Shown piece by piece: positions 1 to 64,000 of a DNA stretch of 64,000 bases. The DNA lies in contig OY970340.1 in assembly GCA_963717465.1 (NCBI GenBank), positions 1,216,001-1,280,000 on the forward strand. Direction: 5' to 3'. The translations under genes were made by a program, and so were the position numbers. The notes under the pieces were generated by a model that made no database searches, was not told where the DNA came from, and saw only the letters and a program-made list of their open reading frames with translations. Within the stretch, counting starts at the first letter, position 1; each line of letters begins with the position of its first letter. Source of the DNA: Candidatus Bathyarchaeota archaeon. Lineage in GTDB: Archaea > Thermoproteota > Bathyarchaeia > Bathyarchaeales > Bathycorpusculaceae.

Positions 1-120
1 TATGGGTAATAGCATAGAAAAGTTCAATCATTCCCCTAATAGATTGCAATTTCGTAAGTTAAAAGAACTTATTTACTTAAGGATGCCAGATTCAGTAAAG
101 CTAAAATGGTGATTTCATTA

Positions 121-226
121 TGTGTCAGAAAAACTCTTTATTTTGCAAAAATGTCAACAGCAACTGCTAAAATGTCTTCTTTTGTGAGAAAAGCTTGAAA
201 ATCATTTATAATTTATCTTAAATATC
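121..226 (+). promoter_or_regulatory. Conserved ~105-bp upstream module, copy 1 (upstream of SCP2 gene)
   Basis: TGTG..TGCA-N4-TGTCAA..TTTTGTG..TATAATTTATCTTAAATATC; same blocks and spacing as six other copies; ends in a TATA-like box. Confidence 0.75.
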
Positions 227-311
227 AATCGTGCTGAATAAATTTTCCGTTAAAGAAGGAAATTAGGTTTAAGAGTGTTTGATGACCGGTTCGCTGGGGG
301 AGGTGAATAAC

Positions 312-698
312 ATGGTGAAATTTGGAACATTGGAATACTATCAGGTACACGCTGACGTTTTAAACAAGGATCCAGACTGGATAAAGGGAGCCTTTACCAG
401 TAATTTGCTTTATGTCTTTTCTGATGTGCTTGGTGCAGACGGGCAGCCGAAAGCTTTCCTTTTGAAATTTGATAAAGGGAAAGTTACAGCTAGTGAAGCT
501 AAAGCTTCTGATATTAGTTCCAAGGAAATCGAGTTCGCTCAAACCGCAAATTATGCTATGCATGTAGGTATTGCTAAAGGTGAAATTAGCGTGCAGAAAG
601 CTAAATTAAAGCTTAGCATGATAAAAATAATGAAGCACCAAAAGACTTTTATGCGAATACTTGAGACCGCGCAAACACTTAAAGATGTTGAATACTGA
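312..698 (+). CDS. SCP2 sterol-binding-domain-like protein
   Basis: GGAGGTGA SD before ATG 312; SCP2-like pattern (FLLKFDKGKV...IAKGEIS...KLKL); paralogs at 7771 and 46651. Confidence 0.7.
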   Translation: MVKFGTLEYYQVHADVLNKDPDWIKGAFTSNLLYVFSDVLGADGQPKAFLLKFDKGKVTASEAKASDISSKEIEFAQTANYAMHVGIAKGEISVQKAKLKLSMIKIMKHQKTFMRILETAQTLKDVEY

Positions 699-896
699 GA
701 TAAGAAGTCTTAAATTGATCCCCTTGACGGAACTTAGACGTTAACGATTGCGAACAGTCATCTCATCTTATAACATTTCTGTGCTCTTTTTGGAAATGTT
801 GCCCAAATAGAATAAGATTTGAAAGTAGCAAATCAAAAATTGCCTTTTCTTTTTGCTTTAAGGTCGATCAAGTAAGTCCAAAATTACATTTCAAAT

Positions 897-1002
897 TGTG
901 CTAAGAAAGACGTTTCTAGTGCAAAGATGTAAATCATTATAGAATCAATACTTCGTTTTGTTGCAAAAACTTGAGCAGACTCATAGTCTATGCTTAAATA
1001 TC
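897..1002 (+). promoter_or_regulatory. Conserved ~105-bp upstream module, copy 2 (upstream of hairpins A and B)
   Basis: TGTG..TGCAAAGATGTAAA..TTTTGTT..CTTAAATATC. Confidence 0.7.
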
Positions 1003-1111
1003 CACTAAAACGTGATAATTAAGAACAAAATAAATTCGATCAAAAAATTGAAATCATGACTTACCAGACATGAAGGTGCTCACGCTAGAAGTAACATTTT
1101 CACCTTTAGAT

Positions 1112-1150
1112 GGTGGCTATAGGGACGGACTCCCTCCTCCTATAGCCATC
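1112..1150 (+). ncRNA. Putative structured RNA hairpin A
   Basis: GGTGGCTATAGGG / TCCTATAGCCATC form a 13-bp stem with 2 G-U pairs; stem shared with hairpins B-D. Confidence 0.5.
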
Positions 1151-1214
1151 GGTAGTGGCTGTAAGGGAATCTCAAACCTCTGTTCCCTGCTCTCGTTCTC
1201 TTATAGCCACTACC
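1151..1214 (+). ncRNA. Putative structured RNA hairpin B
   Basis: GGTAGTGGCTGTAAGGGAA / TTCTCTTATAGCCACTACC form a 19-bp stem with 2 G-U pairs; 26-nt pyrimidine-rich loop. Confidence 0.55.
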
Positions 1215-1343
1215 AGCCGGGTTGTCTATTTTGTTTTATAAGAGAGTCTCTTTTTCTCAGAATTTGTAATTTAAAAACCTGTCACAGTTTATTTTTCTTT
1301 TGCTATTTAATTTTGAACGAAGCCTAAAAGTTGCTCTGTAAAT

Positions 1344-1448
1344 TGTGCCCAGAAGAGCATTTTTTTTGCAATAATGTCAATGATGATTAAATAAGTGCCT
1401 TGTTTTGTGTCGAAATACGAAAAGAGCTTGCAATTTACCTTAAATATC
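1344..1448 (+). promoter_or_regulatory. Conserved ~105-bp upstream module, copy 3 (upstream of hairpin C)
   Basis: TGTG..TGCAATAATGTCAA..TTTTGTG..TTGCAATTTACCTTAAATATC. Confidence 0.75.
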
Positions 1449-1504
1449 AATCATGCAACTCCTTTAACGCGCTGTGATTCATCAAGTCTCGCGCAATTCA
1501 CCTC

Positions 1505-1572
1505 GGTGGTAGCTATAGGAAGCTTCGTAAAATCAATCTCCTATTATCTATCTCCTTCCTGTAGCTACTACC
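1505..1572 (+). ncRNA. Putative structured RNA hairpin C
   Basis: GGTGGTAGCTATAGGAAG / CTTCCTGTAGCTACTACC form an 18-bp stem with 2 G-U pairs; compensatory G-C to A-U change relative to the other hairpins; 32-nt loop. Confidence 0.55.
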
Positions 1573-1844
1573 CGCTTGATTGCTAATTCTTTTTAGAATG
1601 AACTTTAATTTAGAATTTGCGGTTTAAAGACTTCCAACATGGCTTTTCTTTTTGCTTTTACAGCACATTAAGGAAAGCCAAAAGTGGTTGAACACTTTTT
1701 AAGTGAATGCTCGTTTTACAGCTAGAACCAGACTAACTTGGTTTATCTAAATATCCAGTTAGGGAGAAGAAATATAGAACCTGAAAAATCAGCTTATGCT
1801 AACTTTATTACACTCTTGAACAAAGCCAAAAACCATTTTAATTT

Positions 1845-1949
1845 TGTGCTAAGAAAGATGTTTTATATGCAAAAACGTCAATCGTTACAAAATAAATACT
1901 TTGTTTTGTGGCTAATGTGAAAAGAACCTTGCAATTTAACTTAAATATT
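1845..1949 (+). promoter_or_regulatory. Conserved ~105-bp upstream module, copy 4 (upstream of hairpin D and SDR gene)
   Basis: TGTG..TGCAAAAACGTCAA..TTTTGTG..TTGCAATTTAACTTAAATATT. Confidence 0.75.
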
Positions 1950-1989
1950 GTAGCAAGACCCTCTAACGTGCGGCCGCTATTAACCTTTA

Positions 1990-2035
1990 GGTGGTGGCTA
2001 TAGGATAGCCAAAGTCCCAACCTGTAGCCACCATC
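1990..2035 (+). ncRNA. Putative structured RNA hairpin D (5' leader of SDR gene)
   Basis: GGTGGTGGCTATAGG / CCTGTAGCCACCATC form a 15-bp stem with 2 G-U pairs; 16-nt loop. Confidence 0.5.
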
Positions 2036-2066
2036 GCAAAAAGTGGAAAAAGAAGGCTTAAAAGTA

Positions 2067-2833
2067 ATGAAGAAATTAGAACAGAAAGTATCCATTATAA
2101 CAGGCGCTGGTTCCGGAATGGGGAAGGCAATCGCGTTATTGTTTGCTTTGGAAGGAAGTAGAATTGTAGCAACTGATATTGATCAGAATAGGCTAAATGA
2201 TCTTAAAGCTGAAATTAACCAGATAGGGGGAGAAGTAACCACTCTTCTTTCTAATATTGCGAAAAAAGAGGACGTGGAAAATATGATACAAGTGTCAACT
2301 GCGACTTACGGGACACTAGATATTTTGGTAAATAATGCTGGTGTTATGGATAGTTTTGGTGCTGTGCATGAAGTTGATGATGCTACATTGGAAAGGTTAA
2401 TGAAAATTAACTTTGAAGGTCCGTTTAGGGCGATGCGTGCAGCTATAAAAGATGTGTTTTTGCCAAAAAAATCTGGCGTTATTGTTAATATCTGCTCAAA
2501 AGCTGGTATTTGCGGGGGGCAGGCGGCGCGGCTTATACTGCAAGTAAATGGGCTCTAGTAGGATTAACGAAAAATACAGGTTTTCTATACTCTAATTCAG
2601 GTGTACGGTGTAATGGAATAGCTCCGGGCAGCGTTGTAACAAATATTCAACAATCAATAGATCCAGATAAAATGGGCATGTTTGCTGACGCGATGAACGC
2701 TGGATTAGTTATAAACCCAAGAGGAGGCGATCCTGAGGAAATAGCAAGAGTTGCCTTATTCTTAGCAAGTGATGATTCTTCATTTATAAATGGCGTAGTT
2801 ATTCCAGTTGACAGTGGCTGGAGCGCATACTAA
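2067..2833 (+). CDS. Short-chain dehydrogenase/reductase (SDR); frameshift in G run at ~2515
   Basis: TGAGSGMG, NNAG, YTASK motifs; ORFs 2043-2558 and 2510-2833 join if the G6 run is G7. Confidence 0.9.
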
Positions 2834-2920
2834 AATAATTCTTTATGCATGCGGAAGCTAACTCTTTTATTATTTTTAAATTGTGCTTCTTATTATCGGC
2901 TACGAAGTAACCAGAATGTA

Positions 2921-3025
2921 TGTGCTTATGAAGCTATTTTTCTTGCAAGACTGTGAATGAAAACTGCTGAGATACTTTAATTTGTGTCAGAAAACTAAGT
3001 GCGTTTTATAATTTAACATAAATAA
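2921..3025 (+). promoter_or_regulatory. Conserved ~105-bp upstream module, copy 5 (upstream of corrinoid protein)
   Basis: TGTG..TGCAAGACTGTGAA..TTTGTG..TTATAATTTAACATAAATAA. Confidence 0.7.
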
Positions 3026-3060
3026 TACTCTTCCTGAATAAAATTCGTCATTAAGATAAA

Positions 3061-3726
3061 TTGCATGATACTATGGGGAATTGGAAAACCTTGGAAATAG
3101 ATGATCTTAGAAAAGTAACAGCAGAAGTAAAAATGGAAGAAATGGAGAAATTAACCGACGAACTCATCAAGCAAGGCGTTGACCCCGTTAAAATACTGGA
3201 AGATGGCATAGTAAGAGGCCTCTACGATTTAGGAGAGAAATTTGAAAAACGAAAAGCATTCATCCCAGACTTAGTAAGAGGTGAAAAAGCAGCCAGAAAA
3301 TGCATTGAAAAACTCACAAAACTTCTTCCAACGGCGCAGTCTGGCAAAATTTCTAAAAAAATCGTTATTGGAACAATGCTTAGCCAACATAACATTGGCA
3401 AAAACCTTGTAAGCACCTTCCTATCAATCAACGGTTTTGATGTCATTGATATTGGCGAGAAGAAGGAGCCGTGGGATTTCTATGAAAAAGCCGAGCAAGT
3501 TCACGCAGACATGATTGCGGTCTCATGCATCTTTTTGCCATCCCTGACTAAGTTCCCAGAGTTGATCGACGTATTGAAGCAAATGAAAGTACGCGACAAA
3601 TACAAGGTCATTGTAGGCGGGACTTTAACCTCAAAGAAATGGGCTGAAGAAAACGGTGCCGACGGCTGGGGCTTTAACGCAAACGAAGGTGTACAAGTAG
3701 CAAAGAAACTTCTCGGCGTAGCCTAA
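3061..3726 (+). CDS. Corrinoid (B12-binding) protein, MtaC/MtmC-like; start uncertain
   Basis: N-terminal cap (GEKFEKRKAFIPDL), GTMLSQHNIGKNLV, VIDIG, KVIVGG, GADGWG. Confidence 0.9.
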   Translation: MHDTMGNWKTLEIDDLRKVTAEVKMEEMEKLTDELIKQGVDPVKILEDGIVRGLYDLGEKFEKRKAFIPDLVRGEKAARKCIEKLTKLLPTAQSGKISKKIVIGTMLSQHNIGKNLVSTFLSINGFDVIDIGEKKEPWDFYEKAEQVHADMIAVSCIFLPSLTKFPELIDVLKQMKVRDKYKVIVGGTLTSKKWAEENGADGWGFNANEGVQVAKKLLGVA

Positions 3727-3775
3727 TAAACCAATGAGTATCTGAATAAAGCTTGTGAAAAAAAAGGTTATTTGA

Positions 3776-3889
3776 ATGTCATCAAACACAAAAGAAACAT
3801 CAACAAGTGAAATAAAAGAAAGCAAAGAAGCTGAAGAACTCAGGAAAAAATATTTAAAGAAAATTCGCAAAATGCCCGGAATTTGCTAA
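3776..3889 (+). CDS. Possible 37-aa charged small protein
   Basis: Hand translation MSSNTKETSTSEIKESKEAEELRKKYLKKIRKMPGIC, 49 nt after the corrinoid gene, AAAGG upstream; not in the ORF track. Confidence 0.3.
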   Translation: MSSNTKETSTSEIKESKEAEELRKKYLKKIRKMPGIC

Positions 3890-4319
3890 TTCTCACTAAC
3901 AATCGAACAATTGCTTTTATTTGCTGCCTGTTTGCATTATCACGCGTGCAAACTGCTAGTCTGTATCGTAGCGTTGTCTAAACGCCGTTAGCCTAGTTGC
4001 CAAGAATAGAAACGTAAGTCCAAGCATACTTATTTCAACATGCAAATCTCAATAAAGCGATGGCTAATTAGGTCACATTTGTCTTAGGGGGAAGTGCTAA
4101 TTCTTTTTGCATAGCCACAACTGAGGACTTGCTTATTTACTCTTGAAACAAGAGATCTTTGATCCTGCCATTCAATTGAAAAGGGAATACTGAACTGCGT
4201 AACCTTTTGTAGCGGCTGTAAAGTCGGCTGATTCAGCAAAGCTGAACGAAACAGGATTATTCAGTTAAAAAGCATAAAGAATTTGCGGGTTCATTCTTGC
4301 TAAAAGTTCAAAATAAAAT

Positions 4320-4424
4320 TGTGTCTAAAAAATTGTGTTTCATGCAAATATGTGAATGACGATTGCCTAATTGCTTTATTTTGTGATGAAAGCCGAGAAT
4401 GGCTTATAATCTAACTTAATTATC
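4320..4424 (+). promoter_or_regulatory. Conserved ~105-bp upstream module, copy 6 (upstream of FAD oxidoreductase/MtmB-like operon)
   Basis: TGTG..TGCAAATATGTGAA..TTTTGTG..TTATAATCTAACTTAATTATC. Confidence 0.7.
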
Positions 4425-4457
4425 ATCCAAATCGCATAACTTGAGCCAGTGATAGAA

Positions 4458-6173
4458 ATGGTCGATAAAAATAATCCTAAGAAATGGGATATTGAAACTG
4501 ACGTTGTGGTGGTAGGGTCCGGGGCTGCCGGTTTATGTGCAGCTAACGTAGCAGCTACTGAAGGAGCGAAGGTTGTTGTGCTGGAAAAGACTGATCAGAT
4601 CGGTGGAGCAACAGCGTTGTCAGGAGGCGGATTGTGGGTGCCTAACAATAAATTTCTCAGAATGGGCTTCAAAGTTGAAGTTTATGATCCGGTTAAAAAG
4701 ACTTGGAGCTTTAAGCGTATCGATGGTGATGTAGGCAGAGAGATGGCTATAAGGTACTCAAAAAAGTGTTCAATGGGATATACAACTGATGAACTCATTG
4801 AAACTTACGTTGATAACGCATGGAAGATGACTGACTATCTTGAAGATCATACACGCGTAAGATGGGGTCATACGCGGTTTATGCCTGAATATTACCCAGA
4901 ATGGGATGGAGCGATAAAAGCAGGCAGAACCATAGAATCACTACTTGTTGATTGTAAACAGATGCCAATGGAACTTGTTGAAAAGCTTCGAATATCGCCA
5001 CAAGGCTTCCCAATGCTGATTGATGAAAATGACAAGTGGGGTGGACTTAACGCGATAGCCACTCCTGGCGCATGGGATATGGAAGCCTTACTTGAAAGGG
5101 GAAATAATCGATTAATTGCACTGGGACTTGGCTTGGTTGGATCGTTGGCTTGGTCGTGTAGAGATAAGGGAATCGACATTATGCTTGAGACTCCTGCAAA
5201 ACACTTAGCGGTTGAGAAAGGTCGAGTTGTTGGTGTAATCGCAGAGAAGAAAGGAAAAGAATTGGCAGTTCACGCTAAGAAAGGCGTAATCTTGTGCGCT
5301 GGAGGCTTCGAATGGAACCCGATAATGACCAAGAGCTTTACAAGAGGTCCGCTGTTTGGACCTATGTCTGGACCCGGTAATGCTGGCGATGGGCAACGTA
5401 TGGGAATGGAGATTGGAGCACAAATGTCGCAGATGCAGGATGCATGGTGGTTCCCAACAACTTACGTCGATGGAGATTCATATGAGGGTCATCCGTCTTA
5501 CAGAATGATTATGTATGATAAGTCTACTCCCGGAACAATATGGGTTAACAAGTATGGGAAGCGGTTCGTTGATGAAGCCATTAACTATAGAAGTGTTATG
5601 AGAGCATTATCCAATTACGATGCCCTCAAACATGACTGGTCAAATTATCCAGCATACATGATCGTTGATGAAGCCTGCCGCAAAAACTATATGGTTGCAC
5701 AATTTCCGCCAGGCGAAGAACTGAGATCACCTCCTTTTACAAAAGGCAATACACTAAGGGAGTTGGCTGAAAAGGTAGGCATAGACCCTAATGGATTGGA
5801 GGAAACAGTGAAGAACTTTAACAAGTTTGCTAAGGAAGGTAAGGATCCAGAGTTTCATCGAGGTGAAAGCTATTATGACTGGTTCTACGGAGACAAAAAC
5901 TTTAAGGGTCCAAGTCCATGCCTTGCACCTCTTGAGACACCGCCGTTCTATGCTATCGCGGTTCTTCCAGGGGTTCTTGGTACTGCGGGAGGCGTTGCGA
6001 TAAACACGAAGGCTCAGGTGCTTGATTACGACAACAAGATAATACCCGGTCTATATGCGGCTGGAAATAACACTGGATGCATTTTAGGCTGGGGTTATCC
6101 AGGTGGTGGATCTACAGTAGGGCCTGCTCTTACTATGGGATATATTGCTGCAAAAGAAATAGTTAAGGAGTAA
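4458..6173 (+). CDS. FAD-dependent oxidoreductase, 3-ketosteroid-delta1-dehydrogenase (KstD)-like family
   Basis: DVVVVGSGAAG, GGATALSGGGLWVP, CAGGFEWN, GKDPEFHRG, GLYAAGN, YPGGGSTVGP. Confidence 0.85.
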   Translation: MVDKNNPKKWDIETDVVVVGSGAAGLCAANVAATEGAKVVVLEKTDQIGGATALSGGGLWVPNNKFLRMGFKVEVYDPVKKTWSFKRIDGDVGREMAIRYSKKCSMGYTTDELIETYVDNAWKMTDYLEDHTRVRWGHTRFMPEYYPEWDGAIKAGRTIESLLVDCKQMPMELVEKLRISPQGFPMLIDENDKWGGLNAIATPGAWDMEALLERGNNRLIALGLGLVGSLAWSCRDKGIDIMLETPAKHLAVEKGRVVGVIAEKKGKELAVHAKKGVILCAGGFEWNPIMTKSFTRGPLFGPMSGPGNAGDGQRMGMEIGAQMSQMQDAWWFPTTYVDGDSYEGHPSYRMIMYDKSTPGTIWVNKYGKRFVDEAINYRSVMRALSNYDALKHDWSNYPAYMIVDEACRKNYMVAQFPPGEELRSPPFTKGNTLRELAEKVGIDPNGLEETVKNFNKFAKEGKDPEFHRGESYYDWFYGDKNFKGPSPCLAPLETPPFYAIAVLPGVLGTAGGVAINTKAQVLDYDNKIIPGLYAAGNNTGCILGWGYPGGGSTVGPALTMGYIAAKEIVKE

Positions 6174-6193
6174 AAAAGGAAAGGTGAAAAAAT

Positions 6194-7559
6194 ATGGGAT
6201 ATCTATTGTGGGAAGTCTTGGAAAGAACTAGAACTGGTCCAATCATGAAAGAAGACGAATTTGAGGTCACATATTTTCCGACGATACTAAAGAAGGTCAT
6301 CCAAGATTACAAGATCAAATGGGATGGCGAGCCAGTAATGGCAGATGCACAGATGGCTGATGCTATTTTTGAAGCTGGTATACAAGTGCTAGTTCAGTGC
6401 GGATTATACTGCAAAGATACTAAACACATAGTTAAATTCAATGAAAATGAACTGAGAGAAGTTGTCAAAACACGAAAGCATGAGGTTGAGTGGGGAACCG
6501 GCAGAGACGTGCTAAAGATGGGTATTAGAGGTCCTGAGGATAAGCAGCATCCATACTGCCTAAATGCGGGCGGAACAATGGGAAGCAACATACAAGAGTG
6601 GAGGGACGCTGTTTATCTCGCTGCTCGTGAACCGACGACAGATGGAATGATGACGGGAATACTTGAGGCGTCTTTTGGTCAGAAGTCAACGTATGCTACG
6701 CCTACTGAGTCGCTTGCTGTTCATGCTGAATGTGAGTTGATGACTGCTGGGGCGCGCGCTGCGGGAAGGCCTGGTATGTTGCTTGGTTTTCCTGAGACTG
6801 GTACGAGTATGGTTGCGTTGATGCAGGCTTTTGATCCTGGTTACTATACGCCTAAGGAACTGTATGATGCCAGTGCATATACTGCAGGACATGAGGGTAG
6901 TCGTTGATAGGCTTAATCTTGCTTACTTTGCTATGCAGCATGGGATTGTTCCGTGGCAGAGTTGTAGTCCTACGCTGTACGCTTATATCAGTAGTCCTGA
7001 GGAAGCGGCTGTTGAGGGAATGGCTCATTCGCTGGGTCAGATGGCTTATGCAGACGGGTCATTCACCCAGGCAATGAACAACACAATTGATAACCTATAT
7101 GTAGGTACAGATTGTTTTTGGACTAATTCAGCGATGGCTTTGGCTGCAGAAAGAAACATAAAGGTTCCTTGGATTTCCACCGGATTAGGATTAATGCAAC
7201 CTATGACTGACGCTGATTGGTATGCAACAGCATGTAGCTGCATTAATGCTTGTATATCTGGCATGGAAGGAATGTGGATGGTCGATGGTGGTTGCCCCGT
7301 TATCGGTGTAAGATTTGGAAGTGAATTCACACGAGCAGCTGCTGGAATAAAAGTAAGCGAAGGGACCAAGATAATAAAAGAGCTCACCAAGAAATTTGCA
7401 CCGGCTATAAAGGTATTTGACATTAGTCAAATAATGCGCAGTCTTTACTTGGACTATGACCCGGAAACTTTGAAACCTAGAAAGGAAACTGTGGATATGT
7501 ACAATAGGATGACGAAAGAGTTTAAAGACATGGGTTTTGACTACCCAACATGGGGTTAA
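6194..7559 (+). CDS. Monomethylamine methyltransferase MtmB-family protein, pyrrolysine-free; 1-nt frameshift at ~6855
   Basis: RTRTGPIMKEDEF, ADAIFEAG, AAGRPGMLLGFPET; two ORFs join at CCTAAGGAAC. Confidence 0.8.
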
Positions 7560-7770
7560 TGAAGCCCCCATTTTTTTTGATCTAATTAATTTAAAATTAA
7601 AAAATTCTCTAATTCATTTAAAGCAGACATTATTTTCAAACACTAAGAGGGGAGCGTGCACGCGCGAGCAAGCACACATATTGATTCAGAGAAGATGGAT
7701 AACTAAGTGTGAATAGCTCACGCGGTAAGGAGGCACTTTAACCGTAGCCTTGATCTTGCTGTTTCAATAA

Positions 7771-8169
7771 CTAATATTCCACATCTGGAAGATTCTTTGC
7801 AAGCTCAGCCATTCGTGTTATAGTTTTAATGTTCTTCATCATCTTTGAGAATGGTCCTTCAATCTTGTATTTCCCAGTAACTGTTGCCTTCTGAGCATTA
7901 ATCGTTCCTTGCACAACTCCAGCCCATGTTACATAATCACCTAGGAATTTAAAGTCAACTGGATCATTCAGGTTTCCCTCTTTAACAGTAACATTCCCAT
8001 TGTCCCACGTAGCAATAAAAGTCAACGGAGTACCAAAATCAGTAATTTTGTCAGTAAAGACATACGCCCACTTCTCTGTAAGACTTCCCGCTTTCATGAT
8101 CGGATCATTACTCATCGTTTTCGCCCACAAGTCATAATATGCTTGTGTACCATACTTTACTTTCGCCAT
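7771..8169 (-). CDS. SCP2 sterol-binding-domain protein
   Basis: GAGGAGGTGA SD; DFKFLGDYVTWAGVVQGTINAQKATVTGKYKIEG. Confidence 0.8.
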   Translation of the reverse strand: MAKVKYGTQAYYDLWAKTMSNDPIMKAGSLTEKWAYVFTDKITDFGTPLTFIATWDNGNVTVKEGNLNDPVDFKFLGDYVTWAGVVQGTINAQKATVTGKYKIEGPFSKMMKNIKTITRMAELAKNLPDVEY

Positions 8170-8236
8170 CTTCTTGTCACCTCCTCATACTTTCCGTGTG
8201 CAGGTTTGTGAAGTTGAAAAACTATACTGTCTGATG

Positions 8237-8341
8237 AATATTTATGGTTGAATTATAGCAAGCTAATACTTCTAACACAAAATAAAGATATTTTGAGTTA
8301 CCTATTTACAAAATTGCATGAATAAAAGGTTTTTAAGCACA
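8237..8341 (-). promoter_or_regulatory. Conserved ~105-bp upstream module, copy 7 (inverted, upstream of SCP2 gene)
   Basis: Reverse complement reads TGTG..TGCAATTTTGTAAA..TTTTGTG..TATAATTCAACCATAAATATT. Confidence 0.7.
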
Positions 8342-8750
8342 ATTTGAATTGCACCTTTTTTTTGCTTTCAATCATAAAATTGTTAGCGAAAGGCGATGAC
8401 CGTGATAAAAATCACCAGTGTGCTCCAGAGCGTGTTCTGGGGTTAACTCAAAACCTCCATATCTTTTAAACTATTTTTTAATTTTTTACTTAACTAAAAA
8501 ATTGCCTTGCCATTATCCACAAAAAGAAACTTGGGCATTATCATCATTTTCTTTGCTGCTAATCGTTAATTTTTCTCACCTAGCATGAAATGGAAAGAAT
8601 TAAAATAAATTGGCAATCATCATACATAAAGACCGAAATTTGCATGCGCACTAACGCTTTTATTGCTTGGGTATTTTGAGCCAGCAAACTTGAGAATAAC
8701 GTTTCCAAGTATGGACGATGTGCAAAAATTGTTAAGAACACAAGGCTGGG

Positions 8751-8878
8751 CTAGATTTGCCGTGTCTTAATTAGCAAAAAGAGCTTAAAGGGTGACTATT
8801 CTGCGAAAGTTGGTGCTTCGGCCTAGTTCTATACTCGGGTTCTGACTCGGAAAACACGCTTGATAGATTTTTGTTAAT
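8751..8878 (-). repeat. att-like repeat containing a degenerate tRNA-Glu 3' half, copy A
   Basis: Aligns with 12066-12197 (GGCCTAG.TCTATACTCGGGTT.T.ACTCGGAAAACACG) and with 19891-19943. Confidence 0.75.
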
Positions 8879-8900
8879 ATCAATGAAATCGAATTCTGAT

Positions 8901-8968
8901 AGTGCGGAGGGTAAGGCTTTGAACCCTCATCACGGTGGGGATGTCACTCGCCCTTCACCATCTTTTTT
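8901..8968. repeat. ~60-bp dispersed repeat (tRNA T-arm-like + GGAGATRTCACCCGCA box + T tract), copy 1
   Basis: TTTGAACCC..GGGGATGTCACTCGC..TCTTTTTT. Confidence 0.55.
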
Positions 8969-9117
8969 GCAGTACTTTTAGTTTGTTTTCTACGCGTTAA
9001 AGTTGCTTGCTTTTGTGTTGCTCCATAGTTATAATCTTTAGAGTCTAACCTTTTTATTTGCAATGTGTAAAAAATTAGGGATTTATATTTTAAGAACTTT
9101 GTATCATTGGGTTAAAA

Positions 9118-9327
9118 GTGGTTGATATGTCTGCCAATCCATTAGCTTCTGACGAAGTACGAAGAAAAAAGAGAGTAGTTGGTGTAATTGCAATAGTTCT
9201 TTTGCTGTTTTTCACCGTTTTGGATATATTACGATTCATTTCGGTAATAGTGTGGATTATAGCAGATTTGGCTGTGGCGTTAATAGCGAATTTTCTGATT
9301 AGAAGAATTGGAAGAGTAAGCCTCTAA
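9118..9327 (+). CDS. Small two-TM membrane protein
   Basis: Basic stretch followed by two hydrophobic segments. Confidence 0.65.
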   Translation: MVDMSANPLASDEVRRKKRVVGVIAIVLLLFFTVLDILRFISVIVWIIADLAVALIANFLIRRIGRVSL

Positions 9328-9544
9328 ATACTAATGTTTTGTCTGATGCCTTAAACGCTTGTTACCGCTGGCTAGACTTCATCTGGCTGTTGACGTTAGA
9401 AGTGATTTTGATAGCTGTTGAGGACGGTTTTGATCACGTCTGCGACTTCCAAGATGGTAACCTATTCAGAAAAAGAAAGTAACATGCTGGCGTATGGCAA
9501 CTGCGGGAAACAAGTTTTGCCACCCCTCGGCAATTTACTTATAA

Positions 9545-9609
9545 TGGTGCGCGGGGTGGGACTTGAACCCATGTCAGGGAGATGTCGCCCGCATCGTCTT
9601 CCCTTTTTT
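9545..9609. repeat. ~60-bp dispersed repeat, copy 2; includes an intact tRNA 3' fragment on the minus strand
   Basis: Minus strand reads TGGGTTCAAGTCCCACCCCGCGCACCA; plus strand continues GGGAGATGTCGCCCGCA..CCCTTTTTT. Confidence 0.65.
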
Positions 9610-9678
9610 ATAGCGCATTTAAGGTGTCGGGCGATAAGAAATGATATTGGGCAGGGGGCGCATCTATACCTTTCGGCG

Positions 9679-11073
9679 TCAGGGATTGCCTATGTCTGAT
9701 GCTGTCGCGGCCGCCTTGATCAGCTCGCCGTCCTCGGCCAGCAAAAAGCCTGATTGTACAGCTGCATCAGTAGCCTTTCCTACAGCCTTTACATAAGTAT
9801 GGTGGTCGGGGTACAATTTTGAGAGTGTTACTTTATCAAACAGCTTAGTAGTTCCGTAAAGACCCAGGCCGGAAAGCCTGGCGACAGGTACATCGACAAA
9901 GGGGGTGCGGATGCCACCTTTCACATTGCCAAGCTCATCGAGCACAAGTTCTGGGGGATTACCAGCGATCTCGAGTCGGGCAGCGGCAGTCGGGGCAACA
10001 CCGGTGCACACCCATTTGTCGAGTTGGTGAATCGCCGCTCTTGTAATGAAATGCTGTGGTCCCGCATTTATCGGCAGATCGCAATCCGCAAAACCAGAAT
10101 TAGGTCTTGCTACCTCAACTACATTGGCAAACGATGGATCATTACCGGTGTCATCTTTACCTGTGAGCAGATAGAGATCAGCGTGTGCGGTACCCGCCAT
10201 TTCCCACAGCCGGATTTTATCCGTATCGTCCTGCCTTGCCTTATAATAACCAAGCAACATGAGATCCGTTTCCGACTCTAATATCAGAACGGGAACATTG
10301 ATGTCAGTGCGGATGAAAACCTGATCCATATCTGAAAAATCAATATTCTCTTTAGAATTGACCTCAGTTGAATTGTTTTCGAATAATGCGAAACCCGATC
10401 GGCCGTGTAAAAGAAATCCATCAAAGACTTGATCACGGAGCTGGATAGCATTGACATAGGAAGTGAGATGCATAGCGGATTGTGATTCGCCTACCGCCAA
10501 TATACGATCGGCATGGCATCCAGCGAGTAGATTGACGCTGCCCGGGCTACGAATGGCTCTGGCAGCTTGTGAATAAATATCATAGCAATATTCATCCCCG
10601 GGATGGGTTAGTGACCCATAACGTTGCGGATCAGCGGTTTTCAGATCCAATTTGACATTGCCTAATGAAATGGATGAGTGGCCTTCAACTCCTCCACATT
10701 GTGCCGACACGCCAATCCAGATATAACCCCGGCGGAGTAATTCGTTGTGCATAAATATCCAATCGGGTGCGTAATCGAGTCCGCCTGAAACGTTGAGCCA
10801 CTCCATTACAACGGTGCCGTTGAATTTGGCAACATCCAAGGGCTGGCAGACTATAATCCTGGTCTTATAGGCAGCAGATCCCATCGGTTCTACTTCCCAG
10901 ATGCCGTTCGCTGGTAATTCATTGACATTACGATATGATATAGCAGTTCCAGAGATGAAATATTCTTTTGTTTCGTATCCAGCGGCTGTTAGGACTTGAT
11001 TCGATGGTGTGCTCATCAAAAAAGGTACGCTGGGACCGGCGATGGGTCCCTCGATAATGGGAATACTGATCAC
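9679..11073 (-). CDS. Alpha/beta hydrolase domain protein
   Basis: FNGTVVMEWLNVSGG, GESQSA nucleophile elbow, WEMAGTAHAD, GGIRTP; more GC-rich than its flanks. Confidence 0.8.
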   Translation of the reverse strand: MISIPIIEGPIAGPSVPFLMSTPSNQVLTAAGYETKEYFISGTAISYRNVNELPANGIWEVEPMGSAAYKTRIIVCQPLDVAKFNGTVVMEWLNVSGGLDYAPDWIFMHNELLRRGYIWIGVSAQCGGVEGHSSISLGNVKLDLKTADPQRYGSLTHPGDEYCYDIYSQAARAIRSPGSVNLLAGCHADRILAVGESQSAMHLTSYVNAIQLRDQVFDGFLLHGRSGFALFENNSTEVNSKENIDFSDMDQVFIRTDINVPVLILESETDLMLLGYYKARQDDTDKIRLWEMAGTAHADLYLLTGKDDTGNDPSFANVVEVARPNSGFADCDLPINAGPQHFITRAAIHQLDKWVCTGVAPTAAARLEIAGNPPELVLDELGNVKGGIRTPFVDVPVARLSGLGLYGTTKLFDKVTLSKLYPDHHTYVKAVGKATDAAVQSGFLLAEDGELIKAAATASDIGNP

Positions 11074-11337
11074 GATGACACCCTCGCTCGTGCGGTTAAC
11101 TGCGGAATAATCTTGCTACCAATCAAATACAAACCCTCTTCAATTGGCATATTCATTTCTCCCCTTTCCTTCAAATTTGATAATAAAAGGTAAGCTCTAA
11201 GCGTATATTAGGTTAACTTTGGACGTAGTTCTTAACTTCAACTCAGTACTTTTGTGGCTAGTTGACTTTTGTTATTTAACAAGCAAATATACCTGCAGGT
11301 GCGTTGGATTCCACGCAACAGTAAATTGAACAGACAT

Positions 11338-11388
11338 GACTTAAACCCCCAGTTAAGTGGAGATTTCACCTGCAAAGCCCCCTTTTTT
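11338..11388. repeat. ~60-bp dispersed repeat, copy 3
   Basis: GACTTAAACCC..GTGGAGATTTCACCTGCA..CCCCCTTTTTT. Confidence 0.55.
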
Positions 11389-11837
11389 CTTAAAAGCAAC
11401 CATTCTGACAGCTAGGACGAGCCCTTCGATACCAATTACTTCTACTTCTTTATCTTTTTCTATCCAGCTCTCCTTTGCCACGGCTTGCCAGAATTCACTC
11501 TTGACACGAATTTCCCCCTTCTGTTTTAAATCAGTAATAGCAATTCCTATTGCGCCAACTAGTATTCTGGACCTGCCTTGACATTGGCAAGCATATCCAT
11601 CCTAACTCCTCTGTAAAGACGAAACGCTCGGAAAGTTAATATCACAATACCGAATATGACAACCAAAACCTGAATTAGTAAACTAACCCTGAAAAAACTA
11701 AGACCTAAAACAATGAAAAACAAAATTAAACCCGGAATCAACGTCCAAAGAATAATCAGAAAAACCCACTCCAAAGGCTTGCTTAGATTCCTCCTTTCTT
11801 CGCATGCTAAAACAAAACCGCCATTCTTAAACCTCAT
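11353..11837 (-). CDS. NfeD-like membrane protein; 1-nt frameshift at ~11562
   Basis: Hydrophobic ORF 11559-11837 continues in another frame as LVGAIGIAITDLKQKGEIRVKSEFWQAVA, homologous to 62016-62414. Confidence 0.7.
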
Positions 11838-12065
11838 TTTTCACGCTACCCGTGTAAACTTGATTTTGATCCACATTGTCCAAAAGATAATCTAGATGAA
11901 GAGTTACTTAAATAGAAAGAAGGTGTAGTTGGAATCAAGTATTACGTGCGCTTTTAATCCCAAACATATAAACCGTCTTTTGCTTATTTTTTGGGGGAGT
12001 TTTATGCTTGCGAAGTAATAAACGAATTTTCAGGGAAAACAAGCGGCAAATACGCTTAAACTAAG

Positions 12066-12197
12066 CTCGATTTGCAACGCCTTAATTACCAAAAAAAGCC
12101 TAAAAACTGACTATTTCGGGAAAGTTAATTAGTGCTCCGGCCTAGGTCTATACTCGGGTTTTAACTCGGAAAACACGATTTACATCTTTTTGTTAAT
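12066..12197 (-). repeat. att-like repeat containing a degenerate tRNA-Glu 3' half, copy B
   Basis: 12111-12142 CTATTTCGGGAAAGTTAATTAGTGCTCCGGCC is identical (32/32) to 19912-19943 at the tRNA-Glu 3' end. Confidence 0.85.
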
Positions 12198-12337
12198 TTG
12201 AATACTTTAAAGAAGAGGTTATCTCAAAAGAAGTGTTTAACATAATTTTACGTTTCATAAATCCAGTTTGATTAATTATCGCAACTTAAGCGGTTCCAAT
12301 CCCTAAAATATTTAAATCCAAGAGAATAATTGTATTC

Positions 12338-12799
12338 ATGGCTCAAGGCAGGAAAGAAGAACTAAAAAGCGCCGTTTTAGGAAAGAACGTCACAAAATTT
12401 GTTTTTAATCGTCCCAGCGCCAAAATTCTTGAGATATTTCAAAACAGGTACTCAAAACGTGATTATTTCATTAATATTGATATACCCGAGTTTACCAACA
12501 TTTGTCCGTTAACTGGACAACCAGACTTTGCGGTAATTCGCATACGCTACGTTCCCGACGAAAAATGCTTAGAGTCAAAATCGCTGAAAATCTACATTTT
12601 CTCTTATCGCAATTTTCCTGAATTTCATGAAGATTGCATTAACAGAATTTTAGATGATTGTGTAAAGGTATGTGCGCCTAGATGGATGCAAGTATCGGGC
12701 AAGTTTAATGCCAGAGGAGGCATTTCATTCACGCCTGTGGCTGAGTTCACTAAAAAGGGTTTCAAATTGGCTCAGCAGAGCGCAAAATTAGATTTATGA
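12338..12799 (+). CDS. queF: NADPH-dependent preQ0 reductase QueF (type I)
   Basis: PEFTNICPLTGQPDFA, ESKSLKIY QueF motif, FHEDC, FNARGGI. Confidence 0.9.
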   Translation: MAQGRKEELKSAVLGKNVTKFVFNRPSAKILEIFQNRYSKRDYFINIDIPEFTNICPLTGQPDFAVIRIRYVPDEKCLESKSLKIYIFSYRNFPEFHEDCINRILDDCVKVCAPRWMQVSGKFNARGGISFTPVAEFTKKGFKLAQQSAKLDL

Positions 12800-12825
12800 T
12801 GCTCGCAAGAGTTGAGGATGCAAAG

Positions 12826-13254
12826 ATGAAAAAATCTGAATTCGACAAATATCTCCAAGAAAGGTACAATGACCAAGTAAAATGGTATGACACCAAAGCA
12901 ATCCTTTACAAAAGATTGAATTACATATTCCAAATCCCAACAATCTTTGTTGCAGCAATTATTCCAATATTCGCTTTGCTTGAACAAAAATGGGTAACAG
13001 TAATCCTTTCAGCTACAATGGCTATATTTATCGGAATCCTGAACTATTCCAAATTCGAGGAAAAATGGCATAATTATAGGTTTACATGTGAAAGACTAAA
13101 GAAAGAACTCTTCTTTTACACAGGTAAAATTGACGACTATAAAAATGCAGAAGAACCAGAGAGCTTGTTTGTTCAGCGAGTTGAATCAATTACTTCCGAC
13201 GAACATTCACAGTGGGTCACAATTGAAAAAACCAAGAAGAAACAAAATCAATAA
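12826..13254 (+). CDS. SLATT/DUF4231 two-TM protein, putative effector
   Basis: YLQERYNDQVKWYDTKA, two TM helices, WHNYRFTCERLKKE. Confidence 0.8.
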   Translation: MKKSEFDKYLQERYNDQVKWYDTKAILYKRLNYIFQIPTIFVAAIIPIFALLEQKWVTVILSATMAIFIGILNYSKFEEKWHNYRFTCERLKKELFFYTGKIDDYKNAEEPESLFVQRVESITSDEHSQWVTIEKTKKKQNQ

Positions 13255-13264
13255 GGCGATTTAA

Positions 13265-14254
13265 TTGCTTGTTGAAAAAAAATCACTTAGATCTTTTAAA
13301 ATTGAAGATTCTGGAAAATCATTTGAAACCCCTTTGTTTGTCCCTGCGACATCTAGTACAAAAGCAAATTGGACAGTTTTGCAATATATTGACTTAATAG
13401 AAAACGTCGGGTATCCGTCGTTTCTTGTCTCAGCTTATGATTATTGCAAGCTTGAAAAAAAGCAAAAAGAGGATTTTGAGAAGCTTTTGGGAAAATACAG
13501 AAAGAAAGGCACTTTTTTCTTTTTAGATAATGGTAACTATGAAGCTTATTGGTACAAAGACAAAAAATGGAATCTGGACGGATTAAGAGATGCTTTGGAG
13601 ACTGTTTGCCCAGACTTTTGCTTTTCCTTTGATGTTTTCTGGGAAAAAGACACAAAAACAGAATCATACATCAAAGATACTGTATCGGCTATTGCAAAAA
13701 CAGCAGGTTCGCAAAAAACAGGGTCAACTATTGCATTGTTTCATTCCAGGCCTGATTTATTTCCGAAAGTAGTTAGAAAAGTCGTTGATAGCATTAATCC
13801 CGAAATAATTGCTGTCCCTGAAAGGGAATTAGGATGTAGCGTTTTTGAACGTGCCCTATCAATTAAAAACATTCGAAGTGAACTTGATAAAGACGGAAAG
13901 TTGATACCAATGCATATTCTCGGCACAGGTAACCCACTTTCAATTCTTATTTACACATTGTGTGGAGCTGATACCTTCGATGCCCTTGATTGGTCAAGTG
14001 TATTTATGGACCCAAAAACTTGTCAGCAGGGTCATTTTTCACAGAAGGATTTGTCAACCTGTAGTTGCGAGGCATGTCAATTGAAACAGGTTCCATACGA
14101 TTACCAGGTCATGGCCCACAATCTAATCTTCTATCAAAGATTCTTGGAAAAAATCAAAAAATCTCTTGAATCATGTAAAGTTGATACGCTGCTCAAAGAG
14201 TATCTATCTGACAAAAACGTATTGGAAGTAAAGAAAATAGCGGTATTGAAATGA
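13265..14254 (+). CDS. Divergent tRNA-guanine transglycosylase (TGT)-family protein, Cap10-like
   Basis: ETPLFVP, FLDNGNYE, HILGTG, GADTFD, Zn site CSCEAC..HN. Confidence 0.8.
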   Translation: MLVEKKSLRSFKIEDSGKSFETPLFVPATSSTKANWTVLQYIDLIENVGYPSFLVSAYDYCKLEKKQKEDFEKLLGKYRKKGTFFFLDNGNYEAYWYKDKKWNLDGLRDALETVCPDFCFSFDVFWEKDTKTESYIKDTVSAIAKTAGSQKTGSTIALFHSRPDLFPKVVRKVVDSINPEIIAVPERELGCSVFERALSIKNIRSELDKDGKLIPMHILGTGNPLSILIYTLCGADTFDALDWSSVFMDPKTCQQGHFSQKDLSTCSCEACQLKQVPYDYQVMAHNLIFYQRFLEKIKKSLESCKVDTLLKEYLSDKNVLEVKKIAVLK

Positions 14255-14991
14255 CTGAACTTTGCTTGATTACTGAAAGAATTGAGAATACTATTATGAA
14301 GGTGTGCGACTTCGTCGATTCACAACAAACAACTGGCTCTTGTTGGAAAAACCTCTGCGAGGAAGAGCTTTGGCCAGAATTGGTGTCCTGTATATTGGGC
14401 AGTAGAGTTAGATATGAGACTGCGAAAGCATGTTCTATCCAGTTATTAAAAACTGGTTTGCTTGATATTTCTACTATTTTGAAAAATCCTAAGCGTGTTG
14501 AAAAAGCAATAACCAAGGAATTAGGCAGACCCATGTATCCGCCAATGAAAGGCCGCCTAGGTTCAAGATAGCGTTACCCGAAATCCAAGTCTAAATTTAT
14601 CGTAGACACCGCGGTTAAAATATACTATGAAGACAAAACTACGATAAAGGATATTCTAAATAGCTCTCATGATGGGATTGAAGCAAGAGCGACGCTGATT
14701 GAAAAATGCAAAGGTATAGGACCAAAACAAGCAAGTCTTTTTCTTAGAAACATAAGTTTTAGCAATGATTTGGCTATTCTTGATTGTCATGTTGACCGAT
14801 ACATGAGATTGCTTCGATTGAGCGATAGTTTGGACTTGATAGACAAGCAGAAAATGCATCCCTATTTTAAGATGGAAAATAAGTTGAGAATATACGCGAT
14901 ATCTAAAAAGAGATCGCTTGCAACTTTGGATATAGGCATTTGGACTGTTATGCGCCTAGTAAAAAAGGAGGATATAGTATGGCAGTTGTAA
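14251..14991 (+). CDS. HhH N-glycosylase/DNA lyase (Ogg-like, Cap11-like) with an in-frame TAG at 14569-14571
   Basis: Frame stays open after the TAG: RYPKSK...KGIGPKQASLFLRN...LAILDCHV (helix-hairpin-helix with catalytic Lys and Asp). Confidence 0.8.
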
Positions 14992-15608
14992 GTTTAGTTT
15001 CTGGTGGAATTGATTCTCTAACTATGTCAAAAATTATTGTTGAACAAGGAGAAGAAATATTACCGATTTTTATTGACTATGGTCAATTAGCTAAAGACAA
15101 GGAATGGGCTGCCTGTCAACTGGTTTTCAAGGAATCTGGCTTGTCTGCCCCAATCAGAATCGACTTAAGCGGTTATGGCAAATTAATGCCGACAGGAATT
15201 ACTGACCCAAAAAAGGAAATACGTGATCAAGCTTTTCTTCCCGGAAGAAATCTCTTATTTCTTGTTGTCGGAAGTTCTTATGCTCATTTCAAAGGAGCTA
15301 GGGGAGTAGCAATCGGTTTGCTTACAGAAAAGTCACATATATTTCCTGATCAGACTGGCAGATTTGTTGTCAATACAAATATAGCTGTAAACGAAGCTCT
15401 GGACGATGATATTACTATATTGACGCCGCTGATTAATTTCTCCAAAAGCCAAGTAATCGAACTTGCTAAACACTACAAACTTCCAATAGAAAAAACATAT
15501 TCTTGTCACTCGGGTAACGACACTTATTGTGGGAAGTGTATTTCTTGCCTGGAGCTTCTCGGTTCAATTGGAAAAGACTTGCCACAATTTAAAGCTAAAG
15601 GTGTTTAA
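14979..15608 (+). CDS. queC: QueC-family protein (7-cyano-7-deazaguanine synthase-like, Cap9-like)
   Basis: GGAGGA SD; SGGIDS PP-loop, IDYGQ, PGRNLLFL, FPD, TYSC..CGKCISC. Confidence 0.9.
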   Translation: MAVVSLVSGGIDSLTMSKIIVEQGEEILPIFIDYGQLAKDKEWAACQLVFKESGLSAPIRIDLSGYGKLMPTGITDPKKEIRDQAFLPGRNLLFLVVGSSYAHFKGARGVAIGLLTEKSHIFPDQTGRFVVNTNIAVNEALDDDITILTPLINFSKSQVIELAKHYKLPIEKTYSCHSGNDTYCGKCISCLELLGSIGKDLPQFKAKGV

Positions 15609-15609
15609 T

Positions 15610-16131
15610 GTGGGTGGTTCACCGGTATACAGCGATACGGGTCATGGTGGAGCAACTGATACTGACAAGTTGCAGGATATCGCTCGAAAAGAGCTTGAAA
15701 AACCAGCTCCAGAATCTAGAAAGAAAGTTTTCCTCAGCTTCAAAGGAGAAGATAAGACCTATGTTGACTTATTCCGTGGTCAGGCAAAAAATGAAAATTC
15801 AGACCTTGATTTCATTGACTTTTCGCTCAGAGCACCTTTTAACAGCGAAAACGCCGAGTATATCAAAAGTGGGATCAGACAAAGAATTGAGCAATCTTCT
15901 GTTACAATTGTGTGCTTAACTGAAGACACTCACAAGAGCGAATGGGTGGATTGGGAAATCAAAGAAAGCATAAGGCTTGGTAATGGTGTAATAGGTGTAA
16001 AAATGAAAGATGATTCCTCAATAAAGACACCAAAAGCAATGGAAGAAAATGGTTGCAAGGTGGTCAACTGGAATCACGAAGAGATTAATCAAGCGATGAG
16101 TGAGGCGGATAAAAAGCGCAAAGAACAATAA
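15610..16131 (+). CDS. TIR-domain protein (ThsB/MTH538 DUF1863-like) with an N-terminal MGGS extension
   Basis: GTG at 15610, 1 nt after the queC stop, with AGGTG SD; KVFLSF, YIKSGIRQRIEQSSVTIV, SEWVDWEI (catalytic Glu). Confidence 0.85.
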   Translation: MGGSPVYSDTGHGGATDTDKLQDIARKELEKPAPESRKKVFLSFKGEDKTYVDLFRGQAKNENSDLDFIDFSLRAPFNSENAEYIKSGIRQRIEQSSVTIVCLTEDTHKSEWVDWEIKESIRLGNGVIGVKMKDDSSIKTPKAMEENGCKVVNWNHEEINQAMSEADKKRKEQ

Positions 16132-16272
16132 TCTTTGGCAACTAAACATCTAAGGGCTATGTATCTTCTTCTTTGCCCTCGTTTTCTATTCTCTTGTGCT
16201 TCTAAGCCTGGAAACTAAACTGTGCAGACATTGACTATGTGAACTCAACCATCAGCATTACACCAGAAAAAC

Positions 16273-16326
16273 TGGGAATTACACCCCAAGCAAATGGAGA
16301 CGTCTCCCGCAAAACTCCCTTTTTTT
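16273..16326. repeat. ~60-bp dispersed repeat, copy 4
   Basis: GGGAATTACACCCC..TGGAGACGTCTCCCGCA..CTCCCTTTTTTT. Confidence 0.55.
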
Positions 16327-16331
16327 GGATC

Positions 16332-16387
16332 GGTGGGGAATTTGAACGTAGCCGATAGTGGAGATATCACCCGCATATCTCCTTTTT
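16332..16387. repeat. ~60-bp dispersed repeat, copy 5 (tandem with copy 4)
   Basis: GGGGAATTTGAAC..GTGGAGATATCACCCGCA..CTCCTTTTT. Confidence 0.6.
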
Positions 16388-16491
16388 ATTTCGGCCTTAA
16401 TTCGAGCTATTCTATTTTGCTTTTTAGATTAAAAAGGTTCAAAAATTTTTAACTACTGTTATAGAGATCAACGGGTCGTTTTGGCTTTCCC

Positions 16492-17622
16492 TCATAAAGT
16501 CCTTTTTTTGATTTCAAGCCAGACGAGTGGAATTCCTGATAAAAATGAGCCAACAATAAGAAAAACAAAAGTCAAAATAGTGACGTAGTTATTGCTGAGT
16601 TTGAAATATGTCACAATGTCATTGGGGAAGGTGGCTGCTATTCCTATGAGAAGGATTCCAGCGATCATAGATACTATAAGGGAGTAAACTTCAAGTCTCT
16701 TTGACATTAATTTATATGGAAGCTTGATCGAAGGCGTCTCAAAATTCTCATCGGATTCTGTAACAACTATTTCTGAGCTTTCGCTTGTAAGAGTTTCTTT
16801 GGTTTGAAAATCAAAATACTTGGTATATTTGTCCTGAGCCATTGGCAAATCAATCTCTGATGAGCCTACATGGGATATTAATTTATCATCAACGCTAATG
16901 GTAATTTTTTTGTTTGGCTTGTTGTTATGCTTCTGATGATCTGGATTAAAAGCACTCAAAGATACAGCATACGGTCTTCCTTGACTGATTTTAAAAGAAT
17001 GTTCTTCAATGGATAATTGGGACTTGAGCTCCGTTCTGAGAAGAATGTTGGTTCTGAAAAATATCGAATTACTAAATTGTTCTTGCCCTTTCAATCGGGC
17101 AATAGGGTCAGCTCTTGCCAACATTTTGGCTGTCTCTTCCCAAATCTCTTGTTGAGAGTTTGTGCTGTTTTGATTTCCAACTAAAGGGTCGGCGCCTTTT
17201 AACACAAGTTTTTGAAGATATTCATCACTATTTGGAGTGGCTTTTGATAACATTTTTTTTTGACTCAAAATAGTTCGGATATCATCGTTGAATTTCTTAG
17301 TGTCAACCGGATTTACGAAATCTTCCATGCTTAGAATAATCTGATAAGTTACCCCTATCGTAGGTGGTATGATTTCTGAAACTTTGCAACGTCTGATTGG
17401 ATAAAATTCTGCGTTCTGTTTTGAATAATCAAGGAAGATTACGAGACCAGATATATTTTTAGCTTTGTTCAAATTCAATTTAATGTCATCGGATAGCCAT
17501 TTTTCGTCATACTCGACAAATTGAATCAGGCCGTTTGGTAAACTGAGAATCGAAAGAATCTTCTGCCTGAAGTCGGGATAATAGGTTGATTTAAAGAAGA
17601 AAATGATTTCAGGTGTGCTCAT
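16492..17622 (-). CDS. Hypothetical protein with two C-terminal TM helices
   Basis: 376-aa ORF with two hydrophobic segments at the C-terminus; 19 nt downstream of the radical SAM gene. Confidence 0.75.
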   Translation of the reverse strand: MSTPEIIFFFKSTYYPDFRQKILSILSLPNGLIQFVEYDEKWLSDDIKLNLNKAKNISGLVIFLDYSKQNAEFYPIRRCKVSEIIPPTIGVTYQIILSMEDFVNPVDTKKFNDDIRTILSQKKMLSKATPNSDEYLQKLVLKGADPLVGNQNSTNSQQEIWEETAKMLARADPIARLKGQEQFSNSIFFRTNILLRTELKSQLSIEEHSFKISQGRPYAVSLSAFNPDHQKHNNKPNKKITISVDDKLISHVGSSEIDLPMAQDKYTKYFDFQTKETLTSESSEIVVTESDENFETPSIKLPYKLMSKRLEVYSLIVSMIAGILLIGIAATFPNDIVTYFKLSNNYVTILTFVFLIVGSFLSGIPLVWLEIKKRTL

Positions 17623-17641
17623 TTATCCATTCATCTCTCTT

Positions 17642-18793
17642 TCAGAGCGGAACCTCACATCTGTATCTTCTTATCTCTGGCTCGCTATAAAAGCTTGGAA
17701 GAACACTTTCATACCACAATTGCGTAACAGTTTTCTGAAATCGCACAAATTTCGGAAACCACTCATCTGGACTTTCGTTATCGTGCCAAGGCAGTTTTCT
17801 TCCTTCTTTAAGGGCAGCGACCATATTTGGCTTCACAGCGGAATACGATTTAATTTGCAGCATGTTTGCCCTCAACGGAAGATTTGTATGAATTTGTTTG
17901 AGCCTACAACAACAAATATTCAATCTTCTTTTTAACTCGTCATTTTCAGCAAAAACCATCGGTATTAAATAGACATATGTGTCTGCCTTAAGTTCATTGA
18001 CCAAGAAATTCAAAACCTCAAATTGTTTTGCGAAGAATTCAGGCTGTGAATTAGTAATCTGAGAAAAATCTTCCGATCCTACTTGTCCGTCTCCAATGCC
18101 TTTCAAGCACCCGACTATCCCAAAATTGTGGTTGCCTATAGTTTCCTTTAGTTCATCCAACACTCTTTCCAAGTAATTGGTTGTTGACAAATTACAATCT
18201 GCCCAAACGTAGACACTGTTTGAAATGTTTCGTTTGTCAAGTTCCCTGTAAACGTCGATTATTAGTTCGGGAACTATAGTTGTTGCTTCTCCCCCACTAA
18301 TCCTAATAACATTCAGTTCCTCAGTGGTTGCCCTAAGTTTTTCGTACTCATCAATAATATCGCTTACTTTGAAGTATCGTCCTCTGCCAGCTTCAGGATT
18401 ATTCAAATCCCTGTCCACATAGCAATAGCTGCAATCATAATCGCAACCGTTGAGTTGGATCGTAAACGTATTGTTGTATTTTCGAGGATCACCACCCATT
18501 TTCTTCGCTGCGCTGTAAGGTGGATTCTGAAACTCTAGTTTTTGAAAACCGCCTTCAAGTCCTAGAAATTTCGGTGACCAGATTTCTGAGGTTGGAACAC
18601 TTGTCCACCATTGTGCATATAAATCTGACGGATCTCTGGGATCTATGTACGTTCTAGTCCGAAAATTTTTTTTAATGTCTTTACTATCCTTTATCTGGAC
18701 TCCTTGAGTAAAATCCGGAACAAAATAGCTGTTCGTAGCTGGGTCTCTCATTTGTTTTCTGCGTTTTGCTGCTATTTCTTCTGGATTTAGCAT
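17642..18793 (-). CDS. Radical SAM protein
   Basis: GCDYDCSYCY (CxxxCxxC), IRISGGE. Confidence 0.85.
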   Translation of the reverse strand: MLNPEEIAAKRRKQMRDPATNSYFVPDFTQGVQIKDSKDIKKNFRTRTYIDPRDPSDLYAQWWTSVPTSEIWSPKFLGLEGGFQKLEFQNPPYSAAKKMGGDPRKYNNTFTIQLNGCDYDCSYCYVDRDLNNPEAGRGRYFKVSDIIDEYEKLRATTEELNVIRISGGEATTIVPELIIDVYRELDKRNISNSVYVWADCNLSTTNYLERVLDELKETIGNHNFGIVGCLKGIGDGQVGSEDFSQITNSQPEFFAKQFEVLNFLVNELKADTYVYLIPMVFAENDELKRRLNICCCRLKQIHTNLPLRANMLQIKSYSAVKPNMVAALKEGRKLPWHDNESPDEWFPKFVRFQKTVTQLWYESVLPSFYSEPEIRRYRCEVPL

Positions 18794-19119
18794 ATTTCTT
18801 GATTGCGCCTTTGGTAGTATTTTAATTCTTCCTATTTAGGTCACATAGATCCTAATCAAGAAGTCAAAAACCATTGGAATTCAATTCAGCCCATTTCACC
18901 AAGTGGATTTGATTCTGGAACAAACGTCTTATTGTTAAATCAATACACTGCTGCCAGTGCCGGAGCTGATTTACTGATGGGTACTGGTGTGTTTGCCCTC
19001 ATCTGTATTGGTTGGTATGTACACAAGCAGTAGAGATATTACTTTCATCTATGTTCCCAAAGTCAACTGGTTTTTGAAGTTTTGAAATTTTACTAATGAG
19101 GCGTAAGCTTCCTGTTTGC

Positions 19120-19753
19120 TTACGCTTTAAAGGTTATGTATACACTCAACACAAAATTATCAACCCTAAAGAGTGTTCTGGCATTCTGATAAGGATAAAA
19201 AATGTGGCAATGGGGGAATGACAATTTCTCGAATATCCTTCAAACACTTATCAACTTTTCAGAAACTGGCTATCCGGTGAAATCTATATCGACCAAGGCC
19301 TTGAATCTGCGATGAGCATCAATCGAAGCGATTTTAAAATAACAAATCCGGATTACATCGCGCTCAAGAATTGGATTCATAATTTTTTGGATGACATCGT
19401 TTTCAAATATACTAACAAGCAATATTATCAAAAAGGACGGGAAAACAGAAAGAAAGAAGAAGAAACCGACAAATTTTCAACTCTGAACAGAATTGTAACC
19501 AATGAAATCGGAAACAATTATCGATTATGTTACCAAGAATTGCCTGAAAAAAACAATAGCGATAGACCAAAAACAAGAATAGGTAATAATAAACAATAGG
19601 CATCCGTTGTTTAGAAAGGTACCCAAACAATTTGAGAGTATTATTCAACAGATGTTTCTTTTGTTTAAGATAGCACAAGAGAAGAGTGGCGATGACGTAA
19701 AGAAATTAGAACTTCTGTTTGAAGAAGAGCTTGAGAAATGGATCACTGAGTAA
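19120..19753 (+). pseudogene. Truncated gene remnant, possibly the C-terminal part of a GHKL/MORC-type ATPase
   Basis: In-frame LRFKGYVYTQ..SGILIRIKNVAMGE*QFLEYP..LSGEIYIDQGLESAMSINRSDF; no start, internal stop, later frameshift. Confidence 0.45.
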
Positions 19754-19911
19754 TCAGACTGCATTTAAAGCCATCCTTTCTTTATAATATAAAACGCTTT
19801 TTCAGCGAATAATGGAGTAAGTAACTAACTACAAAATTGAAATGTCCACAGTGAATCAATTATTAGAATTGACCAAGTGATAATGCATACCAAAAAGAGC
19901 TTAAAAAATGG

Positions 19912-19943
19912 CTATTTCGGGAAAGTTAATTAGTGCTCCGGCC
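19912..19943 (-). repeat. att-like 32-bp direct repeat, copy C (tRNA-Glu 3' end plus downstream 22 bp)
   Basis: Identical to 12111-12142. Confidence 0.85.
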
Positions 19944-20008
19944 GGGATTTGGACCCGGGTCCGCGACTCGAGAGGCCGCTATACTTGACCGGACTATACT
20001 ACCGGAGC
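19934..20008 (-). tRNA. tRNA-Glu(CTC)
   Basis: Acceptor GCTCCGG/CCGGAGC, anticodon arm GCGGC-CTCTCGA-GTCGC, T arm CCGGG-TCCAAAT-CCCGG. Confidence 0.93.
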
Positions 20009-20268
20009 AGTTTTAGGCTTTAGCGTAAATACTGATTTAGCTTGTATTAATTTACTTTCCTCTTAAGGAATAAATCTGAAGCGTTCAAGTGTAAGTTCGA
20101 TTCTTTAAATTCTTTCTATGGAATTATTTAGTAAGCTTTTGCTAGCTACCCTTCTTGAAAGTTAGCCCTTGTTGCGATTAAGAATAATGCTTTAAGAAAA
20201 TTTAGGAAATGTTTAGTTTTTTGGTTACGGCTATTTAGGAAGTTTTAAAGAAAAATTAAGGGAGAATT

Positions 20269-21915
20269 TTATTCTTCAGGCATTCCGGGCATTCCGCCTG
20301 GTGCGCCGCCGCTTAATTTTGGTTTGGTTGCTTGTATTGTGTCGTCTATGCGTAGTATCATACATGCTGATTCTGCTGCTGATTTGATGGCTTGTTCTTT
20401 TACTACGACTGGCTCGATAACTCCGGTTTCTATGCAGTTTTGTATTTTTCCTGTGAATACGTTTAAGCCTTTGTTTTTGCCGTCTTCTTTATCGTGTGTC
20501 GAGCGCATTTCGACAAGTATATCTATTGGATCTAGACCGCCGTTTTCTGCGAGGGTTCTTGGGATTACTTCTATTGCGTCTGCGAAGGCTTCTACTGCTA
20601 GTTGTTCTCTTCCGCCGACTTTTGTTGCGTACTTTCGGAGTTCTTTAGCTACTTCGATTTCTACTGCTCCTCCACCAGCTACAATCTTGTTGTTTTCGAC
20701 GACGTCCGAAATGACTGATAATGCGTCTATCATTGTTCTTTCTGCTTCGTCCACCATTCTTTCAAGTCCAGCTCGGATAAGAATGGATACACTGTGCGGG
20801 TCTTTGCATTTTTCTACAAAGATCATTTTGTCTTCGCCGATTTTGCGTTCTTCTACTATTCCTGCCATGCCTAGGTCGCTTGCTTTCAGGTCGTCAATGT
20901 TTGAAACTACCTTTGCACCTGTTGCTTTAGCGAGCTTTGCCATATCTGATTCTTTTACACGTCTTGCTGCCATTATGTTTTCTTTAGTTAGGAAGTGTTG
21001 TACCATGTCGTCAATGCCTTTCTGGCAGAATAATACTTCTGCTCCTGAAGCTTTGATTTTTATAGCCATTTGTTTCATCATGTCGTTTTCTTGGTCCAAG
21101 AATGCTTTCATTTGTTTTGGATCTTTAATGCGAATTTCCGCGCTAATGTCTGTTTTCTCAATTTCAAGTGCCACATCCAATAAGGCAATCTTTGCGTTTT
21201 CTTTCATTTTTGGCATGCCTGGGCTTACGACTTCTTTGTCGACGATTATTCCTTGGATAAGTTGAGTTTCTAAAAGGCTCTTGCCAGCTTTCTTTACGAG
21301 TTGCACGTTATCAATGTCAGCAAGTGTTTTGTCTCCGCGCTGTTCAGCGATTTGTTTGACTGCGTCAATTGCTATTTCTGCAAGGTGGTCTCGTGCTGAA
21401 CCAACTGATTTGCTGCTTGTTGATGTCAATGCTACTTTAAGAAGTGTTTTGCGGTCATTAATGTCGACTGGCTCAGCAAGTTTGTATATGACCTCGATTG
21501 CTTTTTGAGCTGCTTTACGGTATCCGCTTACTAGTACTGTTGGATGAATGTTCTGATCTAAAAGCTCTTCAGCTTTTTTGAGAAGTTCACTTGCTAGTAT
21601 TACAGCCGTGGTTGTTCCATCGCCAACCATGTCATCTTGCGTTTTGGCGATTTCAACCATCATTTTTGCTGCGGGATGTTCAACGTCTATTTCTTTTAGA
21701 ATAGTTGCACCGTCATTTGTTATTGTTATGTCTCCTAAACTGTCGATAAGCATTTTATCCATGCCTTTTGGACCCAATGTGCTTTTCAGTACTTCGCCGA
21801 CTATCTGTGCGGCTGCAATATTATTTTTCTGGGCTTCTTTACCCTTGCTTCTAGTTGTTCCTTCTTTAAGTATTAGGACTGGCTGTCCTGAACCTGTAGT
21901 TGTTAAATACGCCAT
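20269..21915 (-). CDS. ths: Thermosome subunit (group II chaperonin)
   Basis: [33 protein letters not shown]. Confidence 0.97.
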
Positions 21916-22309
21916 ATACTATCATTCCCTAGAACGTGTTTATCGGAAATATGCAAAAATCAAACTGAAATATAAACCTTAACCTTAATTTTGGCATTGT
22001 CTTGTTGATTTTGATGTTTTAGGGCTAAAAAAGGAGGCGAGTTTCCTAATCGAATCTTAATTGGTTTTAGCAAGTTCCGCGATGCCAAGTTAATTTGAGA
22101 TTACTATGCGCTCGTCAAAAAAATTAATCAGGTAATTCTTTACGTCTTTTCACAGAAAAATACTTCGTAAATTAATGAGAATTGCATTTGATTAATTGTT
22201 GATCATTTAGCGTGACTTCTTCAGGAAGAAGGCTCTCAGAGGATTTTTGCTGATTTGTTTGGTAAAGGGTTAAATTTTAAGGTTTACATTCACTTGAAAG
22301 GTAACCTGT

Positions 22310-22918
22310 ATGTCATTTGTCGATAAAGTTGCTGAAGCCTTGTTTGAGTCAGGATGTATCAAGTTTGGGTCTTTCAAGATAAAGTCAGGAGCAACCAGCC
22401 CATACTACATTGATCTTGCCCGTTTGCTTTCAAAGCCAAAACAGCTTTGCATAATTGCTGACGCGGCCGCTGACGAGATCAAGAGCATAATGGCTTACGA
22501 TAGGATTGATAAGTTGGCTTCGATTGAGCTGAAGGGCGCGTTGATTTTGCCAAGTATCGCTTGTAAGGTTGATATGCCATGCGTCATAGTGCGAAAAGAA
22601 GACAAAGCCTACGGCGTAACAGGCAGAATCGCAGGAGCAGACGTCGCTCAAGGTGATAATGTCTTGTTTTTTGATGATGTCGTAAGTGAAGGATTATCCA
22701 AAATCGAGGGAATAAAACCGCTTCAAGACTTGGGTGCCCAAGTAAAGCACATGCTGGTTGTTGTAAATCGTGAACAAGGCGGCAAAGAAAACCTTGAAAA
22801 ACTTGGCTACCAAGTTCACGCTTTAGCTAAAATCTCACAGGTAGTTGATGCTTTAGTTCGCTCCAAAAAAATTTCTAAGGAGCAAGCAAAAATCGTCCAC
22901 GATTACATCAACATCTAA
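22310..22918 (+). CDS. pyrE: Orotate phosphoribosyltransferase
   Basis: KFGSFKIKSGATSPYYID, VRKEDKAYG, FFDDVVSEG. Confidence 0.92.
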   Translation: MSFVDKVAEALFESGCIKFGSFKIKSGATSPYYIDLARLLSKPKQLCIIADAAADEIKSIMAYDRIDKLASIELKGALILPSIACKVDMPCVIVRKEDKAYGVTGRIAGADVAQGDNVLFFDDVVSEGLSKIEGIKPLQDLGAQVKHMLVVVNREQGGKENLEKLGYQVHALAKISQVVDALVRSKKISKEQAKIVHDYINI

Positions 22919-23030
22919 AAGCGCTCTCCTCACCTACCGTCGCATTGTCCAGTTATTCGCTTTTACAATTCTGCAAAGGATTAATTAAATCGTCTTAAGT
23001 TATGGCAATCTTTGTAGTCTGAAGATGTAA

Positions 23031-23264
23031 TTAGTCTTCCACCATTATCAAAGTTAGTGTTGATCTTACTTGATTGATTGAGCGGATTTTTTGCGTAACT
23101 GTGTTCTTTAAGTTTTCCATGGTGTCAGCTTTTACTTTTATGATAAGGTCGTAGACTCCGTATGAAACGTAAGATTCCTCTACAGTCTCAATATTCTTAA
23201 GTTGTTTCAAAACTTCGTCTTCTGAACCTGTTGCAACATTAAGAAGGACAAAGGCTCTAGGCAT
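23031..23264 (-). CDS. Lrp/AsnC ligand-binding domain protein
   Basis: AFVLLNV...YGVYDLIIKV...VRSTLTLI. Confidence 0.9.
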   Translation of the reverse strand: MPRAFVLLNVATGSEDEVLKQLKNIETVEESYVSYGVYDLIIKVKADTMENLKNTVTQKIRSINQVRSTLTLIMVED

Positions 23265-23632
23265 TGAAATTATCCCTATCTTAATTATGTTTACGAAGTT
23301 AATTAATTTTTATCGAAGCAAAGTGATTCTAATTGATAAAAGTTCAGGATTTTTTGCGCTAAAAATGTAAATTATTAATTAAGCGACTTTACATGAAGTT
23401 TTTTTACATTACTGGGCTGTATTGCTTGGTTACTTTTTTGGACGTGTTTGCAGCTTGAAGAGAATTTTCTAGTTCACTTTGAATTATTGTCCAACATTGA
23501 GGTATTTATTTGAACGTTTAACTATTATGTTTTCTAATGGCTCTTCATATGGATAGGCTTTAATACTTCAATGTGCTAAATGCACAGCAAACAAGGTAAT
23601 TAAGTAACAATTGTCAAAAGAGGAAAAACCAA

Positions 23633-24922
23633 ATGTCTTTCAACTCTGGAGATATAGCATGGGTAATAACTGCAACAGCACTAGTCATGATAATGACGCC
23701 AGCCTTAGGATTCTTCTACGGTGGACTCGTACGCAGAAAAAACCTAATATCAACAATCGTTCAATGCTTTGCAATCTTCGCAGTGATAAGCATAGTCTGG
23801 ATGCTCTGGGGTTACATGGAAGTCTTCGGAACAAGCGTTAATGGCATCATCGGCTTTGATCCAGGATTAATAGCCCTAAACAATTTGGGCATAAACACTC
23901 CATGGAGCAGCGCTCCACAAATCCCTGAACTGTTGTACTTTGCATTTCAATTAAAATTCGCCGCAATCACCCCTGCACTCATCATAGGAGCAACCGCAGA
24001 GCGTATCCGCTTTAAGCCCCTGCTAATCTTCATGGTGCTTTGGTCAACATTAATTTATGGTCCTATCGCCTGCTGGGTATGGAACCCAACTGGTTGGCTG
24101 CATAGTCTTGGCGCTATTGACTTTGCAGGAGGCATTGTAGTGCATATTTCTGCTGGTATATCTGCCTTAGCAGCGGCACTAGTAGTCGGTAGGAGAAAAG
24201 GTGCAGGAATTCCTTGGAAAAATCACATGAAAGCTCTCGACCAAAAAGATAGTGCGTCAGAATTCAAGCCTACAAACATTCCTTATGTGCTCTTAGGCGC
24301 AGCATTGCTATGGTTCGGATGGTTTGGATTCAACGCAGGCAGCGCACTAGCAGCAAACGATATAGCTGTTTCAGCTCTAGTAACCACGAACATTGCGGCA
24401 GCCGCAGCCGGAGTAAGCTGGATGCTTGTTGACTGGACAAGGAAAGGTAAGCCATCCGCATCTGGCTTGGCAATTGGTGCAGTTGTAGGCTTAGTTGCTA
24501 TTACGCCAGCGGCAGGTTACGTTAGCGTTTCCTCAGCGCTGATTATTGGTTTAATCGCAGGCGTAATCTCAAACTTTGTAGGAAACTGGCGGGCAGCAAG
24601 AAGCCGTATTGACGATTCATTGGACGTTTTTGCCTGCCATGGTGTGGGCGGCTTGTGGGGTTCAATCGCAACAGGCTTGTTCGCTACGGCAGCTATCTCC
24701 ACAGCAGGCGTCACAGGAGTCAATGGAGCGCTATTTGGAAATCCTATGCAACTAGTTTATCAGTTAATAGCGGTTGCCGTTGTTGTGCCTTTTGCCTTTT
24801 TCGGATCATATGCCCTGCTTAAAGTAATAAACAAGTTCTGCCCGTTGCGAGTTAGTGAGGCAGCGGAGGATGCAGGATTAGATTTAAGTGAACACGGGGA
24901 AGAAGCGTACCAGTTAGAGTAA
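23633..24922 (+). CDS. amtB: Ammonium transporter Amt
   Basis: [44 protein letters not shown]. Confidence 0.96.
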   Translation: MSFNSGDIAWVITATALVMIMTPALGFFYGGLVRRKNLISTIVQCFAIFAVISIVWMLWGYMEVFGTSVNGIIGFDPGLIALNNLGINTPWSSAPQIPELLYFAFQLKFAAITPALIIGATAERIRFKPLLIFMVLWSTLIYGPIACWVWNPTGWLHSLGAIDFAGGIVVHISAGISALAAALVVGRRKGAGIPWKNHMKALDQKDSASEFKPTNIPYVLLGAALLWFGWFGFNAGSALAANDIAVSALVTTNIAAAAAGVSWMLVDWTRKGKPSASGLAIGAVVGLVAITPAAGYVSVSSALIIGLIAGVISNFVGNWRAARSRIDDSLDVFACHGVGGLWGSIATGLFATAAISTAGVTGVNGALFGNPMQLVYQLIAVAVVVPFAFFGSYALLKVINKFCPLRVSEAAEDAGLDLSEHGEEAYQLE

Positions 24923-25204
24923 ATCAAGCGCATTTTCAAAACGCTTTTTTTCTAATTGTTCTCCAAAATTAATGCCTATTTTCCAAAATTAATGTAGAAC
25001 AAATTAACTTTTTAATACTTGCTTATTTGAACAAAAATTGATTATTCGAGGATTATTTTAAACATATGTAAAGAAAAATTTTTGATTGTTTCTTGTTTTG
25101 GACATTTGTTCAAATTAACCCTTTCTAATTTCTCGAATGTCACATTTAAATATATGTTAAGTGCACAATAGAGAAGAATAATTCAGGGACAGGTATCGAA
25201 GCAG

Positions 25205-26501
25205 ATGTCACTAAACGCAGGAGACGTAGCGTGGGTTCTTACCTCAACAGCACTAGTAATGCTAATGACACCCGCATTAAGCTTCTTTTATGGTGGACTT
25301 GTACGCCGAAAAAATCTGGTATCCACCCTTAGTACAATGCATAATAATTTTCGCGGTGGTCAGCCTTATCTGGTTTGCCTACGGCTACGGCTTGGTCTAT
25401 GGTCCAAGCGTAGACGGGGTAATAGGCAACCCTTGGACTCTTCTAGGATTAAATAATATGACTTCATTCACAATGAGCTCTTATGCACCAGCAATACCGG
25501 AAGCACTCTTTTTTGCTTTCCAACTAAAATTTGCGGCAATAACACCAGCACTGATAATTGGTGCATGTGCTGAAAGGATTAGGTTTAAACCGCTATTGAT
25601 CTTTGTTGTTTTATGGTCTACGTTCATTTACTCGCCGATTGCTCATTGGATTTGGAATGCAAACGGGTGGTTACATGTTCTTGGAGCCGTAGATTTTGCA
25701 GGTGGATTAGTAGTGCATGTTGCAGCAGGTTTATCTGCTCTTGCAGCAGCTCTGGTCGTTGGCAGAAGAAAAGGAAACTTGTACTGGAAAGACCAATTAA
25801 AAGCACTAAATCAAAAAGGCACAGAAGCACCGTCACTTGGCACTGAATTTAAGCCAACCAACATTCCATACGTGATCTTAGGCGCAGGCTTACTGTGGTT
25901 CGGATGGTTTGGATTCAACGGTGGCAGTGCATTAGCAGCAAACGGTATTGCAGTTTCAGCACTTGTAAATACCAATTTAGCCGCTGCAGCGGCAGCGGTA
26001 AGCTGGATGATCGTGGATTGGATTACTAAAGGAAAGCCGTCAGCCGTCGGCATTTCAGTTGGTGCAGTATGTGGATTAGCTGCTGTCACAGCTGCCTCAG
26101 GCTACATCAATTTCTATGCCGCCGTGATAATCGGCTTAGCAGCAGGAGTAATCTCTAATTTGGTAGCTAATTGGCGCTCGGGAAGGTCAAGAATAGACGA
26201 TACGTTGGACGTGTTCGCATGTCACGGAGTAGGCGGAATGATTGGCGCTATAGCAGTAGGCTTATTTGCATCTGTAGCCGTGAACAATGTCAACGGTGTT
26301 AACGGATTGTTATATGGGAACCCATATCAGCTCGGTGTTCAATTGCTAGCAACGGTTGTTGTGTCAGCGTTCGCATTTTGCGGCTCCTATTTGCTTCTAA
26401 AAATCGTAGATAAAATTTCGCCACTAAGAGTAAGCCCTGAAGAAGAAGATGCAGGATTAGACATAAGCCAGCATGGCGAAGAAGCTTACTGTCTAGATTA
26501 G
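25205..26501 (+). CDS. amtB: Ammonium transporter Amt, second copy; frameshift at ~25328
   Basis: ORFs 25205 and 25290 join into a full-length paralog of 23633-24922. Confidence 0.92.
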
Positions 26502-26633
26502 TTAGATTCAGTTCTGTTTTCTTTCTTATTTTTAATTTCAAAAAATTTACTAAACTGATAAACTCGGTGCAGAGATTTTGATAATTTTTTTGCAGATAGT
26601 TTATAACGCTAACTTGACTTAACAAATTAGCAG

Positions 26634-27230
26634 GTGACTAAAATGAAGGTTATCGCTTTTAATGGAAGCGGAAGAAAAGATGGAAACACCGCCATTCTAA
26701 TCAAGAAAACCCTACAAGCCTTAGAAGCAGAGGGAATACAAACTGAATTTATACAATTAGCAGGAGAAGCCATCCATGGCTGCAAGGCCTGCCAAATCTG
26801 TCGAGAAAAAAAGAACAAACTTTGCGCCCAAAACGATAAGGTAAATGAGTATTTGCCCAAAATCTGGGAAGCTGACGGCTTGATTTTAGGTTCACCAGTC
26901 TACTTCGGAATGATGACGCCCGAATTAAAAGCGCTCATTGACCGAACTGGCTACGTGTCAATGCGAAATGATGGTCTGCTGAAAAGAAAAGTCGGCGCAG
27001 CTATAGTTGTGAATCGAAGAGCAGGCGCCTTAGCCACTTTTAGCGCGATAAACAACTTCTTTTTAATTAATCAAATGATAGTTCCAGGTTCCTCCTACTG
27101 GAACATCGGCATGGGCAGAGAAAAAGGCGAAGTAGAAAAAGATGAGGAAGGCATGCGTGTAATGGAGGGTTTGGGAAAAAACGTGGCTTGGCTTCTAAAA
27201 CAGCTCGAAGCCGCCAAAAAAAATTCCTAA
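26634..27230 (+). CDS. Flavodoxin-family iron-sulfur flavoprotein
   Basis: GSGRKDGNT, CKACQIC..C, GSPVYFG. Confidence 0.9.
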   Translation: MTKMKVIAFNGSGRKDGNTAILIKKTLQALEAEGIQTEFIQLAGEAIHGCKACQICREKKNKLCAQNDKVNEYLPKIWEADGLILGSPVYFGMMTPELKALIDRTGYVSMRNDGLLKRKVGAAIVVNRRAGALATFSAINNFFLINQMIVPGSSYWNIGMGREKGEVEKDEEGMRVMEGLGKNVAWLLKQLEAAKKNS

Positions 27231-27456
27231 ATTCTTTTTAATCCATTATTGCTTTAAAATCATCCCTGGGCAGTGCGGTTTTTGTCGGGGGAATTTTTTT
27301 TGGCATTTCTTGATATAATAAGCTAAGCAAGTAGGCAAATGTAACCTTGCCAATACAATTTTTATCAATTCAACACTTAATAATTAAATTTTAAGGCAAG
27401 AATTAAGAAATGCTTAACTGTTGCATGATAGATACTAATAGGGTTGAGTGGAGAAA

Positions 27457-28029
27457 ATGCCACTATTCGACATATTCAGGAAACGTAAAAAGGAAGAAAA
27501 GCCAGTTGACAATTTGCCTCCTCAGGAGCCAGAAAAGCAGTCTGTAGCAGAATCGACTCAGGCAACGCAGGTAACATCGGAGCCTGAAAAAACAGTTGAA
27601 ACCAAAGCCGAATCTACGGCTGAAGTAGCTAAAGAAGTGCCCAAGGAGCCAGAACCAGCAAAACCAGTTGAACCTGTTCAAGAACTAAAAATGGAAACTG
27701 AACCAAAACCTGTTCAAGAACTAAAAATGGCAGCTGAACCGACTAAAACATACCTGAAAGCGATGCCTCTTCATGATCTATCTGATCTTGAGGCTATCAA
27801 GGCGGACATTAACAACGGAGTTATTCTTATTCTAAAAATGAGCCCGCTTGCAACCAAAAGCATTGAGGACGTGAAACGTGCGGTAAATGAACTTTCTGAA
27901 TTTGCTGGAGCAATCGGTGGAGACATTGCACGTTTAGGCGAAGAAAGAGTTGTGATTTGCCCGAAAAACATAAAAATTTGGCGTGAAAAAAAGTCAACTG
28001 CAAATGAGCCTGTGCCTACAGCAGCCTAA
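27457..28029 (+). CDS. sepF: SepF/DUF552 cell-division protein with a low-complexity N-terminal linker
   Basis: C-terminal GVILIL..VKRAVNEL..IGGDIARLGEERVVICP. Confidence 0.8.
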   Translation: MPLFDIFRKRKKEEKPVDNLPPQEPEKQSVAESTQATQVTSEPEKTVETKAESTAEVAKEVPKEPEPAKPVEPVQELKMETEPKPVQELKMAAEPTKTYLKAMPLHDLSDLEAIKADINNGVILILKMSPLATKSIEDVKRAVNELSEFAGAIGGDIARLGEERVVICPKNIKIWREKKSTANEPVPTAA

Positions 28030-29953
28030 AAGTCTCTAAATTCGCCGGAGCAACCGTGCTAATACCAGCTTTAATATCCAGAAAATTAGCGAAGTTAATT
28101 GTTTTCTGTTTTTCACCGTGGCAAACAAATATCCGCTCAGGCTTAGGAGTTAGATGAGTTAAGTAATTAATCAGTTGTCTTCTGTCAGAGTGACCTGAAA
28201 AGCCTTCAATTGAATCAACCTGCAGCTTAACTTGTAGAGCCACCATTTTGCCCTCATTATCCATCATGGTTACTTCATTAACGCCTTTCTGAACCCTTTT
28301 ACCCATTGTGCCTTCAATCTGGTAGCTGACAAAGATGATGGTGTTCTTTTCATCATTGGCCCAATTCTTAAAATACTCAATTACTGGTCCACCTTCAAGC
28401 ATTCCTGAAGTCGCAAGGACAATGCATGGTTCCCCATCCATAATGCTTTGTCTCACACTCGGATGCTCGACAATAGTAAAGTAATCCGATTGGAACGGGT
28501 TTATTTCTTCATGCAAAATGCTGTGACGAACTTCGCGTCCCAAGTATTCAGGGTACGCGGTGTGAATCGCAGTAGCTTCACTAATCATGCCTTCAATGAA
28601 AACAGGTGCTTCCTTTAGCAAGCCTCGTTTCATGTATCCGTCAATTATAAGCATTATTTCTTGTGCTCTTCCAACAGCTGGAACAGGAATGAGCACTTTC
28701 CCCCTTCGCTCCAAAGTCTGATTAACAACCTTCACTAAGCCTTCTTCAGCTTCAACTCTTGTCGGCATAATATCATCAACTCCACCGTAGGTGCTCTCAG
28801 TTATTACCGTCTCGATGCGGGGAAACTCAGTGGTGGCTGCTTCTAAAAGCATAGTTCGCGCAAACTTGTAATCGCTCGTATAAACAATGTTATGCAATCC
28901 TTCGCCTATGTGTAAATGTACCATTGCTGAACCAAGAATATGCCCTGAATTATGAAGAGTTAAGCGAATATCCGGTGCAATGTCGGTGACAACCCCGAAC
29001 CGCAAGGGAATTGTATGCAAAACGCATTCACGGACATCTTTTTGATCATAGTGAGGTGTAATGCCCTGTTTGCTTGCCACATCCAAATAGTCTAATTGAA
29101 GCATAGTCATTAGATTAGAAGTTGGCGCTGAACAGTAAATTGGGCCATCATAACCATACTTGTACAAAAACGGTGCCAAGCCACAGTGATCAAGATGTGC
29201 ATGGCTGATAACTACTGCATCCAAGGAATCAATCTGGAACTCTGGCGAATCAAACCTTGGGAATGCCTCAAAAGGCTTCTGTGATCCAGGATTTATTCCG
29301 CAATCCAAAAGAACGCTGCTTTCACGAGTCTTAACAAGAAATGCGGAACGACCGACTTCTTGTGCTCCGCCAAGTACTGTTATCGTTACGTTGCCTACAT
29401 CAAAGGTTTTTTGCCTGAAAATTCTTTCGCCAACTGTTCGAAGTATTCTTTCTCGTTCTTTACTTTCCGAATGAAGATAATGACGCATATGAGTGACGAT
29501 TTTTGATTTAATCGGTGGGCTTCTTAAGACGTGAGGACGCCACTTGGTTTTCTTGATAATTTCCTGCAAAACAGCGCCGTTTCTTCCGATAACCAGACCT
29601 GGCTTTTTTGTTTCAATTATTATCTCGCCAAGACTCGGGTCAAAATTAATATCTGTTATTTCCGCTTCCTGGGGAATTAGTTCTCTTGCGATTTTTTCTG
29701 CTTCTACTTCTGGAAGTCGAACCGAGGGGTCAGGGCGAATTACAATTCTTTTTCTAATAACACTGACGATTTCAGCTACAATACTGCTTTGCTCGACCAG
29801 AACTTCAGGTTTTTTTGTGTAAACGCTGAGCATCGGTCCTTCGTATTCTATTCGGGTAACTTCTGCTTCTCTTGGAACGTGCTGAAGAATATATTGGCTA
29901 ATTTCAACTTGGTCTTTTTCTTTTTCTTGGGTTCGAGCCACGATTTGAAACAT
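28016..29953 (-). CDS. fttA: Beta-CASP ribonuclease aCPSF1/FttA
   Basis: KH domains, SHAHLDH, GHILGSA, ESTYGG, FSGHSD. Confidence 0.95.
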   Translation of the reverse strand: MFQIVARTQEKEKDQVEISQYILQHVPREAEVTRIEYEGPMLSVYTKKPEVLVEQSSIVAEIVSVIRKRIVIRPDPSVRLPEVEAEKIARELIPQEAEITDINFDPSLGEIIIETKKPGLVIGRNGAVLQEIIKKTKWRPHVLRSPPIKSKIVTHMRHYLHSESKERERILRTVGERIFRQKTFDVGNVTITVLGGAQEVGRSAFLVKTRESSVLLDCGINPGSQKPFEAFPRFDSPEFQIDSLDAVVISHAHLDHCGLAPFLYKYGYDGPIYCSAPTSNLMTMLQLDYLDVASKQGITPHYDQKDVRECVLHTIPLRFGVVTDIAPDIRLTLHNSGHILGSAMVHLHIGEGLHNIVYTSDYKFARTMLLEAATTEFPRIETVITESTYGGVDDIMPTRVEAEEGLVKVVNQTLERRGKVLIPVPAVGRAQEIMLIIDGYMKRGLLKEAPVFIEGMISEATAIHTAYPEYLGREVRHSILHEEINPFQSDYFTIVEHPSVRQSIMDGEPCIVLATSGMLEGGPVIEYFKNWANDEKNTIIFVSYQIEGTMGKRVQKGVNEVTMMDNEGKMVALQVKLQVDSIEGFSGHSDRRQLINYLTHLTPKPERIFVCHGEKQKTINFANFLDIKAGISTVAPANLETFRLL

Positions 29954-29954
29954 C

Positions 29955-30590
29955 CTAGCTAAGAAGCTTGCTTTTTTCTTCTTCCGTTAATTCTCTGTAA
30001 CCATTCTTGTCAATTACAGTTATGTTGTAGCTGTTGCCGCTTGCAACGTCACGTTTCATCGCTGCGTTAACGGCCTTTACAATAGTAGGTAACAGTTCCT
30101 TAATCGTCATTCCTTCACGATACTTATCCTCTAATATGCCATAAGCAATAGGTGAACCTGAACCGGTTGAAACAGATTTTTCCTCCATTAAGCTTCCATA
30201 TGGATCTAAATTATACACGTGAGGACCAGTATCGTCAACGCCACCAACCAAAACTTGAGTTGACAACGGCAAATACCTGTTTTGGAACAACAAATTGGCT
30301 ACAAGTCTTGCTGCGGAGCTAACTGGCATTGGTCTGTTTAAATTTATTTTGTAAAGCTTCGCGTTGGCAATAAGTATGTCAACAACTTTTTGTGCATCCG
30401 CAACTGTTCCCGCGATTGTCATGCCCAAATGATCATCAATCTGATAGACTTTTTTTCCGAATTTATGCGCAACATAGTAACCCATAGTAACGCGAGTGTC
30501 CGAAGCTAAAATCACTCCGTCCTTGCAGACGACGCCTATTGTTGTAGTACCTTTCAAGACCAATTGGCTAGTTGCATTATTCTGTGACAT
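29955..30590 (-). CDS. psmB: Proteasome subunit beta
   Basis: Propeptide then G-TTTIG; TGSGS; AMKRD. Confidence 0.95.
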   Translation of the reverse strand: MSQNNATSQLVLKGTTTIGVVCKDGVILASDTRVTMGYYVAHKFGKKVYQIDDHLGMTIAGTVADAQKVVDILIANAKLYKINLNRPMPVSSAARLVANLLFQNRYLPLSTQVLVGGVDDTGPHVYNLDPYGSLMEEKSVSTGSGSPIAYGILEDKYREGMTIKELLPTIVKAVNAAMKRDVASGNSYNITVIDKNGYRELTEEEKSKLLS

Positions 30591-30697
30591 AGTTTTTGTT
30601 CTCCCTAAAACCAATTCAGGATGAATATCATCCACTATAGGAAGTAATTAACAAACATGTATTCGATACTGTGAACTTAATTAATATTACGGTTCAC

Positions 30698-30721
30698 GGT
30701 TCTGTGAAGTTAGCGTTTGGT
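30698..30721 (+). repeat. Left terminal inverted repeat
   Basis: GGTTCTGTGAAGTTAGCGTTTGGT. Confidence 0.92.
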
Positions 30722-31497
30722 CATTTTTGCTGTGAAAATTCGTTTGGTGAAGCTTTAGATACGTTAAAATGTCTAAGTTCTTCAAATTTCCAGTTCATTA
30801 TGTCAAATAGTAAGTCGTCAAAAGGTCTAACGTTTTTGCAGTATTCAGCATGTGGCTTTCTTTCGTAGTCATCGAAAATTCTTGATTCTATTCCTCGGTA
30901 ACCTTGAGCCTCAGCTCTCTCAAAAACATGATAAAACGTGTCTATGTCAGTAACTATCCCATTATTCACTTGATCGTACTTCTTTATTATGTAGATTCTA
31001 TCCAAGAAGCACTCAAGCAGTTTTCGAGGTTTATTTCCAGTTTCGCATGTTTTAAGCTCTGACTGATTTTTTTGTCCATATCTATCCGCATCTTCGGTAA
31101 CAAGGACGTACTTGATTTTTTGAGGACGTACTAATTGTGCCCAAAAAAGGGCTTCTGTTTCTCTTGCATGAAACGAAACTTTACAGCTAACAATACAAAG
31201 AGGATGCCAAGCTTTGACTACATGGTTTACCTTATCCTCTTCTTTGTAAACAACAACAATATCCGTATCAGGTAATGTCAGAGATTGGTCTTGGGAACAT
31301 GAATTTTTAATTTCTACTTTGAGATAGTTCAATAGTTTCCTGTGAACACCATCCGTCTTTGCCCATCGTGAAATTTGCGAAACTGAGAAAGCTTCAATAT
31401 CTTTTTTGCTAAGTATTTGATTAAGAATTTTTCTAACATTGACTTCTAATTTTGACCCAGTTTCTTGTACACGTCTTTGCCTTTCTGATTCTACCAT
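30721..31497 (-). CDS. Putative type II restriction endonuclease (PD..SCK-type active site)
   Basis: LPDTDIVV..IVSCKVSFHARETE resembles BsaWI/Ecl18kI-like catalytic motifs; 3 nt downstream of the MTase. Confidence 0.7.
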   Translation of the reverse strand: MVESERQRRVQETGSKLEVNVRKILNQILSKKDIEAFSVSQISRWAKTDGVHRKLLNYLKVEIKNSCSQDQSLTLPDTDIVVVYKEEDKVNHVVKAWHPLCIVSCKVSFHARETEALFWAQLVRPQKIKYVLVTEDADRYGQKNQSELKTCETGNKPRKLLECFLDRIYIIKKYDQVNNGIVTDIDTFYHVFERAEAQGYRGIESRIFDDYERKPHAEYCKNVRPFDDLLFDIMNWKFEELRHFNVSKASPNEFSQQK

Positions 31498-31500
31498 AAA

Positions 31501-32382
31501 TCATGCTTCCAATACTAATATTTCAGGTTGAATTCTTTTACATACTGTATCAACGGAAAGACTCATTTGGGGTTTACAGAAATTTTCCAATCTTTTAAGA
31601 GCTATTTCGCAATATTCTTTGCAAATATCTATGTGCACAAATTGTCGGTCATTCTTCATGGCAACGTAAGCTACTGTACCTGTGCCCCCGAACATGTCCA
31701 ACAATATGTCACCCTTGTATGTATAAAATTTTGCCAACCTGTAAATTAGTTCTTCTGGAAATGGGGCCGGATGACCGTTTCTAACTCTTTCCGCTGATAT
31801 GTGCCAAAATCCTTCATTATCAGGTTGAATCTGCCAAAAGCCATCAGAGTATTTTTCAAACTCTTCTGGTCTAATATCAGCTTGAGCTTTCTCTTCTATA
31901 TCGCCTTTTTTGCGTTTTGCATCAAGACGCCATTCATTCTTTGAAAAAACCATTACATATTCCCAAGATGGAATTATATGTGGGTTTGATGGACTTTGCC
32001 AACTTCCCCAAGCGGTTCTTTTAGCGGTCATGCTCTGTTTATACCAGATAATTTCTGTTCGCATTATCATACCGATATCTCTAACAATTCTGGAAATGTC
32101 ATGGTGTACTGGTCTGAAATTCTTTATACTGGTTGGTGCGATATTGATAGCAAGTCTGCCACCTTCCATGAGTACCCGGTTAGTTTCTGCAAAAATGTCT
32201 TTTAGCCATTTTAGGTATTGGTCATATTCTAAGTCGTCGTTATATGTTGCGTAGTTTATGCCTAAATTATATGGTGGCGAGGTTATCGCCATGTGAATAC
32301 TATTTGAGGGTATTTTCTTAAGGACTGCAAGAGCGTCTCCACAAATTATCTTATTTAGAAAGCTCTCTAGGCTTAGTTCCAC
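31501..32382 (-). CDS. Site-specific DNA methyltransferase, beta class (N4-C/N6-A)
   Basis: TSPPY before HPAPFP and DMFGGTGT. Confidence 0.93.
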   Translation of the reverse strand: MELSLESFLNKIICGDALAVLKKIPSNSIHMAITSPPYNLGINYATYNDDLEYDQYLKWLKDIFAETNRVLMEGGRLAINIAPTSIKNFRPVHHDISRIVRDIGMIMRTEIIWYKQSMTAKRTAWGSWQSPSNPHIIPSWEYVMVFSKNEWRLDAKRKKGDIEEKAQADIRPEEFEKYSDGFWQIQPDNEGFWHISAERVRNGHPAPFPEELIYRLAKFYTYKGDILLDMFGGTGTVAYVAMKNDRQFVHIDICKEYCEIALKRLENFCKPQMSLSVDTVCKRIQPEILVLEA

Positions 32383-32399
32383 TCTACAAGACGCTCTCC

Positions 32400-32627
32400 T
32401 TATGTGCTATTTATCGTCTGTTCTGCCTTATCAATACCTATGTTTCCCTTGGAAGGCTCTTTAATTGGTCTAACGACTAGAATTATGTTATTGTCTTTAG
32501 CTTCAAAGTCCCATTCAAGCCAATCACCAGCTTTAAGTTTGTAGTGTTTAAGGATACTCATAGGTACAGTGGTTCTTAGAGATTCTTTACCCGGTGTAGC
32601 AATTGAGAGTTTACTTTTTTCACCCAT
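32400..32627 (-). CDS. AbrB/MazE/SpoVT-type DNA-binding protein
   Basis: SLRTTVPMSI..KLKAGDWLEW. Confidence 0.8.
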   Translation of the reverse strand: MGEKSKLSIATPGKESLRTTVPMSILKHYKLKAGDWLEWDFEAKDNNIILVVRPIKEPSKGNIGIDKAEQTINST

Positions 32628-32766
32628 AATATTTACCTTCTTTAGGGTAATAAAGTTGGTGCGTAGTATATAAGTTTACCCGCTAAGAGATAAACTAAAA
32701 TACCCTAAAGTTTATAAAGTGGCACACTATGTGGTAATGTTTAGGGTAAACAAGAGGGTAAACGAT

Positions 32767-33897
32767 ATGATGAGCATTGAAACACTTGAGAAAGTTCGTG
32801 AAGAAAGAGGTCTAGAGATAGCCCATAAGAAAGGAAATCAAGTTAATCGTATAGATGATTGCTTATACACTGTAAAATCTCAATCTGGAAGCGGTGAGTA
32901 TGCTGTTTGTCAGGTTAACGGCGAGTTAGTTTGTGAATGCCCAGATTTTCAGTTTCGCCATGTAAAATGCAAACACATCTTTGCAGTTGAATTTTCCAAG
33001 TCACTAAGAGAAGCAACTAAACGGATTGCTCCAATAGAGAATCTTGGTGAATGTGTCTATTGTCAATCTTCTAATTTAATGAAGTATGGCGTTCGCAAAA
33101 ATAAAAGTGGAAATCTTCAAGTGTTCTATTGTCGAAATTGCCAAAAATACTTCACCGTTAATATCGGTTTTGAACGAATGAAGCATAACCCTCAAGCGAT
33201 AACCTCAGCTATGCAATTGTACTTTAGCGGTGAAAGCTTAAGAAATACTCAGAATTCGCTTAAGCTGTTGGGCGTTGAGGTTTCTTATCGAACAATTTTA
33301 AACTGGATTAAGAAGTATGTTGGTTTAATGAAGAATTATGTTGAAACTATCACTCCAAACGTTAGCGATACTTGGAGAGCCGATGAAATATACATCAAGG
33401 TAAAGGGCGATATGAAGTACCTTTTCGCTATGATGGATGATGAAACAAGATTCTGGATAGCTCAAGAAGTAGCAGAAACTAAGTATAGCCATGATGCAAG
33501 AAAGCTTTTGCAGATGTCTAAACAATTAATGGGCAAAAAACCAGTGACCTTCATAACTGATGGCTTGCCATCTTATCATGACGCATACAAGAAAGAGTTT
33601 TGGACACAGTTGAAAGAGACAAGAACCGAACACATTAACGCAATCAAACTTAGCGGTGATATGCACAATAACAAAATGGAAAGAATGAACGGAGAAATCC
33701 GAGATAGAGAAAAGACCATGAGAGGACTAAAAACAACCGACACAGCAATCTTGACAGGTTACCAATTATTCCATAACTTCATTAGACCACATGAAGCATT
33801 AAACGGTAAAACTCCGAGTGAAGCTTGCGGGATAACTATTGAGGGTGAGAATAAATGGAAAACTTTGATAGAAAACGCAAGCAAAAAGACAAAATAG
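32767..33897 (+). CDS. IS6-family DDE transposase with N-terminal SWIM and Zn-ribbon domains
   Basis: CECPDF..CKH, CVYC..CRNC, WRADE, TDGLPSY, NNKMER, HNFIRPH. Confidence 0.9.
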   Translation: MMSIETLEKVREERGLEIAHKKGNQVNRIDDCLYTVKSQSGSGEYAVCQVNGELVCECPDFQFRHVKCKHIFAVEFSKSLREATKRIAPIENLGECVYCQSSNLMKYGVRKNKSGNLQVFYCRNCQKYFTVNIGFERMKHNPQAITSAMQLYFSGESLRNTQNSLKLLGVEVSYRTILNWIKKYVGLMKNYVETITPNVSDTWRADEIYIKVKGDMKYLFAMMDDETRFWIAQEVAETKYSHDARKLLQMSKQLMGKKPVTFITDGLPSYHDAYKKEFWTQLKETRTEHINAIKLSGDMHNNKMERMNGEIRDREKTMRGLKTTDTAILTGYQLFHNFIRPHEALNGKTPSEACGITIEGENKWKTLIENASKKTK

Positions 33898-33967
33898 ACT
33901 TTTTCAAGTTACATTGGCTACCGTAAGTGTTAAGAACTTGAAATATAAAAAAGCTGATGGGGTTTGA

Positions 33968-34255
33968 ATGAGTCAGCATAAATATTACCATTTTAGCATA
34001 ACAGTTAAAACTGATATTAAATCAGTTCTCTATTGTTTACGGGCATTAAGTATGTATGCTCAAAAAACAGGTTTAAAGATGATTCCTTGGGGTGGTCAGA
34101 CTGACAAAAAATGGGAAAAGAGCAATCATCAGGTCACGTTCTACTTTACAAGTGAAGAATATCGTAACTCGTTTGTTGTTGAAGCTCGGAAATTGCTGCC
34201 TGAGTCGTGGGAAATTATTGAAAAAAGAGATGATAATTCGCCCATACTACAATAG
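33968..34255 (+). CDS. Hypothetical passenger protein (95 aa)
   Basis: Intact ORF inside the transposon. Confidence 0.65.
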   Translation: MSQHKYYHFSITVKTDIKSVLYCLRALSMYAQKTGLKMIPWGGQTDKKWEKSNHQVTFYFTSEEYRNSFVVEARKLLPESWEIIEKRDDNSPILQ

Positions 34256-34302
34256 TTAACATGGACACAAAAACACCAAATGGTTTTTCACATGAACACC
34301 AA

Positions 34303-34326
34303 ACCAAACGCTAACTTCACAGAACC
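34303..34326 (-). repeat. Right terminal inverted repeat
   Basis: ACCAAACGCTAACTTCACAGAACC, exact reverse complement of the left IR. Confidence 0.92.
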
Positions 34327-34465
34327 CGGTTCACGGTTCTCTTAACAACTTTTTTCATAGTTAGTCATTCTCGTTAAATTCAAAAGAGTTTTAAGCTTTT
34401 ATTCACTGACTATTATAGCCTTTGAATTAAGTGGACTAATATAGCCTTTGAGTTAAGGGGTAAAT

Positions 34466-35524
34466 TTGACTTCAACTTACCATTACATGCAGCTTCCAAG
34501 GGAAGTGATTGTTGGGAAAGGAACAATTACACGGGTTCCCGAAGTTGTAAGACGGCTTGGACTTAGCGGGAAAGCCTTGATAATTGCAGGCGAAAAAAGC
34601 CATGAGCTAGCGGGGAAAAAGGTCTGCGAGTTTCTTGAAAAAGCAGGTATGAAATCTGATATTATAATTATTAAAGCTATAACGATGAAAGATGTTTTCG
34701 ACATAGAAGATGAGATTGAAAAGTTAAGGCCTCAAGTCATATTCGGTGTCGGTGGAGGAACAAAAATCGATGCAGCAAAAATTTGTTCTGAAAGCCAAGG
34801 TTTGCCTTTTATTAGTGTGCCGACGACTGTTTCTCATGATGGAATTGCAAGTCCCCTTGCTTCTATTAAGGGGTCAAATAAGCCGTACTCAATCTTAACT
34901 CAGGCACCTTTAGCGGTTATAGCGGATACTGATATTATTTCTCAAGCGCCTTGGCGTTCAGTTATTAGTGGTTGTGGAGACGTAATTGCCAAGTTTACTG
35001 CTGTTAAGGATTGGAAGTTGGCGCATGTAGATAACAGCGAGTACTATGGCGGGTACGCTGCTAGTTTAGCTCTGATGAGTGCAAAATTAGTCATTGAAAA
35101 CTCCAAGTTTTTTGTAGAAGGAAACGATGAGGGACTGCGTGTTCTTCTTGAAGCATTAATCAGCTGCGGAGTGGCAATGAGCATCGCGGGAAGCAGTCGT
35201 CCATGCAGTGGTTCAGAACACTTGTTCAGTCACGCCTTAGACATCGTTAACTCCCATCATGCGATGCATGGTGAACAATGCGGTGTCGGCTCAATTTTAA
35301 CTGCTTATCTCCACCATTCAAAGTGGCTAAAAATTAAGAGCACGCTCAAGAAGATTGGTGCTCCAACAACCGCTCAAGAACTAGGCATTAAAGATGAAGA
35401 ATTAATTAGGGCGTTGGAGGTTGCTGTGACAATTAGGCCCGAACGTTACACTATTCTCCATAAACTTAGTCTTAGTTTTGAGGAATGTGAGAAAGCAGCT
35501 AAAGAAACTGGAACAATAAATTAA
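34466..35524 (+). CDS. egsA: sn-glycerol-1-phosphate dehydrogenase
   Basis: GVGGG, VPTTVSHDGIASP, SRPCSGSEHLFSHALD, HGEQCG. Confidence 0.95.
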   Translation: MTSTYHYMQLPREVIVGKGTITRVPEVVRRLGLSGKALIIAGEKSHELAGKKVCEFLEKAGMKSDIIIIKAITMKDVFDIEDEIEKLRPQVIFGVGGGTKIDAAKICSESQGLPFISVPTTVSHDGIASPLASIKGSNKPYSILTQAPLAVIADTDIISQAPWRSVISGCGDVIAKFTAVKDWKLAHVDNSEYYGGYAASLALMSAKLVIENSKFFVEGNDEGLRVLLEALISCGVAMSIAGSSRPCSGSEHLFSHALDIVNSHHAMHGEQCGVGSILTAYLHHSKWLKIKSTLKKIGAPTTAQELGIKDEELIRALEVAVTIRPERYTILHKLSLSFEECEKAAKETGTIN

Positions 35525-35545
35525 AATTAATGGTTTGCTTGGCTT

Positions 35546-36313
35546 TTATGCGTTAGGTTGATTTTCTTTTGTTTCTTCCTGCTTGGTTTCTTGTTGTTTT
35601 GGTTCTTCTTTTGGTTCGATTTTTGGTACTTCAGTTTTGAAAGTTTCGATGAATTTTATTTCTGATATGACCATGATGTATTTTTGGATGTCCATTGCGA
35701 TGCCTCGTTTGGCGATTTGTATTCCTTCAATGTAATAGGTTTCTTCAGGCATGTCGACTGTTAATGTCTGCTCTTGCACTGAAAGTTTAAATTTGTTTTC
35801 TTCAACGCTGGGTATTCTGCGGTGGATGAGAGCCGCGATTTTATCGTTAATTGCTTCTAATTTTTTGGTTATTGTAACATCGTAAACAAGTGTTCTTCCA
35901 GCTAATGGTGGATTAAAGTCAAGAAGTACTCTTCCTGCACCGGTTGAGCGGACTACTGCCATTTTTCCGTTGTACTCAATTCTTGCTCCCACGACAGGGT
36001 TAATTTGCTTTTCAAGTAACTGTTTGATTGGTACGCGTCTAATTTTTTCCGGATCTCTTTGTCCGAAGGCTTTTTCTGCTGGAATTTCAACGGTTGATTG
36101 CTTTTCGATTTCCATTGTTAGTAAGCTTTCATCAAGGGTTTTAAGAACCCAGCCTTCACCTGTTATGACAAGTTTCGGCTCGTATATGTCGCCTTCTCTG
36201 TGAAGGTGTTCTTTTTTGGCGACTTCATCAATTGTTGTATCAAAAACCTCGTTTGTTTCTTTAACTTTACCAACATAATTGATAAACACAAAGTCTCCTT
36301 TCTGCAGGGCCAT
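35546..36313 (-). CDS. FKBP-type peptidyl-prolyl isomerase (long archaeal type)
   Basis: GDFVFINY..EVFDTT, KAFGQRD, DFNPPLAG. Confidence 0.93.
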   Translation of the reverse strand: MALQKGDFVFINYVGKVKETNEVFDTTIDEVAKKEHLHREGDIYEPKLVITGEGWVLKTLDESLLTMEIEKQSTVEIPAEKAFGQRDPEKIRRVPIKQLLEKQINPVVGARIEYNGKMAVVRSTGAGRVLLDFNPPLAGRTLVYDVTITKKLEAINDKIAALIHRRIPSVEENKFKLSVQEQTLTVDMPEETYYIEGIQIAKRGIAMDIQKYIMVISEIKFIETFKTEVPKIEPKEEPKQQETKQEETKENQPNA

Positions 36314-36425
36314 CTTGAATCTTCCTTTACATTAAGTTTTAACGGCGAATGTAAGTTTCATACGCTAATAAAAACTTTCTCTAGCCAAAAATGATAGGTG
36401 CTCACAACCATACGTAAAAAGGAAG

Positions 36426-36745
36426 TAGCGATGGACCACTGCGGTTCGACGCCTAGACTCCGCCTGAAACTTCAAGCCCTAGACTCTTACCCGTGCCCCC
36501 TTGAGCGCATAGCGTCCAAACTTAGGTTGCTCTCTCCCGAGCCTAGCCAGGTTCGCCTGGTGAACAATGAAACAACTCCCCTACGGAAGCTGCCCATAGA
36601 CCGCCAGCCCCAAAGGACGGATAGTCACTGGTTCGGAAATGAAGACTCAAGCGGCCTTTGACGCCTCATCCGCAGATGTCAGCCCGTCATATAGAGGGTT
36701 TACGGTATAATGGACCCCTACCCCACCGCCTAAGATCCATCGCCA
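36426..36745 (-). ncRNA. ffs: Archaeal signal recognition particle (7S) RNA
   Basis: Terminal helix GGCGATGGA/TCCATCGCT; Alu-like 5' domain; helix-8-like GCTAGGCTCGGGAGAGAGCAACC; ~320 nt; TATA-like box upstream. Confidence 0.88.
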
Positions 36746-37016
36746 TTATAATCATTTTTAGTCTTTGCTATAAAAGTTTAGTTTTATTAGGAAATTCAGC
36801 TTTTTTTTATGCCTTCTTCATCCGCCTTTTAAATAAAAATTTGTAACGTCATTTTCTATTGATGGTTTTTGCCTGCATTAATTCGAATTTTTTCATCAGA
36901 ATTGTTTGTTTTTTTGTTAATGCGTTTTCGTTAGCAATTAATTTTTTAATTAATGCTGACTTGTGTCCTTAAATACATGCTTAGATATGGTAAATAAAAA
37001 ATGGAAGGTAGCAGCA

Positions 37017-38519
37017 ATGGACTCAAAAAAAATTGCGGCTGCGTTGCTTATAGCAATTTTAGCGAGCATTATTGTTCCATGTGTATCGGCTTCTGATACT
37101 TTAACTAAAGATGATTTCAGTCAAACAAGTTTTTCAAAATCAATCGATTACTTTGACTATGTTCGCACATACCTTAACGATGTGGGCGTTACTGCGCCAA
37201 GCGGCTTTGACAATTGGCATGCGAACGTTTACATGAATTACGTTAACACAAGCGGCATTCAACTATTGTATGCTGGGCTTGAAAACATTTCTTCAATCAG
37301 CGATGTTTCATTAAATATTCCCATGCAGTCATTCATTTTGCATTACAAGACAGCCGATAATAGCGACGCATTTTTAAGTTCAACATTTTTAATGTTGATG
37401 GCTTTCAAAGAGGGGCCTAATACTAGTTATCCTGGTTCTCCCGACACAAATGATACTCTTTACGCCTCCTTTAGTTTTGGCGTTTCGGCCCTTACATCTG
37501 TATTGCCAATTTTAAACAGCCAAACAATCCTTACTCCTTTGACACATTCAAGCGACAATCTGCAATGGTCTTGGGGCATGACTTATACTAATTTGACAGC
37601 TTTGTGGTACACGATGTGGGCAGATCCGAATAATGCAACCTATAATAGCATTCCGGTAGCAGCGACTACCTATAACGAGTTAACATTCACCTATAACCTT
37701 ACCATTAACCCCACAACAGACACAGTAACATTGCAGGAAAATCATGTTATTGGTAGGATACGCGATTTAGTAGTTTTTGACTCTGATAGACTTAGTTACG
37801 TTCACTATAACAGCACAGGCGAATATGAGTTATTAGGCTTAGAAAAAATAAGCAACACAACGGTCTACGATTATCTGGATAGTAACAACATTAAAATGAG
37901 CATTTTAAACTATCAAACATCTACAGTAGTTGGTCACACAACATACTGTTCAACGCCGTCAGGCCAAGACGTGAACGGAACGACTGACACAGACGTTTCA
38001 GACTCATCAATCAATACTTATACTGATACGGGAGAGAAAATTTTCACCTCAGATTTCGGCTCAAAACAACAATACAAACTCTATAATTATACCGCCGATC
38101 CAACAGAAAGCACCTATAATACGTACGATTCAATTACGCGGATAGTTCCAATCGCTGGTTACGCTGCAGACACTGGTTTGTTCTCATACCAAATGGAGTT
38201 TGCAAGTTATTTGCCATTGACAATTTATCACATGTCTCCAGGATTGTACGATGATGTGAAAGATTCGGTGGCTAACATGAGTCGGGCTGATTACTTGTAT
38301 ATAATCAGTTATCCAACATACAGCGGATTCAAAATCGTTCATGACCCAACATTCACTGCATATGCAACAATAACTCAACCATCAACTCAAATCTCGACAG
38401 GCGCTGGATTGCTATTTTTAGTAATAATAGCGGTTATCTTAGTAGCGGTTATTGCATTGGCGGCAACTTCGTTGAAAAGACACAAACAGACAGAACAAAA
38501 ACAAAATACGAATTCATAA
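37017..38519 (+). CDS. Secreted, C-terminally membrane-anchored hypothetical protein
   Basis: Signal peptide, Thr/Ser/Tyr-rich body with many NxT/S sequons, HDP motif, C-terminal TM. Confidence 0.8.
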   Translation: MDSKKIAAALLIAILASIIVPCVSASDTLTKDDFSQTSFSKSIDYFDYVRTYLNDVGVTAPSGFDNWHANVYMNYVNTSGIQLLYAGLENISSISDVSLNIPMQSFILHYKTADNSDAFLSSTFLMLMAFKEGPNTSYPGSPDTNDTLYASFSFGVSALTSVLPILNSQTILTPLTHSSDNLQWSWGMTYTNLTALWYTMWADPNNATYNSIPVAATTYNELTFTYNLTINPTTDTVTLQENHVIGRIRDLVVFDSDRLSYVHYNSTGEYELLGLEKISNTTVYDYLDSNNIKMSILNYQTSTVVGHTTYCSTPSGQDVNGTTDTDVSDSSINTYTDTGEKIFTSDFGSKQQYKLYNYTADPTESTYNTYDSITRIVPIAGYAADTGLFSYQMEFASYLPLTIYHMSPGLYDDVKDSVANMSRADYLYIISYPTYSGFKIVHDPTFTAYATITQPSTQISTGAGLLFLVIIAVILVAVIALAATSLKRHKQTEQKQNTNS

Positions 38520-38523
38520 TTTC

Positions 38524-39342
38524 CTATTTTTTCTCTTTAAAAGTAGCTGCCTTTAAGCTATGTGCCGTTTCTTCAAGTTCCTTAAGCATCAAATCAGCCT
38601 TATTCTCATTCTTAGCGATAATGTTTACGAAGGCGCTTCCAACTATGACTCCGTCGGCTCCTGCCTCGATTATGAGCTTAACATGTTCAGGCTTTGATAT
38701 GCCAAATCCAACAGCCAACGGAATGCTCCCGGAAATTAGAGGCAAAACACGTTCAACTAGCTTTACCGTTTCCTTTTCCACTACCGATTTTGCCCCAGTT
38801 ACTCCGAAATGTGAAACCAGATAAAGAAATCCTGAAGAGTAAGCAACAATTTTTTTGAACCGTTCATCAGACGTTGACGGTGCCGCCAAAAAAATGGTAT
38901 CTAGCCCGCATGCGACTGCGGCTTTCTTGTAGTCACCTGCTTCTTCGACTGGTAAATCTGGAATTATTATGCCATCAACCATGCAATCTTTAGCAGAATG
39001 GCAAAAATGGTTAAGTCCCATCCTGAACACTGGATTATAGTAAGTCATGACTATCACTGGTAATTCATGTTTACTTTTAATTTGTTTAGCAACCTCTAAA
39101 ACTTTAACGGGTGTTGTGCCAGATTGTAAGGCACGCAGACTTGCTGCCTGTATTGTAGGTCCGTCAGCAATCGGGTCAGAAAATGGAAGTCCAAGTTCTA
39201 GAATATCGACGCCTCCTTTGATTAGGGCGTCAGCAATCTTGGGCGTTAGCTCTAGTTTTGGGTCGCCGGCTGTGACGTAGCCGATAAGTGCTCCACTTTC
39301 TTTGGCTTTTGTTTTCTGAAATGCTTTGCTTATAGTTTTCAT
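38524..39342 (-). CDS. trpA: Tryptophan synthase alpha chain
   Basis: [23 protein letters not shown]. Confidence 0.97.
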
Positions 39343-40536
39343 ATTTTTTCACCGATAAAGTCCGCTATTGTATTCACATCCTTGTCTCCACGTCCAGAAA
39401 GAGTCACAACAATCGCTTTATTCTTCGGCATTTTCTTTGCCAGTTTCATTGCAAAAGCAACTGCGTGAGCAGATTCCAAGGCGGGCAAAATCCCTTCCTC
39501 ATGTGACAGCGCCAAAAAAGCATCGACTGCTTCCTTATCCGTTATTGAAGCGTACTGTGCTCTTTTAATCGATTTCAAGAAAGAATGTTCTGGTCCAACT
39601 CCTGGGTAATCAAGCCCTGCTGAGACGCTGTGAGTGCTGCTTATTTGCCCAAACTCGTCTTGAAGGATATATGTTAACATGCCGTGAAAAACTCCTTCCA
39701 TTCCTCCGCTGAGTGACGCAGCATGTTTGCCCGTGTCTAATCCTTGACCAGCCGCTTCAACGCCGTATAGTTCCACGGTTTTTTCATCTTCAAACGGGTA
39801 AAAAGTACCCATTGCATTGCTTCCGCCGCCTACGCAAGCAACTAATGCATCAGGGTATCTTCCCTCTTTTTGCATGAACTGTTTTTTCAGTTCCTTTCCG
39901 ATTATGCTTTGAAAATCCCTAACTATCATAGGATACGGGTGAGGACCCACAACTGAACCAATCAAGTAGTATGTATCCTTGAGGTTTGTAACCCAATCCC
40001 TAAATGCTTCATTAATCGAATCCTTAAGCGTTTTAGAGCCTGAATCAACCGAATGCACTTGGGCACCTAAAAGTTTCATTCGGAAAACGTTCAGTTTCTG
40101 GCGCTCACAATCTTCAGTCCCCATGTAAACTTCAGCCTTCAAACCCAAAGTTGCACAAGCAATAGCAGTAGCAACGCCATGTTGACCGGCTCCAGTTTCA
40201 GCTATGACCCGTGTTTTGCCCATGCGTCTTAGCCAGCAAAGCCTGTCCAATAGTATTGTTTATTTTATGTGCGCCGCCGTGAGCTAAATCTTCACGCTTT
40301 AGAAAGATTTTTGCTCCGCCAATTCTCCTTGTCATATTTTGTGCATAATATAGTGGTGTTGGTCTTCCAACGAACTCTGATAGGTAATATGCAAGTTCTT
40401 TTTTAAACGTAGGATCTTTTTGCGCTTGTTTGTATGCTTCTTCCAACTCTTTTATTGCTTCCATGAGAATTTCTGGAACGAAGCGTCCGCCATATTTTCC
40501 ATATTTCCCATTAACTGGGTAACTTTCAAGTTTCAT
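39339..40536 (-). CDS. trpB: Tryptophan synthase beta chain; frameshift at ~40225
   Basis: [15 protein letters not shown] and AETGAGQHG lie in two overlapping ORFs. Confidence 0.95.
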
Positions 40537-41312
40537 TTTGCATTCACAAACTCCGAAATTTTCATTTCAATGTTGTCTGCTGCCATTACAGCTGTGCCGA
40601 TGAGAAATGCTGATGCACCACAATTTTTGAGAAATAGTAAATCTTTTGCTGTTTTGATTCCGCTCTCACTTACAATTACTCTATGTTTAGGGTCAGGTTT
40701 ATTTAGAATTTCTTTTGTGCTGTTAAAGTCCACGTTTAATGTCGCCAGGTTCCTGTTGTTGATTCCTACAAGATTCGCTTCTGATCGAATGGCACGGTTA
40801 AATTCCTCTTTAGTGTGGGCTTCAAGCAGAACTTCAAGGTCATTCGCCTGCGCTTTTGCTATCATTTCGTCAATGCCAATTTCAACGTAACCTCTGTCAA
40901 AGATTGCTTGGATCAACAACACAGCGTCAGCGCCCATATGTTTAGCAGCCTCAACCTGCCGTGGACTTACGATTATGTCCTTCATCAAAATCGGAAGCTT
41001 TACTGCTTTTCTAGCATTAACTAACATGTCTAATGAGCCATTGAAGAATTTTGGCTCAGTCAAGACTGATATGGCAACTGCACCGCTTTTTTCCATTGCC
41101 CTGGCAATCTTGTCTGCTTCCACGTGGCTTCTGATTGTTCCATTTGAAGGTGATGCAGATTTAATTTCAGTTATAACCGGTGTAACATGACAATTTTGGA
41201 TTGCTTGCCGTAGACTAACCTGCAGGTGTTCCACAGGTATTGCTGTTTCGTAATAGCCAGCGTCAACAGTTTTTTTCGCGTCAAGTGCAAGTGCATCAAG
41301 AAAATCACTCAT
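40533..41312 (-). CDS. trpC: Indole-3-glycerol phosphate synthase
   Basis: [26 protein letters not shown]. Confidence 0.95.
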
Positions 41313-42357
41313 CAGCTTCCAACTCCTCAAGTTTAGACTTGTTTCCACCTGACGCTTCAATTAACGCCTCAAGCTTCCTAAATGCAGCTCCACTCTCAAT
41401 CGATTCGCGTGCAGCTTCCATGCCTTCTTGAAAATTATGCGCTTTTCCTCCAACAATAATTCCAGCAGCACTGTTTACTAATACAATCTCAGCTTTCGAG
41501 TCAGAGAGTCTGCCTGAGAGAATTCCGAAGATGGTTTTTGCGCTTTCATCAGAAGTTGAAGCTTGCAAATCAGTTAGTCTTGCCTTTTTCACGCCAAAAT
41601 CGCTTGGTTTGGATGTTATTTCTTCAATTTCTCCTTTTTTCAAATGCATGATGGTTGTTTTGCCTACAGTTGAGATTTCATCTAAGCCGTCTAGGCCATG
41701 GACAACCATTGCTTCTTCGCATCCGCTCTTCCTTAGGGCTTGAGCTAGTGGTTCTGTTAGTTTCGAATCGTAAACGCCTAATAGTTGGGCATTAGCGGAT
41801 GCTGGGTTAGTCAATGGGCCTAAAAGGTTGAATATGGTTCGAAACCCTAGCTCTTTTCTGGGTTCAGCAGCGTATTTCATGGCTGGGTGGAAAGCTGGAG
41901 CGTACATGAAGCCTACGCCGATTTTTTCAATCGTGTCTTGTACAGTTTTGGGTTCCATGTTAAGGTTGGCGCCTAATTTTTCTAGCACGTCAGCGCTGCC
42001 GCTTTTGCTTGAAACTGCCCTGTTTCCATGTTTAGCTACTGCTACCCCTGCGCCTGCGATAACAAAAGCGGATGCTGTGCTTATATTGAATGTTTTTATT
42101 TTGTCTCCGCCTGTTCCGCATGTATCGACTAATCGACCTTGTACTTTTGGTTGTATTTTCTGGCAGTGTTTTTTCATTATCGATGCAAAAGCGATGAGTT
42201 CTTCAACAGTTTCTCCCTTCATTTTCAGCGCAGTTAAGAAAGCAGCTGTTTGCGCGTTCGTCGTTTTTCCCGACATGATTTCGTTCATTATCTGTTCTGA
42301 TTCATCGACTGTAAGATTGTCAGCTTGAATTAATTTTTGTAAACCTTCCTTGATCAT
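41305..42357 (-). CDS. trpD: Anthranilate phosphoribosyltransferase
   Basis: DTCGTGGD, KHGNRAVSSKSGSAD. Confidence 0.96.
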   Translation of the reverse strand: MIKEGLQKLIQADNLTVDESEQIMNEIMSGKTTNAQTAAFLTALKMKGETVEELIAFASIMKKHCQKIQPKVQGRLVDTCGTGGDKIKTFNISTASAFVIAGAGVAVAKHGNRAVSSKSGSADVLEKLGANLNMEPKTVQDTIEKIGVGFMYAPAFHPAMKYAAEPRKELGFRTIFNLLGPLTNPASANAQLLGVYDSKLTEPLAQALRKSGCEEAMVVHGLDGLDEISTVGKTTIMHLKKGEIEEITSKPSDFGVKKARLTDLQASTSDESAKTIFGILSGRLSDSKAEIVLVNSAAGIIVGGKAHNFQEGMEAARESIESGAAFRKLEALIEASGGNKSKLEELEADE

Positions 42358-42941
42358 TGTTGCTTTGCATCCAAAAAGTTCTTGATGATAATTTTTCCAT
42401 CTTCGCAAAGGATTGACTCAGGATGAAATTGTACTCCATCAATCGGGTAATCAACATGGCGTACGCCCATTATTTCTCCATCATCTATGCTTTCCGCCGT
42501 AATTTCTAGGCAGTTGGGAATTGAGTTTCGTTCACCTGCAAGTGAGTGGTATCTTGTTGCGTTGAAGGGGTTGCGGACGCCGTCGAAAATTCCTTTTTCG
42601 CAATGCTTTATGGTGCATGTTTTTCCATGCATTAGTTTTTTTGCGGGTATAATTTTTCCGCCGAATGCGTGAATTATTCCTTGATGGCCCAAACAAACGC
42701 CTAAAGTTGGTGTTGTGCGGCTCATGCTTCTGAGAATTTCTGTGCATACGCCGAAGTATTTTTCATCTTCAGGGGTTCCCGGGCCTGGTGAGATTACGAT
42801 TCTTTCTGGTTTTAAAGTTTTCAACTGATCAAGGTTAACTTGGTCGTTTCTGTATACTATGGTTTCTGCGCCAAGTTCACCAATGTACTGGACAAGGTTG
42901 TAGACGAATGAGTCGTAATTGTCGATTACTAAAACTTTCAT
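42354..42941 (-). CDS. trpG: Anthranilate synthase component II
   Basis: IDNYDSF, SPGPG, GVCLGHQ, QFHPES. Confidence 0.96.
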   Translation of the reverse strand: MKVLVIDNYDSFVYNLVQYIGELGAETIVYRNDQVNLDQLKTLKPERIVISPGPGTPEDEKYFGVCTEILRSMSRTTPTLGVCLGHQGIIHAFGGKIIPAKKLMHGKTCTIKHCEKGIFDGVRNPFNATRYHSLAGERNSIPNCLEITAESIDDGEIMGVRHVDYPIDGVQFHPESILCEDGKIIIKNFLDAKQQ

Positions 42942-44332
42942 GGTTTGCTTTCTCCTGCAATTTCAAGTGCTCTGATAAGGGCTCTTGCCTTATGGTCAGT
43001 TTCGAACCACTCTGTTTCCGGGTTTGAATCCGCAACGATTCCTGCGCCGGCTTGAATGTATGCTTGGTCGCCATCGGCAAAGAGGGTTCGAATTGTTATG
43101 GCAAAATCCGCATTGCCATTGTTTGAAAAGTAGCCGACTGCGCCAGCGTAAGGTCCACGTGTTGACGGTTCAAGCTCATCGATTATTTGCATCGCTCGCA
43201 CTTTTGGTGCTCCTGAGACTGTTCCCGCTGGAAAGACTGCCTTTAATGCGTCGTAACATTGGAGATTTTCTTTTAGGTCTCCTGTTACTTGTGAAACTAT
43301 GTGTTGAACATGGCTGTACTGATGAATTTTCATGAATTCTGGAACTGTCACGCTGCCGTACCTTGAGATTTTTCCTAAATCGTTCCTCGCTAAATCAACA
43401 AGCATCACATGCTCCGCTCGTTCTTTTTGGTCAGCAAGCAATTCTCTGCCTAACTGTGCATTTTCGCTTGGGTTATCAGTTACTGGTCTCGTACCAGCGA
43501 TGGGGAAAGTTTCAACTTTCCTGTTATCTACTCTGACAAGCATTTCTGGGCTTGAGCCTACGATTTGCCTGCTACCTGATTTGAAGAAGTACATGTAAGG
43601 CGAAGGGTTAATCCTGCGTAGACTTCTGTAGAATGCCACCAAGTTGCCTTTAACTTGGAAATTGTAGCGCTTGGATAGAACAACTTGGAAAATGTCTCCG
43701 GAAGTCACGTATTTCTTAGCTTGAACAACTGCTTTCTCAAAGTCTTCTTTTTGAATGTTAACTTTAGGCTGAGTAAACGACAGATTATCATTATCGCTTG
43801 GCTGCCCAAGCAGCCCTTCAACTTCATCTAAGCGATTTTCATCTTGAAAATAATAGTGTGCTCTTTCTTTTGTGTGATCAAACACGAATCCGTCTTCAAA
43901 GATGCCCATTTCCACGTCAGGAAAATTCAATTCGTCCTTGGGTTTTGTCGGGAGTTTTTCCCAGTAGCGAACAGCATCGTACGAGATGTATCCCACTGCT
44001 CCCCCCACTAATCGGAATTGATCGTTTTGTATGGCTTTAGCTTGGATTAATTTTTGAATTTGTTGCAAGGGATCGCTTGTTCGTTCACTGATTATTTCCT
44101 TAGTTTTTTCGTTTTGTATGGTGGCTTTTTGGTTTTTTACTTGAATTGTCAATGTGGGAGAAAAACCTATGAATGAATATTGAGCGAGTTTTTTTGGTCC
44201 TTCAATTGATTCTAAGAGGTAAATAGTTTTAAAGTGCTTGTAAAGCTTTGAAAATACTTCAAGAGGCTGTTGTGTGTATGGGATGCTTTCAAAATTTAGG
44301 GTGTTGGCTGATTGAGTGGCGGTTGTTTGCAT
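42938..44332 (-). CDS. trpE: Anthranilate synthase component I
   Basis: LLES, NPSPYM, EHVMLVDLARND, FPAGTVSGAPK. Confidence 0.96.
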   Translation of the reverse strand: MQTTATQSANTLNFESIPYTQQPLEVFSKLYKHFKTIYLLESIEGPKKLAQYSFIGFSPTLTIQVKNQKATIQNEKTKEIISERTSDPLQQIQKLIQAKAIQNDQFRLVGGAVGYISYDAVRYWEKLPTKPKDELNFPDVEMGIFEDGFVFDHTKERAHYYFQDENRLDEVEGLLGQPSDNDNLSFTQPKVNIQKEDFEKAVVQAKKYVTSGDIFQVVLSKRYNFQVKGNLVAFYRSLRRINPSPYMYFFKSGSRQIVGSSPEMLVRVDNRKVETFPIAGTRPVTDNPSENAQLGRELLADQKERAEHVMLVDLARNDLGKISRYGSVTVPEFMKIHQYSHVQHIVSQVTGDLKENLQCYDALKAVFPAGTVSGAPKVRAMQIIDELEPSTRGPYAGAVGYFSNNGNADFAITIRTLFADGDQAYIQAGAGIVADSNPETEWFETDHKARALIRALEIAGESKP

Positions 44333-44405
44333 TCCAAAGGCGATCCCTCATGTTCATGTACTCCGTGGAGCAAAATATACTTGAAAGCATTATTTAAGGC
44401 TTTTT

Positions 44406-44421
44406 AGTACAAAAATGTACA
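44406..44421. promoter_or_regulatory. Possible TRP-box pair (TrpY-type operator)
   Basis: AGTACA-N4-TGTACA upstream of trpE; further TGTTCA/TGTACT at 44351-44362. Confidence 0.45.
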
Positions 44422-44442
44422 TAAAAAGAGGATTGTTATCGG

Positions 44443-44763
44443 TTATTTAAGGACGCTCTGCATCCAATCTAAATAGTCTTTTGAACCAGCAACAATCGGA
44501 ACGGCAATAATCTCTGGTACTTCATAACTGTGAAAAGCCTTAACACGTTTCGATAACTCATCAAATAAGTCAGCTCGAGACTTCATGATTATGCGGAATT
44601 CTTCAGCAGTCTCTATTTTTCCTTGCCAATTAAAAACCGAGGAGATTGGTCCATAGATGTGTGCGCATGAAACCAGTTTTTCTTCAACGAGTGTCGTAGT
44701 AATTTTTTCTGCTTGTTTTTTATCTGCAGTTGTAACGTATACGATAATAAAGTCTTTATTCAA
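44443..44763 (-). CDS. cutA: Divalent-cation tolerance protein CutA
   Basis: WQGKIE, HSYEVPEII, YLDW. Confidence 0.93.
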   Translation of the reverse strand: MNKDFIIVYVTTADKKQAEKITTTLVEEKLVSCAHIYGPISSVFNWQGKIETAEEFRIIMKSRADLFDELSKRVKAFHSYEVPEIIAVPIVAGSKDYLDWMQSVLK

Positions 44764-44824
44764 AAATTCTTACCCAAAAACAAATATTTCCTTTTTTCCT
44801 AAAAAGGTTTAGTGTTAAGGCAAA

Positions 44825-45286
44825 TTAATGTCTGTTTCTGTCTTTATCTATTTTTATTCGCCATTCTGGAACCCTAATATCTTTTATGGCATCCCACTTG
44901 TCATACGGCTTAATGTCTAAAACAGGTGTGCCGTCGTACGCGTCAAGACCTCTAACAGTCAGCATGTTGCCTTCTACTTTGAGGAGTTCCACCACGGTTA
45001 ATCCAATGGGGTTAGGACGCGTACCTGTCCTTGTCGCGTAAACGCCCACTAATGGCATATCCATCCTTCCTCGCGGATGAACCTTAAGCGCTACCTGCTT
45101 TGCTGCATACTCGTTCAAATAGAACAGGACAAACAAGTGCGAAAAATCACTTAACCCTTCCAAGCCCTTCACAAGGTCGTTTTTTAAAACGATTTGTGCA
45201 ATGCGATTCTTGTCTTTGACTTCATCGCCAACAGCTTCGGTCTTAACGTAGCCAATTGGCTTAAAAACTACATCCTTAAAAGACAT
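44825..45286 (-). CDS. tsaA: tRNA t6A37 N6-methyltransferase TrmO/TsaA
   Basis: GVYATR..RPNPIG, LDAYDGTPVLDIKPY. Confidence 0.92.
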   Translation of the reverse strand: MSFKDVVFKPIGYVKTEAVGDEVKDKNRIAQIVLKNDLVKGLEGLSDFSHLFVLFYLNEYAAKQVALKVHPRGRMDMPLVGVYATRTGTRPNPIGLTVVELLKVEGNMLTVRGLDAYDGTPVLDIKPYDKWDAIKDIRVPEWRIKIDKDRNRH

Positions 45287-45367
45287 AATAATCGCATAAT
45301 ATTTAGTTGAACGCGCTAATCAAATTATCGTGTTAAAAGCAGAAACGCTATGAGCACCCTTTGCCCT

Positions 45368-46297
45368 CTAATGTATTGCAATTTGAGCCTTCAAAACTTG
45401 TTCTATCTGATCCGTGTCTTCTGTAGTTTCATCGTCAAGGGGTATAATATTTATTTCATTAGCTGATGTTACGCCAAATCCAAGTTCAGCTGCCCGCTCA
45501 ATTTGGTCTTGACTAAAAACGTCCTCTTTGCCTAATTTTCCTTTAGCTCCATACATTTTGAGAATTGCAGCGCCAACTGCGTCGATTGCCACTCGATCTT
45601 TGCTTGCAAGCAAAAGGTTTGGCTGCACAACTTTTCCCTGTTCTGGGCCATCTGTAACAAACGCTTTGAGCCCATCCATAACTATCAAGTCTGTGTTGTA
45701 GTGACTGTTTATTTCGGCAATCATTTTTCTTTGGTAAATTGAACTATGAAGCTCCATCATATAATTGTATAATTCGCCACGCACTCTTTTAGCAACCAGA
45801 CCAACAGAATTCTTCATTGAAAGCGTGAAGTGACCGCCGAACCTATGCGTTTTAAGACAACATGTCTGCACAACTTTGTCTGCTTCCAAAAAAAGTTTCG
45901 CAATGTAGAAGCCGTTAAGCCAATGAGTGCCATTATGCTCGATTTTTTTCCATCCATTCTTGCCAAGGTCATCAAGTACAACGGCGTTAAACCCTAACTC
46001 TTTTGCAAGGTTAAAGACGCCCATTTGCTCTAGAACTTCTCTTGTGTCACCCATTCCGCTGCGTTCAGCTAAAGTGATGCTTTTTACATCAGCATTTTGC
46101 AAGTTTTCAACTATTGCTCGAAGAGTATCCAGATGAGTCGATGCTGGAAATGGGTCAGCACTGTTAAAATTAGCTTTCAAAGCAGCCTTTGCACCAGAAA
46201 AATCAGCTAAATCAAAATTTCTAAGCAATTCAGAAATACCAAAAGCCCTATCAAGCGTTCTTAGAACAAAAACTTTCCCTAAATCATTACGTGCCAT
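45368..46297 (-). CDS. DUF362-domain protein
   Basis: LKANFNSAD, LKTH..FTLSMKN, DRVAIDA; start reassigned to MARND. Confidence 0.85.
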   Translation of the reverse strand: MARNDLGKVFVLRTLDRAFGISELLRNFDLADFSGAKAALKANFNSADPFPASTHLDTLRAIVENLQNADVKSITLAERSGMGDTREVLEQMGVFNLAKELGFNAVVLDDLGKNGWKKIEHNGTHWLNGFYIAKLFLEADKVVQTCCLKTHRFGGHFTLSMKNSVGLVAKRVRGELYNYMMELHSSIYQRKMIAEINSHYNTDLIVMDGLKAFVTDGPEQGKVVQPNLLLASKDRVAIDAVGAAILKMYGAKGKLGKEDVFSQDQIERAAELGFGVTSANEINIIPLDDETTEDTDQIEQVLKAQIAIH

Positions 46298-46416
46298 AAA
46301 ATTTTCAGAATAAAATTCGCTATTATTAGTCTTCACTGCATCATACTGCAACAACAACAATAATGATACCGTAAGCTCTATATTATCCAATGAAGCTTTT
46401 TTTCGGAAGAAGTGTT

Positions 46417-46494
46417 GGGCCCGTAGCTCAGTCAGGCCAGAGCGGCGGACTCTTAATCCGTAGGCCGCGGGTTCAATTCCCGTCGGGCCCGCCA
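46417..46494 (+). tRNA. tRNA-Lys(CTT)
   Basis: GGGCCCG/CGGGCCC acceptor, GCGGA-CTCTTAA-TCCGT anticodon arm, encoded CCA. Confidence 0.96.
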
Positions 46495-46650
46495 CATCGT
46501 AAACGTTTTTATTTTTTAGATTTGAAACTTGTTTAAACTGAAATTGTAGCAACACCTTTTTGGTAATAAGGTTTTCTCAAAAACAAATTAATCTTGCGAT
46601 TTTATAAAAAGAAAAAATAAAAAGAGCGATTAGTGCAATCGGAATTATGC

Positions 46651-47033
46651 TTAGTATTCAACGCCTTTCATTTCTTTCTGAATAACTGCCATACGCTTTA
46701 GATTATTCTGGTTTTTCATTGCAAACATCATGTCAAGCTTTAGTTTAGCACCTTTCTGTGGATTAATCTCACCTTTAGCAATACCCGCGTGATTAGTGTA
46801 CGTAGCAGTGTTTCCGAACTTGGACTTTTGAGATCAGCGGCTTTAGCTTCACTAGCTGTAGTCTTTCCATTTTCCATCTTTAGGAGAAAAGCTTTGGGTG
46901 TACCATCGGCGTTAAACACGTCAGTAAAGATATACATAAAACTGGTAGTCAAGGCTGCCTTCATCCAAGCTTCATCCTTATTCATGGCTTCAGCATATGC
47001 TTGCCAATATTCCAATGTTCCAAATTTCACCAA
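46651..47033 (-). CDS. SCP2-like protein, close paralog of 312-698; frameshift at ~46810
   Basis: MVKFGTLEY..PKAFLLK..ASEAKA; second frame ends KEMKGVEY. Confidence 0.75.
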
Positions 47034-47118
47034 AATTTCACCTCCCTACCATAAGTGATTAAGCGACTTAGCATTAGATGAAAAAAGAGAATGGTGTTTG
47101 TTTATTTAGTTTTCCCCT

Positions 47119-47964
47119 TTAGGTCGAGGGTAAATAACCCGACGTGGCAAGATCCACTTGCCCAGTGTATATACCGCCTGCGAATCCATAGTCAACGAGA
47201 ACGTCTGCCCCGCTTACATAACTTGCCAAATCGCTAGTCAGAAAGACAAGCACCCAAGCCTGCTCAGTAGCCTTTGCATAACGCCCGATAGGCGATATTA
47301 TTTTTTTCCCTTCCTCATCTGACATTCCCTTCAACAGGGGCGTTTGAGTGACTCCAGGCATTATAGTGTTAATTCTAATGCCCCTTTCTGATAACTGAAA
47401 AGCTCTCTGTTTGACATAGCTAAGAACACACTCCTTCGAAAAGTTATATTCTCTAATGTTTTTCTTTGGTCCTCCGATGATCTCAGGGTCTTCTATACGC
47501 TGTTGTAGCCATGCAATTGCACCTTCCCAATCAGGTACGGCAATAAATTCAAGGCAATTCTGCATATTCATTGTCCAACCTAAGCCACCTAAAGATGAAA
47601 CCCACCCAATTGCCCCAGTGCCATTAGGCATGCGAGGAAGAAGGCCTTCAATAATGCGTCTGTGTCCCATGAAATTTACCACCACTGTATCAACTCGATT
47701 ATCCGATTCACCTATACCTGCAACATTGAATAGTCTGTCAATCTTTGAAGGCAACTTTGCGATGGCGGCATCTATGGATTCTTTTTTCCTCAAGTCTACA
47801 TTAATGTACTTAACGCCAGGAACCGTAGGCTCTTTTATATCTAAGCCATACACTATGGCGCCAAAATCGACTAGTATCCGAGCTATTGCATCTCCCATTC
47901 CTGATGAGGCGCCAACAACTACCGTTGTCAGCTTTTCATATCCAAACAAATTTTTCATATCCAT
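47119..47964 (-). CDS. SDR, coniferyl-alcohol dehydrogenase/3-alpha-HSD-like
   Basis: VVGASSGMG, FNVAG, YNFSK, SYVSGADVLVDYG. Confidence 0.85.
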   Translation of the reverse strand: MDMKNLFGYEKLTTVVVGASSGMGDAIARILVDFGAIVYGLDIKEPTVPGVKYINVDLRKKESIDAAIAKLPSKIDRLFNVAGIGESDNRVDTVVVNFMGHRRIIEGLLPRMPNGTGAIGWVSSLGGLGWTMNMQNCLEFIAVPDWEGAIAWLQQRIEDPEIIGGPKKNIREYNFSKECVLSYVKQRAFQLSERGIRINTIMPGVTQTPLLKGMSDEEGKKIISPIGRYAKATEQAWVLVFLTSDLASYVSGADVLVDYGFAGGIYTGQVDLATSGYLPST

Positions 47965-48108
47965 TTTTATCTACCTGTTTTTTTCTCCCTTCAAGAATCT
48001 AACATAATAGTTTACGTATAGTCATCTAATATAACCTTGTTCCAAGAGGTCTCTTCCCACAAAGCAATTTAAGATATTTTTTAAAACTAGAATCGCTACG
48101 AGGGAAAG

Positions 48109-49981
48109 TTGAGTATGCTAGGGTACTTTAACAAACTTCTAAGAGTAGATTTAAACACAAAAAAGATAACCGAAGAAAAAATAGAAGATGACACTCTAAA
48201 AACTTGGGTAGGGGGCACAGGTTTAGGATTAAAAATATTGTATGATGAGGTCCCAAAGGGAGTCGACGCTCTGGACCCTGAAAATAGGATAATATTTGCT
48301 ACAGGTCCTCTTACTGGAACAGCTACACCTGGGTCTGGCACTTACTGTCTTGTTTCTAAATCACCGTTAACTAATTGTGTTGCATCCGCTCAAGCCAACG
48401 GGTTTTTCGGCGCTCGGCTTAAAAAAGCTGGTTACGATGCTATTGTAATTCAAGGAGCCTCTGATAAACCCGTATACTTATGGGTGCATGATGGTGCAGC
48501 AGAAATTCGTGATGCTGAAAAATTTTGGGGTACTACTACCACATTGGAATGCGAAGAAAAGGTTAAGGAAGATTTAAACCAAAAAAATGCAAGCGTTGCA
48601 TGTATTGGTCCTGCCGGCGAGAACTTGGTGAGGTGTGCTTCAGTATTTAGTGATTTTGGCCATGTTGCCTCTTCAGGCGGTTTAGGAGCTGTTTTAGGCT
48701 CAAAGAAACTCAAAGCTATAGCAGTACTTGGAACGCAGAAAATCACTCTAGCAGACGAGCAAGAACTAAAAGCAGCCGCTAAAAGGTTGGTAGATGCTAA
48801 TAAGGAATCCATGTACGGGCAAATTTTACCTACGTCAGGTACAGCCGGTCAGTTTGCAATGGTTGTTGAACAAGGCTTGATTCCACACAAGAATTGTACA
48901 ACAAACGTTTACCCACCTGGAGTGCCAGAAAACTTTGCAAACCAAAGAAATACTGTTGATCGGTAAGCGGAATTCATGTTGGGCGTGTCCGATGGATCAC
49001 TGCCAAATTTTTACAATTAAAGAAGGCCCACATAAAGGGTTAGTTTTAGAAGAACCAGAATATGAAGACCTTTCTGGCTGGGGGTTCAATATAGGGAATT
49101 ATGATCTTGCAGAAGCTATGTATCTTACCCATGTAAACGATGGTTTAGGAATGGATGTAAAAGAGGCCTCATGGCTGATTAGCTTTGCAATGGAATGCTA
49201 TGAAAATGGCATATTAGGAATGGAAGACACGGAGGGCATAGAGCTTAAGTGGGGAGACACTAAGGCAGTGGAAACACTTCTTGGAAAGATTGCTAGAAGG
49301 CAGAGTATATTGGGAAACACTTTGGCTGAGGGCATAAAGAGGGCTTCTTACTTGCTGGGTGCGCCAGATAGGGCAGTCTACTGCTAAGAATGCAGGCATG
49401 CATGTGGTCGACTTTAGAAGCATGATCCAAGTTCTATTTGACATGGGTGTTTCTGAAACAGCTTCTGGTCAGGGTAATAGCGCGAGCTCGCTACACCTGA
49501 TCCAGAAGTAGAGGGTTTAATGAAAGAAGTTTATGTAAAGGGTTTAAATACACCATTTGTGCTTGGCAGATTTTCCAAAAGCAACTTCATAAACAGTCTC
49601 ATAATATGCTTCTTTAACGTAAACATTGCAATGGAACCAATTATGTTTGAGCCTCATGTGTTAGACTTAGTGAGAGCTGCTACAGGCTGGAAAGACTACA
49701 CCCTTCAAGATGCTCTGGCGGTTTCCGAAAAAATCATACAATTGGCGAGGGTATTTAACATAAAGCAAGGACTTACTCCAGAGGATGATACACCATCTCC
49801 CAGATTGCTTGAGCCTCCAGTAGATGGCCCATCAGAAGGTATAACGATGAAACAAGTCTACAAGGGACTATTATCGGCATATTATAGAATTATGGGTTGG
49901 GATGAGAAAACAGGTAAACCTCTAAAGAGTACTTTAGAAAATGTCGGCTTAGGCTATTGCTATAAAGATATTTACCCTTAA
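48109..49981 (+). pseudogene. Aldehyde:ferredoxin oxidoreductase (AOR family), split by about three frameshifts (may be assembly errors)
   Basis: Fragments with KSPLT, CIGPAGENL, GSKKLKAI, CWAC..C, EPEYE, YYRIMGWD. Confidence 0.85.
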
Positions 49982-50032
49982 CCCATATTTTTATTTCTTA
50001 GGCTGTTATTTTTACAGATAGGGGCAACAAGA

Positions 50033-50306
50033 TTGCTCGTTCACGTTCAATTGATTAAACCTCTTACGGAAATGATTGGAGCAGACAAGGAAGTAGAGAT
50101 TAACATAGATGAGGGAGCAACAGTAAAAGCACTTATTGATAAAATAGTTGAGTTGTATGGGGAAAAATCTAGGGAGGTAATATTAGACCGTAAGAAAGAG
50201 AAAATTAAAATCGTTGTGCTTGTAGATGGAAAAGTATGGCGAATTTAAAACCAAGTTAACCGAGAAATCCAAAGTGGTTTTAATGATACCCTACGGGGGT
50301 GGATAA
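50033..50306 (+). CDS. MoaD/ThiS-family sulfur carrier; frameshift at ~50240
   Basis: Beta-grasp pattern; second frame ends IPYGGG-stop; follows AOR. Confidence 0.75.
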
Positions 50307-50396
50307 ACTTTTTCTCCATTCTGCAGCATTAGCTTTTGCTGTAGCTAGCATGCCTGTAGAAACTAACATTTTTTACATACGTTAAGCTTAACCATT

Positions 50397-51244
50397 TTAA
50401 GTTTCGTAGAAAGACCTGGTGTGAACTATAGTTTTTGCGTCAGGATCTTTCCATAATCTTTCAAATGTTTCCTTTATGATTGTGCTCAGTTCAGCAGCGG
50501 TAGTTACTATAGCCAGCTTATTATCTAATGAAAGAATGGGAAACCATACCTCTTCTGAATCGTACATTGCAAAAAAGTGTTTGTTTGTATGCTGAAGTGT
50601 TTTTAATTCGAAGTCCGCATTTTTAGGCATTATTCTTTTGAATCCATCGCTAAGTGTACTTTCTTTTTCTGATAGAAGGATTAAGACGCGGATTTTAATT
50701 TTGCGTTTTGCCATATTCCTAAATTTTTCTTCTAAATATTCCAGCCATTCAAAAGGTGCATCTGGCAACACAACAGCGTACTCAAACCTTACTTTTTTGA
50801 ATGATAGTTCAGCCATATTAAAAGACATATTAAAAAGTTTTTCATAATCTAGAAGAACGAATTCGGCATTGGTTTCTTTTACGGTCTCTTATCATTCCGT
50901 ATTTCCGTTACGACCCCTCTAAAAGAGTTGTCTAAGGATGTAATTTTTTCCTTTAACTCTTGTTTCTTTAGAAGAAGAAGCCGACTCAAGCCTAATTTAA
51001 CTGGAATCTGTTTGATTACAATGGGCTTGTCATAGGTTTTGAGTATTAAGCCTTTTTTTTCAAGTTTAGCTAAAATTTTATATACATCTTGGGAGTGTAT
51101 GTTTGTTTTGCCAGAAATTTCCTTAACATTTGTGTAATTAAATTTAATTATGCAAGAATATACTCTTGCTTCGTTTCTGAAAGACCAAAAGAGCATAAGT
51201 TCTTCGATCTTCAGTTTGTCTTTTTCAATCGGTTCCTCTATCAC
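50397..51244 (-). CDS. TrmB-family transcriptional regulator; frameshift at ~50875
   Basis: EARVY..KEISGKTNIHSQDVYKILAKLEKKGLI winged HTH; C-terminal FERLW. Confidence 0.75.
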
Positions 51245-51385
51245 ACCTTACACCTAATTATTTTTAGGACTCTGAGACCTTTCAGTTAGTTGAAATATCT
51301 TAAAGAAACCGTCGACGCTTTCCATGTGAACCTTCATCACTTTTTTCACCGATATGCATCAGAAACAATATCGACATTAAATTTG

Positions 51386-51451
51386 TGCAACATCATAATC
51401 ATATTTATGCAACATCGTAATCATGTTACGATAATATCGTAATAAATCTTG
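51386..51451. promoter_or_regulatory. Three degenerate 22-bp tandem repeats plus palindrome TTACGATA-A-TATCGTAA
   Basis: Units start at 51386, 51408 and 51430; palindrome at 51426-51442; between divergent trmB-like and GH5 genes. Confidence 0.5.
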
Positions 51452-51769
51452 CGATTTTATGACAAATTTTAAAAATCAATAATCTATTCAAATTTGAGAT
51501 TTATAATGTACACGAAGGGTGCCGTAAACTACATGTCAAGTTATGTAGTTAACCCCTGGTTCAATTTATAATCAACCCAACACTTTACGGTATTTTTCCA
51601 TCAACTTGCGGGAAAAATTTAATTTTTTGTTGAGTTAACTTTTGTTAAACTATTGGTTGTCCAAATAGTGTAATAGAAAATTTGACTTTTAGTGGAAATT
51701 TTTTTGATAACCCTGTTAACTTAATTTAACAAAGGGCGTAATTGTGCTTTTCAAAAATGTATAAAATAG

Positions 51770-53305
51770 ATGAGGGCGATAGAAGAGGGTTCTCGGGAAG
51801 AGAGAGAAATGAATAAAGAGAGAATTAAAAAGACACTGCTATCCATAAAAGTCGTACGGAAACCTACAAAGCTAGCAGTCCTGTTCATCAGCGTTGTGTT
51901 CATAATTAGCATGTTTACAGTGCTCATGTCAGCAGATGCTTTATCAAATTCAGGAACTTTGACAAATTCATTGGCCCAAACAGCAATTTCCCAAACTCCA
52001 ATAACTTCAGGATTACACACAGACGGCAAATACATCGAAGATAGCTCAGGAAACATAATTTATCTGCGGGGTTTTCAAAAAGTGGAGATGGCTGATTATT
52101 CTGATGGTGTATGGATGGGAAGCCTAACATGGAATGCCACAAACGTAAAGACAGAATTAGAAGCGATGAAATCTCAGGGCGCAAATACTGTACGTTGCAT
52201 ACAAGCAATCGAAAACTGGAAATACGATTTAAGCACCCCTGGCGGCATACCCAACAGGGAAGCTGTAGAACAATTACTGACGATTGCACAACAAGAAGGA
52301 ATGTACGTTATATTCACACCCTACCGCGTTACAAACTACGTTGACGGGGGAAACCAAGACCCGTTACCATATCCTCCGTATCAAACCTCAGCCGGTGCAT
52401 CATCAGTTATTGGCAGCACACAAGATTTCGTTGATTACTGGTCAAGCGTAGCTTCAGTGCTCAAAAATTACCCAAATGCAATCTTTGAAATCTGGAATGA
52501 ACCTCATGGTGACGATGCAGCAATGACACAGTTCTTTGGTGTTCAGCAGCAAGTTATCAACGCAATCAGAGCCACTGGAGCACAAAACATAATCATGGCC
52601 CAATGGGACATGGGCAGCTGGGTAAACTTAGATGATCCAAGCAGTGGTTCAACAATGGCTTGGATAACTCAAGCAAACCTCACTGATCCATTGAACAATT
52701 TGGTTTACGTTACTCACATTTACCGTGAATATGGTGACACAGGCATTTACTCCGACCCTGCATCAATCGCAAAATGGGGAACAGACCACGCCTACGATTA
52801 CAATGAACTAATCAAAGCTTTCCAAGATGAAAAACTTGACTGGGTCTTGAACACATTGAATAAGCCACTGTTCGTTACAGAAATAGGCTGTGATGTTGCT
52901 CAATCCGGTCCTGAAGCATCTTATGAAACAACTGCCTTCGCTAACGCACTGAAAATATTTAACGAATGGGGAATCAACTACATTATTCATTGGTGGAGAG
53001 ACATAGGTATATTCAGCTTGAACAGCGGACCGCCGAATTTTACACCGACTGCAGGAGGCACTATTGCAGATTATTACTTACAACATCAACCAGCCGTACC
53101 AACTGGCACTTCAACAGGTTCCACATCAAATTCAAATTCATTAGTTGACGGCTCGCCAACATCTACAACTTTACCAGCATCCACACTCGCAATACTATCA
53201 CCAATGACCATAACAACCATAATGATGAGTGCAGTTTTATTGGCCCTATTGATCATTCTGCCCACTCTTGTCACACGCTTAAGAAGCAAAGGTAGAAGTC
53301 AGTAA
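51770..53305 (+). CDS. Glycoside hydrolase family 5 (cellulase family), secreted and membrane-anchored; start uncertain
   Basis: FEIWNEP acid/base, PLFVTEIG nucleophile, N-terminal hydrophobic signal, Ser/Thr linker, C-terminal TM. Confidence 0.88.
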   Translation: MRAIEEGSREEREMNKERIKKTLLSIKVVRKPTKLAVLFISVVFIISMFTVLMSADALSNSGTLTNSLAQTAISQTPITSGLHTDGKYIEDSSGNIIYLRGFQKVEMADYSDGVWMGSLTWNATNVKTELEAMKSQGANTVRCIQAIENWKYDLSTPGGIPNREAVEQLLTIAQQEGMYVIFTPYRVTNYVDGGNQDPLPYPPYQTSAGASSVIGSTQDFVDYWSSVASVLKNYPNAIFEIWNEPHGDDAAMTQFFGVQQQVINAIRATGAQNIIMAQWDMGSWVNLDDPSSGSTMAWITQANLTDPLNNLVYVTHIYREYGDTGIYSDPASIAKWGTDHAYDYNELIKAFQDEKLDWVLNTLNKPLFVTEIGCDVAQSGPEASYETTAFANALKIFNEWGINYIIHWWRDIGIFSLNSGPPNFTPTAGGTIADYYLQHQPAVPTGTSTGSTSNSNSLVDGSPTSTTLPASTLAILSPMTITTIMMSAVLLALLIILPTLVTRLRSKGRSQ

Positions 53306-53476
53306 ACGCCTTCCCTTTTTTGTTTTCTTAACTAAAAACCTATTTTTTCTATAACTGATTTTCTTAATTTTAAGTCTTAGGTCTCAAAACGAAACAATCA
53401 AACAAAAACAAAAAAAATGCCTTCTACAGATTATTTTTTTAGATTTACCGAAAAAGAAAAGAAAAACCGAAGTTCC

Positions 53477-55342
53477 TTATTTCCACAAATCATTCGCTAT
53501 TTCATTTAAGTCAAGCTGTATAAGCTTGTTTTTCGAAGGCTTACCGGTTTCCCAATCCCAATCCATTAACTTGTTGTACTCCTGCACCATGTCTTTTAGG
53601 TATGAAGCAATCGAATGCCCTTTTGCACCACCATCCGGCGGAGCCTCCAAAAATCTAGGTGAGACATCCAAATCCATTTCAGGCAAAAACCCATGCCTAA
53701 CATTAAATGCCCTCTGAACGTTAGCAATTCTCTCGCCAACAATTAACATTTCCTCAACACTAAGAGGCCACCCAGTGAGAGCAGTATACGCTTTAGACAT
53801 AGTATCCAAACTTACACAGCCCCACAAGCAGACACCCAACGTATCTATCGCAAGCTTCTTACACTGTGTCCGACGCGCAGCATCACTTTTCCCAGCAATC
53901 TCAAAAGGATCCAACGGCTCATTAATCCCAATTTCCGCATCTGTTTGCAAATCAGAACCTCCACTTTCATGCCTGGGACCTGCACCTCCAATGCAAAACC
54001 CTAAAAACATCCCCCACATAGCCCTCATATCATGCGCATGGTTCGATTCTCCTTTAATATGAGACGCAAAACTCGAGGCTTCTTTGCCACCTATTTTCTC
54101 TGGTCCAGCTTTCAACCCTAATGCCAGAATATCACCTATCCCTTCCCGGTAAGCTATTCTTCTCAGAAGTTCTGCCGCAGCTTTTTCATCACCCCAGCGG
54201 AGCTCCAATCCATTAAGGTTATCCTTGTTAAGTATGCCTTTCTCGTATGCTTCTATTGCCCAGCTTACTATTGAACCAGCCCAATTACCGTCAAAGCCCA
54301 ATTTATCCACATAATCAGTTAACCACAATACCGATCCAGGATCACTTATTCCGATGAGTGATCCTAAGTTTGTGCAATCTTCTAATTCTGGTTCCTCCCC
54401 TACAAACCCTGTATACGGGCCCTCGGTAACTTCCATCAGGTTAACATGTGCTATGGAGCAGCCAAAACATGGTTTTCGCGTAACTTTAAACTTCTCGCGC
54501 ATATAGTACCCTGTTAATTTTTCAACCCCTGGGAAAACTCCAGTTTGAAAATTCTTTACTGGTACATCACCCATTTCATGCATCGGCTCAAGAACTGCAG
54601 CAGTTCCAGCCGAGTTAAGCAATCCGGTCATCATTGCTGATTCACTCTCTTCCCGCCACTTCTTAGCTAACTCTCTAAACTCTTCTGGGTTTGCAATGGG
54701 AATTTTTCCTGTCCCATGAACAGCAATTGCTTTAAGACGCTTAGAGCCCATAACTATTCCGACGTTGCCTTTAGCTGCGATGTGGCCGTAATCATTCTCT
54801 ATACAGGCACTAGCACAAAGGTTTTCTCCGGCTGGACCAATAGCTAAAACATGGGGAGCGCTTTTCTGGTTTAATTCCTTCTTAATGAAGTCTTCAGTCT
54901 CAAACGTATTTGCTTTTCCCCAGATTTTGCTTGCGTCACGAATTTCATATTGACCATCGTGTATCCATAGATATACTGGTTTTTCAGAGGCGCCTTGTAT
55001 TATAATGCCGTCGTATCCAGCGAACTTGAGGTTTGCACCCCAAAAACCGTGAGAGTTAGCAACGGCTATGTTGCAACCGGTTATTGGGTTTAATGATATT
55101 ACTTGAAAGTTGGATGGTGATTGGACCATTGTACCTGTAAAGGGGCCGGTCATGAAGATAAGCCGATTTTCCGGGTCTGTCGCTTTTACTTCTGGAGAAA
55201 CTTCCTCATACATAATTTTTGCCCCGATGCCGAGTTGTCCGATAAACTTCTTCAAAAAGTTATCATCAAGTTTTTCTTCTACTATCTTTTTATTGGAAAG
55301 ATTCACGCGTAATAATTTGCCCATGCATCCCCCAAGTGTCAT
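53477..55342 (-). CDS. Aldehyde:ferredoxin oxidoreductase family protein (intact)
   Basis: IGPAGENL, MGSKRLKAI, CFGC, LGVC, WDWETGKP. Confidence 0.92.
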   Translation of the reverse strand: MTLGGCMGKLLRVNLSNKKIVEEKLDDNFLKKFIGQLGIGAKIMYEEVSPEVKATDPENRLIFMTGPFTGTMVQSPSNFQVISLNPITGCNIAVANSHGFWGANLKFAGYDGIIIQGASEKPVYLWIHDGQYEIRDASKIWGKANTFETEDFIKKELNQKSAPHVLAIGPAGENLCASACIENDYGHIAAKGNVGIVMGSKRLKAIAVHGTGKIPIANPEEFRELAKKWREESESAMMTGLLNSAGTAAVLEPMHEMGDVPVKNFQTGVFPGVEKLTGYYMREKFKVTRKPCFGCSIAHVNLMEVTEGPYTGFVGEEPELEDCTNLGSLIGISDPGSVLWLTDYVDKLGFDGNWAGSIVSWAIEAYEKGILNKDNLNGLELRWGDEKAAAELLRRIAYREGIGDILALGLKAGPEKIGGKEASSFASHIKGESNHAHDMRAMWGMFLGFCIGGAGPRHESGGSDLQTDAEIGINEPLDPFEIAGKSDAARRTQCKKLAIDTLGVCLWGCVSLDTMSKAYTALTGWPLSVEEMLIVGERIANVQRAFNVRHGFLPEMDLDVSPRFLEAPPDGGAKGHSIASYLKDMVQEYNKLMDWDWETGKPSKNKLIQLDLNEIANDLWK

Positions 55343-55565
55343 ATATAGACCTCAAAATGATTAAATTTGATGCATACTTAAGTTTTCTTTATGCATTTCA
55401 ATGCATAACGTTTAATGATGCTCTAGCAGATCACTGAAAGAAATGAGAAGACAAACAACCCTTAACCCAACAATTTAAAGGAAAATGAAGGTGACGTACT
55501 CCACTGAACGGGTACGAAATTTTTCCGAATAAATTAATTCTTTAAAAAAATAGCTCTGTTATCCA

Positions 55566-56183
55566 TCACGTTTGACCAAATTCTCTAATAAACTCGTCTA
55601 TGTCACCGTAAAAATAGTCAAGGTTTTCTCTGATTTTGTTTTCGTCCCAATTCCACCAAGCGATTGCTAACAGTTGCCGTATTTGTTCCTCGCTGTATCT
55701 GTACTTAATTATTCTTGCGGGTACTCCCCCAACTATAGCATAAGGCGGAACGTTGCGAGTTACAACTGCTCCAGCTCCGACAATTACCCCGTCTCCAACA
55801 GTTACTCTTGGAAGAATTATCGATCTTGCACCTATCCAAACATCGCTGCCAATTTTAACGTAGCCTCCTTTGTTTGGGAGAAAATATTTTTGTTTAAAAC
55901 CGTTTTTCTTTAGGTTTGCCAGTGGAAAAGTTGAAACTCTCTTATTCATATATTCGCTAAGTGGTATGTGCCCCATCGATGTTACAATAATCACATCTGG
56001 GCCAATTGAGCAATAATTACCAATTGTCACGTTATCTCTGAAGAACATGTACATGTATGGGGTCCCCATGCAATGCTTCCCTAGATTAACTGAGCCTTTC
56101 GGCATCATGTACATGCGCCACAAATACGTTAGAGTTGTCTTAAAATCCATGTTTAACCGCTCAAGTAAAAAATTCTTGTTCAC
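55566..56183 (-). CDS. CatB/Vat-related hexapeptide acetyltransferase
   Basis: [35 protein letters not shown]. Confidence 0.9.
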
Positions 56184-56372
56184 TTCTATTTTTCGTAGCC
56201 TTGTTTTTAAGAATTAGCTTGGTCAGTTGATGGAATAGCGATAGACTAACCATAAACTGAGATAACCATTTTTGAGAACAACTTGTTGCTTAAAAAAAGC
56301 TTACTCCATTAACAAAAGCCAGGCAAAACAACAAGATATTGATTACCTGGTCTTCCTTCATTAATGATAGAT

Positions 56373-56741
56373 TCAATGACTTTGCTTTAGGTGCATCCAC
56401 ACATCAATGCCTAGGAACAAATCAAAGAGTAAAAATCCTAAGAAAATTGTAAGGTTTAGAAATAAGTTGGCCGTCGAGCTTCCAAAAAGCATCTCAATTA
56501 ATACTATAACAGCTGCGACTGTGTTAATCGCAATGACGCCACGATGGAGCGGTTTGTTTTTGTTAGCATGAAACCTAAAGTCAGCTAAACTCATTGCCAT
56601 TACCACGAAAAGTGCCCCGGATACAAAAAGGGTAATCGCAAAACTATAGGGATTAACAACAAGAACAGCTATCCCTAAAAACCATCCTGCAAAAGCAAAA
56701 ACTGCATTTATGACTGAATGTTGACTCACTATTTTACTCAA
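56373..56741 (-). CDS. Hypothetical four-TM membrane protein
   Basis: Four hydrophobic segments. Confidence 0.65.
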   Translation of the reverse strand: MSKIVSQHSVINAVFAFAGWFLGIAVLVVNPYSFAITLFVSGALFVVMAMSLADFRFHANKNKPLHRGVIAINTVAAVIVLIEMLFGSSTANLFLNLTIFLGFLLFDLFLGIDVWMHLKQSH

Positions 56742-56850
56742 GGTCTACTTCCACTTCGGTTTAGATTTAACTATGATTTCATTGGTTAACATTTAGATCC
56801 GTCTGAACGTATAAGTCAACAATGCGACAAGAATCAGGAATTTAACTTGG

Positions 56851-57330
56851 TTATTTTTTCTTAAGGAGGCGCCCATAACGGTCAATCTCTCCTTTACGGA
56901 TACGAGTAGTTGAAATGGGCTTTCGGTTTTCAGCCGGAACCATGCGAATTGTTATTATTTTAAGGGGCTTAAGCCTTGCTTCTTTTCTTTTACCGTTTAT
57001 TTTCTTTGCAATTCCCTTTGTTTCTTTGCTAACAACCAAAGCGTCAATTTCCTTATCAGATAACGTAACGCCGTATGAATCGTCTAGTTGAACAATTTCT
57101 GTTCTTGCTTTAACGCCATTTTTCTCCAAGAAGTCTTTTACTTCTTTAAGTCTCTCATCATAAGAAGCTGTCAGGTGAGGCTTATCCATTTTTGAAACAA
57201 ATTCGTCAGATGATAAGCCAACTAAAACATGTTCTCCAACTTCAATAGCCTTATCAAGCAAAGCTTCATGTCCCATGTGAAGCTCATCAAATGTGCCGCC
57301 TACTGCTACTTTCTTAAATTTCTTCATCAA
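56851..57330 (-). CDS. coaD: Phosphopantetheine adenylyltransferase (archaeal type)
   Basis: VGGTFDELHMGH, LVVSKET, ISTTRIR. Confidence 0.92.
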   Translation of the reverse strand: MMKKFKKVAVGGTFDELHMGHEALLDKAIEVGEHVLVGLSSDEFVSKMDKPHLTASYDERLKEVKDFLEKNGVKARTEIVQLDDSYGVTLSDKEIDALVVSKETKGIAKKINGKRKEARLKPLKIITIRMVPAENRKPISTTRIRKGEIDRYGRLLKKK

Positions 57331-58253
57331 CTTATCAGCCTGGCACCTTGAGAATCTATCTTGCTAACGATAACTTGCTTAATAGACTTAACCTGTTTGA
57401 ATACTTCAGCAACTTTATCAGCATTCTCTTGACTTACAAGGGAGTGCACTGCTTCACCAAGCATGTTCTGTGCTGAACCAATCGCACCAGCCTTTTCCGC
57501 TAAACGTGCAAGTTCTCTAATTTGAGGCGTCATAAACCCAGTTTTCTCAGCAAACTTCAGGGAGTAATCCAAGAAATTCTCTAAGGTAGGCTTATTCATT
57601 ATTTCTTGTAGCGTTTTGTTGCCCCACTGGTTAATTCTTCGCCGTTTCTCGGGTGAGGATAAAACCTGCTTAGTTGGAATCGGTCCGAAAAAACCTGCAA
57701 CAACAACGCAATCTGGACTTATGGGTAACCTATCTATAACGCTTATTCCAGGCGCTCCCGGCTCCAGCGTAAGGGCGCAACCGCCCAGCATCAGGGGACC
57801 AACAGTACCTAAACCAGTTTTGCATTGAATTTCAGCAACATGGGCTATCCTGCCAATCTGGTTATACGTTAATGGCAAATTCAATGCTTCTTTAAGAGCC
57901 AACCCAGTAGTTAATGCCCCACCAGCGCTTGTTCCAAAACCAGCACCTATAGGCACCTCAACAGTGTGATGAACTACCACATCATAGGGTTTTTCCATTT
58001 TGCTTAGAAGCATCTCTGCAACTGTTCTAGTTGTCTCCGCCTCCGGAGCCATCGAGTTATTAATAAAAACCTTAATATCTATTTTTTTTGCTTCCTTAAC
58101 ATTGACTTGGGTCCAAACGCCTTTTTGAATTCCAAAGCCGCCGCCTCTGGATCCAACACGCTCCAAATCCAGAATCGGTTTACCTTTTATTTTATCGCAG
58201 ATTTCAAAAAAACTGGAGATTCCTGCTGGGGCAAACGCCTTAGCGGTTTTCAT
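57327..58253 (-). CDS. Pantoate kinase (GHMP family)
   Basis: GSRGGG, PIGAGFGTSAG, AHVAE..TGLG, AQNMLGE; operonic with coaD. Confidence 0.88.
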   Translation of the reverse strand: MKTAKAFAPAGISSFFEICDKIKGKPILDLERVGSRGGGFGIQKGVWTQVNVKEAKKIDIKVFINNSMAPEAETTRTVAEMLLSKMEKPYDVVVHHTVEVPIGAGFGTSAGGALTTGLALKEALNLPLTYNQIGRIAHVAEIQCKTGLGTVGPLMLGGCALTLEPGAPGISVIDRLPISPDCVVVAGFFGPIPTKQVLSSPEKRRRINQWGNKTLQEIMNKPTLENFLDYSLKFAEKTGFMTPQIRELARLAEKAGAIGSAQNMLGEAVHSLVSQENADKVAEVFKQVKSIKQVIVSKIDSQGARLIS

Positions 58254-59022
58254 TTTTTGCACTTTTTTCTTCTTGCTTTTTGGTTAGCTGTGGAAATGCT
58301 GCGTAGCAAGCTTTTATAATTGGCGGTGAAAGCAACATTAGAAATGGAATTTCTGTAGCAAAGGTCCAAACGAAATATAAAGGTATAACACTGGCTGACA
58401 ATGGTGCTGTAAAGGTGCCTGTGGGCGAAAAGAAGATTAGACTGTAAACCCATACGCCAACTGATAATATGACTGAGCCGATTACTTGGCCGATGATTGC
58501 GCTAACGCCGAAGTTTTTGAATTCTTTCCAATACTTAGTTATTAATAAAAACGATGGTATAGTGACTGCCATTATGACAACAAAGAGAATAGCTAAAGTG
58601 ATAGGTGTTAATGCATAAGCTGTCTGGGATTCCGTGGGAAAAATTAATGTTGGAGCCAATAAACCGAGGATTATTACTGCAGCACCCATTAAAAAGCTTA
58701 GGACCGTTTTTTTCCTATCCAACTTTGTCCTTGATAAGTACCCAACAATGAAAAATAAAGCAAAATTTGCTGTAACACCCGCAATTAGACTAAGCAATGG
58801 GTTACCTGTGACATACGCGTCTCTGATGAAGATGCCAATAGCGCCGCCTAATCCTCCAACCCAAGGACCAAAAAGGACTGCGAATATTGCTGGTATGAAA
58901 ACTGCCGGCCAAAATGCAACATTACCAAAATTCAAGTTATAACTTGTCAGATAGCCCACCACTGCATAAAGTGCCGCGCACAATGCAACAGCAATAATAT
59001 CACGGGATTTCAGTTTGACCAT
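58240..59022 (-). CDS. ECF-transporter S-component-like membrane protein
   Basis: IAVALCAALY, FAVLFGPWVGGLGGAIG, multiple TMs. Confidence 0.75.
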   Translation of the reverse strand: MVKLKSRDIIAVALCAALYAVVGYLTSYNLNFGNVAFWPAVFIPAIFAVLFGPWVGGLGGAIGIFIRDAYVTGNPLLSLIAGVTANFALFFIVGYLSRTKLDRKKTVLSFLMGAAVIILGLLAPTLIFPTESQTAYALTPITLAILFVVIMAVTIPSFLLITKYWKEFKNFGVSAIIGQVIGSVILSVGVWVYSLIFFSPTGTFTAPLSASVIPLYFVWTFATEIPFLMLLSPPIIKACYAAFPQLTKKQEEKSAKNENR

Positions 59023-59157
59023 GTACTTAATGCTCCATTTTCGAATGGTTTAAGGCTTGAACGAATTCGTTATAGATAAAACTTACCTATGAACAGTTTA
59101 AATATGTTTAGACTTATCGCAAGTATCATCAAACTGGCTATTGATTAGAATCGCGGA

Positions 59158-59468
59158 TCATGTTTTTTGTCGCTTCATCAGTTCAGTGTGGTCTTTTTTG
59201 TACTCTTCATGCTTGTAAGTGTAAGGCTTGTTGCTTGCAGGCAGGGGCGTGTTGTGCTTGTAACCTCGTTTACGCATTTCTTGCACTTCCTCGCTGTGGC
59301 GAGCATAAATTGATCTAAGCGATTTCTGAACCGCAATGTTTCAGGATGATGACTAAAAGCTTTGTATTTTCCCTCCAATGCGCCAACTATACAGTGGAGT
59401 TCCGCATGTTCTCCCAGTAAATGTTGGCGATCAAACTCTTGGACTGGCACACTCCAAATCCGAACCAT
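59158..59468 (-). CDS. Pyrimidine-dimer DNA glycosylase/endonuclease V-like protein; frameshift at ~59310
   Basis: MVRIWS..HLLGEHAELH..HPET; second frame EMRKRGYKHNTPLP. Confidence 0.75.
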
Positions 59469-59575
59469 AAAAAACACCTTATAAAAACTAATTTTTTAAT
59501 CGGCTGCCTTGGAACTATCTTTTGATAGTCCTGCAAGCATCACAACGAATTGCCTTAATCAACTGACTTGAAGTT

Positions 59576-59932
59576 TTACTTTTTATGCCTTTTAATTCTA
59601 TCTTGCTTTTGAGTCGCCATGCGCCAATCTTTCTTTCTCTGAGTCTGCATTACGAATCTTTCTTGTCGGGGCATTGGCGATAATTTGCGGTGATGTGCAA
59701 TATTTTGGTAAAATGTTTCCAAATCACTCTTGTTCTCTTTTAAATCTAGTATTTTCTTGTTCAAGTCTTCTTTGTCTGCGGCACTATTTACTTTGTCAAA
59801 TGTTTCTGAATAAACAAGGTATGCCGCATGAAACTGGAAATTTGAGGTGTCATCGATTAAAAGTTTCTCAATTTTGAGGGGTTCGTTATTGTTTGTTTTT
59901 GATTCTTCGGTCATGTTTTTCCCGTTATGCAA
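59576..59932 (-). CDS. Hypothetical protein
   Basis: 118-aa ORF with a basic C-terminus. Confidence 0.65.
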   Translation of the reverse strand: MHNGKNMTEESKTNNNEPLKIEKLLIDDTSNFQFHAAYLVYSETFDKVNSAADKEDLNKKILDLKENKSDLETFYQNIAHHRKLSPMPRQERFVMQTQRKKDWRMATQKQDRIKRHKK

Positions 59933-60090
59933 TGGATGATGTGTTTTTCACCCTTTTATAGATGTGCCTCTAAAGTATTCCGCTGTACATTGAAAATAGA
60001 TTTAATCGCTTATTTAAAGGGCAATTATTAAAATGGTATTTCTTTGGAAGAAGAGATTAATTTTAATACAATTTCAAAACACTATAACTC

Positions 60091-61122
60091 ATGGATACTC
60101 TTGTAGATGATATCGGCAGTTTTCCATTCCCTTTAAATGCCAACAAAGAAAAATTTAATCGCGCTTATCAGATAGCAAGAGAAATGGCATTTAACAAAAA
60201 AGATTTTGCGAGCAATGATTTTTTAAAAGAAAATTTTAATTCTATAATCCTTAACGCATTTAAGAAGAAACTAGCTTCCGGACTAGATGTTGCTAATTAT
60301 CCTCAACTCTACAATGGAATGAACCAAGTGTGTGACCTTATCCATTTAGCCAAGGAAAAAGGCTCATACGTCGTCGAAGAGAAAAAAGCTTTATTGCCCG
60401 AAATCTGCATTCTTGAAAAAGAAGCAAAAACCCTCTGTGAAGAATTCGGAAAGAAAATTCAGTTACGGGTATCACTTTTTGGACCGCTAGAATTATACTA
60501 TCAAGAGATTGGAAGTATAGTTTACCCTGACGTATTATTAGCTTTAGCGGAAACTGTACGGCGAATTGCAAAGAATTCGGTTATTAACTCGAAGTACATT
60601 CAAACAAGGGTTGTATCCATTGATGAGCCCAGTTTAGGCTATACTGAGCTTGATGTTGAATCAGGCCTTTTCTGTGAGGTTGTAAAGAAAGCTTTTGATT
60701 TCAAAGACGCAGTAAAGCAGATTCATCTTCATTTACCTTACAAGTTTCATGAATTGTTAGGCGTTGAAAACCTTGACGTGTTATCGTTTGAGTATGCGGC
60801 TTCCCCCCAAAATATTGCTGTCGTGCCAAAGCGGCTTCTTGATCAAGCGGATAAGCAGATTAGGGTGGGCATTTCAAGGACTGACATAGACTCGTTGATT
60901 GCTGAACTTAAAGATAAGGGAATCTCTAAGCCTTCAAATGATCAATTAGTTGAGTCTGAAGCTACGATAAGAAAAAGGTATGTTTTCGCCAAAAAGAAAT
61001 ATGGCGAAACGCTCGCTTTTACGGGTCCTGACTGCGGTTTAAGCGGTTGGCCAAACCAAGAATCAGCACAGCTTCTGTTAGAGAGAACAGTAAAGGCTGT
61101 ACGGTCATCTGAAACAACGTAA
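60091..61122 (+). CDS. Cobalamin-independent methionine synthase-like protein (core/MetE C-terminal type)
   Basis: DDIGSFP, YPQ, SIDEPSLG, HLH, GPDCGL. Confidence 0.8.
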   Translation: MDTLVDDIGSFPFPLNANKEKFNRAYQIAREMAFNKKDFASNDFLKENFNSIILNAFKKKLASGLDVANYPQLYNGMNQVCDLIHLAKEKGSYVVEEKKALLPEICILEKEAKTLCEEFGKKIQLRVSLFGPLELYYQEIGSIVYPDVLLALAETVRRIAKNSVINSKYIQTRVVSIDEPSLGYTELDVESGLFCEVVKKAFDFKDAVKQIHLHLPYKFHELLGVENLDVLSFEYAASPQNIAVVPKRLLDQADKQIRVGISRTDIDSLIAELKDKGISKPSNDQLVESEATIRKRYVFAKKKYGETLAFTGPDCGLSGWPNQESAQLLLERTVKAVRSSETT

Positions 61123-61126
61123 TTGC

Positions 61127-61978
61127 TTACTCTTGTTTAGCTTCCTTTGCTTTTTCCGTTCCACTTCCTTTTTGACTCTTGGGCATTTCTCCCTTAGGCA
61201 GTTCTTTAAAGCCGTATACGCCGACTGGGGGCCAACCTGCTTCAGGCATCGATGCAGGCACTAACATTATTGTGTTTGTACCTGCTTGTTGACCAAGTTC
61301 ATATAGGATGTTCATCCATCTAAGCCTTAATCCTTCTGCGCTTGACTCGTACATTTTTGCGGCTTCAATCATTTTTTGTGCGGCTTCAAATTCAGCTGTT
61401 GCTAAAGTAACTCGTGCAATACGTTCGCGTTCAGCTTGTGCTTGGCGGCTCATGGCGTCTTGAAGGTTGCCCGGTATAATAACATCCCGAATTTCTACGG
61501 CGGTGGCTTTTATTCCCCATGACTCAGTTTTTTCATCAATTATTTCCCGCAAATGTGCTCCTACTTTTTCACGTTCTGCCAATAACTCGTTGAGTGAAAC
61601 TTTGCCGATAACTTCCCTAAGGGTGGTTTGAGAAGCCAATTGGGTGGCTTGATAATAATTTTCAACTTGTAAAACTGCTTTTTGAAGATCAACAGGCTTC
61701 ATGTACAATACTGAATCAACGTTTACGGGGACGTTGTCTTTTGTGAGTGTTGACTCAGTCCTGAATTGTATAGTATCAAGTCGAGTTGAGATTTTTAAGG
61801 GTACGCGGTCAATGATGGGTATGATATATATGATGCCGGGGCCTTTCAAGCCCACAAAGCGTCCAAGTCTCAGCACGGGCACTCTTTCCCATTCTTTGAG
61901 TACACGAATACCGCTTAAAAAGAAAATTGCAACAAAAAATGCTATAATTCCAATAATAACTCCTGCAACTTCAGACAT
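61127..61978 (-). CDS. SPFH/stomatin (band 7) family protein
   Basis: LRLGR..GPG, TKDNVPVNVD, QTTLREVIG, QAQAERE. Confidence 0.93.
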   Translation of the reverse strand: MSEVAGVIIGIIAFFVAIFFLSGIRVLKEWERVPVLRLGRFVGLKGPGIIYIIPIIDRVPLKISTRLDTIQFRTESTLTKDNVPVNVDSVLYMKPVDLQKAVLQVENYYQATQLASQTTLREVIGKVSLNELLAEREKVGAHLREIIDEKTESWGIKATAVEIRDVIIPGNLQDAMSRQAQAERERIARVTLATAEFEAAQKMIEAAKMYESSAEGLRLRWMNILYELGQQAGTNTIMLVPASMPEAGWPPVGVYGFKELPKGEMPKSQKGSGTEKAKEAKQE

Positions 61979-62015
61979 CTTTATTCCTCATAGCAGTTAT
62001 TTGTTAACTGTAGAG

Positions 62016-62414
62016 TTAAGCTTTTTCCTCAACAGACTTAACTATTAAAAATATGTCATCCACATCTAAAACTTCAACGGCTTGTCCCTTACTGATTGCT
62101 TGACCTTTGGCAGTAGCTTGCCAGAACTCTCCCATAACTCGAACTTCGCCTTTAGGTTTCAAATCTGTCACTGCAACTCCTCTTGCACCGATAAACGTTT
62201 CTCTGCCTGTTTTCACACGTGAATGCCGTGTTCTAAAAGCCGTGAAGGCTATGAACCCTGTAAAGGCTGCCAAGATAAGTAGGATCACTGCTAAAGCCAT
62301 CTCTGCTTGGGCTGTCACTCCAAAATAAGCAATTCCCGATAGGGCAAAATAAACAAGAAAAACTGCTATAATTAGCGAAATTGCAGATAAAAATGCTGCT
62401 ACCCAATGGTTCAT
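62016..62414 (-). CDS. NfeD-family protein
   Basis: TM segments then TDLKPKGEVRVMGEFWQA; adjacent to the SPFH gene. Confidence 0.88.
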   Translation of the reverse strand: MNHWVAAFLSAISLIIAVFLVYFALSGIAYFGVTAQAEMALAVILLILAAFTGFIAFTAFRTRHSRVKTGRETFIGARGVAVTDLKPKGEVRVMGEFWQATAKGQAISKGQAVEVLDVDDIFLIVKSVEEKA

Positions 62415-62493
62415 TCTTATTCCATTGATAAGTGGATATTAAATGCCTTATAAGTAATTTGTTTCAATACTTAAAGAAAAAAGGTTTTGTTCC

Positions 62494-62628
62494 CTAATCA
62501 AAAACAGAAAAGGGAACCATTTTGGCAACTGCAGATTCCATAGATATCTGCGGCATCGGCGAAGGTCTGCGAGGTGATGGGCGTATCGGTTGTGGCGGTT
62601 CAAGGTCTAGTGGCGCCTGGTTGATCAT
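62494..62628 (-). CDS. Possible 44-aa Pro-rich small protein coupled to the HtrA gene
   Basis: ATGA overlap with the protease stop; GAGGTGA upstream; MINQAPLDLEPPQPIRPSPRRPSPMPQISMESAVAKMVPFSVFD. Confidence 0.45.
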   Translation of the reverse strand: MINQAPLDLEPPQPIRPSPRRPSPMPQISMESAVAKMVPFSVFD

Positions 62629-63554
62629 TCTTCTTCGTCACCTCGGATGGTTGGAACAATTGTTGCTTCGATGAGGTTTTCTCTTCGTATGATGGTTAGT
62701 TTTGATTCTTTCCCAACGACATCTTCAATTAAGAATCTTGGCAGGTCATAGAAGTCCATGACTGGTTTGTCGTTGATTTTCACTATTACGTCGCCCATTG
62801 CTAAGCCTGCTTTGCGTGCTGGTGAGTCTGGCTCGACAGAGAATATCATTACTCCGGTTTCTTGTTCTAATCCTGCTTGTTCAGCTATTTCTTGTGGAAT
62901 TGCAACCGTATTGGCGATTATTCCTAAGTAGCCTTTCTTGACTGTTTTTCCAGTCATTAAACGATCAGCGATGGCCTTCACCTTGTTTACCGGGATAGCT
63001 ATTCCTCGTTGCCAAACATAAGCGGAGTTTATGCCTATCACTTTGCCATCAGCATCAACAAGTGGCCCACCGCTAAAGCCTGGATTCAATTGTGCATCTG
63101 TCGCTATGATATTCTCCATTTGTGTTCCTCGCCAGCCTCTAAGTGTGCTGTTTACGCCTGTTATGATGCCTGTTGTGGCTGTTGGTTGATTCCGGTTGAA
63201 AGGATTAGCGAGTGCCAGAACATATTGGCCTACGTTGAGTTTTTCAGAATCGCCTAGTTCGACGGGGGTGAATTCGCCGCTTTGAGTCTTCAGTAAGGCC
63301 ACGTCACTATATGGGTCTGTGCCTACAATTTTGGCATCGAATGTTTTTTCTCCTTTTCCTATTTTGACTGTGTTGCATCCTGCAAGCACATGGTTGCATG
63401 TAACTATGTAACCGTCAGATGTTAGAACGATGCCGGTTCCTCTTGACATCTCGGCTTTTACGCTGACTACGGACTCTGAGACTTTCTTGATTAAGCTGCT
63501 TGTTGCTTCTGATAGTTGCCTCAAAACTTCTAATGGATTCACAAGTTGAGTCAT
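62625..63554 (-). CDS. HtrA/DegP-like trypsin serine protease with PDZ domain
   Basis: TCNHV, DVALL, NPGFSGGPL, C-terminal PDZ (SPARKAGL..GDVI). Confidence 0.93.
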   Translation of the reverse strand: MTQLVNPLEVLRQLSEATSSLIKKVSESVVSVKAEMSRGTGIVLTSDGYIVTCNHVLAGCNTVKIGKGEKTFDAKIVGTDPYSDVALLKTQSGEFTPVELGDSEKLNVGQYVLALANPFNRNQPTATTGIITGVNSTLRGWRGTQMENIIATDAQLNPGFSGGPLVDADGKVIGINSAYVWQRGIAIPVNKVKAIADRLMTGKTVKKGYLGIIANTVAIPQEIAEQAGLEQETGVMIFSVEPDSPARKAGLAMGDVIVKINDKPVMDFYDLPRFLIEDVVGKESKLTIIRRENLIEATIVPTIRGDEEE

Positions 63555-63630
63555 TTACTTTTTCACCTATCCAGTATTAATAAGCAAAAAAGTATTTGTT
63601 GACTAAGGAAGGCAAAAAGTCAGTCACAAA

Positions 63631-64000
63631 TTAAGCAGGCATACTGAAAGGTGAATTCCCAAAGTATGCGACATGTCTCGCTACTCTTGAACCTTGGTAG
63701 AACTTGCTTATATTCGTCATTAGCTGATAAGAAGCTTTCAAGGCTAAATCCAGACTACTGCTTGTTAAAAACTTAGCATTAATATTCAAGGCTGAACCTT
63801 GGATGTTCGCGGTTATCTGGATCCCCCCATCTTCAGTAATCCACTTTAAAGTTACTCCTTGATTATTCTCCGACATGCCCAGCCAACGGAGAAGTCCAAA
63901 CCATCTTCCTTTAAGGTCGCTAATTAGTTGCTGCGTCATCATATCAGACGGTAGAAATGTCTGCAAAAGCGGTGTCGATTGGTCTTCTTTATGACCTGCT
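63631..64000 (-). CDS. Hypothetical protein, probably 5'-truncated by the window edge
   Basis: Open frame continues upstream of the called start towards the window end. Confidence 0.6.
   Translation of the reverse strand, partial: AGHKEDQSTPLLQTFLPSDMMTQQLISDLKGRWFGLLRWLGMSENNQGVTLKWITEDGGIQITANIQGSALNINAKFLTSSSLDLALKASYQLMTNISKFYQGSRVARHVAYFGNSPFSMPA

Follow-up and report, generated by a model that had tools for sequence, protein, structure and literature searches.

A probable Thoeris-type operon with type IV CBASS helper genes and QueF in a bathyarchaeal genome

A 64,000-nucleotide stretch of a Candidatus Bathyarchaeota genome (contig OY970340.1; hereafter the window) carries six co-oriented genes that probably form a horizontally acquired abortive-infection operon of the Thoeris type, in which a TIR enzyme would be placed under the control of the helper proteins of type IV CBASS. 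Novel here are the built-in preQ1 synthase QueF, the retention of a zinc site by the TGT-family protein of the clade with QueF, and a host without canonical QueC.

Gene order and genomic island

The operon occupies positions 12338-16131 of the + strand, and its six genes, overlapping or nearly abutting, lie where the reading made from the sequence alone (hereafter the sequence-only reading) had placed them. The features of the region are the following:

12087..12203, no strand assigned: left island boundary, a degenerate tRNA-Glu copy (3' part and downstream flank; direct repeat)
12305..12317, + strand: TATA-like A/T-rich box, about 27 nt 5' of the queF ATG, read from the sequence
12338-12799, + strand: QueF, unimodular preQ1 synthase type (NADPH-dependent preQ0 reductase); Pfam QueF 1.3e-32
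12796-13254, + strand: SLATT_1/DUF4231 two-transmembrane protein, putative ThsH-like effector; DUF4231 2.5e-18, SLATT_1 1.6e-12
13265-14254, + strand: Cap10-like TGT-family protein with a CxCxxC...H zinc motif; PADLOC CBASS TGT PDLC00913 3.9e-27
14251-14991, + strand: Cap11-like Ogg/HhH glycosylase, pseudogene with an in-frame TAG at 14569-14571; C-terminal piece on Ogg-HhH 1.5e-19
14940-15608, + strand: Cap9-like QueC, likely start ATG 14979; Pfam 8e-38, PADLOC QueC PDLC00911 4.8e-31
15610..16131, + strand: ThsB-type TIR whose Gly-tailed N-terminus (M-GGSPVY...) precedes a helix and the TIR domain, which carries the WEI glutamate; ThsB_TIR 1.1e-22
19888..20008, - strand: right island boundary, tRNA-Glu(CTC) (19933-20008) with an att-like repeat (direct repeat)

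The QueF/SLATT and TGT/Ogg junctions are overlaps of 4 bases each, the SLATT and TGT genes are separated by a 10-base gap, the Ogg and QueC genes overlap, and a single base lies between the QueC stop and the TIR start, GTG 15610. The position of the TATA-like box suggests a putative leaderless operon transcript. The gene assignments were borne out by profile searches, in which the PADLOC TGT and QueC models, ThsB_TIR and the SLATT families all match operon genes.

The order TGT-Ogg-QueC-TIR is kept in 127 of the 160 related loci that were fetched, from many phyla, and five further loci lack Ogg only; the remaining 28 are incomplete, short contigs being frequent among them. With an order repeated this often, the arrangement is far beyond chance, and the possibility that it recurs nowhere else is clearly contradicted. 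The SLATT gene is present in 112 of the 160 loci. TPR-S proteins are also found in the loci of relatives, and in many of these a second, short TIR, not present in the window operon, adjoins SLATT.

The operon was proposed to lie inside a tRNA-Glu island, and this holds: tRNA-Glu-derived repeats bound an island of 7.7 kb at both ends. A 73-nt stretch, 12087-12159, is repeated at 19888-19960 (85% match), the latter consisting of the last 28 nt of tRNA-Glu(CTC) and 45 nt beyond; a third copy is found at 8772-8884. No integrase was seen in the island. Of 401 host-phylum genomes searched, its own included, 2 gave a TGT-like match (E <= 1e-30), and none of 10 other genomes of the host genus did. Horizontal acquisition is the best explanation for the flanking repeats taken together with this rarity. 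Near the island, an MtmB-like gene is broken, being split at 6194-7559.

The TIR enzyme, its putative effector and the helper proteins

The TIR open reading frame extends over 15529-16131, with GTG 15610 as its likely start and GGTG located 7-13 nt 5' of it. A Met-Gly-Gly start, counted as a start codon at most 60 nt from the QueC stop followed by Gly-Gly, is found in 123 of the 130 loci that have both QueC and TIR; six others start with Gly, Ser or Ala, and one has none. The glutamate of the WVxWEI motif, E115, is at least 90% conserved, and among solved chains the TIR comes closest to TIR/ThsB proteins. The SLATT protein reaches 107 bits on NF033634 (cut-off 41) and has two hydrophobic helices, as read from its translation. 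Effectors of this type, together with TPR-bearing CMP-hydrolase effectors, have been tied to canonical cADPR (bioRxiv 10.64898/2025.12.03.692087).

By sequence comparison, the TGT-family protein is Cap10-like and not a housekeeping enzyme. Its Pfam TGT match is only 1.1e-6, it scores 21 and 19 bits on the ArcS and tgtA equivalogs (cut-offs 440 and 350, respectively), and a separate ArcTGT of 542 aa is encoded elsewhere in the host genome. The closest solved relative is Cap10 (9ntn), found at 1.8e-8 with the single sequence and at 1.4e-17 with the family profile, against 2.5e-7 for the profile and ArcTGT. Moreover, D88, H217 and D239 do not vary within the family and align with D73, H226 and D248 of Cap10, shown or proposed to be base-reading and catalytic residues (Wassarman et al., bioRxiv 10.1101/2025.04.06.647259).

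The TGT and TIR proteins are predicted to form a complex with a score of 0.68 (best control 0.01), a mark attained by 116 of the 157 solved complexes and by 2 of the 215 mismatched pairs. Likeness may account for part of the score, since a solved Cap10 complex with a different partner exists. The prediction runs have at least 45% of contacts in common and a partner pLDDT of at least 77. The confident part of the predicted interface sets TGT helix 140-152 against the body of the TIR domain (66-94); the glycine tail is not placed in the TGT pocket of the model.

The QueC of the operon reaches 124 bits on TIGR00364, under the cut-off of 150, and conserves family-wide the motifs SGGxDS, YGQ..E, PGRN and FPDQ and a Cys cluster. 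In pairwise comparison it is no nearer to Cap9 (9nto, 1.5e-12) than to housekeeping QueC (3bl5, 6.5e-15).

The Ogg gene contains one in-frame stop, TAG, at a position where 117 of 131 homologues carry Tyr. Since a conserved Tyr is replaced and no PylS was found in the host genome, Cap11 is a pseudogene here; a pyrrolysine codon was considered and rejected on the same grounds, and the TAG is a real nonsense codon, as was implied by the earlier proposal to repair it before expression. The conserved Lys (GIGPKQAS) and Asp (LDCH), which are presumably catalytic, lie after the TAG. Because this gene is broken, the operon may be decaying in its host.

The absence of a CD-NTase from the operon, pointed out earlier, was confirmed, and none was found in the genome either. 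The PADLOC cyclase models gave no match among the eight island proteins, PF18144 (SMODS), the only cyclase model scanned genome-wide, gave none in the 3.05-Mb single-contig genome (completeness 88%), and no CD-NTase is present in the neighbour clusters seen in at least three related loci.

Each chemical step, the signal, the action of the effector and the antiviral role can be proposed by homology. The TIR would be translated with the N-terminus Met-Gly-Gly-Ser, from which Met would be cut off, and the Cap9-like QueC, using ATP, would couple the free Gly2 amine to a 7-deazaguanine carboxylate. The tagged TIR would then be bound and kept poised by the Cap10-like TGT, to be transferred or released upon infection. 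The active TIR would convert NAD+ into a cyclic ADP-ribose-type signal, probably, judging from the effector type, canonical cADPR as in type VII Thoeris, and the two-helix SLATT protein would respond by breaching the membrane. A braking role would normally fall to the Ogg-like Cap11, knocked out here by the nonsense codon, and QueF, as a clade-restricted preQ1 synthase, would tie the system to preQ0/preQ1. That the helper module works for a TIR in place of a CD-NTase, with SLATT as the effector, is supported by the conserved gene order, the Met-Gly-Gly starts, the conserved Cap10 catalytic His/Asp pair and the predicted TGT-TIR complex.

Relation to described systems

The sequence-only reading had seen in the operon a new, unnamed hybrid. 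Its core, a helper module serving a TIR and a SLATT effector, holds; its novelty does not, because Thoeris operons with cap9, cap10 and cap11, whose TIR was modelled with Cap9 and Cap10, are already present in a preprint (bioRxiv 10.64898/2025.12.03.692087), so that the locus largely matches a named system. Common to both are a TIR, an effector and QueC-, TGT- and OGG-like genes without CD-NTase. The example organism of the preprint, Pseudomonadales bacterium SP163, corresponds to our locus L060, with the same TGT-Ogg-QueC-TIR order, and TIR-Cap10 binding is predicted there as TGT-TIR binding is here. For the TIR versions of the system, the preprint gives operons and AF3 models only. Its main text mentions neither QueF nor an N-terminal glycine motif of the TIR, while its figures and supplementary tables may show more. 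The operon of the window differs in belonging to a separate clade with QueF and a zinc-site TGT, and in its broken Ogg.

Type IV CBASS consists of a CD-NTase with Cap9, Cap10 and an optional Cap11, and its cyclases begin with M(G/S)G(G/S)GG and are modified on Gly2 (Wassarman et al., bioRxiv 10.1101/2025.04.06.647259). The window shares with it the helper trio, the partner N-terminus Met-Gly-Gly-(Gly/Ser), the Cap10 His/Asp pair and base-reading Asp, the QueC ATP loop and the aromatic-x-Asp base-recognition motif. In contrast, its signalling enzyme is a TIR and not a nucleotidyltransferase, its effector is a SLATT protein as in Thoeris type VII, its TGT has a zinc site absent from the solved Cap10, and it has QueF, for which the published mechanism has no role. 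Type VII Thoeris, as described in the preprint, combines a ThsB TIR with the SLATT effector ThsH and canonical cADPR as the signal (bioRxiv 10.64898/2025.12.03.692087); the window likewise pairs, in one operon, a TIR of the ThsB type with a small membrane protein of the SLATT family, but adds helpers to what is a two-gene system. In QatABCD, a QueC-like enzyme, QatC, acts on the N-terminal glycine of QatB in an antiviral setting (PMC13279940, PMC13329287), which is also the pairing proposed here; QatC, however, operates alongside an ATPase and a TatD nuclease, and its active site is remodelled, whereas the window QueC has canonical and Cap9-type motifs.

QueF and the alternative readings

The operon QueF, the sole QueF in the host genome, scores 160 bits on the NCBIfam preQ1 synthase model TIGR03139 (cut-off 86.9). 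The stretches CPLTGQPDF (with its Cys), ESKSLKIY and FHED, which we take to be the catalytic and NADPH motifs, are conserved in relatives. QueF is found in 27 of the 160 loci, 26 of them in one TGT clade (43 tree rows, SH-aLRT 100; L120, the remaining one, was left out of the tree as too short), where it is present in 26 of 29 judgeable loci; outside one clade it never accompanies the TGT-Ogg-QueC-TIR block. The sequence-only reading took QueF for an add-on, yet it is the distinctive part of the operon. The three taxonomically labelled members of the clade are all archaeal.

The host shows nothing that would provide the expected substrate. The operon QueC is the only QueC-family gene of comparable strength in a genome without canonical QueC or a YhhQ-type transporter, and nothing exceeded the cut-off for QueE with the one model tried. 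PTPS/QueD (PF01242) has no match either, which is weak evidence because the model matches 0 of 41 host-family genomes even though 9 of the 41 have canonical QueC. Since no source of the substrate is apparent, the operon may be unprimed or may use another base. An unlikely alternative is that the QueF clade, mostly archaeal, draws its base not from host 7-carboxy-7-deazaguanine but from preQ0, whether salvaged or of viral origin, and that QueF makes from it preQ1 as the mark, as the ligand of the zinc-retaining TGT or as a base that resets the system. The confinement of QueF to one clade speaks for this, as do its two lineages (39% identical) at two operon positions and the scores of all six QueF proteins tested, above the preQ1 synthase equivalog cut-off. 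Furthermore, 98% of the TGT proteins of the clade retain C266, C268 and C271, the zinc-site cysteines that are missing from other relatives, and the QueC of the clade carries substitutions specific to it. Two hosts with QueF both lack canonical QueC and a QueD match, whereas four hosts without operon QueF have QueD in 4/4 and canonical QueC in 3/4; however, these two, one of them an incomplete MAG, are the only QueF-bearing hosts examinable, and the PF01242 absence carries the weakness given above. The published chemistry still fits the QueF clade because the carboxylate-ligase motifs of QueC and the Gly-Gly acceptor of the TIR are kept. Moreover, no pathway is known that would bring preQ1 onto a protein N-terminus.

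It is improbable that the operon is a dead or dying remnant, transferred in and non-working in a host with a truncated Cap11 and no synthesis of the deazaguanine substrate. The TAG in a Tyr column without PylS, the missing canonical QueC, QueD match and YhhQ, the split MtmB-like gene and the lack of a remaining integrase would agree with decay, but the five other genes are full length with catalytic residues kept, Ogg is wholly missing in five relatives, and the TAG, a single base change, could be a sequencing error. Cap11 is, in addition, dispensable for defence in the type IV CBASS tested.

A nucleic-acid modification island, in which QueC and QueF would make preQ1 for insertion into DNA or RNA by the TGT, with TIR and SLATT as unrelated neighbours, is highly improbable. 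Dpd and phage systems for 7-deazaguanine DNA modification combine the TGT-like enzyme DpdA with preQ0/preQ1 synthesis genes, in some phages QueF; they modify DNA and carry FolE, QueD and QueE, without TIR or SLATT. The window shares a TGT-family enzyme and QueC with them, its QueC, QueF and zinc-motif TGT amount to a parts list for preQ1 insertion, and the first two are each sole copies in the genome. Nevertheless, the TGT finds its best matches in the Cap10 model of CBASS and in the solved Cap10 and is predicted to bind the TIR, QueC adjoins the Gly-Gly TIR in 130 loci with the TIR start after the QueC stop, the block occurs without QueF outside one clade, and the operon lacks QueD and QueE. 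Archaeosine supply for tRNA is scarcely credible: no further QueC-family gene with a similar score exists in the host, but the host has its own full-length ArcTGT, the operon TGT (19-21 bits against 350-440) and QueC fall below the equivalog cut-offs, and a search of 10 other genomes of the genus did not recover the operon, which is flanked by att-like repeats.

The Thoeris-type operon under type IV CBASS helper control thus remains the probable reading. If the base of the QueF clade were instead drawn from preQ0 and preQ1, priming or firing of the system would hinge on deazaguanine supply.

Gene content of the operon and its island

The operon at 12338-16131 is real, has relatives in many genomes and was acquired by horizontal transfer; judged from its sequence, it is of the Thoeris type and carries the helper genes of type IV CBASS. 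The system has already been described in outline; what is new in the window is a clade that carries a preQ1 synthase. Six genes, all on the + strand, lie at the coordinates that a sequence-only reading of the DNA had assigned to them, and their family calls are concordant across Pfam, PADLOC and NCBIfam.

Genes of the operon (coordinates, strand, product)
12338-12799, +, QueF, preQ1 synthase (TIGR03139)
12796-13254, +, SLATT_1/DUF4231 protein (Pfam, NCBIfam)
13265-14254, +, TGT-family protein (PADLOC CBASS TGT model)
14251-14991, +, Ogg/HhH glycosylase with one in-frame TAG at 14569-14571
14940-15608, +, QueC (PADLOC QueC)
15529-16131, +, ORF of the ThsB-type TIR, likely start codon GTG at 15610

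QueF scores 160 bits on TIGR03139 (cut-off 86.9), reaching the equivalog level of a predicted preQ1 synthase, and the TIR matches ThsB_TIR at 1.1e-22 and the PADLOC ThsB model at 6.2e-18. For the TGT-like protein the PADLOC CBASS TGT model gives 3.9e-27 versus 1.1e-6 for Pfam TGT. Housekeeping archaeosine/queuosine enzymes, the alternative that the sequence-only reading had set against its own proposal, do not account for TGT and QueC at the level of equivalog cut-offs: the TGT-like protein reaches 19.3 bits (cut-off 350) and 21.1 bits (cut-off 440) on the archaeosine equivalogs, QueC (PADLOC QueC 4.8e-31) stays at 124.3 bits under a cut-off of 150.3, and the genome has a normal ArcTGT separate from the operon TGT.

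The Cap11-like OGG gene is homologous, but is cut by the TAG at codon 107, upstream of the conserved Lys and Asp. A reading of this codon as pyrrolysine was rejected, the best PylS match reaching 31 bits where the cut-off is 178. Since the genome has no PylS and 117 of 131 homologues carry Tyr at this position, the TAG is a single-base nonsense mutation or, possibly, an error in sequencing. Among the sequencing runs, one of DNA contained 7% of the words, and its two contigs, each of 151 bases, map to 13960-14270, short of the TAG; no RNA runs are listed for the locus. In tested type IV CBASS, Cap11 was dispensable for defence and its loss raised toxicity (Wassarman et al., bioRxiv 10.1101/2025.04.06.647259). 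Ogg is wholly absent in five relatives. In a further relative (L126:4725-7923) an insertion of ~2.4 kb splits the Ogg-like gene, which is a second, independent route of Cap11 loss.

The window is archaeal, encoding thermosome, FttA, a proteasome subunit and SepF. As had been claimed from the sequence, the operon lies in a tRNA-Glu island, inside a 7.7-kb segment between two repeat copies (12087-12159 and 19888-19960, 85% over 73 nt), the second of which consists of the last 28 nt of tRNA-Glu(CTC) and 45 nt beyond; a third, decayed copy is found at 8772-8884, and no integrase is left in the island. Of a sample of 401 genomes of the host phylum, its own genome counted, 2 gave a TGT-like match at E <= 1e-30, and none of 10 other genomes of the host genus did; therefore, the operon was acquired horizontally at a tRNA hotspot.

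Several other features of the region were recorded. The three copies of the tRNA-Glu 3' part and flank (8772-8884, 12087-12203 and 19888-19960) suggest two successive insertions at the tRNA, and the first segment (8885-12086) bears an Abhydrolase_10 gene at 9679-11073. A motif of ~30 nt, made up of a short palindrome, GCAAA, a C-rich run and a T run, occurs on the + strand before and after the operon (11355-11390 and 16296-16330) and may be a terminator or a hairpin small RNA. On the minus strand of the island, a module of two genes (16492-18793) encodes a 383-aa radical SAM protein and a 376-aa protein that belongs to no known family and has hydrophobic helices at its C-terminus; the module does not figure among the genes that recur beside relatives of the operon and may be another defence pair. 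The radical SAM protein (17642-18793) was rejected as QueE or viperin, showing weak NrdG, viperin and QueE-like matches and belonging to an uncharacterised family in the atlas. Elsewhere in the window, an MtmB-like methyltransferase gene at 6194-7559 is broken into two ORFs that overlap (6194-6907 and 6831-7559); the genome lacks PylS.

Relatives and known systems

Of 1243 candidates, 299 are homologous to the TGT-like protein at E <= 0.001. Scanning 185,579 genomes, one for each species, gave 196 relatives, and a metagenome scan seeded with the 43 closest proteins gave 313; the best 80 of the 196 and the best 80 of the 313 were analysed, and all 160 loci were searched with the window's own proteins. 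The gene order is not peculiar to the window: TGT-Ogg-QueC-TIR recurs in 127/160 loci, TGT-QueC without Ogg in 5, and the remaining 28 are incomplete, many of them being short contigs. SLATT genes occur in 112 of the 160.

No CD-NTase was found, in agreement with the sequence-only reading. Cyclase models of Pfam and PADLOC match none of the eight island proteins, and PF18144, the cyclase model scanned genome-wide, has 0 matches in the 3.05-Mb single-contig genome (88% marker completeness). No cyclase was found among the recurrent neighbours of the 160 loci (clusters in at least 3 loci, of which 15 representatives were compared with Pfam); a rare cyclase may stand beside some relative, in one of the 339 smaller clusters. 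The recurrent clusters comprise extra SLATT and TIR genes, TPR-S proteins, a PfkB-like kinase and restriction-modification genes.

Two variants of the operon were observed among bacteria. In many bacterial relatives (L004, L010, L020, L022, L024, L123-L131 and others) a second, short TIR adjoins SLATT, in the order SLATT-TIR-TGT-Ogg-QueC-TIR; these operons therefore hold two TIRs, just one of which bears the Gly-Gly tail. In a proteobacterial subclade (L040-L080), the gene immediately preceding the TGT-like one in 21 loci (for example L044:5221-6420) is kinase-like, of the PfkB family, and is another clade-specific accessory gene.

According to a recent preprint, some Thoeris operons carry cap9, cap10 and cap11, with Pseudomonadales bacterium SP163 as an example; TIR with SLATT constitutes type VII Thoeris, whose signal is canonical cADPR; and TPR-bearing CMP-hydrolase effectors respond to the same molecule (bioRxiv 10.64898/2025.12.03.692087). 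The SP163 operon is one of the relatives retrieved here (L060). The window shares with Thoeris carrying Cap9/Cap10/Cap11 the ThsB-type TIR, the Cap9-like QueC, the Cap10-like TGT and the Gly N-terminus, its Cap11-like gene being cut by the TAG; with type VII Thoeris it shares TIR and SLATT genes in one operon; and it differs from type IV CBASS in having no CD-NTase match. The proposal of a Thoeris/CBASS-IV hybrid was thus right, but the system is not new, because the preprint already describes both Thoeris with cap9/cap10/cap11 and the TIR and SLATT pair (bioRxiv 10.64898/2025.12.03.692087). The literature search returned no paper on QueC, TGT, TIR and SLATT together. From the effector type alone, and by analogy with type VII Thoeris, we infer that canonical cADPR would be the signal of the window operon and would set off the toxicity of SLATT.

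TIR, TGT-like and QueC proteins

Cap9 attaches 7-carboxy-7-deazaguanine to Gly2 in type IV CBASS, whose cyclases begin M(G/S)G(G/S)GG (Wassarman et al., bioRxiv 10.1101/2025.04.06.647259). In the window, the stop codon of the Cap9-like QueC ends 1 base ahead of the TIR start codon, GTG 15610, which is preceded 7-13 nt upstream by GGTG; translated from this GTG, the signalling enzyme would possess a glycine N-terminus, M-G-G-S-P-V. A start codon at most 60 nt from the QueC stop and followed by Gly-Gly is found in 123 of the 130 loci with QueC and a following TIR; among the other seven, six have Gly, Ser or Ala after the start and one has none. Behind the Gly start the TIR family shows a short linker, then a conserved helix and finally the TIR domain, whose WVxWEI glutamate is kept in at least 90% of 56 relatives. 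By analogy with the cyclases, the Gly N-terminus of the TIR would be the acceptor of a deazaguanine tag.

The pocket of Cap10 holds the tagged tail beside the D248/H226 pair (bioRxiv 10.1101/2025.04.06.647259). Cap10 is also the best solved match of the TGT family profile (9ntn, 1.4e-17, versus 2.5e-7 for ArcTGT), and the window TGT is a Cap10-like protein with the His/Asp catalytic pair: its H217 and D239 align with H226/D248, D88 aligns with the base-reading D73, and all three are invariant across the family. The QueC family retains SGGxDS, YGQ..E, PGRN, FPDQ (a version of YPDC) and the Cys cluster, as these motifs are defined in PMC13329287 and PMC13279940; pairwise scores place the window's QueC no nearer to Cap9 than to QueC of the housekeeping kind.

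A complex of the TGT-like protein with the mature TIR was predicted, each with its own alignment. The score was 0.68 versus 0.01 for the best control, and the score mark used is attained by 116/157 solved complexes and 2/215 mismatched pairs; the runs share at least 45% of contacts, with a partner pLDDT of at least 77. The confident contacts join TGT residues 140-152, a helix that bears clade-specific residues, with TIR residues 66-94, without positioning the glycine tail within the TGT pocket. The model supports binding of TGT to TIR. AF3 is reported in the preprint to predict TIR binding to Cap9 and Cap10 (10.64898/2025.12.03.692087).

The QueF clade and host deazaguanine metabolism

QueF is present in 27/160 loci, upstream of SLATT in 20, as in the window, and downstream of TIR in 7. 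There are two forms, 39% identical, and six of six tested sequences exceed the cut-off for a putative preQ1 synthase. The window QueF contains CPLTGQPDF, ESKSLKIY and FHED, and both forms retain the Cys, the E(S/L)KS.K.Y stretch and the (F/Y)HE(D/E) motif, all of which we take to be the catalytic and NADPH motifs. In a midpoint-rooted tree of 156 TGT-like rows, built with a quick method and without the QueF-bearing L120, which is too short for inclusion, all QueF-bearing rows fall inside one clade of 43 rows (SH-aLRT 100), which also contains the window, a Sifarchaeota MAG and a Methanomassiliicoccales MAG; the sister group includes a Methanoperedens MAG. QueF occurs in 26 of the 42 loci of this clade (29 are judgeable, three of them without QueF, and 13 are too short) and in none of the loci outside it among the 160. 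The preQ1 synthase looks obligatory in this clade, whose three taxonomically labelled members are all archaeal. The clade's TGT keeps the zinc-motif residues C266, C268 and C271 in 98% of members, whereas these Cys are absent in other relatives and in solved Cap10, and its QueC has substitutions of its own and a C-terminal extension.

Besides the operon copies, the window genome has no other QueC of comparable score, no other QueF, no PTPS/QueD match (PF01242), no YhhQ-type transporter and no QueE over cut-off, TIGR03365, the one model tried, giving generic radical-SAM matches.

Deazaguanine genes in five further host genomes (genome, locus: findings)
G001, Sifarchaeota MAG, L001: QueF in operon; no canonical QueC; no QueD; genome QueF is the operon copy only
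G002, Methanomassiliicoccales MAG, L002: no QueF in operon; canonical QueC; QueD; no genome QueF
G003, Methanoperedens MAG, L005: no QueF in operon; no canonical QueC; QueD; no genome QueF
G004, Pseudomonadales SP163, L060: no QueF in operon; canonical QueC; QueD weak, 33 bits; genome QueF
G005, Pseudohongiella, L022: no QueF in operon; canonical QueC; QueD; genome QueF

The comparison of the window host and these five, a tiny sample with a weak QueD test, hints that the operon QueF accompanies hosts unable to make the usual substrate. The test is weak because PF01242 matches 0/41 host-family genomes though 9/41 (G082, G409, G412 and others) have a canonical QueC, which weakens the absence of a PF01242 match as proof that there is no de novo pathway; a QueD that escapes recognition, or salvage, may serve the host lineage. 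A general rule that archaeal hosts lack QueF and the operon supplies its own was rejected, two archaeal hosts having QueF neither in the operon nor elsewhere. In another genome of the host family, a second QueC-like gene of 119 bits, similar in score to the operon QueC (G419:C2:10014-10562), may be another copy of such a system.

The preprint's main text makes no mention of QueF or of the N-terminal glycine motif of these TIRs (10.64898/2025.12.03.692087). The literature search returned no paper with QueF and Cap9 together, and those with QueF and CBASS or Thoeris concern, by title and start of abstract, phage or virome genomics. It seems improbable that the QueF clade represents a distinct protein deazaguanylation fed by preQ0/preQ1, with hosts unable to make 7-carboxy-7-deazaguanine using salvaged or virus-made preQ0. 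If this were true, priming or firing of the TIR would report deazaguanine supply, such as infection by viruses synthesising preQ0 for DNA hypermodification, and a mark or ligand made from preQ1 would amount to a second, new nucleobase-protein chemistry.

For type IV CBASS, Wassarman et al. state that it is unknown what protein deazaguanylation targets and what purpose it serves (bioRxiv 10.1101/2025.04.06.647259). The operon offers a natural variant in which the cyclase is swapped for a TIR, and in which one clade has taken in two distinct preQ1 synthases while its TGT retains the zinc site. Such variants are handles on which deazaguanine is used, on TGT base exchange and on the dependence of priming on the host pathway, and they extend the combination of helper module and Thoeris-type signal enzyme into archaea, namely the window host, the Sifarchaeota MAG and the Methanomassiliicoccales MAG.

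Follow-up and report, generated by a model that had tools for sequence, protein, structure and literature searches.

The window analysed here, a stretch of 64,000 nucleotides from a Candidatus Bathyarchaeota archaeon, carries six genes in tandem, all of them plus-strand, in the order queF–SLATT–cap10–cap11–cap9–TIR. The first, queF (12338..12799), encodes a 153 aa protein of the unimodular nitrile-reductase type (PF14489, E 1.3e-32) in which C56, D63, the E-S-K-S motif (E79-S80-K81-S82) and E98 are all kept, as expected of a nitrile reductase with its catalytic Cys, Asp and Glu and its E-S-K-S motif; its residues 5-146 align with PDB 4f8b at E 2.1e-44. There follow a gene for a SLATT/DUF4231 membrane protein (12796..13254; PF14015 E 2.5e-18, PF18181 E 1.6e-12), which is a predicted effector of ThsH-like type, and cap10 (13265..14254), whose 329 aa TGT-like product (PADLOC TGT, E 3.9e-27) finds its best PDB match in Cap10 (9ntn_A). 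The OGG-like glycosylase gene cap11 (14251..14991), recognised through its second half (PF22175, E 1.4e-19), has an in-frame TAG at 14569-14571, and cap9 (14979..15608) encodes a QueC-like protein of 209 aa (PF06508 E 6.6e-38; PADLOC QueC E 7.1e-31). Last comes the gene for a ThsB-type TIR protein (15610..16131; PF08937 E 6.4e-23; PADLOC ThsB E 4e-18) having a Bacillus cereus TIR, 8fz9, as its closest fold match and a catalytic Glu116 that is invariant in 60 aligned sequences. Apart from cap11 the cassette consists of five full-length open frames with catalytic residues intact.

Taken as a unit this is a type VII-like Thoeris carrying the tagging module of type IV CBASS, and it is likely antiviral. 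Its genes cap10, cap11 and cap9 are all present in 62 of the 66 related loci that have 2.6 kb of upstream DNA. The complete six-gene cassette is repeated in two further loci (L033, L036) amid different flanking genes, and a TIR query found matches in 4/401 genomes of the class and 0/39 of the genus; the change of flanks and the sparse distribution point to a cassette that may well be mobile. Convergent with it in the window, on the minus strand at 16492-18793, are a radical SAM gene (a weak match to the viperin model, E 1.2e-4) and a gene for a 376-aa protein without a Pfam match and with two hydrophobic segments at its end. These are a possible second defence pair, and in the two relatives read they are not beside the cassette.

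The start and tail of the TIR protein

The TIR reading frame begins where an earlier note on this DNA had placed it. The cap9 stop codon TAA (15606-15608) is followed by a single T and then by a GTG at 15610-15612, and a Shine-Dalgarno-like AGGTG (15599..15603, plus strand) lies 6 nt ahead of this GTG and is complementary to the 3' end of the host 16S rRNA, GGATCACCTCC. The arrangement is kept in relatives, with ATG replacing GTG at the same place in seven loci of about 80-84% identity and in four more distant ones, and with a GGTG-nn-TAAT-start geometry also found in L038 (ATG) and L040 (TTG). The start of the open reading frame track at 15529 does lie within the queC gene, as had been noted, and lacks an SD-like site; it was rejected together with those at 15568 (the position of the database gene call, P0003) and 15601, all being inside queC, free of SD-like sites and unused by relatives. 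The ATG at 15608 is out of frame with the TIR and begins a frame of 103 aa; at this junction the relatives examined have an in-frame start instead. Translated from the GTG at 15610 the gene reads MGGSPVYSDTGHGGATDTDKL, and the 173 aa product has the N-terminus MGGSPVYSDTGHGG.

Ahead of the KVFLSF of the TIR core there is an extension of 38 residues, close to the 35 or so proposed before, of which only residues 2-14 (with five Gly) are the Gly-rich stretch that had been attributed to the whole. Residues 1-15 (15610..15654) form an M-G-G-S tail that is predicted to be disordered, with Gly2 as the predicted acceptor, and residues 16-29 (15655..15696) are modelled as a helix with a conserved hydrophobic face (L21 in 58/60, A25 in 53/60 and L29 in 45/60 relatives). 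In the predicted model residues 7-16 have pLDDT <50 and a Pro-rich linker follows the helix, which is a candidate docking helix for Cap9 or Cap10 and by analogy may resemble helix alpha1 of CdnD. The host genome encodes a type II methionine aminopeptidase (a match over cut-off), and so Gly2 would be exposed. Having a glycine there is common by itself, being seen in 35/562 host open reading frames and in 15/56 Cap9 proteins, and M-G-G is seen in 1/562 in the host, namely this TIR (the survey took SD-supported frames of >=150 aa and its start calling is crude).

Conservation of the tail was followed across 108 related loci (25, 80 kept of 93, and 3). Where queC lies directly upstream (98 loci) the TIR starts M-G in 95, M-S-G-G in two and neither way in one, and within the 95 M-G proteins 92 are M-G-G and the start codon is ATG in 92 and GTG in 3. 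The expectation that M-G-G would be conserved among queC-linked TIRs is borne out, in 92/98. In the lone exception, L002, the TGT and OGG genes are frameshifted as well. Dereplication at 90% leaves 58 M-G, two M-S-G-G and one neither among 61 queC-linked loci, and of the 60 aligned relatives 58 have G at position 2, the other two having S, and 57 have G at position 3. At loci clearly without queC, 3/3 TIRs are tail-less; a further seven with too little upstream DNA comprise two tailed, two tail-less and three truncated proteins. Thirteen further proteins with a TIR domain are encoded near these operons, and none of them starts M-G-G. Among 119 database homologues, taken without their gene context, Gly2 is present as called in 99; 16 of the remaining 20 could have it from an internal position (two of them at Ile), three do not have it and one is truncated. 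Among the tail-less relatives those nearest to the window copy, L015 and L105, consist of just a TIR and a SLATT gene. On an unfinished and weakly resolved tree the tail-less relatives fall into about two groups, so the link between tail and queC rests on few independent events, and this quick TIR tree is too weak to separate tail gain from tail loss.

The N-termini were also set against those of CD-NTases, as the earlier note had proposed. A choice of G or S at position 2 is shared, and the two M-S-G-G TIRs (L028:1405 and L040:5971, both queC-linked) fit the Ser option in M(G/S)G(G/S)GG, the motif of the CD-NTases. The tail in the window, MGGSPV, matches that motif at its first four positions only, and in most relatives positions 2-8 are G. 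Gly or Ser occupies 4/7 of its positions 2-8, against a family median of 6.5/7 (60 sequences), and the tails of P0004 and P0006 are similarly degenerate (MGGTP). The broader suggestion, that this TIR has the kind of N-terminal Gly borne by the partners of Cap9, gains from the conservation of the tail and from the adjacent homologues of Cap9, Cap10 and Cap11, whose catalytic residues are conserved.

The tagging module and its partners

According to the text available of 10.1101/2025.04.06.647259, Cap9 conjugates CDG to Gly2 of the CD-NTase. The cap9 product of the window has S8, D12, S13, R90, F122 and D124 aligned with S18, D22, S23, R86, Y115 and D117 of Cap9, all identical save for F122 in place of Y115, and so it retains both the SxGxDS loop and the aromatic residue and Asp (F122, D124) that read the CDG edge. 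In a QueC tree of 35 rows (29 TIR-linked, two CD-NTase-linked, two of unknown partner and two housekeeping; 28 of 57 extracted loci were taken in, and the groups outside the TIR-linked one have few members) the TIR-linked proteins, those of the window and 28 others, make up one side of a branch with support 96/94.

Window cap10 keeps D88, D123, H217 and D239, which are invariant in 34 sequences and are the counterparts of the base-reading D73 and D122 and the catalytic H226 and D248 of Cap10. Two further base-reading positions differ: S74 is N89 here, although at least 90% of relatives keep S, and K154 is H160 by a profile alignment in a gapped region. A CxCxxC...H zinc motif, which the solved Cap10 is without in the text available of 10.1101/2025.04.06.647259, is kept in window cap10 and occurs in 2/34 aligned sequences, both of the archaeal branch. 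In a proteobacterial branch (L011:1048-2187, and L012, L019, L021, L106 and L108) a PfkB-family gene stands ahead of cap10, and the L011 cap10 has an extra N-terminal domain of about 125 aa in which a likeness to TIR can be made out by eye. No CDG pathway was detected in several of the hosts of this PfkB-cap10 branch.

That QueC, QueF and the TGT-like protein modify tRNA or DNA, replacing a lost housekeeping queC, with TIR and SLATT as mere neighbours, is a reading to which we give very little credence. It would account for cap9 being the only QueC of the host, for an intact QueF and for the retention in the archaeal Cap10 of a TGT zinc motif missing from the solved Cap10. Yet cap9 is only 29% identical to the housekeeping QueC of the genus, has FPDQ and not YPDC, stands on a separate branch and groups with TIR-linked QueCs; moreover the glycine tail tracks queC across many phyla, and the host genome has a separate full-length TGT.

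At the cap11 TAG the seven closest relatives have TAT (Tyr), and the stop is unique, occurring in none of the 81 other aligned segments (82 in all). Recoding was judged unlikely, relatives having Tyr there, and the TAG could be an assembly error; the two 151-base pieces recovered from a DNA sequencing run lie outside both the TAG and the TIR start. If it is real, Cap11 cannot erase the mark here, since the gene is interrupted, and removal of the mark by the glycosylase, as once suggested for this locus, becomes impossible in this assembly. It may then be asked if the family works as described and the window copy is decaying or dormant, its TIR being untagged in this host, which we consider unlikely on balance. 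The unique nonsense codon and the degenerate tail would agree with decay, as would a CDG pathway that was not found and the absence of the genus queT-queC from its syntenic site. Against this stand the five other genes, full-length and with intact catalytic residues, the similarly degenerate tails of P0004 and P0006, and the chance of an error in the assembly at the TAG. In type IV CBASS, too, deletion of cap11 left defence unchanged, though toxicity rose.

The same module serves other partners within the class. When 401 genomes of the class were searched for Cap10 there were six matches, two beside a TIR, two beside a CD-NTase, one beside a helical protein of no known family and one that is a fragment. 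The CD-NTases beside Cap10 start MGAGG and MGSSGG, and belong to type IV CBASS loci of the same family, with Cap9 and Cap10, at L120:416-4862 (G381) and L122:3610-8013 (G368), each of which also has a Cap17-like effector (with a Pfam match for L120) and a glycosylase-like gene on the opposite strand. The helical protein, of 205-211 aa, follows OGG-QueC-TGT and is accompanied by a 112-aa gene, at L110:4723-7593 (minus strand) in G412 and L123:4080-7316 (plus strand) in G349, where it adjoins genes resembling viral structural genes. Its N-termini are MGGGGGG (G412) and MTGGG (G349), and it may represent a third class of partner for Cap9 and Cap10. The family has 10 database members, with two carriers within the genus; there was no Pfam match, Atlas matches were below 0.9 and the predicted model has pLDDT 43.

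Proposed mechanism, QueF and the source of the base

The reading we favour is that the TIR protein is probably deazaguanylated at its N-terminal Gly2, by analogy with the CD-NTase. Following removal of Met, Cap9 would join 7-carboxy-7-deazaguanine (CDG) to Gly2. Modelled on type IV CBASS, amide formation would be ATP-dependent, with Cap9 docking via the helix behind the tail; Cap10 would capture the tagged tail in an inactive complex, so gating the TIR signal to SLATT, and infection would lead to transfer or release of the tagged TIR. As in type VII Thoeris, the TIR would then convert NAD+ to canonical cADPR and SLATT would breach the membrane. The part left to Cap11, broken in the window copy, would be that of an eraser the system can do without. 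As to the signal, in 39 representative queC-linked loci there are 25 SLATT effectors (one via tblastn), six TPR-S effectors and eight loci with none recognised, from a scan of 105 of 165 candidate neighbour ORFs. In the text available of 10.64898/2025.12.03.692087 type VII Thoeris has a SLATT protein as its effector, and two kinds of effector respond to canonical cADPR, SLATT in type VII and TPR-bearing in type VIII; with effectors that are SLATT or TPR-S, the signal is therefore inferred to be canonical cADPR.

QueF belongs to the cassette in its archaeal form. The gene has the same position in L030, L032, L033, L036 and L111, and is present in 4/54 loci with 1.5 kb upstream of cap10, these being one cluster close to the window copy; among representatives with enough upstream DNA it is in 1/34. 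The other 33/34 representative loci being without it, QueF is dispensable for the core reaction. Four genomes of the class have a Cap10 that goes with other partners, and in these QueF was not found. A copy of 37% identity occurs in a different family of the class (G089). QueF matches were found in 3/401 class genomes, two in the cassette and one (G342) left out of the cassette count as likely foreign, being on a stretch of 65-77% GC beside DNA of 46-50% GC. That stretch (L127, about 4000-13001, contig C24) has bacterial-looking genes within an archaeal contig and is likely a chimeric assembly or contamination. Database relatives of the window QueF form a clade with 37 other clusters at 61-85% identity, and for those on contigs >=3.7 kb 7/15 lie on a contig sized exactly as that of a TIR match, against 0/48 for other QueFs, a circumstantial observation. 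Most likely QueF would reduce preQ0 to preQ1 and thereby set which free deazaguanine competes at the Cap9 and Cap10 pockets, and this is the weakest step of the proposed mechanism.

An alternative with some bearing on QueF is that the tail docks in Cap10 or Cap9 without a covalent CDG amide, or bears a QueF-derived base (for example from preQ0 or preQ1). The presence of QueF in archaeal cassettes would be in keeping with this, as would the N89 and H160 changes in the Cap10 pocket and a QatC reaction that is unresolved in the text available of PMC13279940 despite the Gly motif of QatB. The residues of Cap9 that read the CDG edge and its SxGxDS loop are kept, however, and QueF is missing from nearly all representative loci, so that we think this alternative improbable.

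If the base is CDG its origin has to be considered. In the host, a genome 88% complete, there was no QueD, no QueE over cut-off, no second or housekeeping QueC and no YhhQ found, cap9 being its sole QueC. Genomes G347 and G324 have queT-queC beside a proteasome beta gene; the syntenic site in the host is occupied in continuous sequence by a restriction-modification pair and a transposase, and the queT-queC of the genus is missing. The site, at 30721-33897 of the window, holds genes for a BsaWI-type endonuclease, an N6/N4 methyltransferase, a small regulator and an IS6-like transposase. A QueT of the host, 35% identical over part of its length, is a paralogue at another site and was not accepted as the syntenic queT. 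The genus sample has a QueC match in 29/40 genomes and QueD in 12/40, with queT-queC operons as at L112:4892-6147 and L113:4682-5868, and the occurrence of queC without QueD hints at uptake of CDG and not of preQ0. Bacterial carriers have a QueD-family match in 17/23 (four of them weak), and 5/23 (two isolates, three MAGs) are without QueD, QueF or a second QueC. CDG may thus be missing in the host, and with no CDG route found it would come via salvage, an unrecognised enzyme or a virus, or else the copy is idle.

A more speculative proposal, which we regard as rather a long shot, is that of a tripwire: in hosts unable to make CDG a virus that synthesises 7-deazaguanines for modification of its DNA would supply the base, Cap9 would tag the TIR and QueF would divert preQ0 from the virus. 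Cap9, Cap10 and Cap11 would then be a tagger that moves between systems, its Gly-tailed partners being of at least three unrelated kinds (CD-NTase, TIR and the 205-211 aa helical protein). Its basis is the window host and those five of 23 bacterial carriers without detectable QueD, housekeeping QueC or host QueF.

Were Gly2 of the TIR indeed tagged, N-terminal deazaguanylation would no longer be confined to cyclases but would include TIR enzymes and occur in archaea too, and a single tagging module would gate two unrelated immune chemistries. The TIR version would offer a simpler readout, with an NAD-derived signal and known effectors, for finding the target to which Cap10 passes on its partner. 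Those carriers in which no CDG pathway was detected, together with the archaeal QueF, make the origin of the base (host, medium or virus) a testable matter.

Relation to known defence systems

The idea of the TIR as a new class of nucleobase-conjugated protein, as the earlier note had it, is not new. The core prediction is already in the preprint 10.64898/2025.12.03.692087, which reports Thoeris operons with cap9, cap10 and cap11 (section 9 and the legend of Fig. S10B) and gives AF3 models of the TIR with Cap10 (ipTM 0.79) and with Cap9 (0.62); its main text, as available, has no QueF and no analysis of the N-terminal glycine of these TIRs. The available text of PMC13082051 leaves TIR unmentioned. 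In the literature searched, which mostly leaves subscription journals uncovered, no paper was found pairing QueF with Cap9 or type IV CBASS, nor one joining Thoeris, QueC and an N-terminal glycine. What is new here is the intact QueF in archaeal cassettes, the archaeal host, the nonsense codon in cap11, the degenerate tail and a host in which no CDG route was found.

The background given in the earlier note, that Cap9 and QatC both tag a Gly of their partner, holds for Cap9 (10.1101/2025.04.06.647259) and is overstated for QatC and QatB, for which the text available of PMC13279940 only suggests modification and leaves the QatC reaction unresolved. The cassette is like QatABCD in pairing a QueC-like enzyme with a partner having an N-terminal Gly motif (MGTS in QatB, in that same text of PMC13279940). 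It is unlike it in that the window QueC resembles Cap9, retaining those CDG-reading residues for which QatC has threonines (again PMC13279940), and the QatA ATPase, QatB and the TatD-like QatD found no match among the cassette proteins.

With type IV CBASS, described as CdnD, Cap9, Cap10 and Cap11 with structures PDB 9ntn and 9nto in the available text of 10.1101/2025.04.06.647259, the cassette shares all three helper genes together with the catalytic residues of their products, and in both systems the signalling enzyme begins with a Gly tail and then a helix. Profile searches found no SMODS or CD-NTase among the six cassette proteins, and so the cassette is not a type IV CBASS; it has a TIR for the CD-NTase, a signal predicted to be NAD-derived, S74N and K154H changes with a zinc motif in Cap10, and an added queF. 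In contrast to type VII Thoeris (ThsB with the SLATT effector ThsH and cADPR), with which it has in common the ThsB-type TIR with its catalytic Glu and the SLATT protein, the cassette has four extra deazaguanine genes and the 38-residue extension of the TIR. The cassette is a member of the Thoeris operons with Cap9, Cap10 and Cap11, made up likewise of a ThsB TIR, an effector and the cap9, cap10 and cap11 genes. Relative to those of 10.64898/2025.12.03.692087 it differs in its archaeal host, its additional queF and its broken cap11, and here conservation of the tail has been counted.
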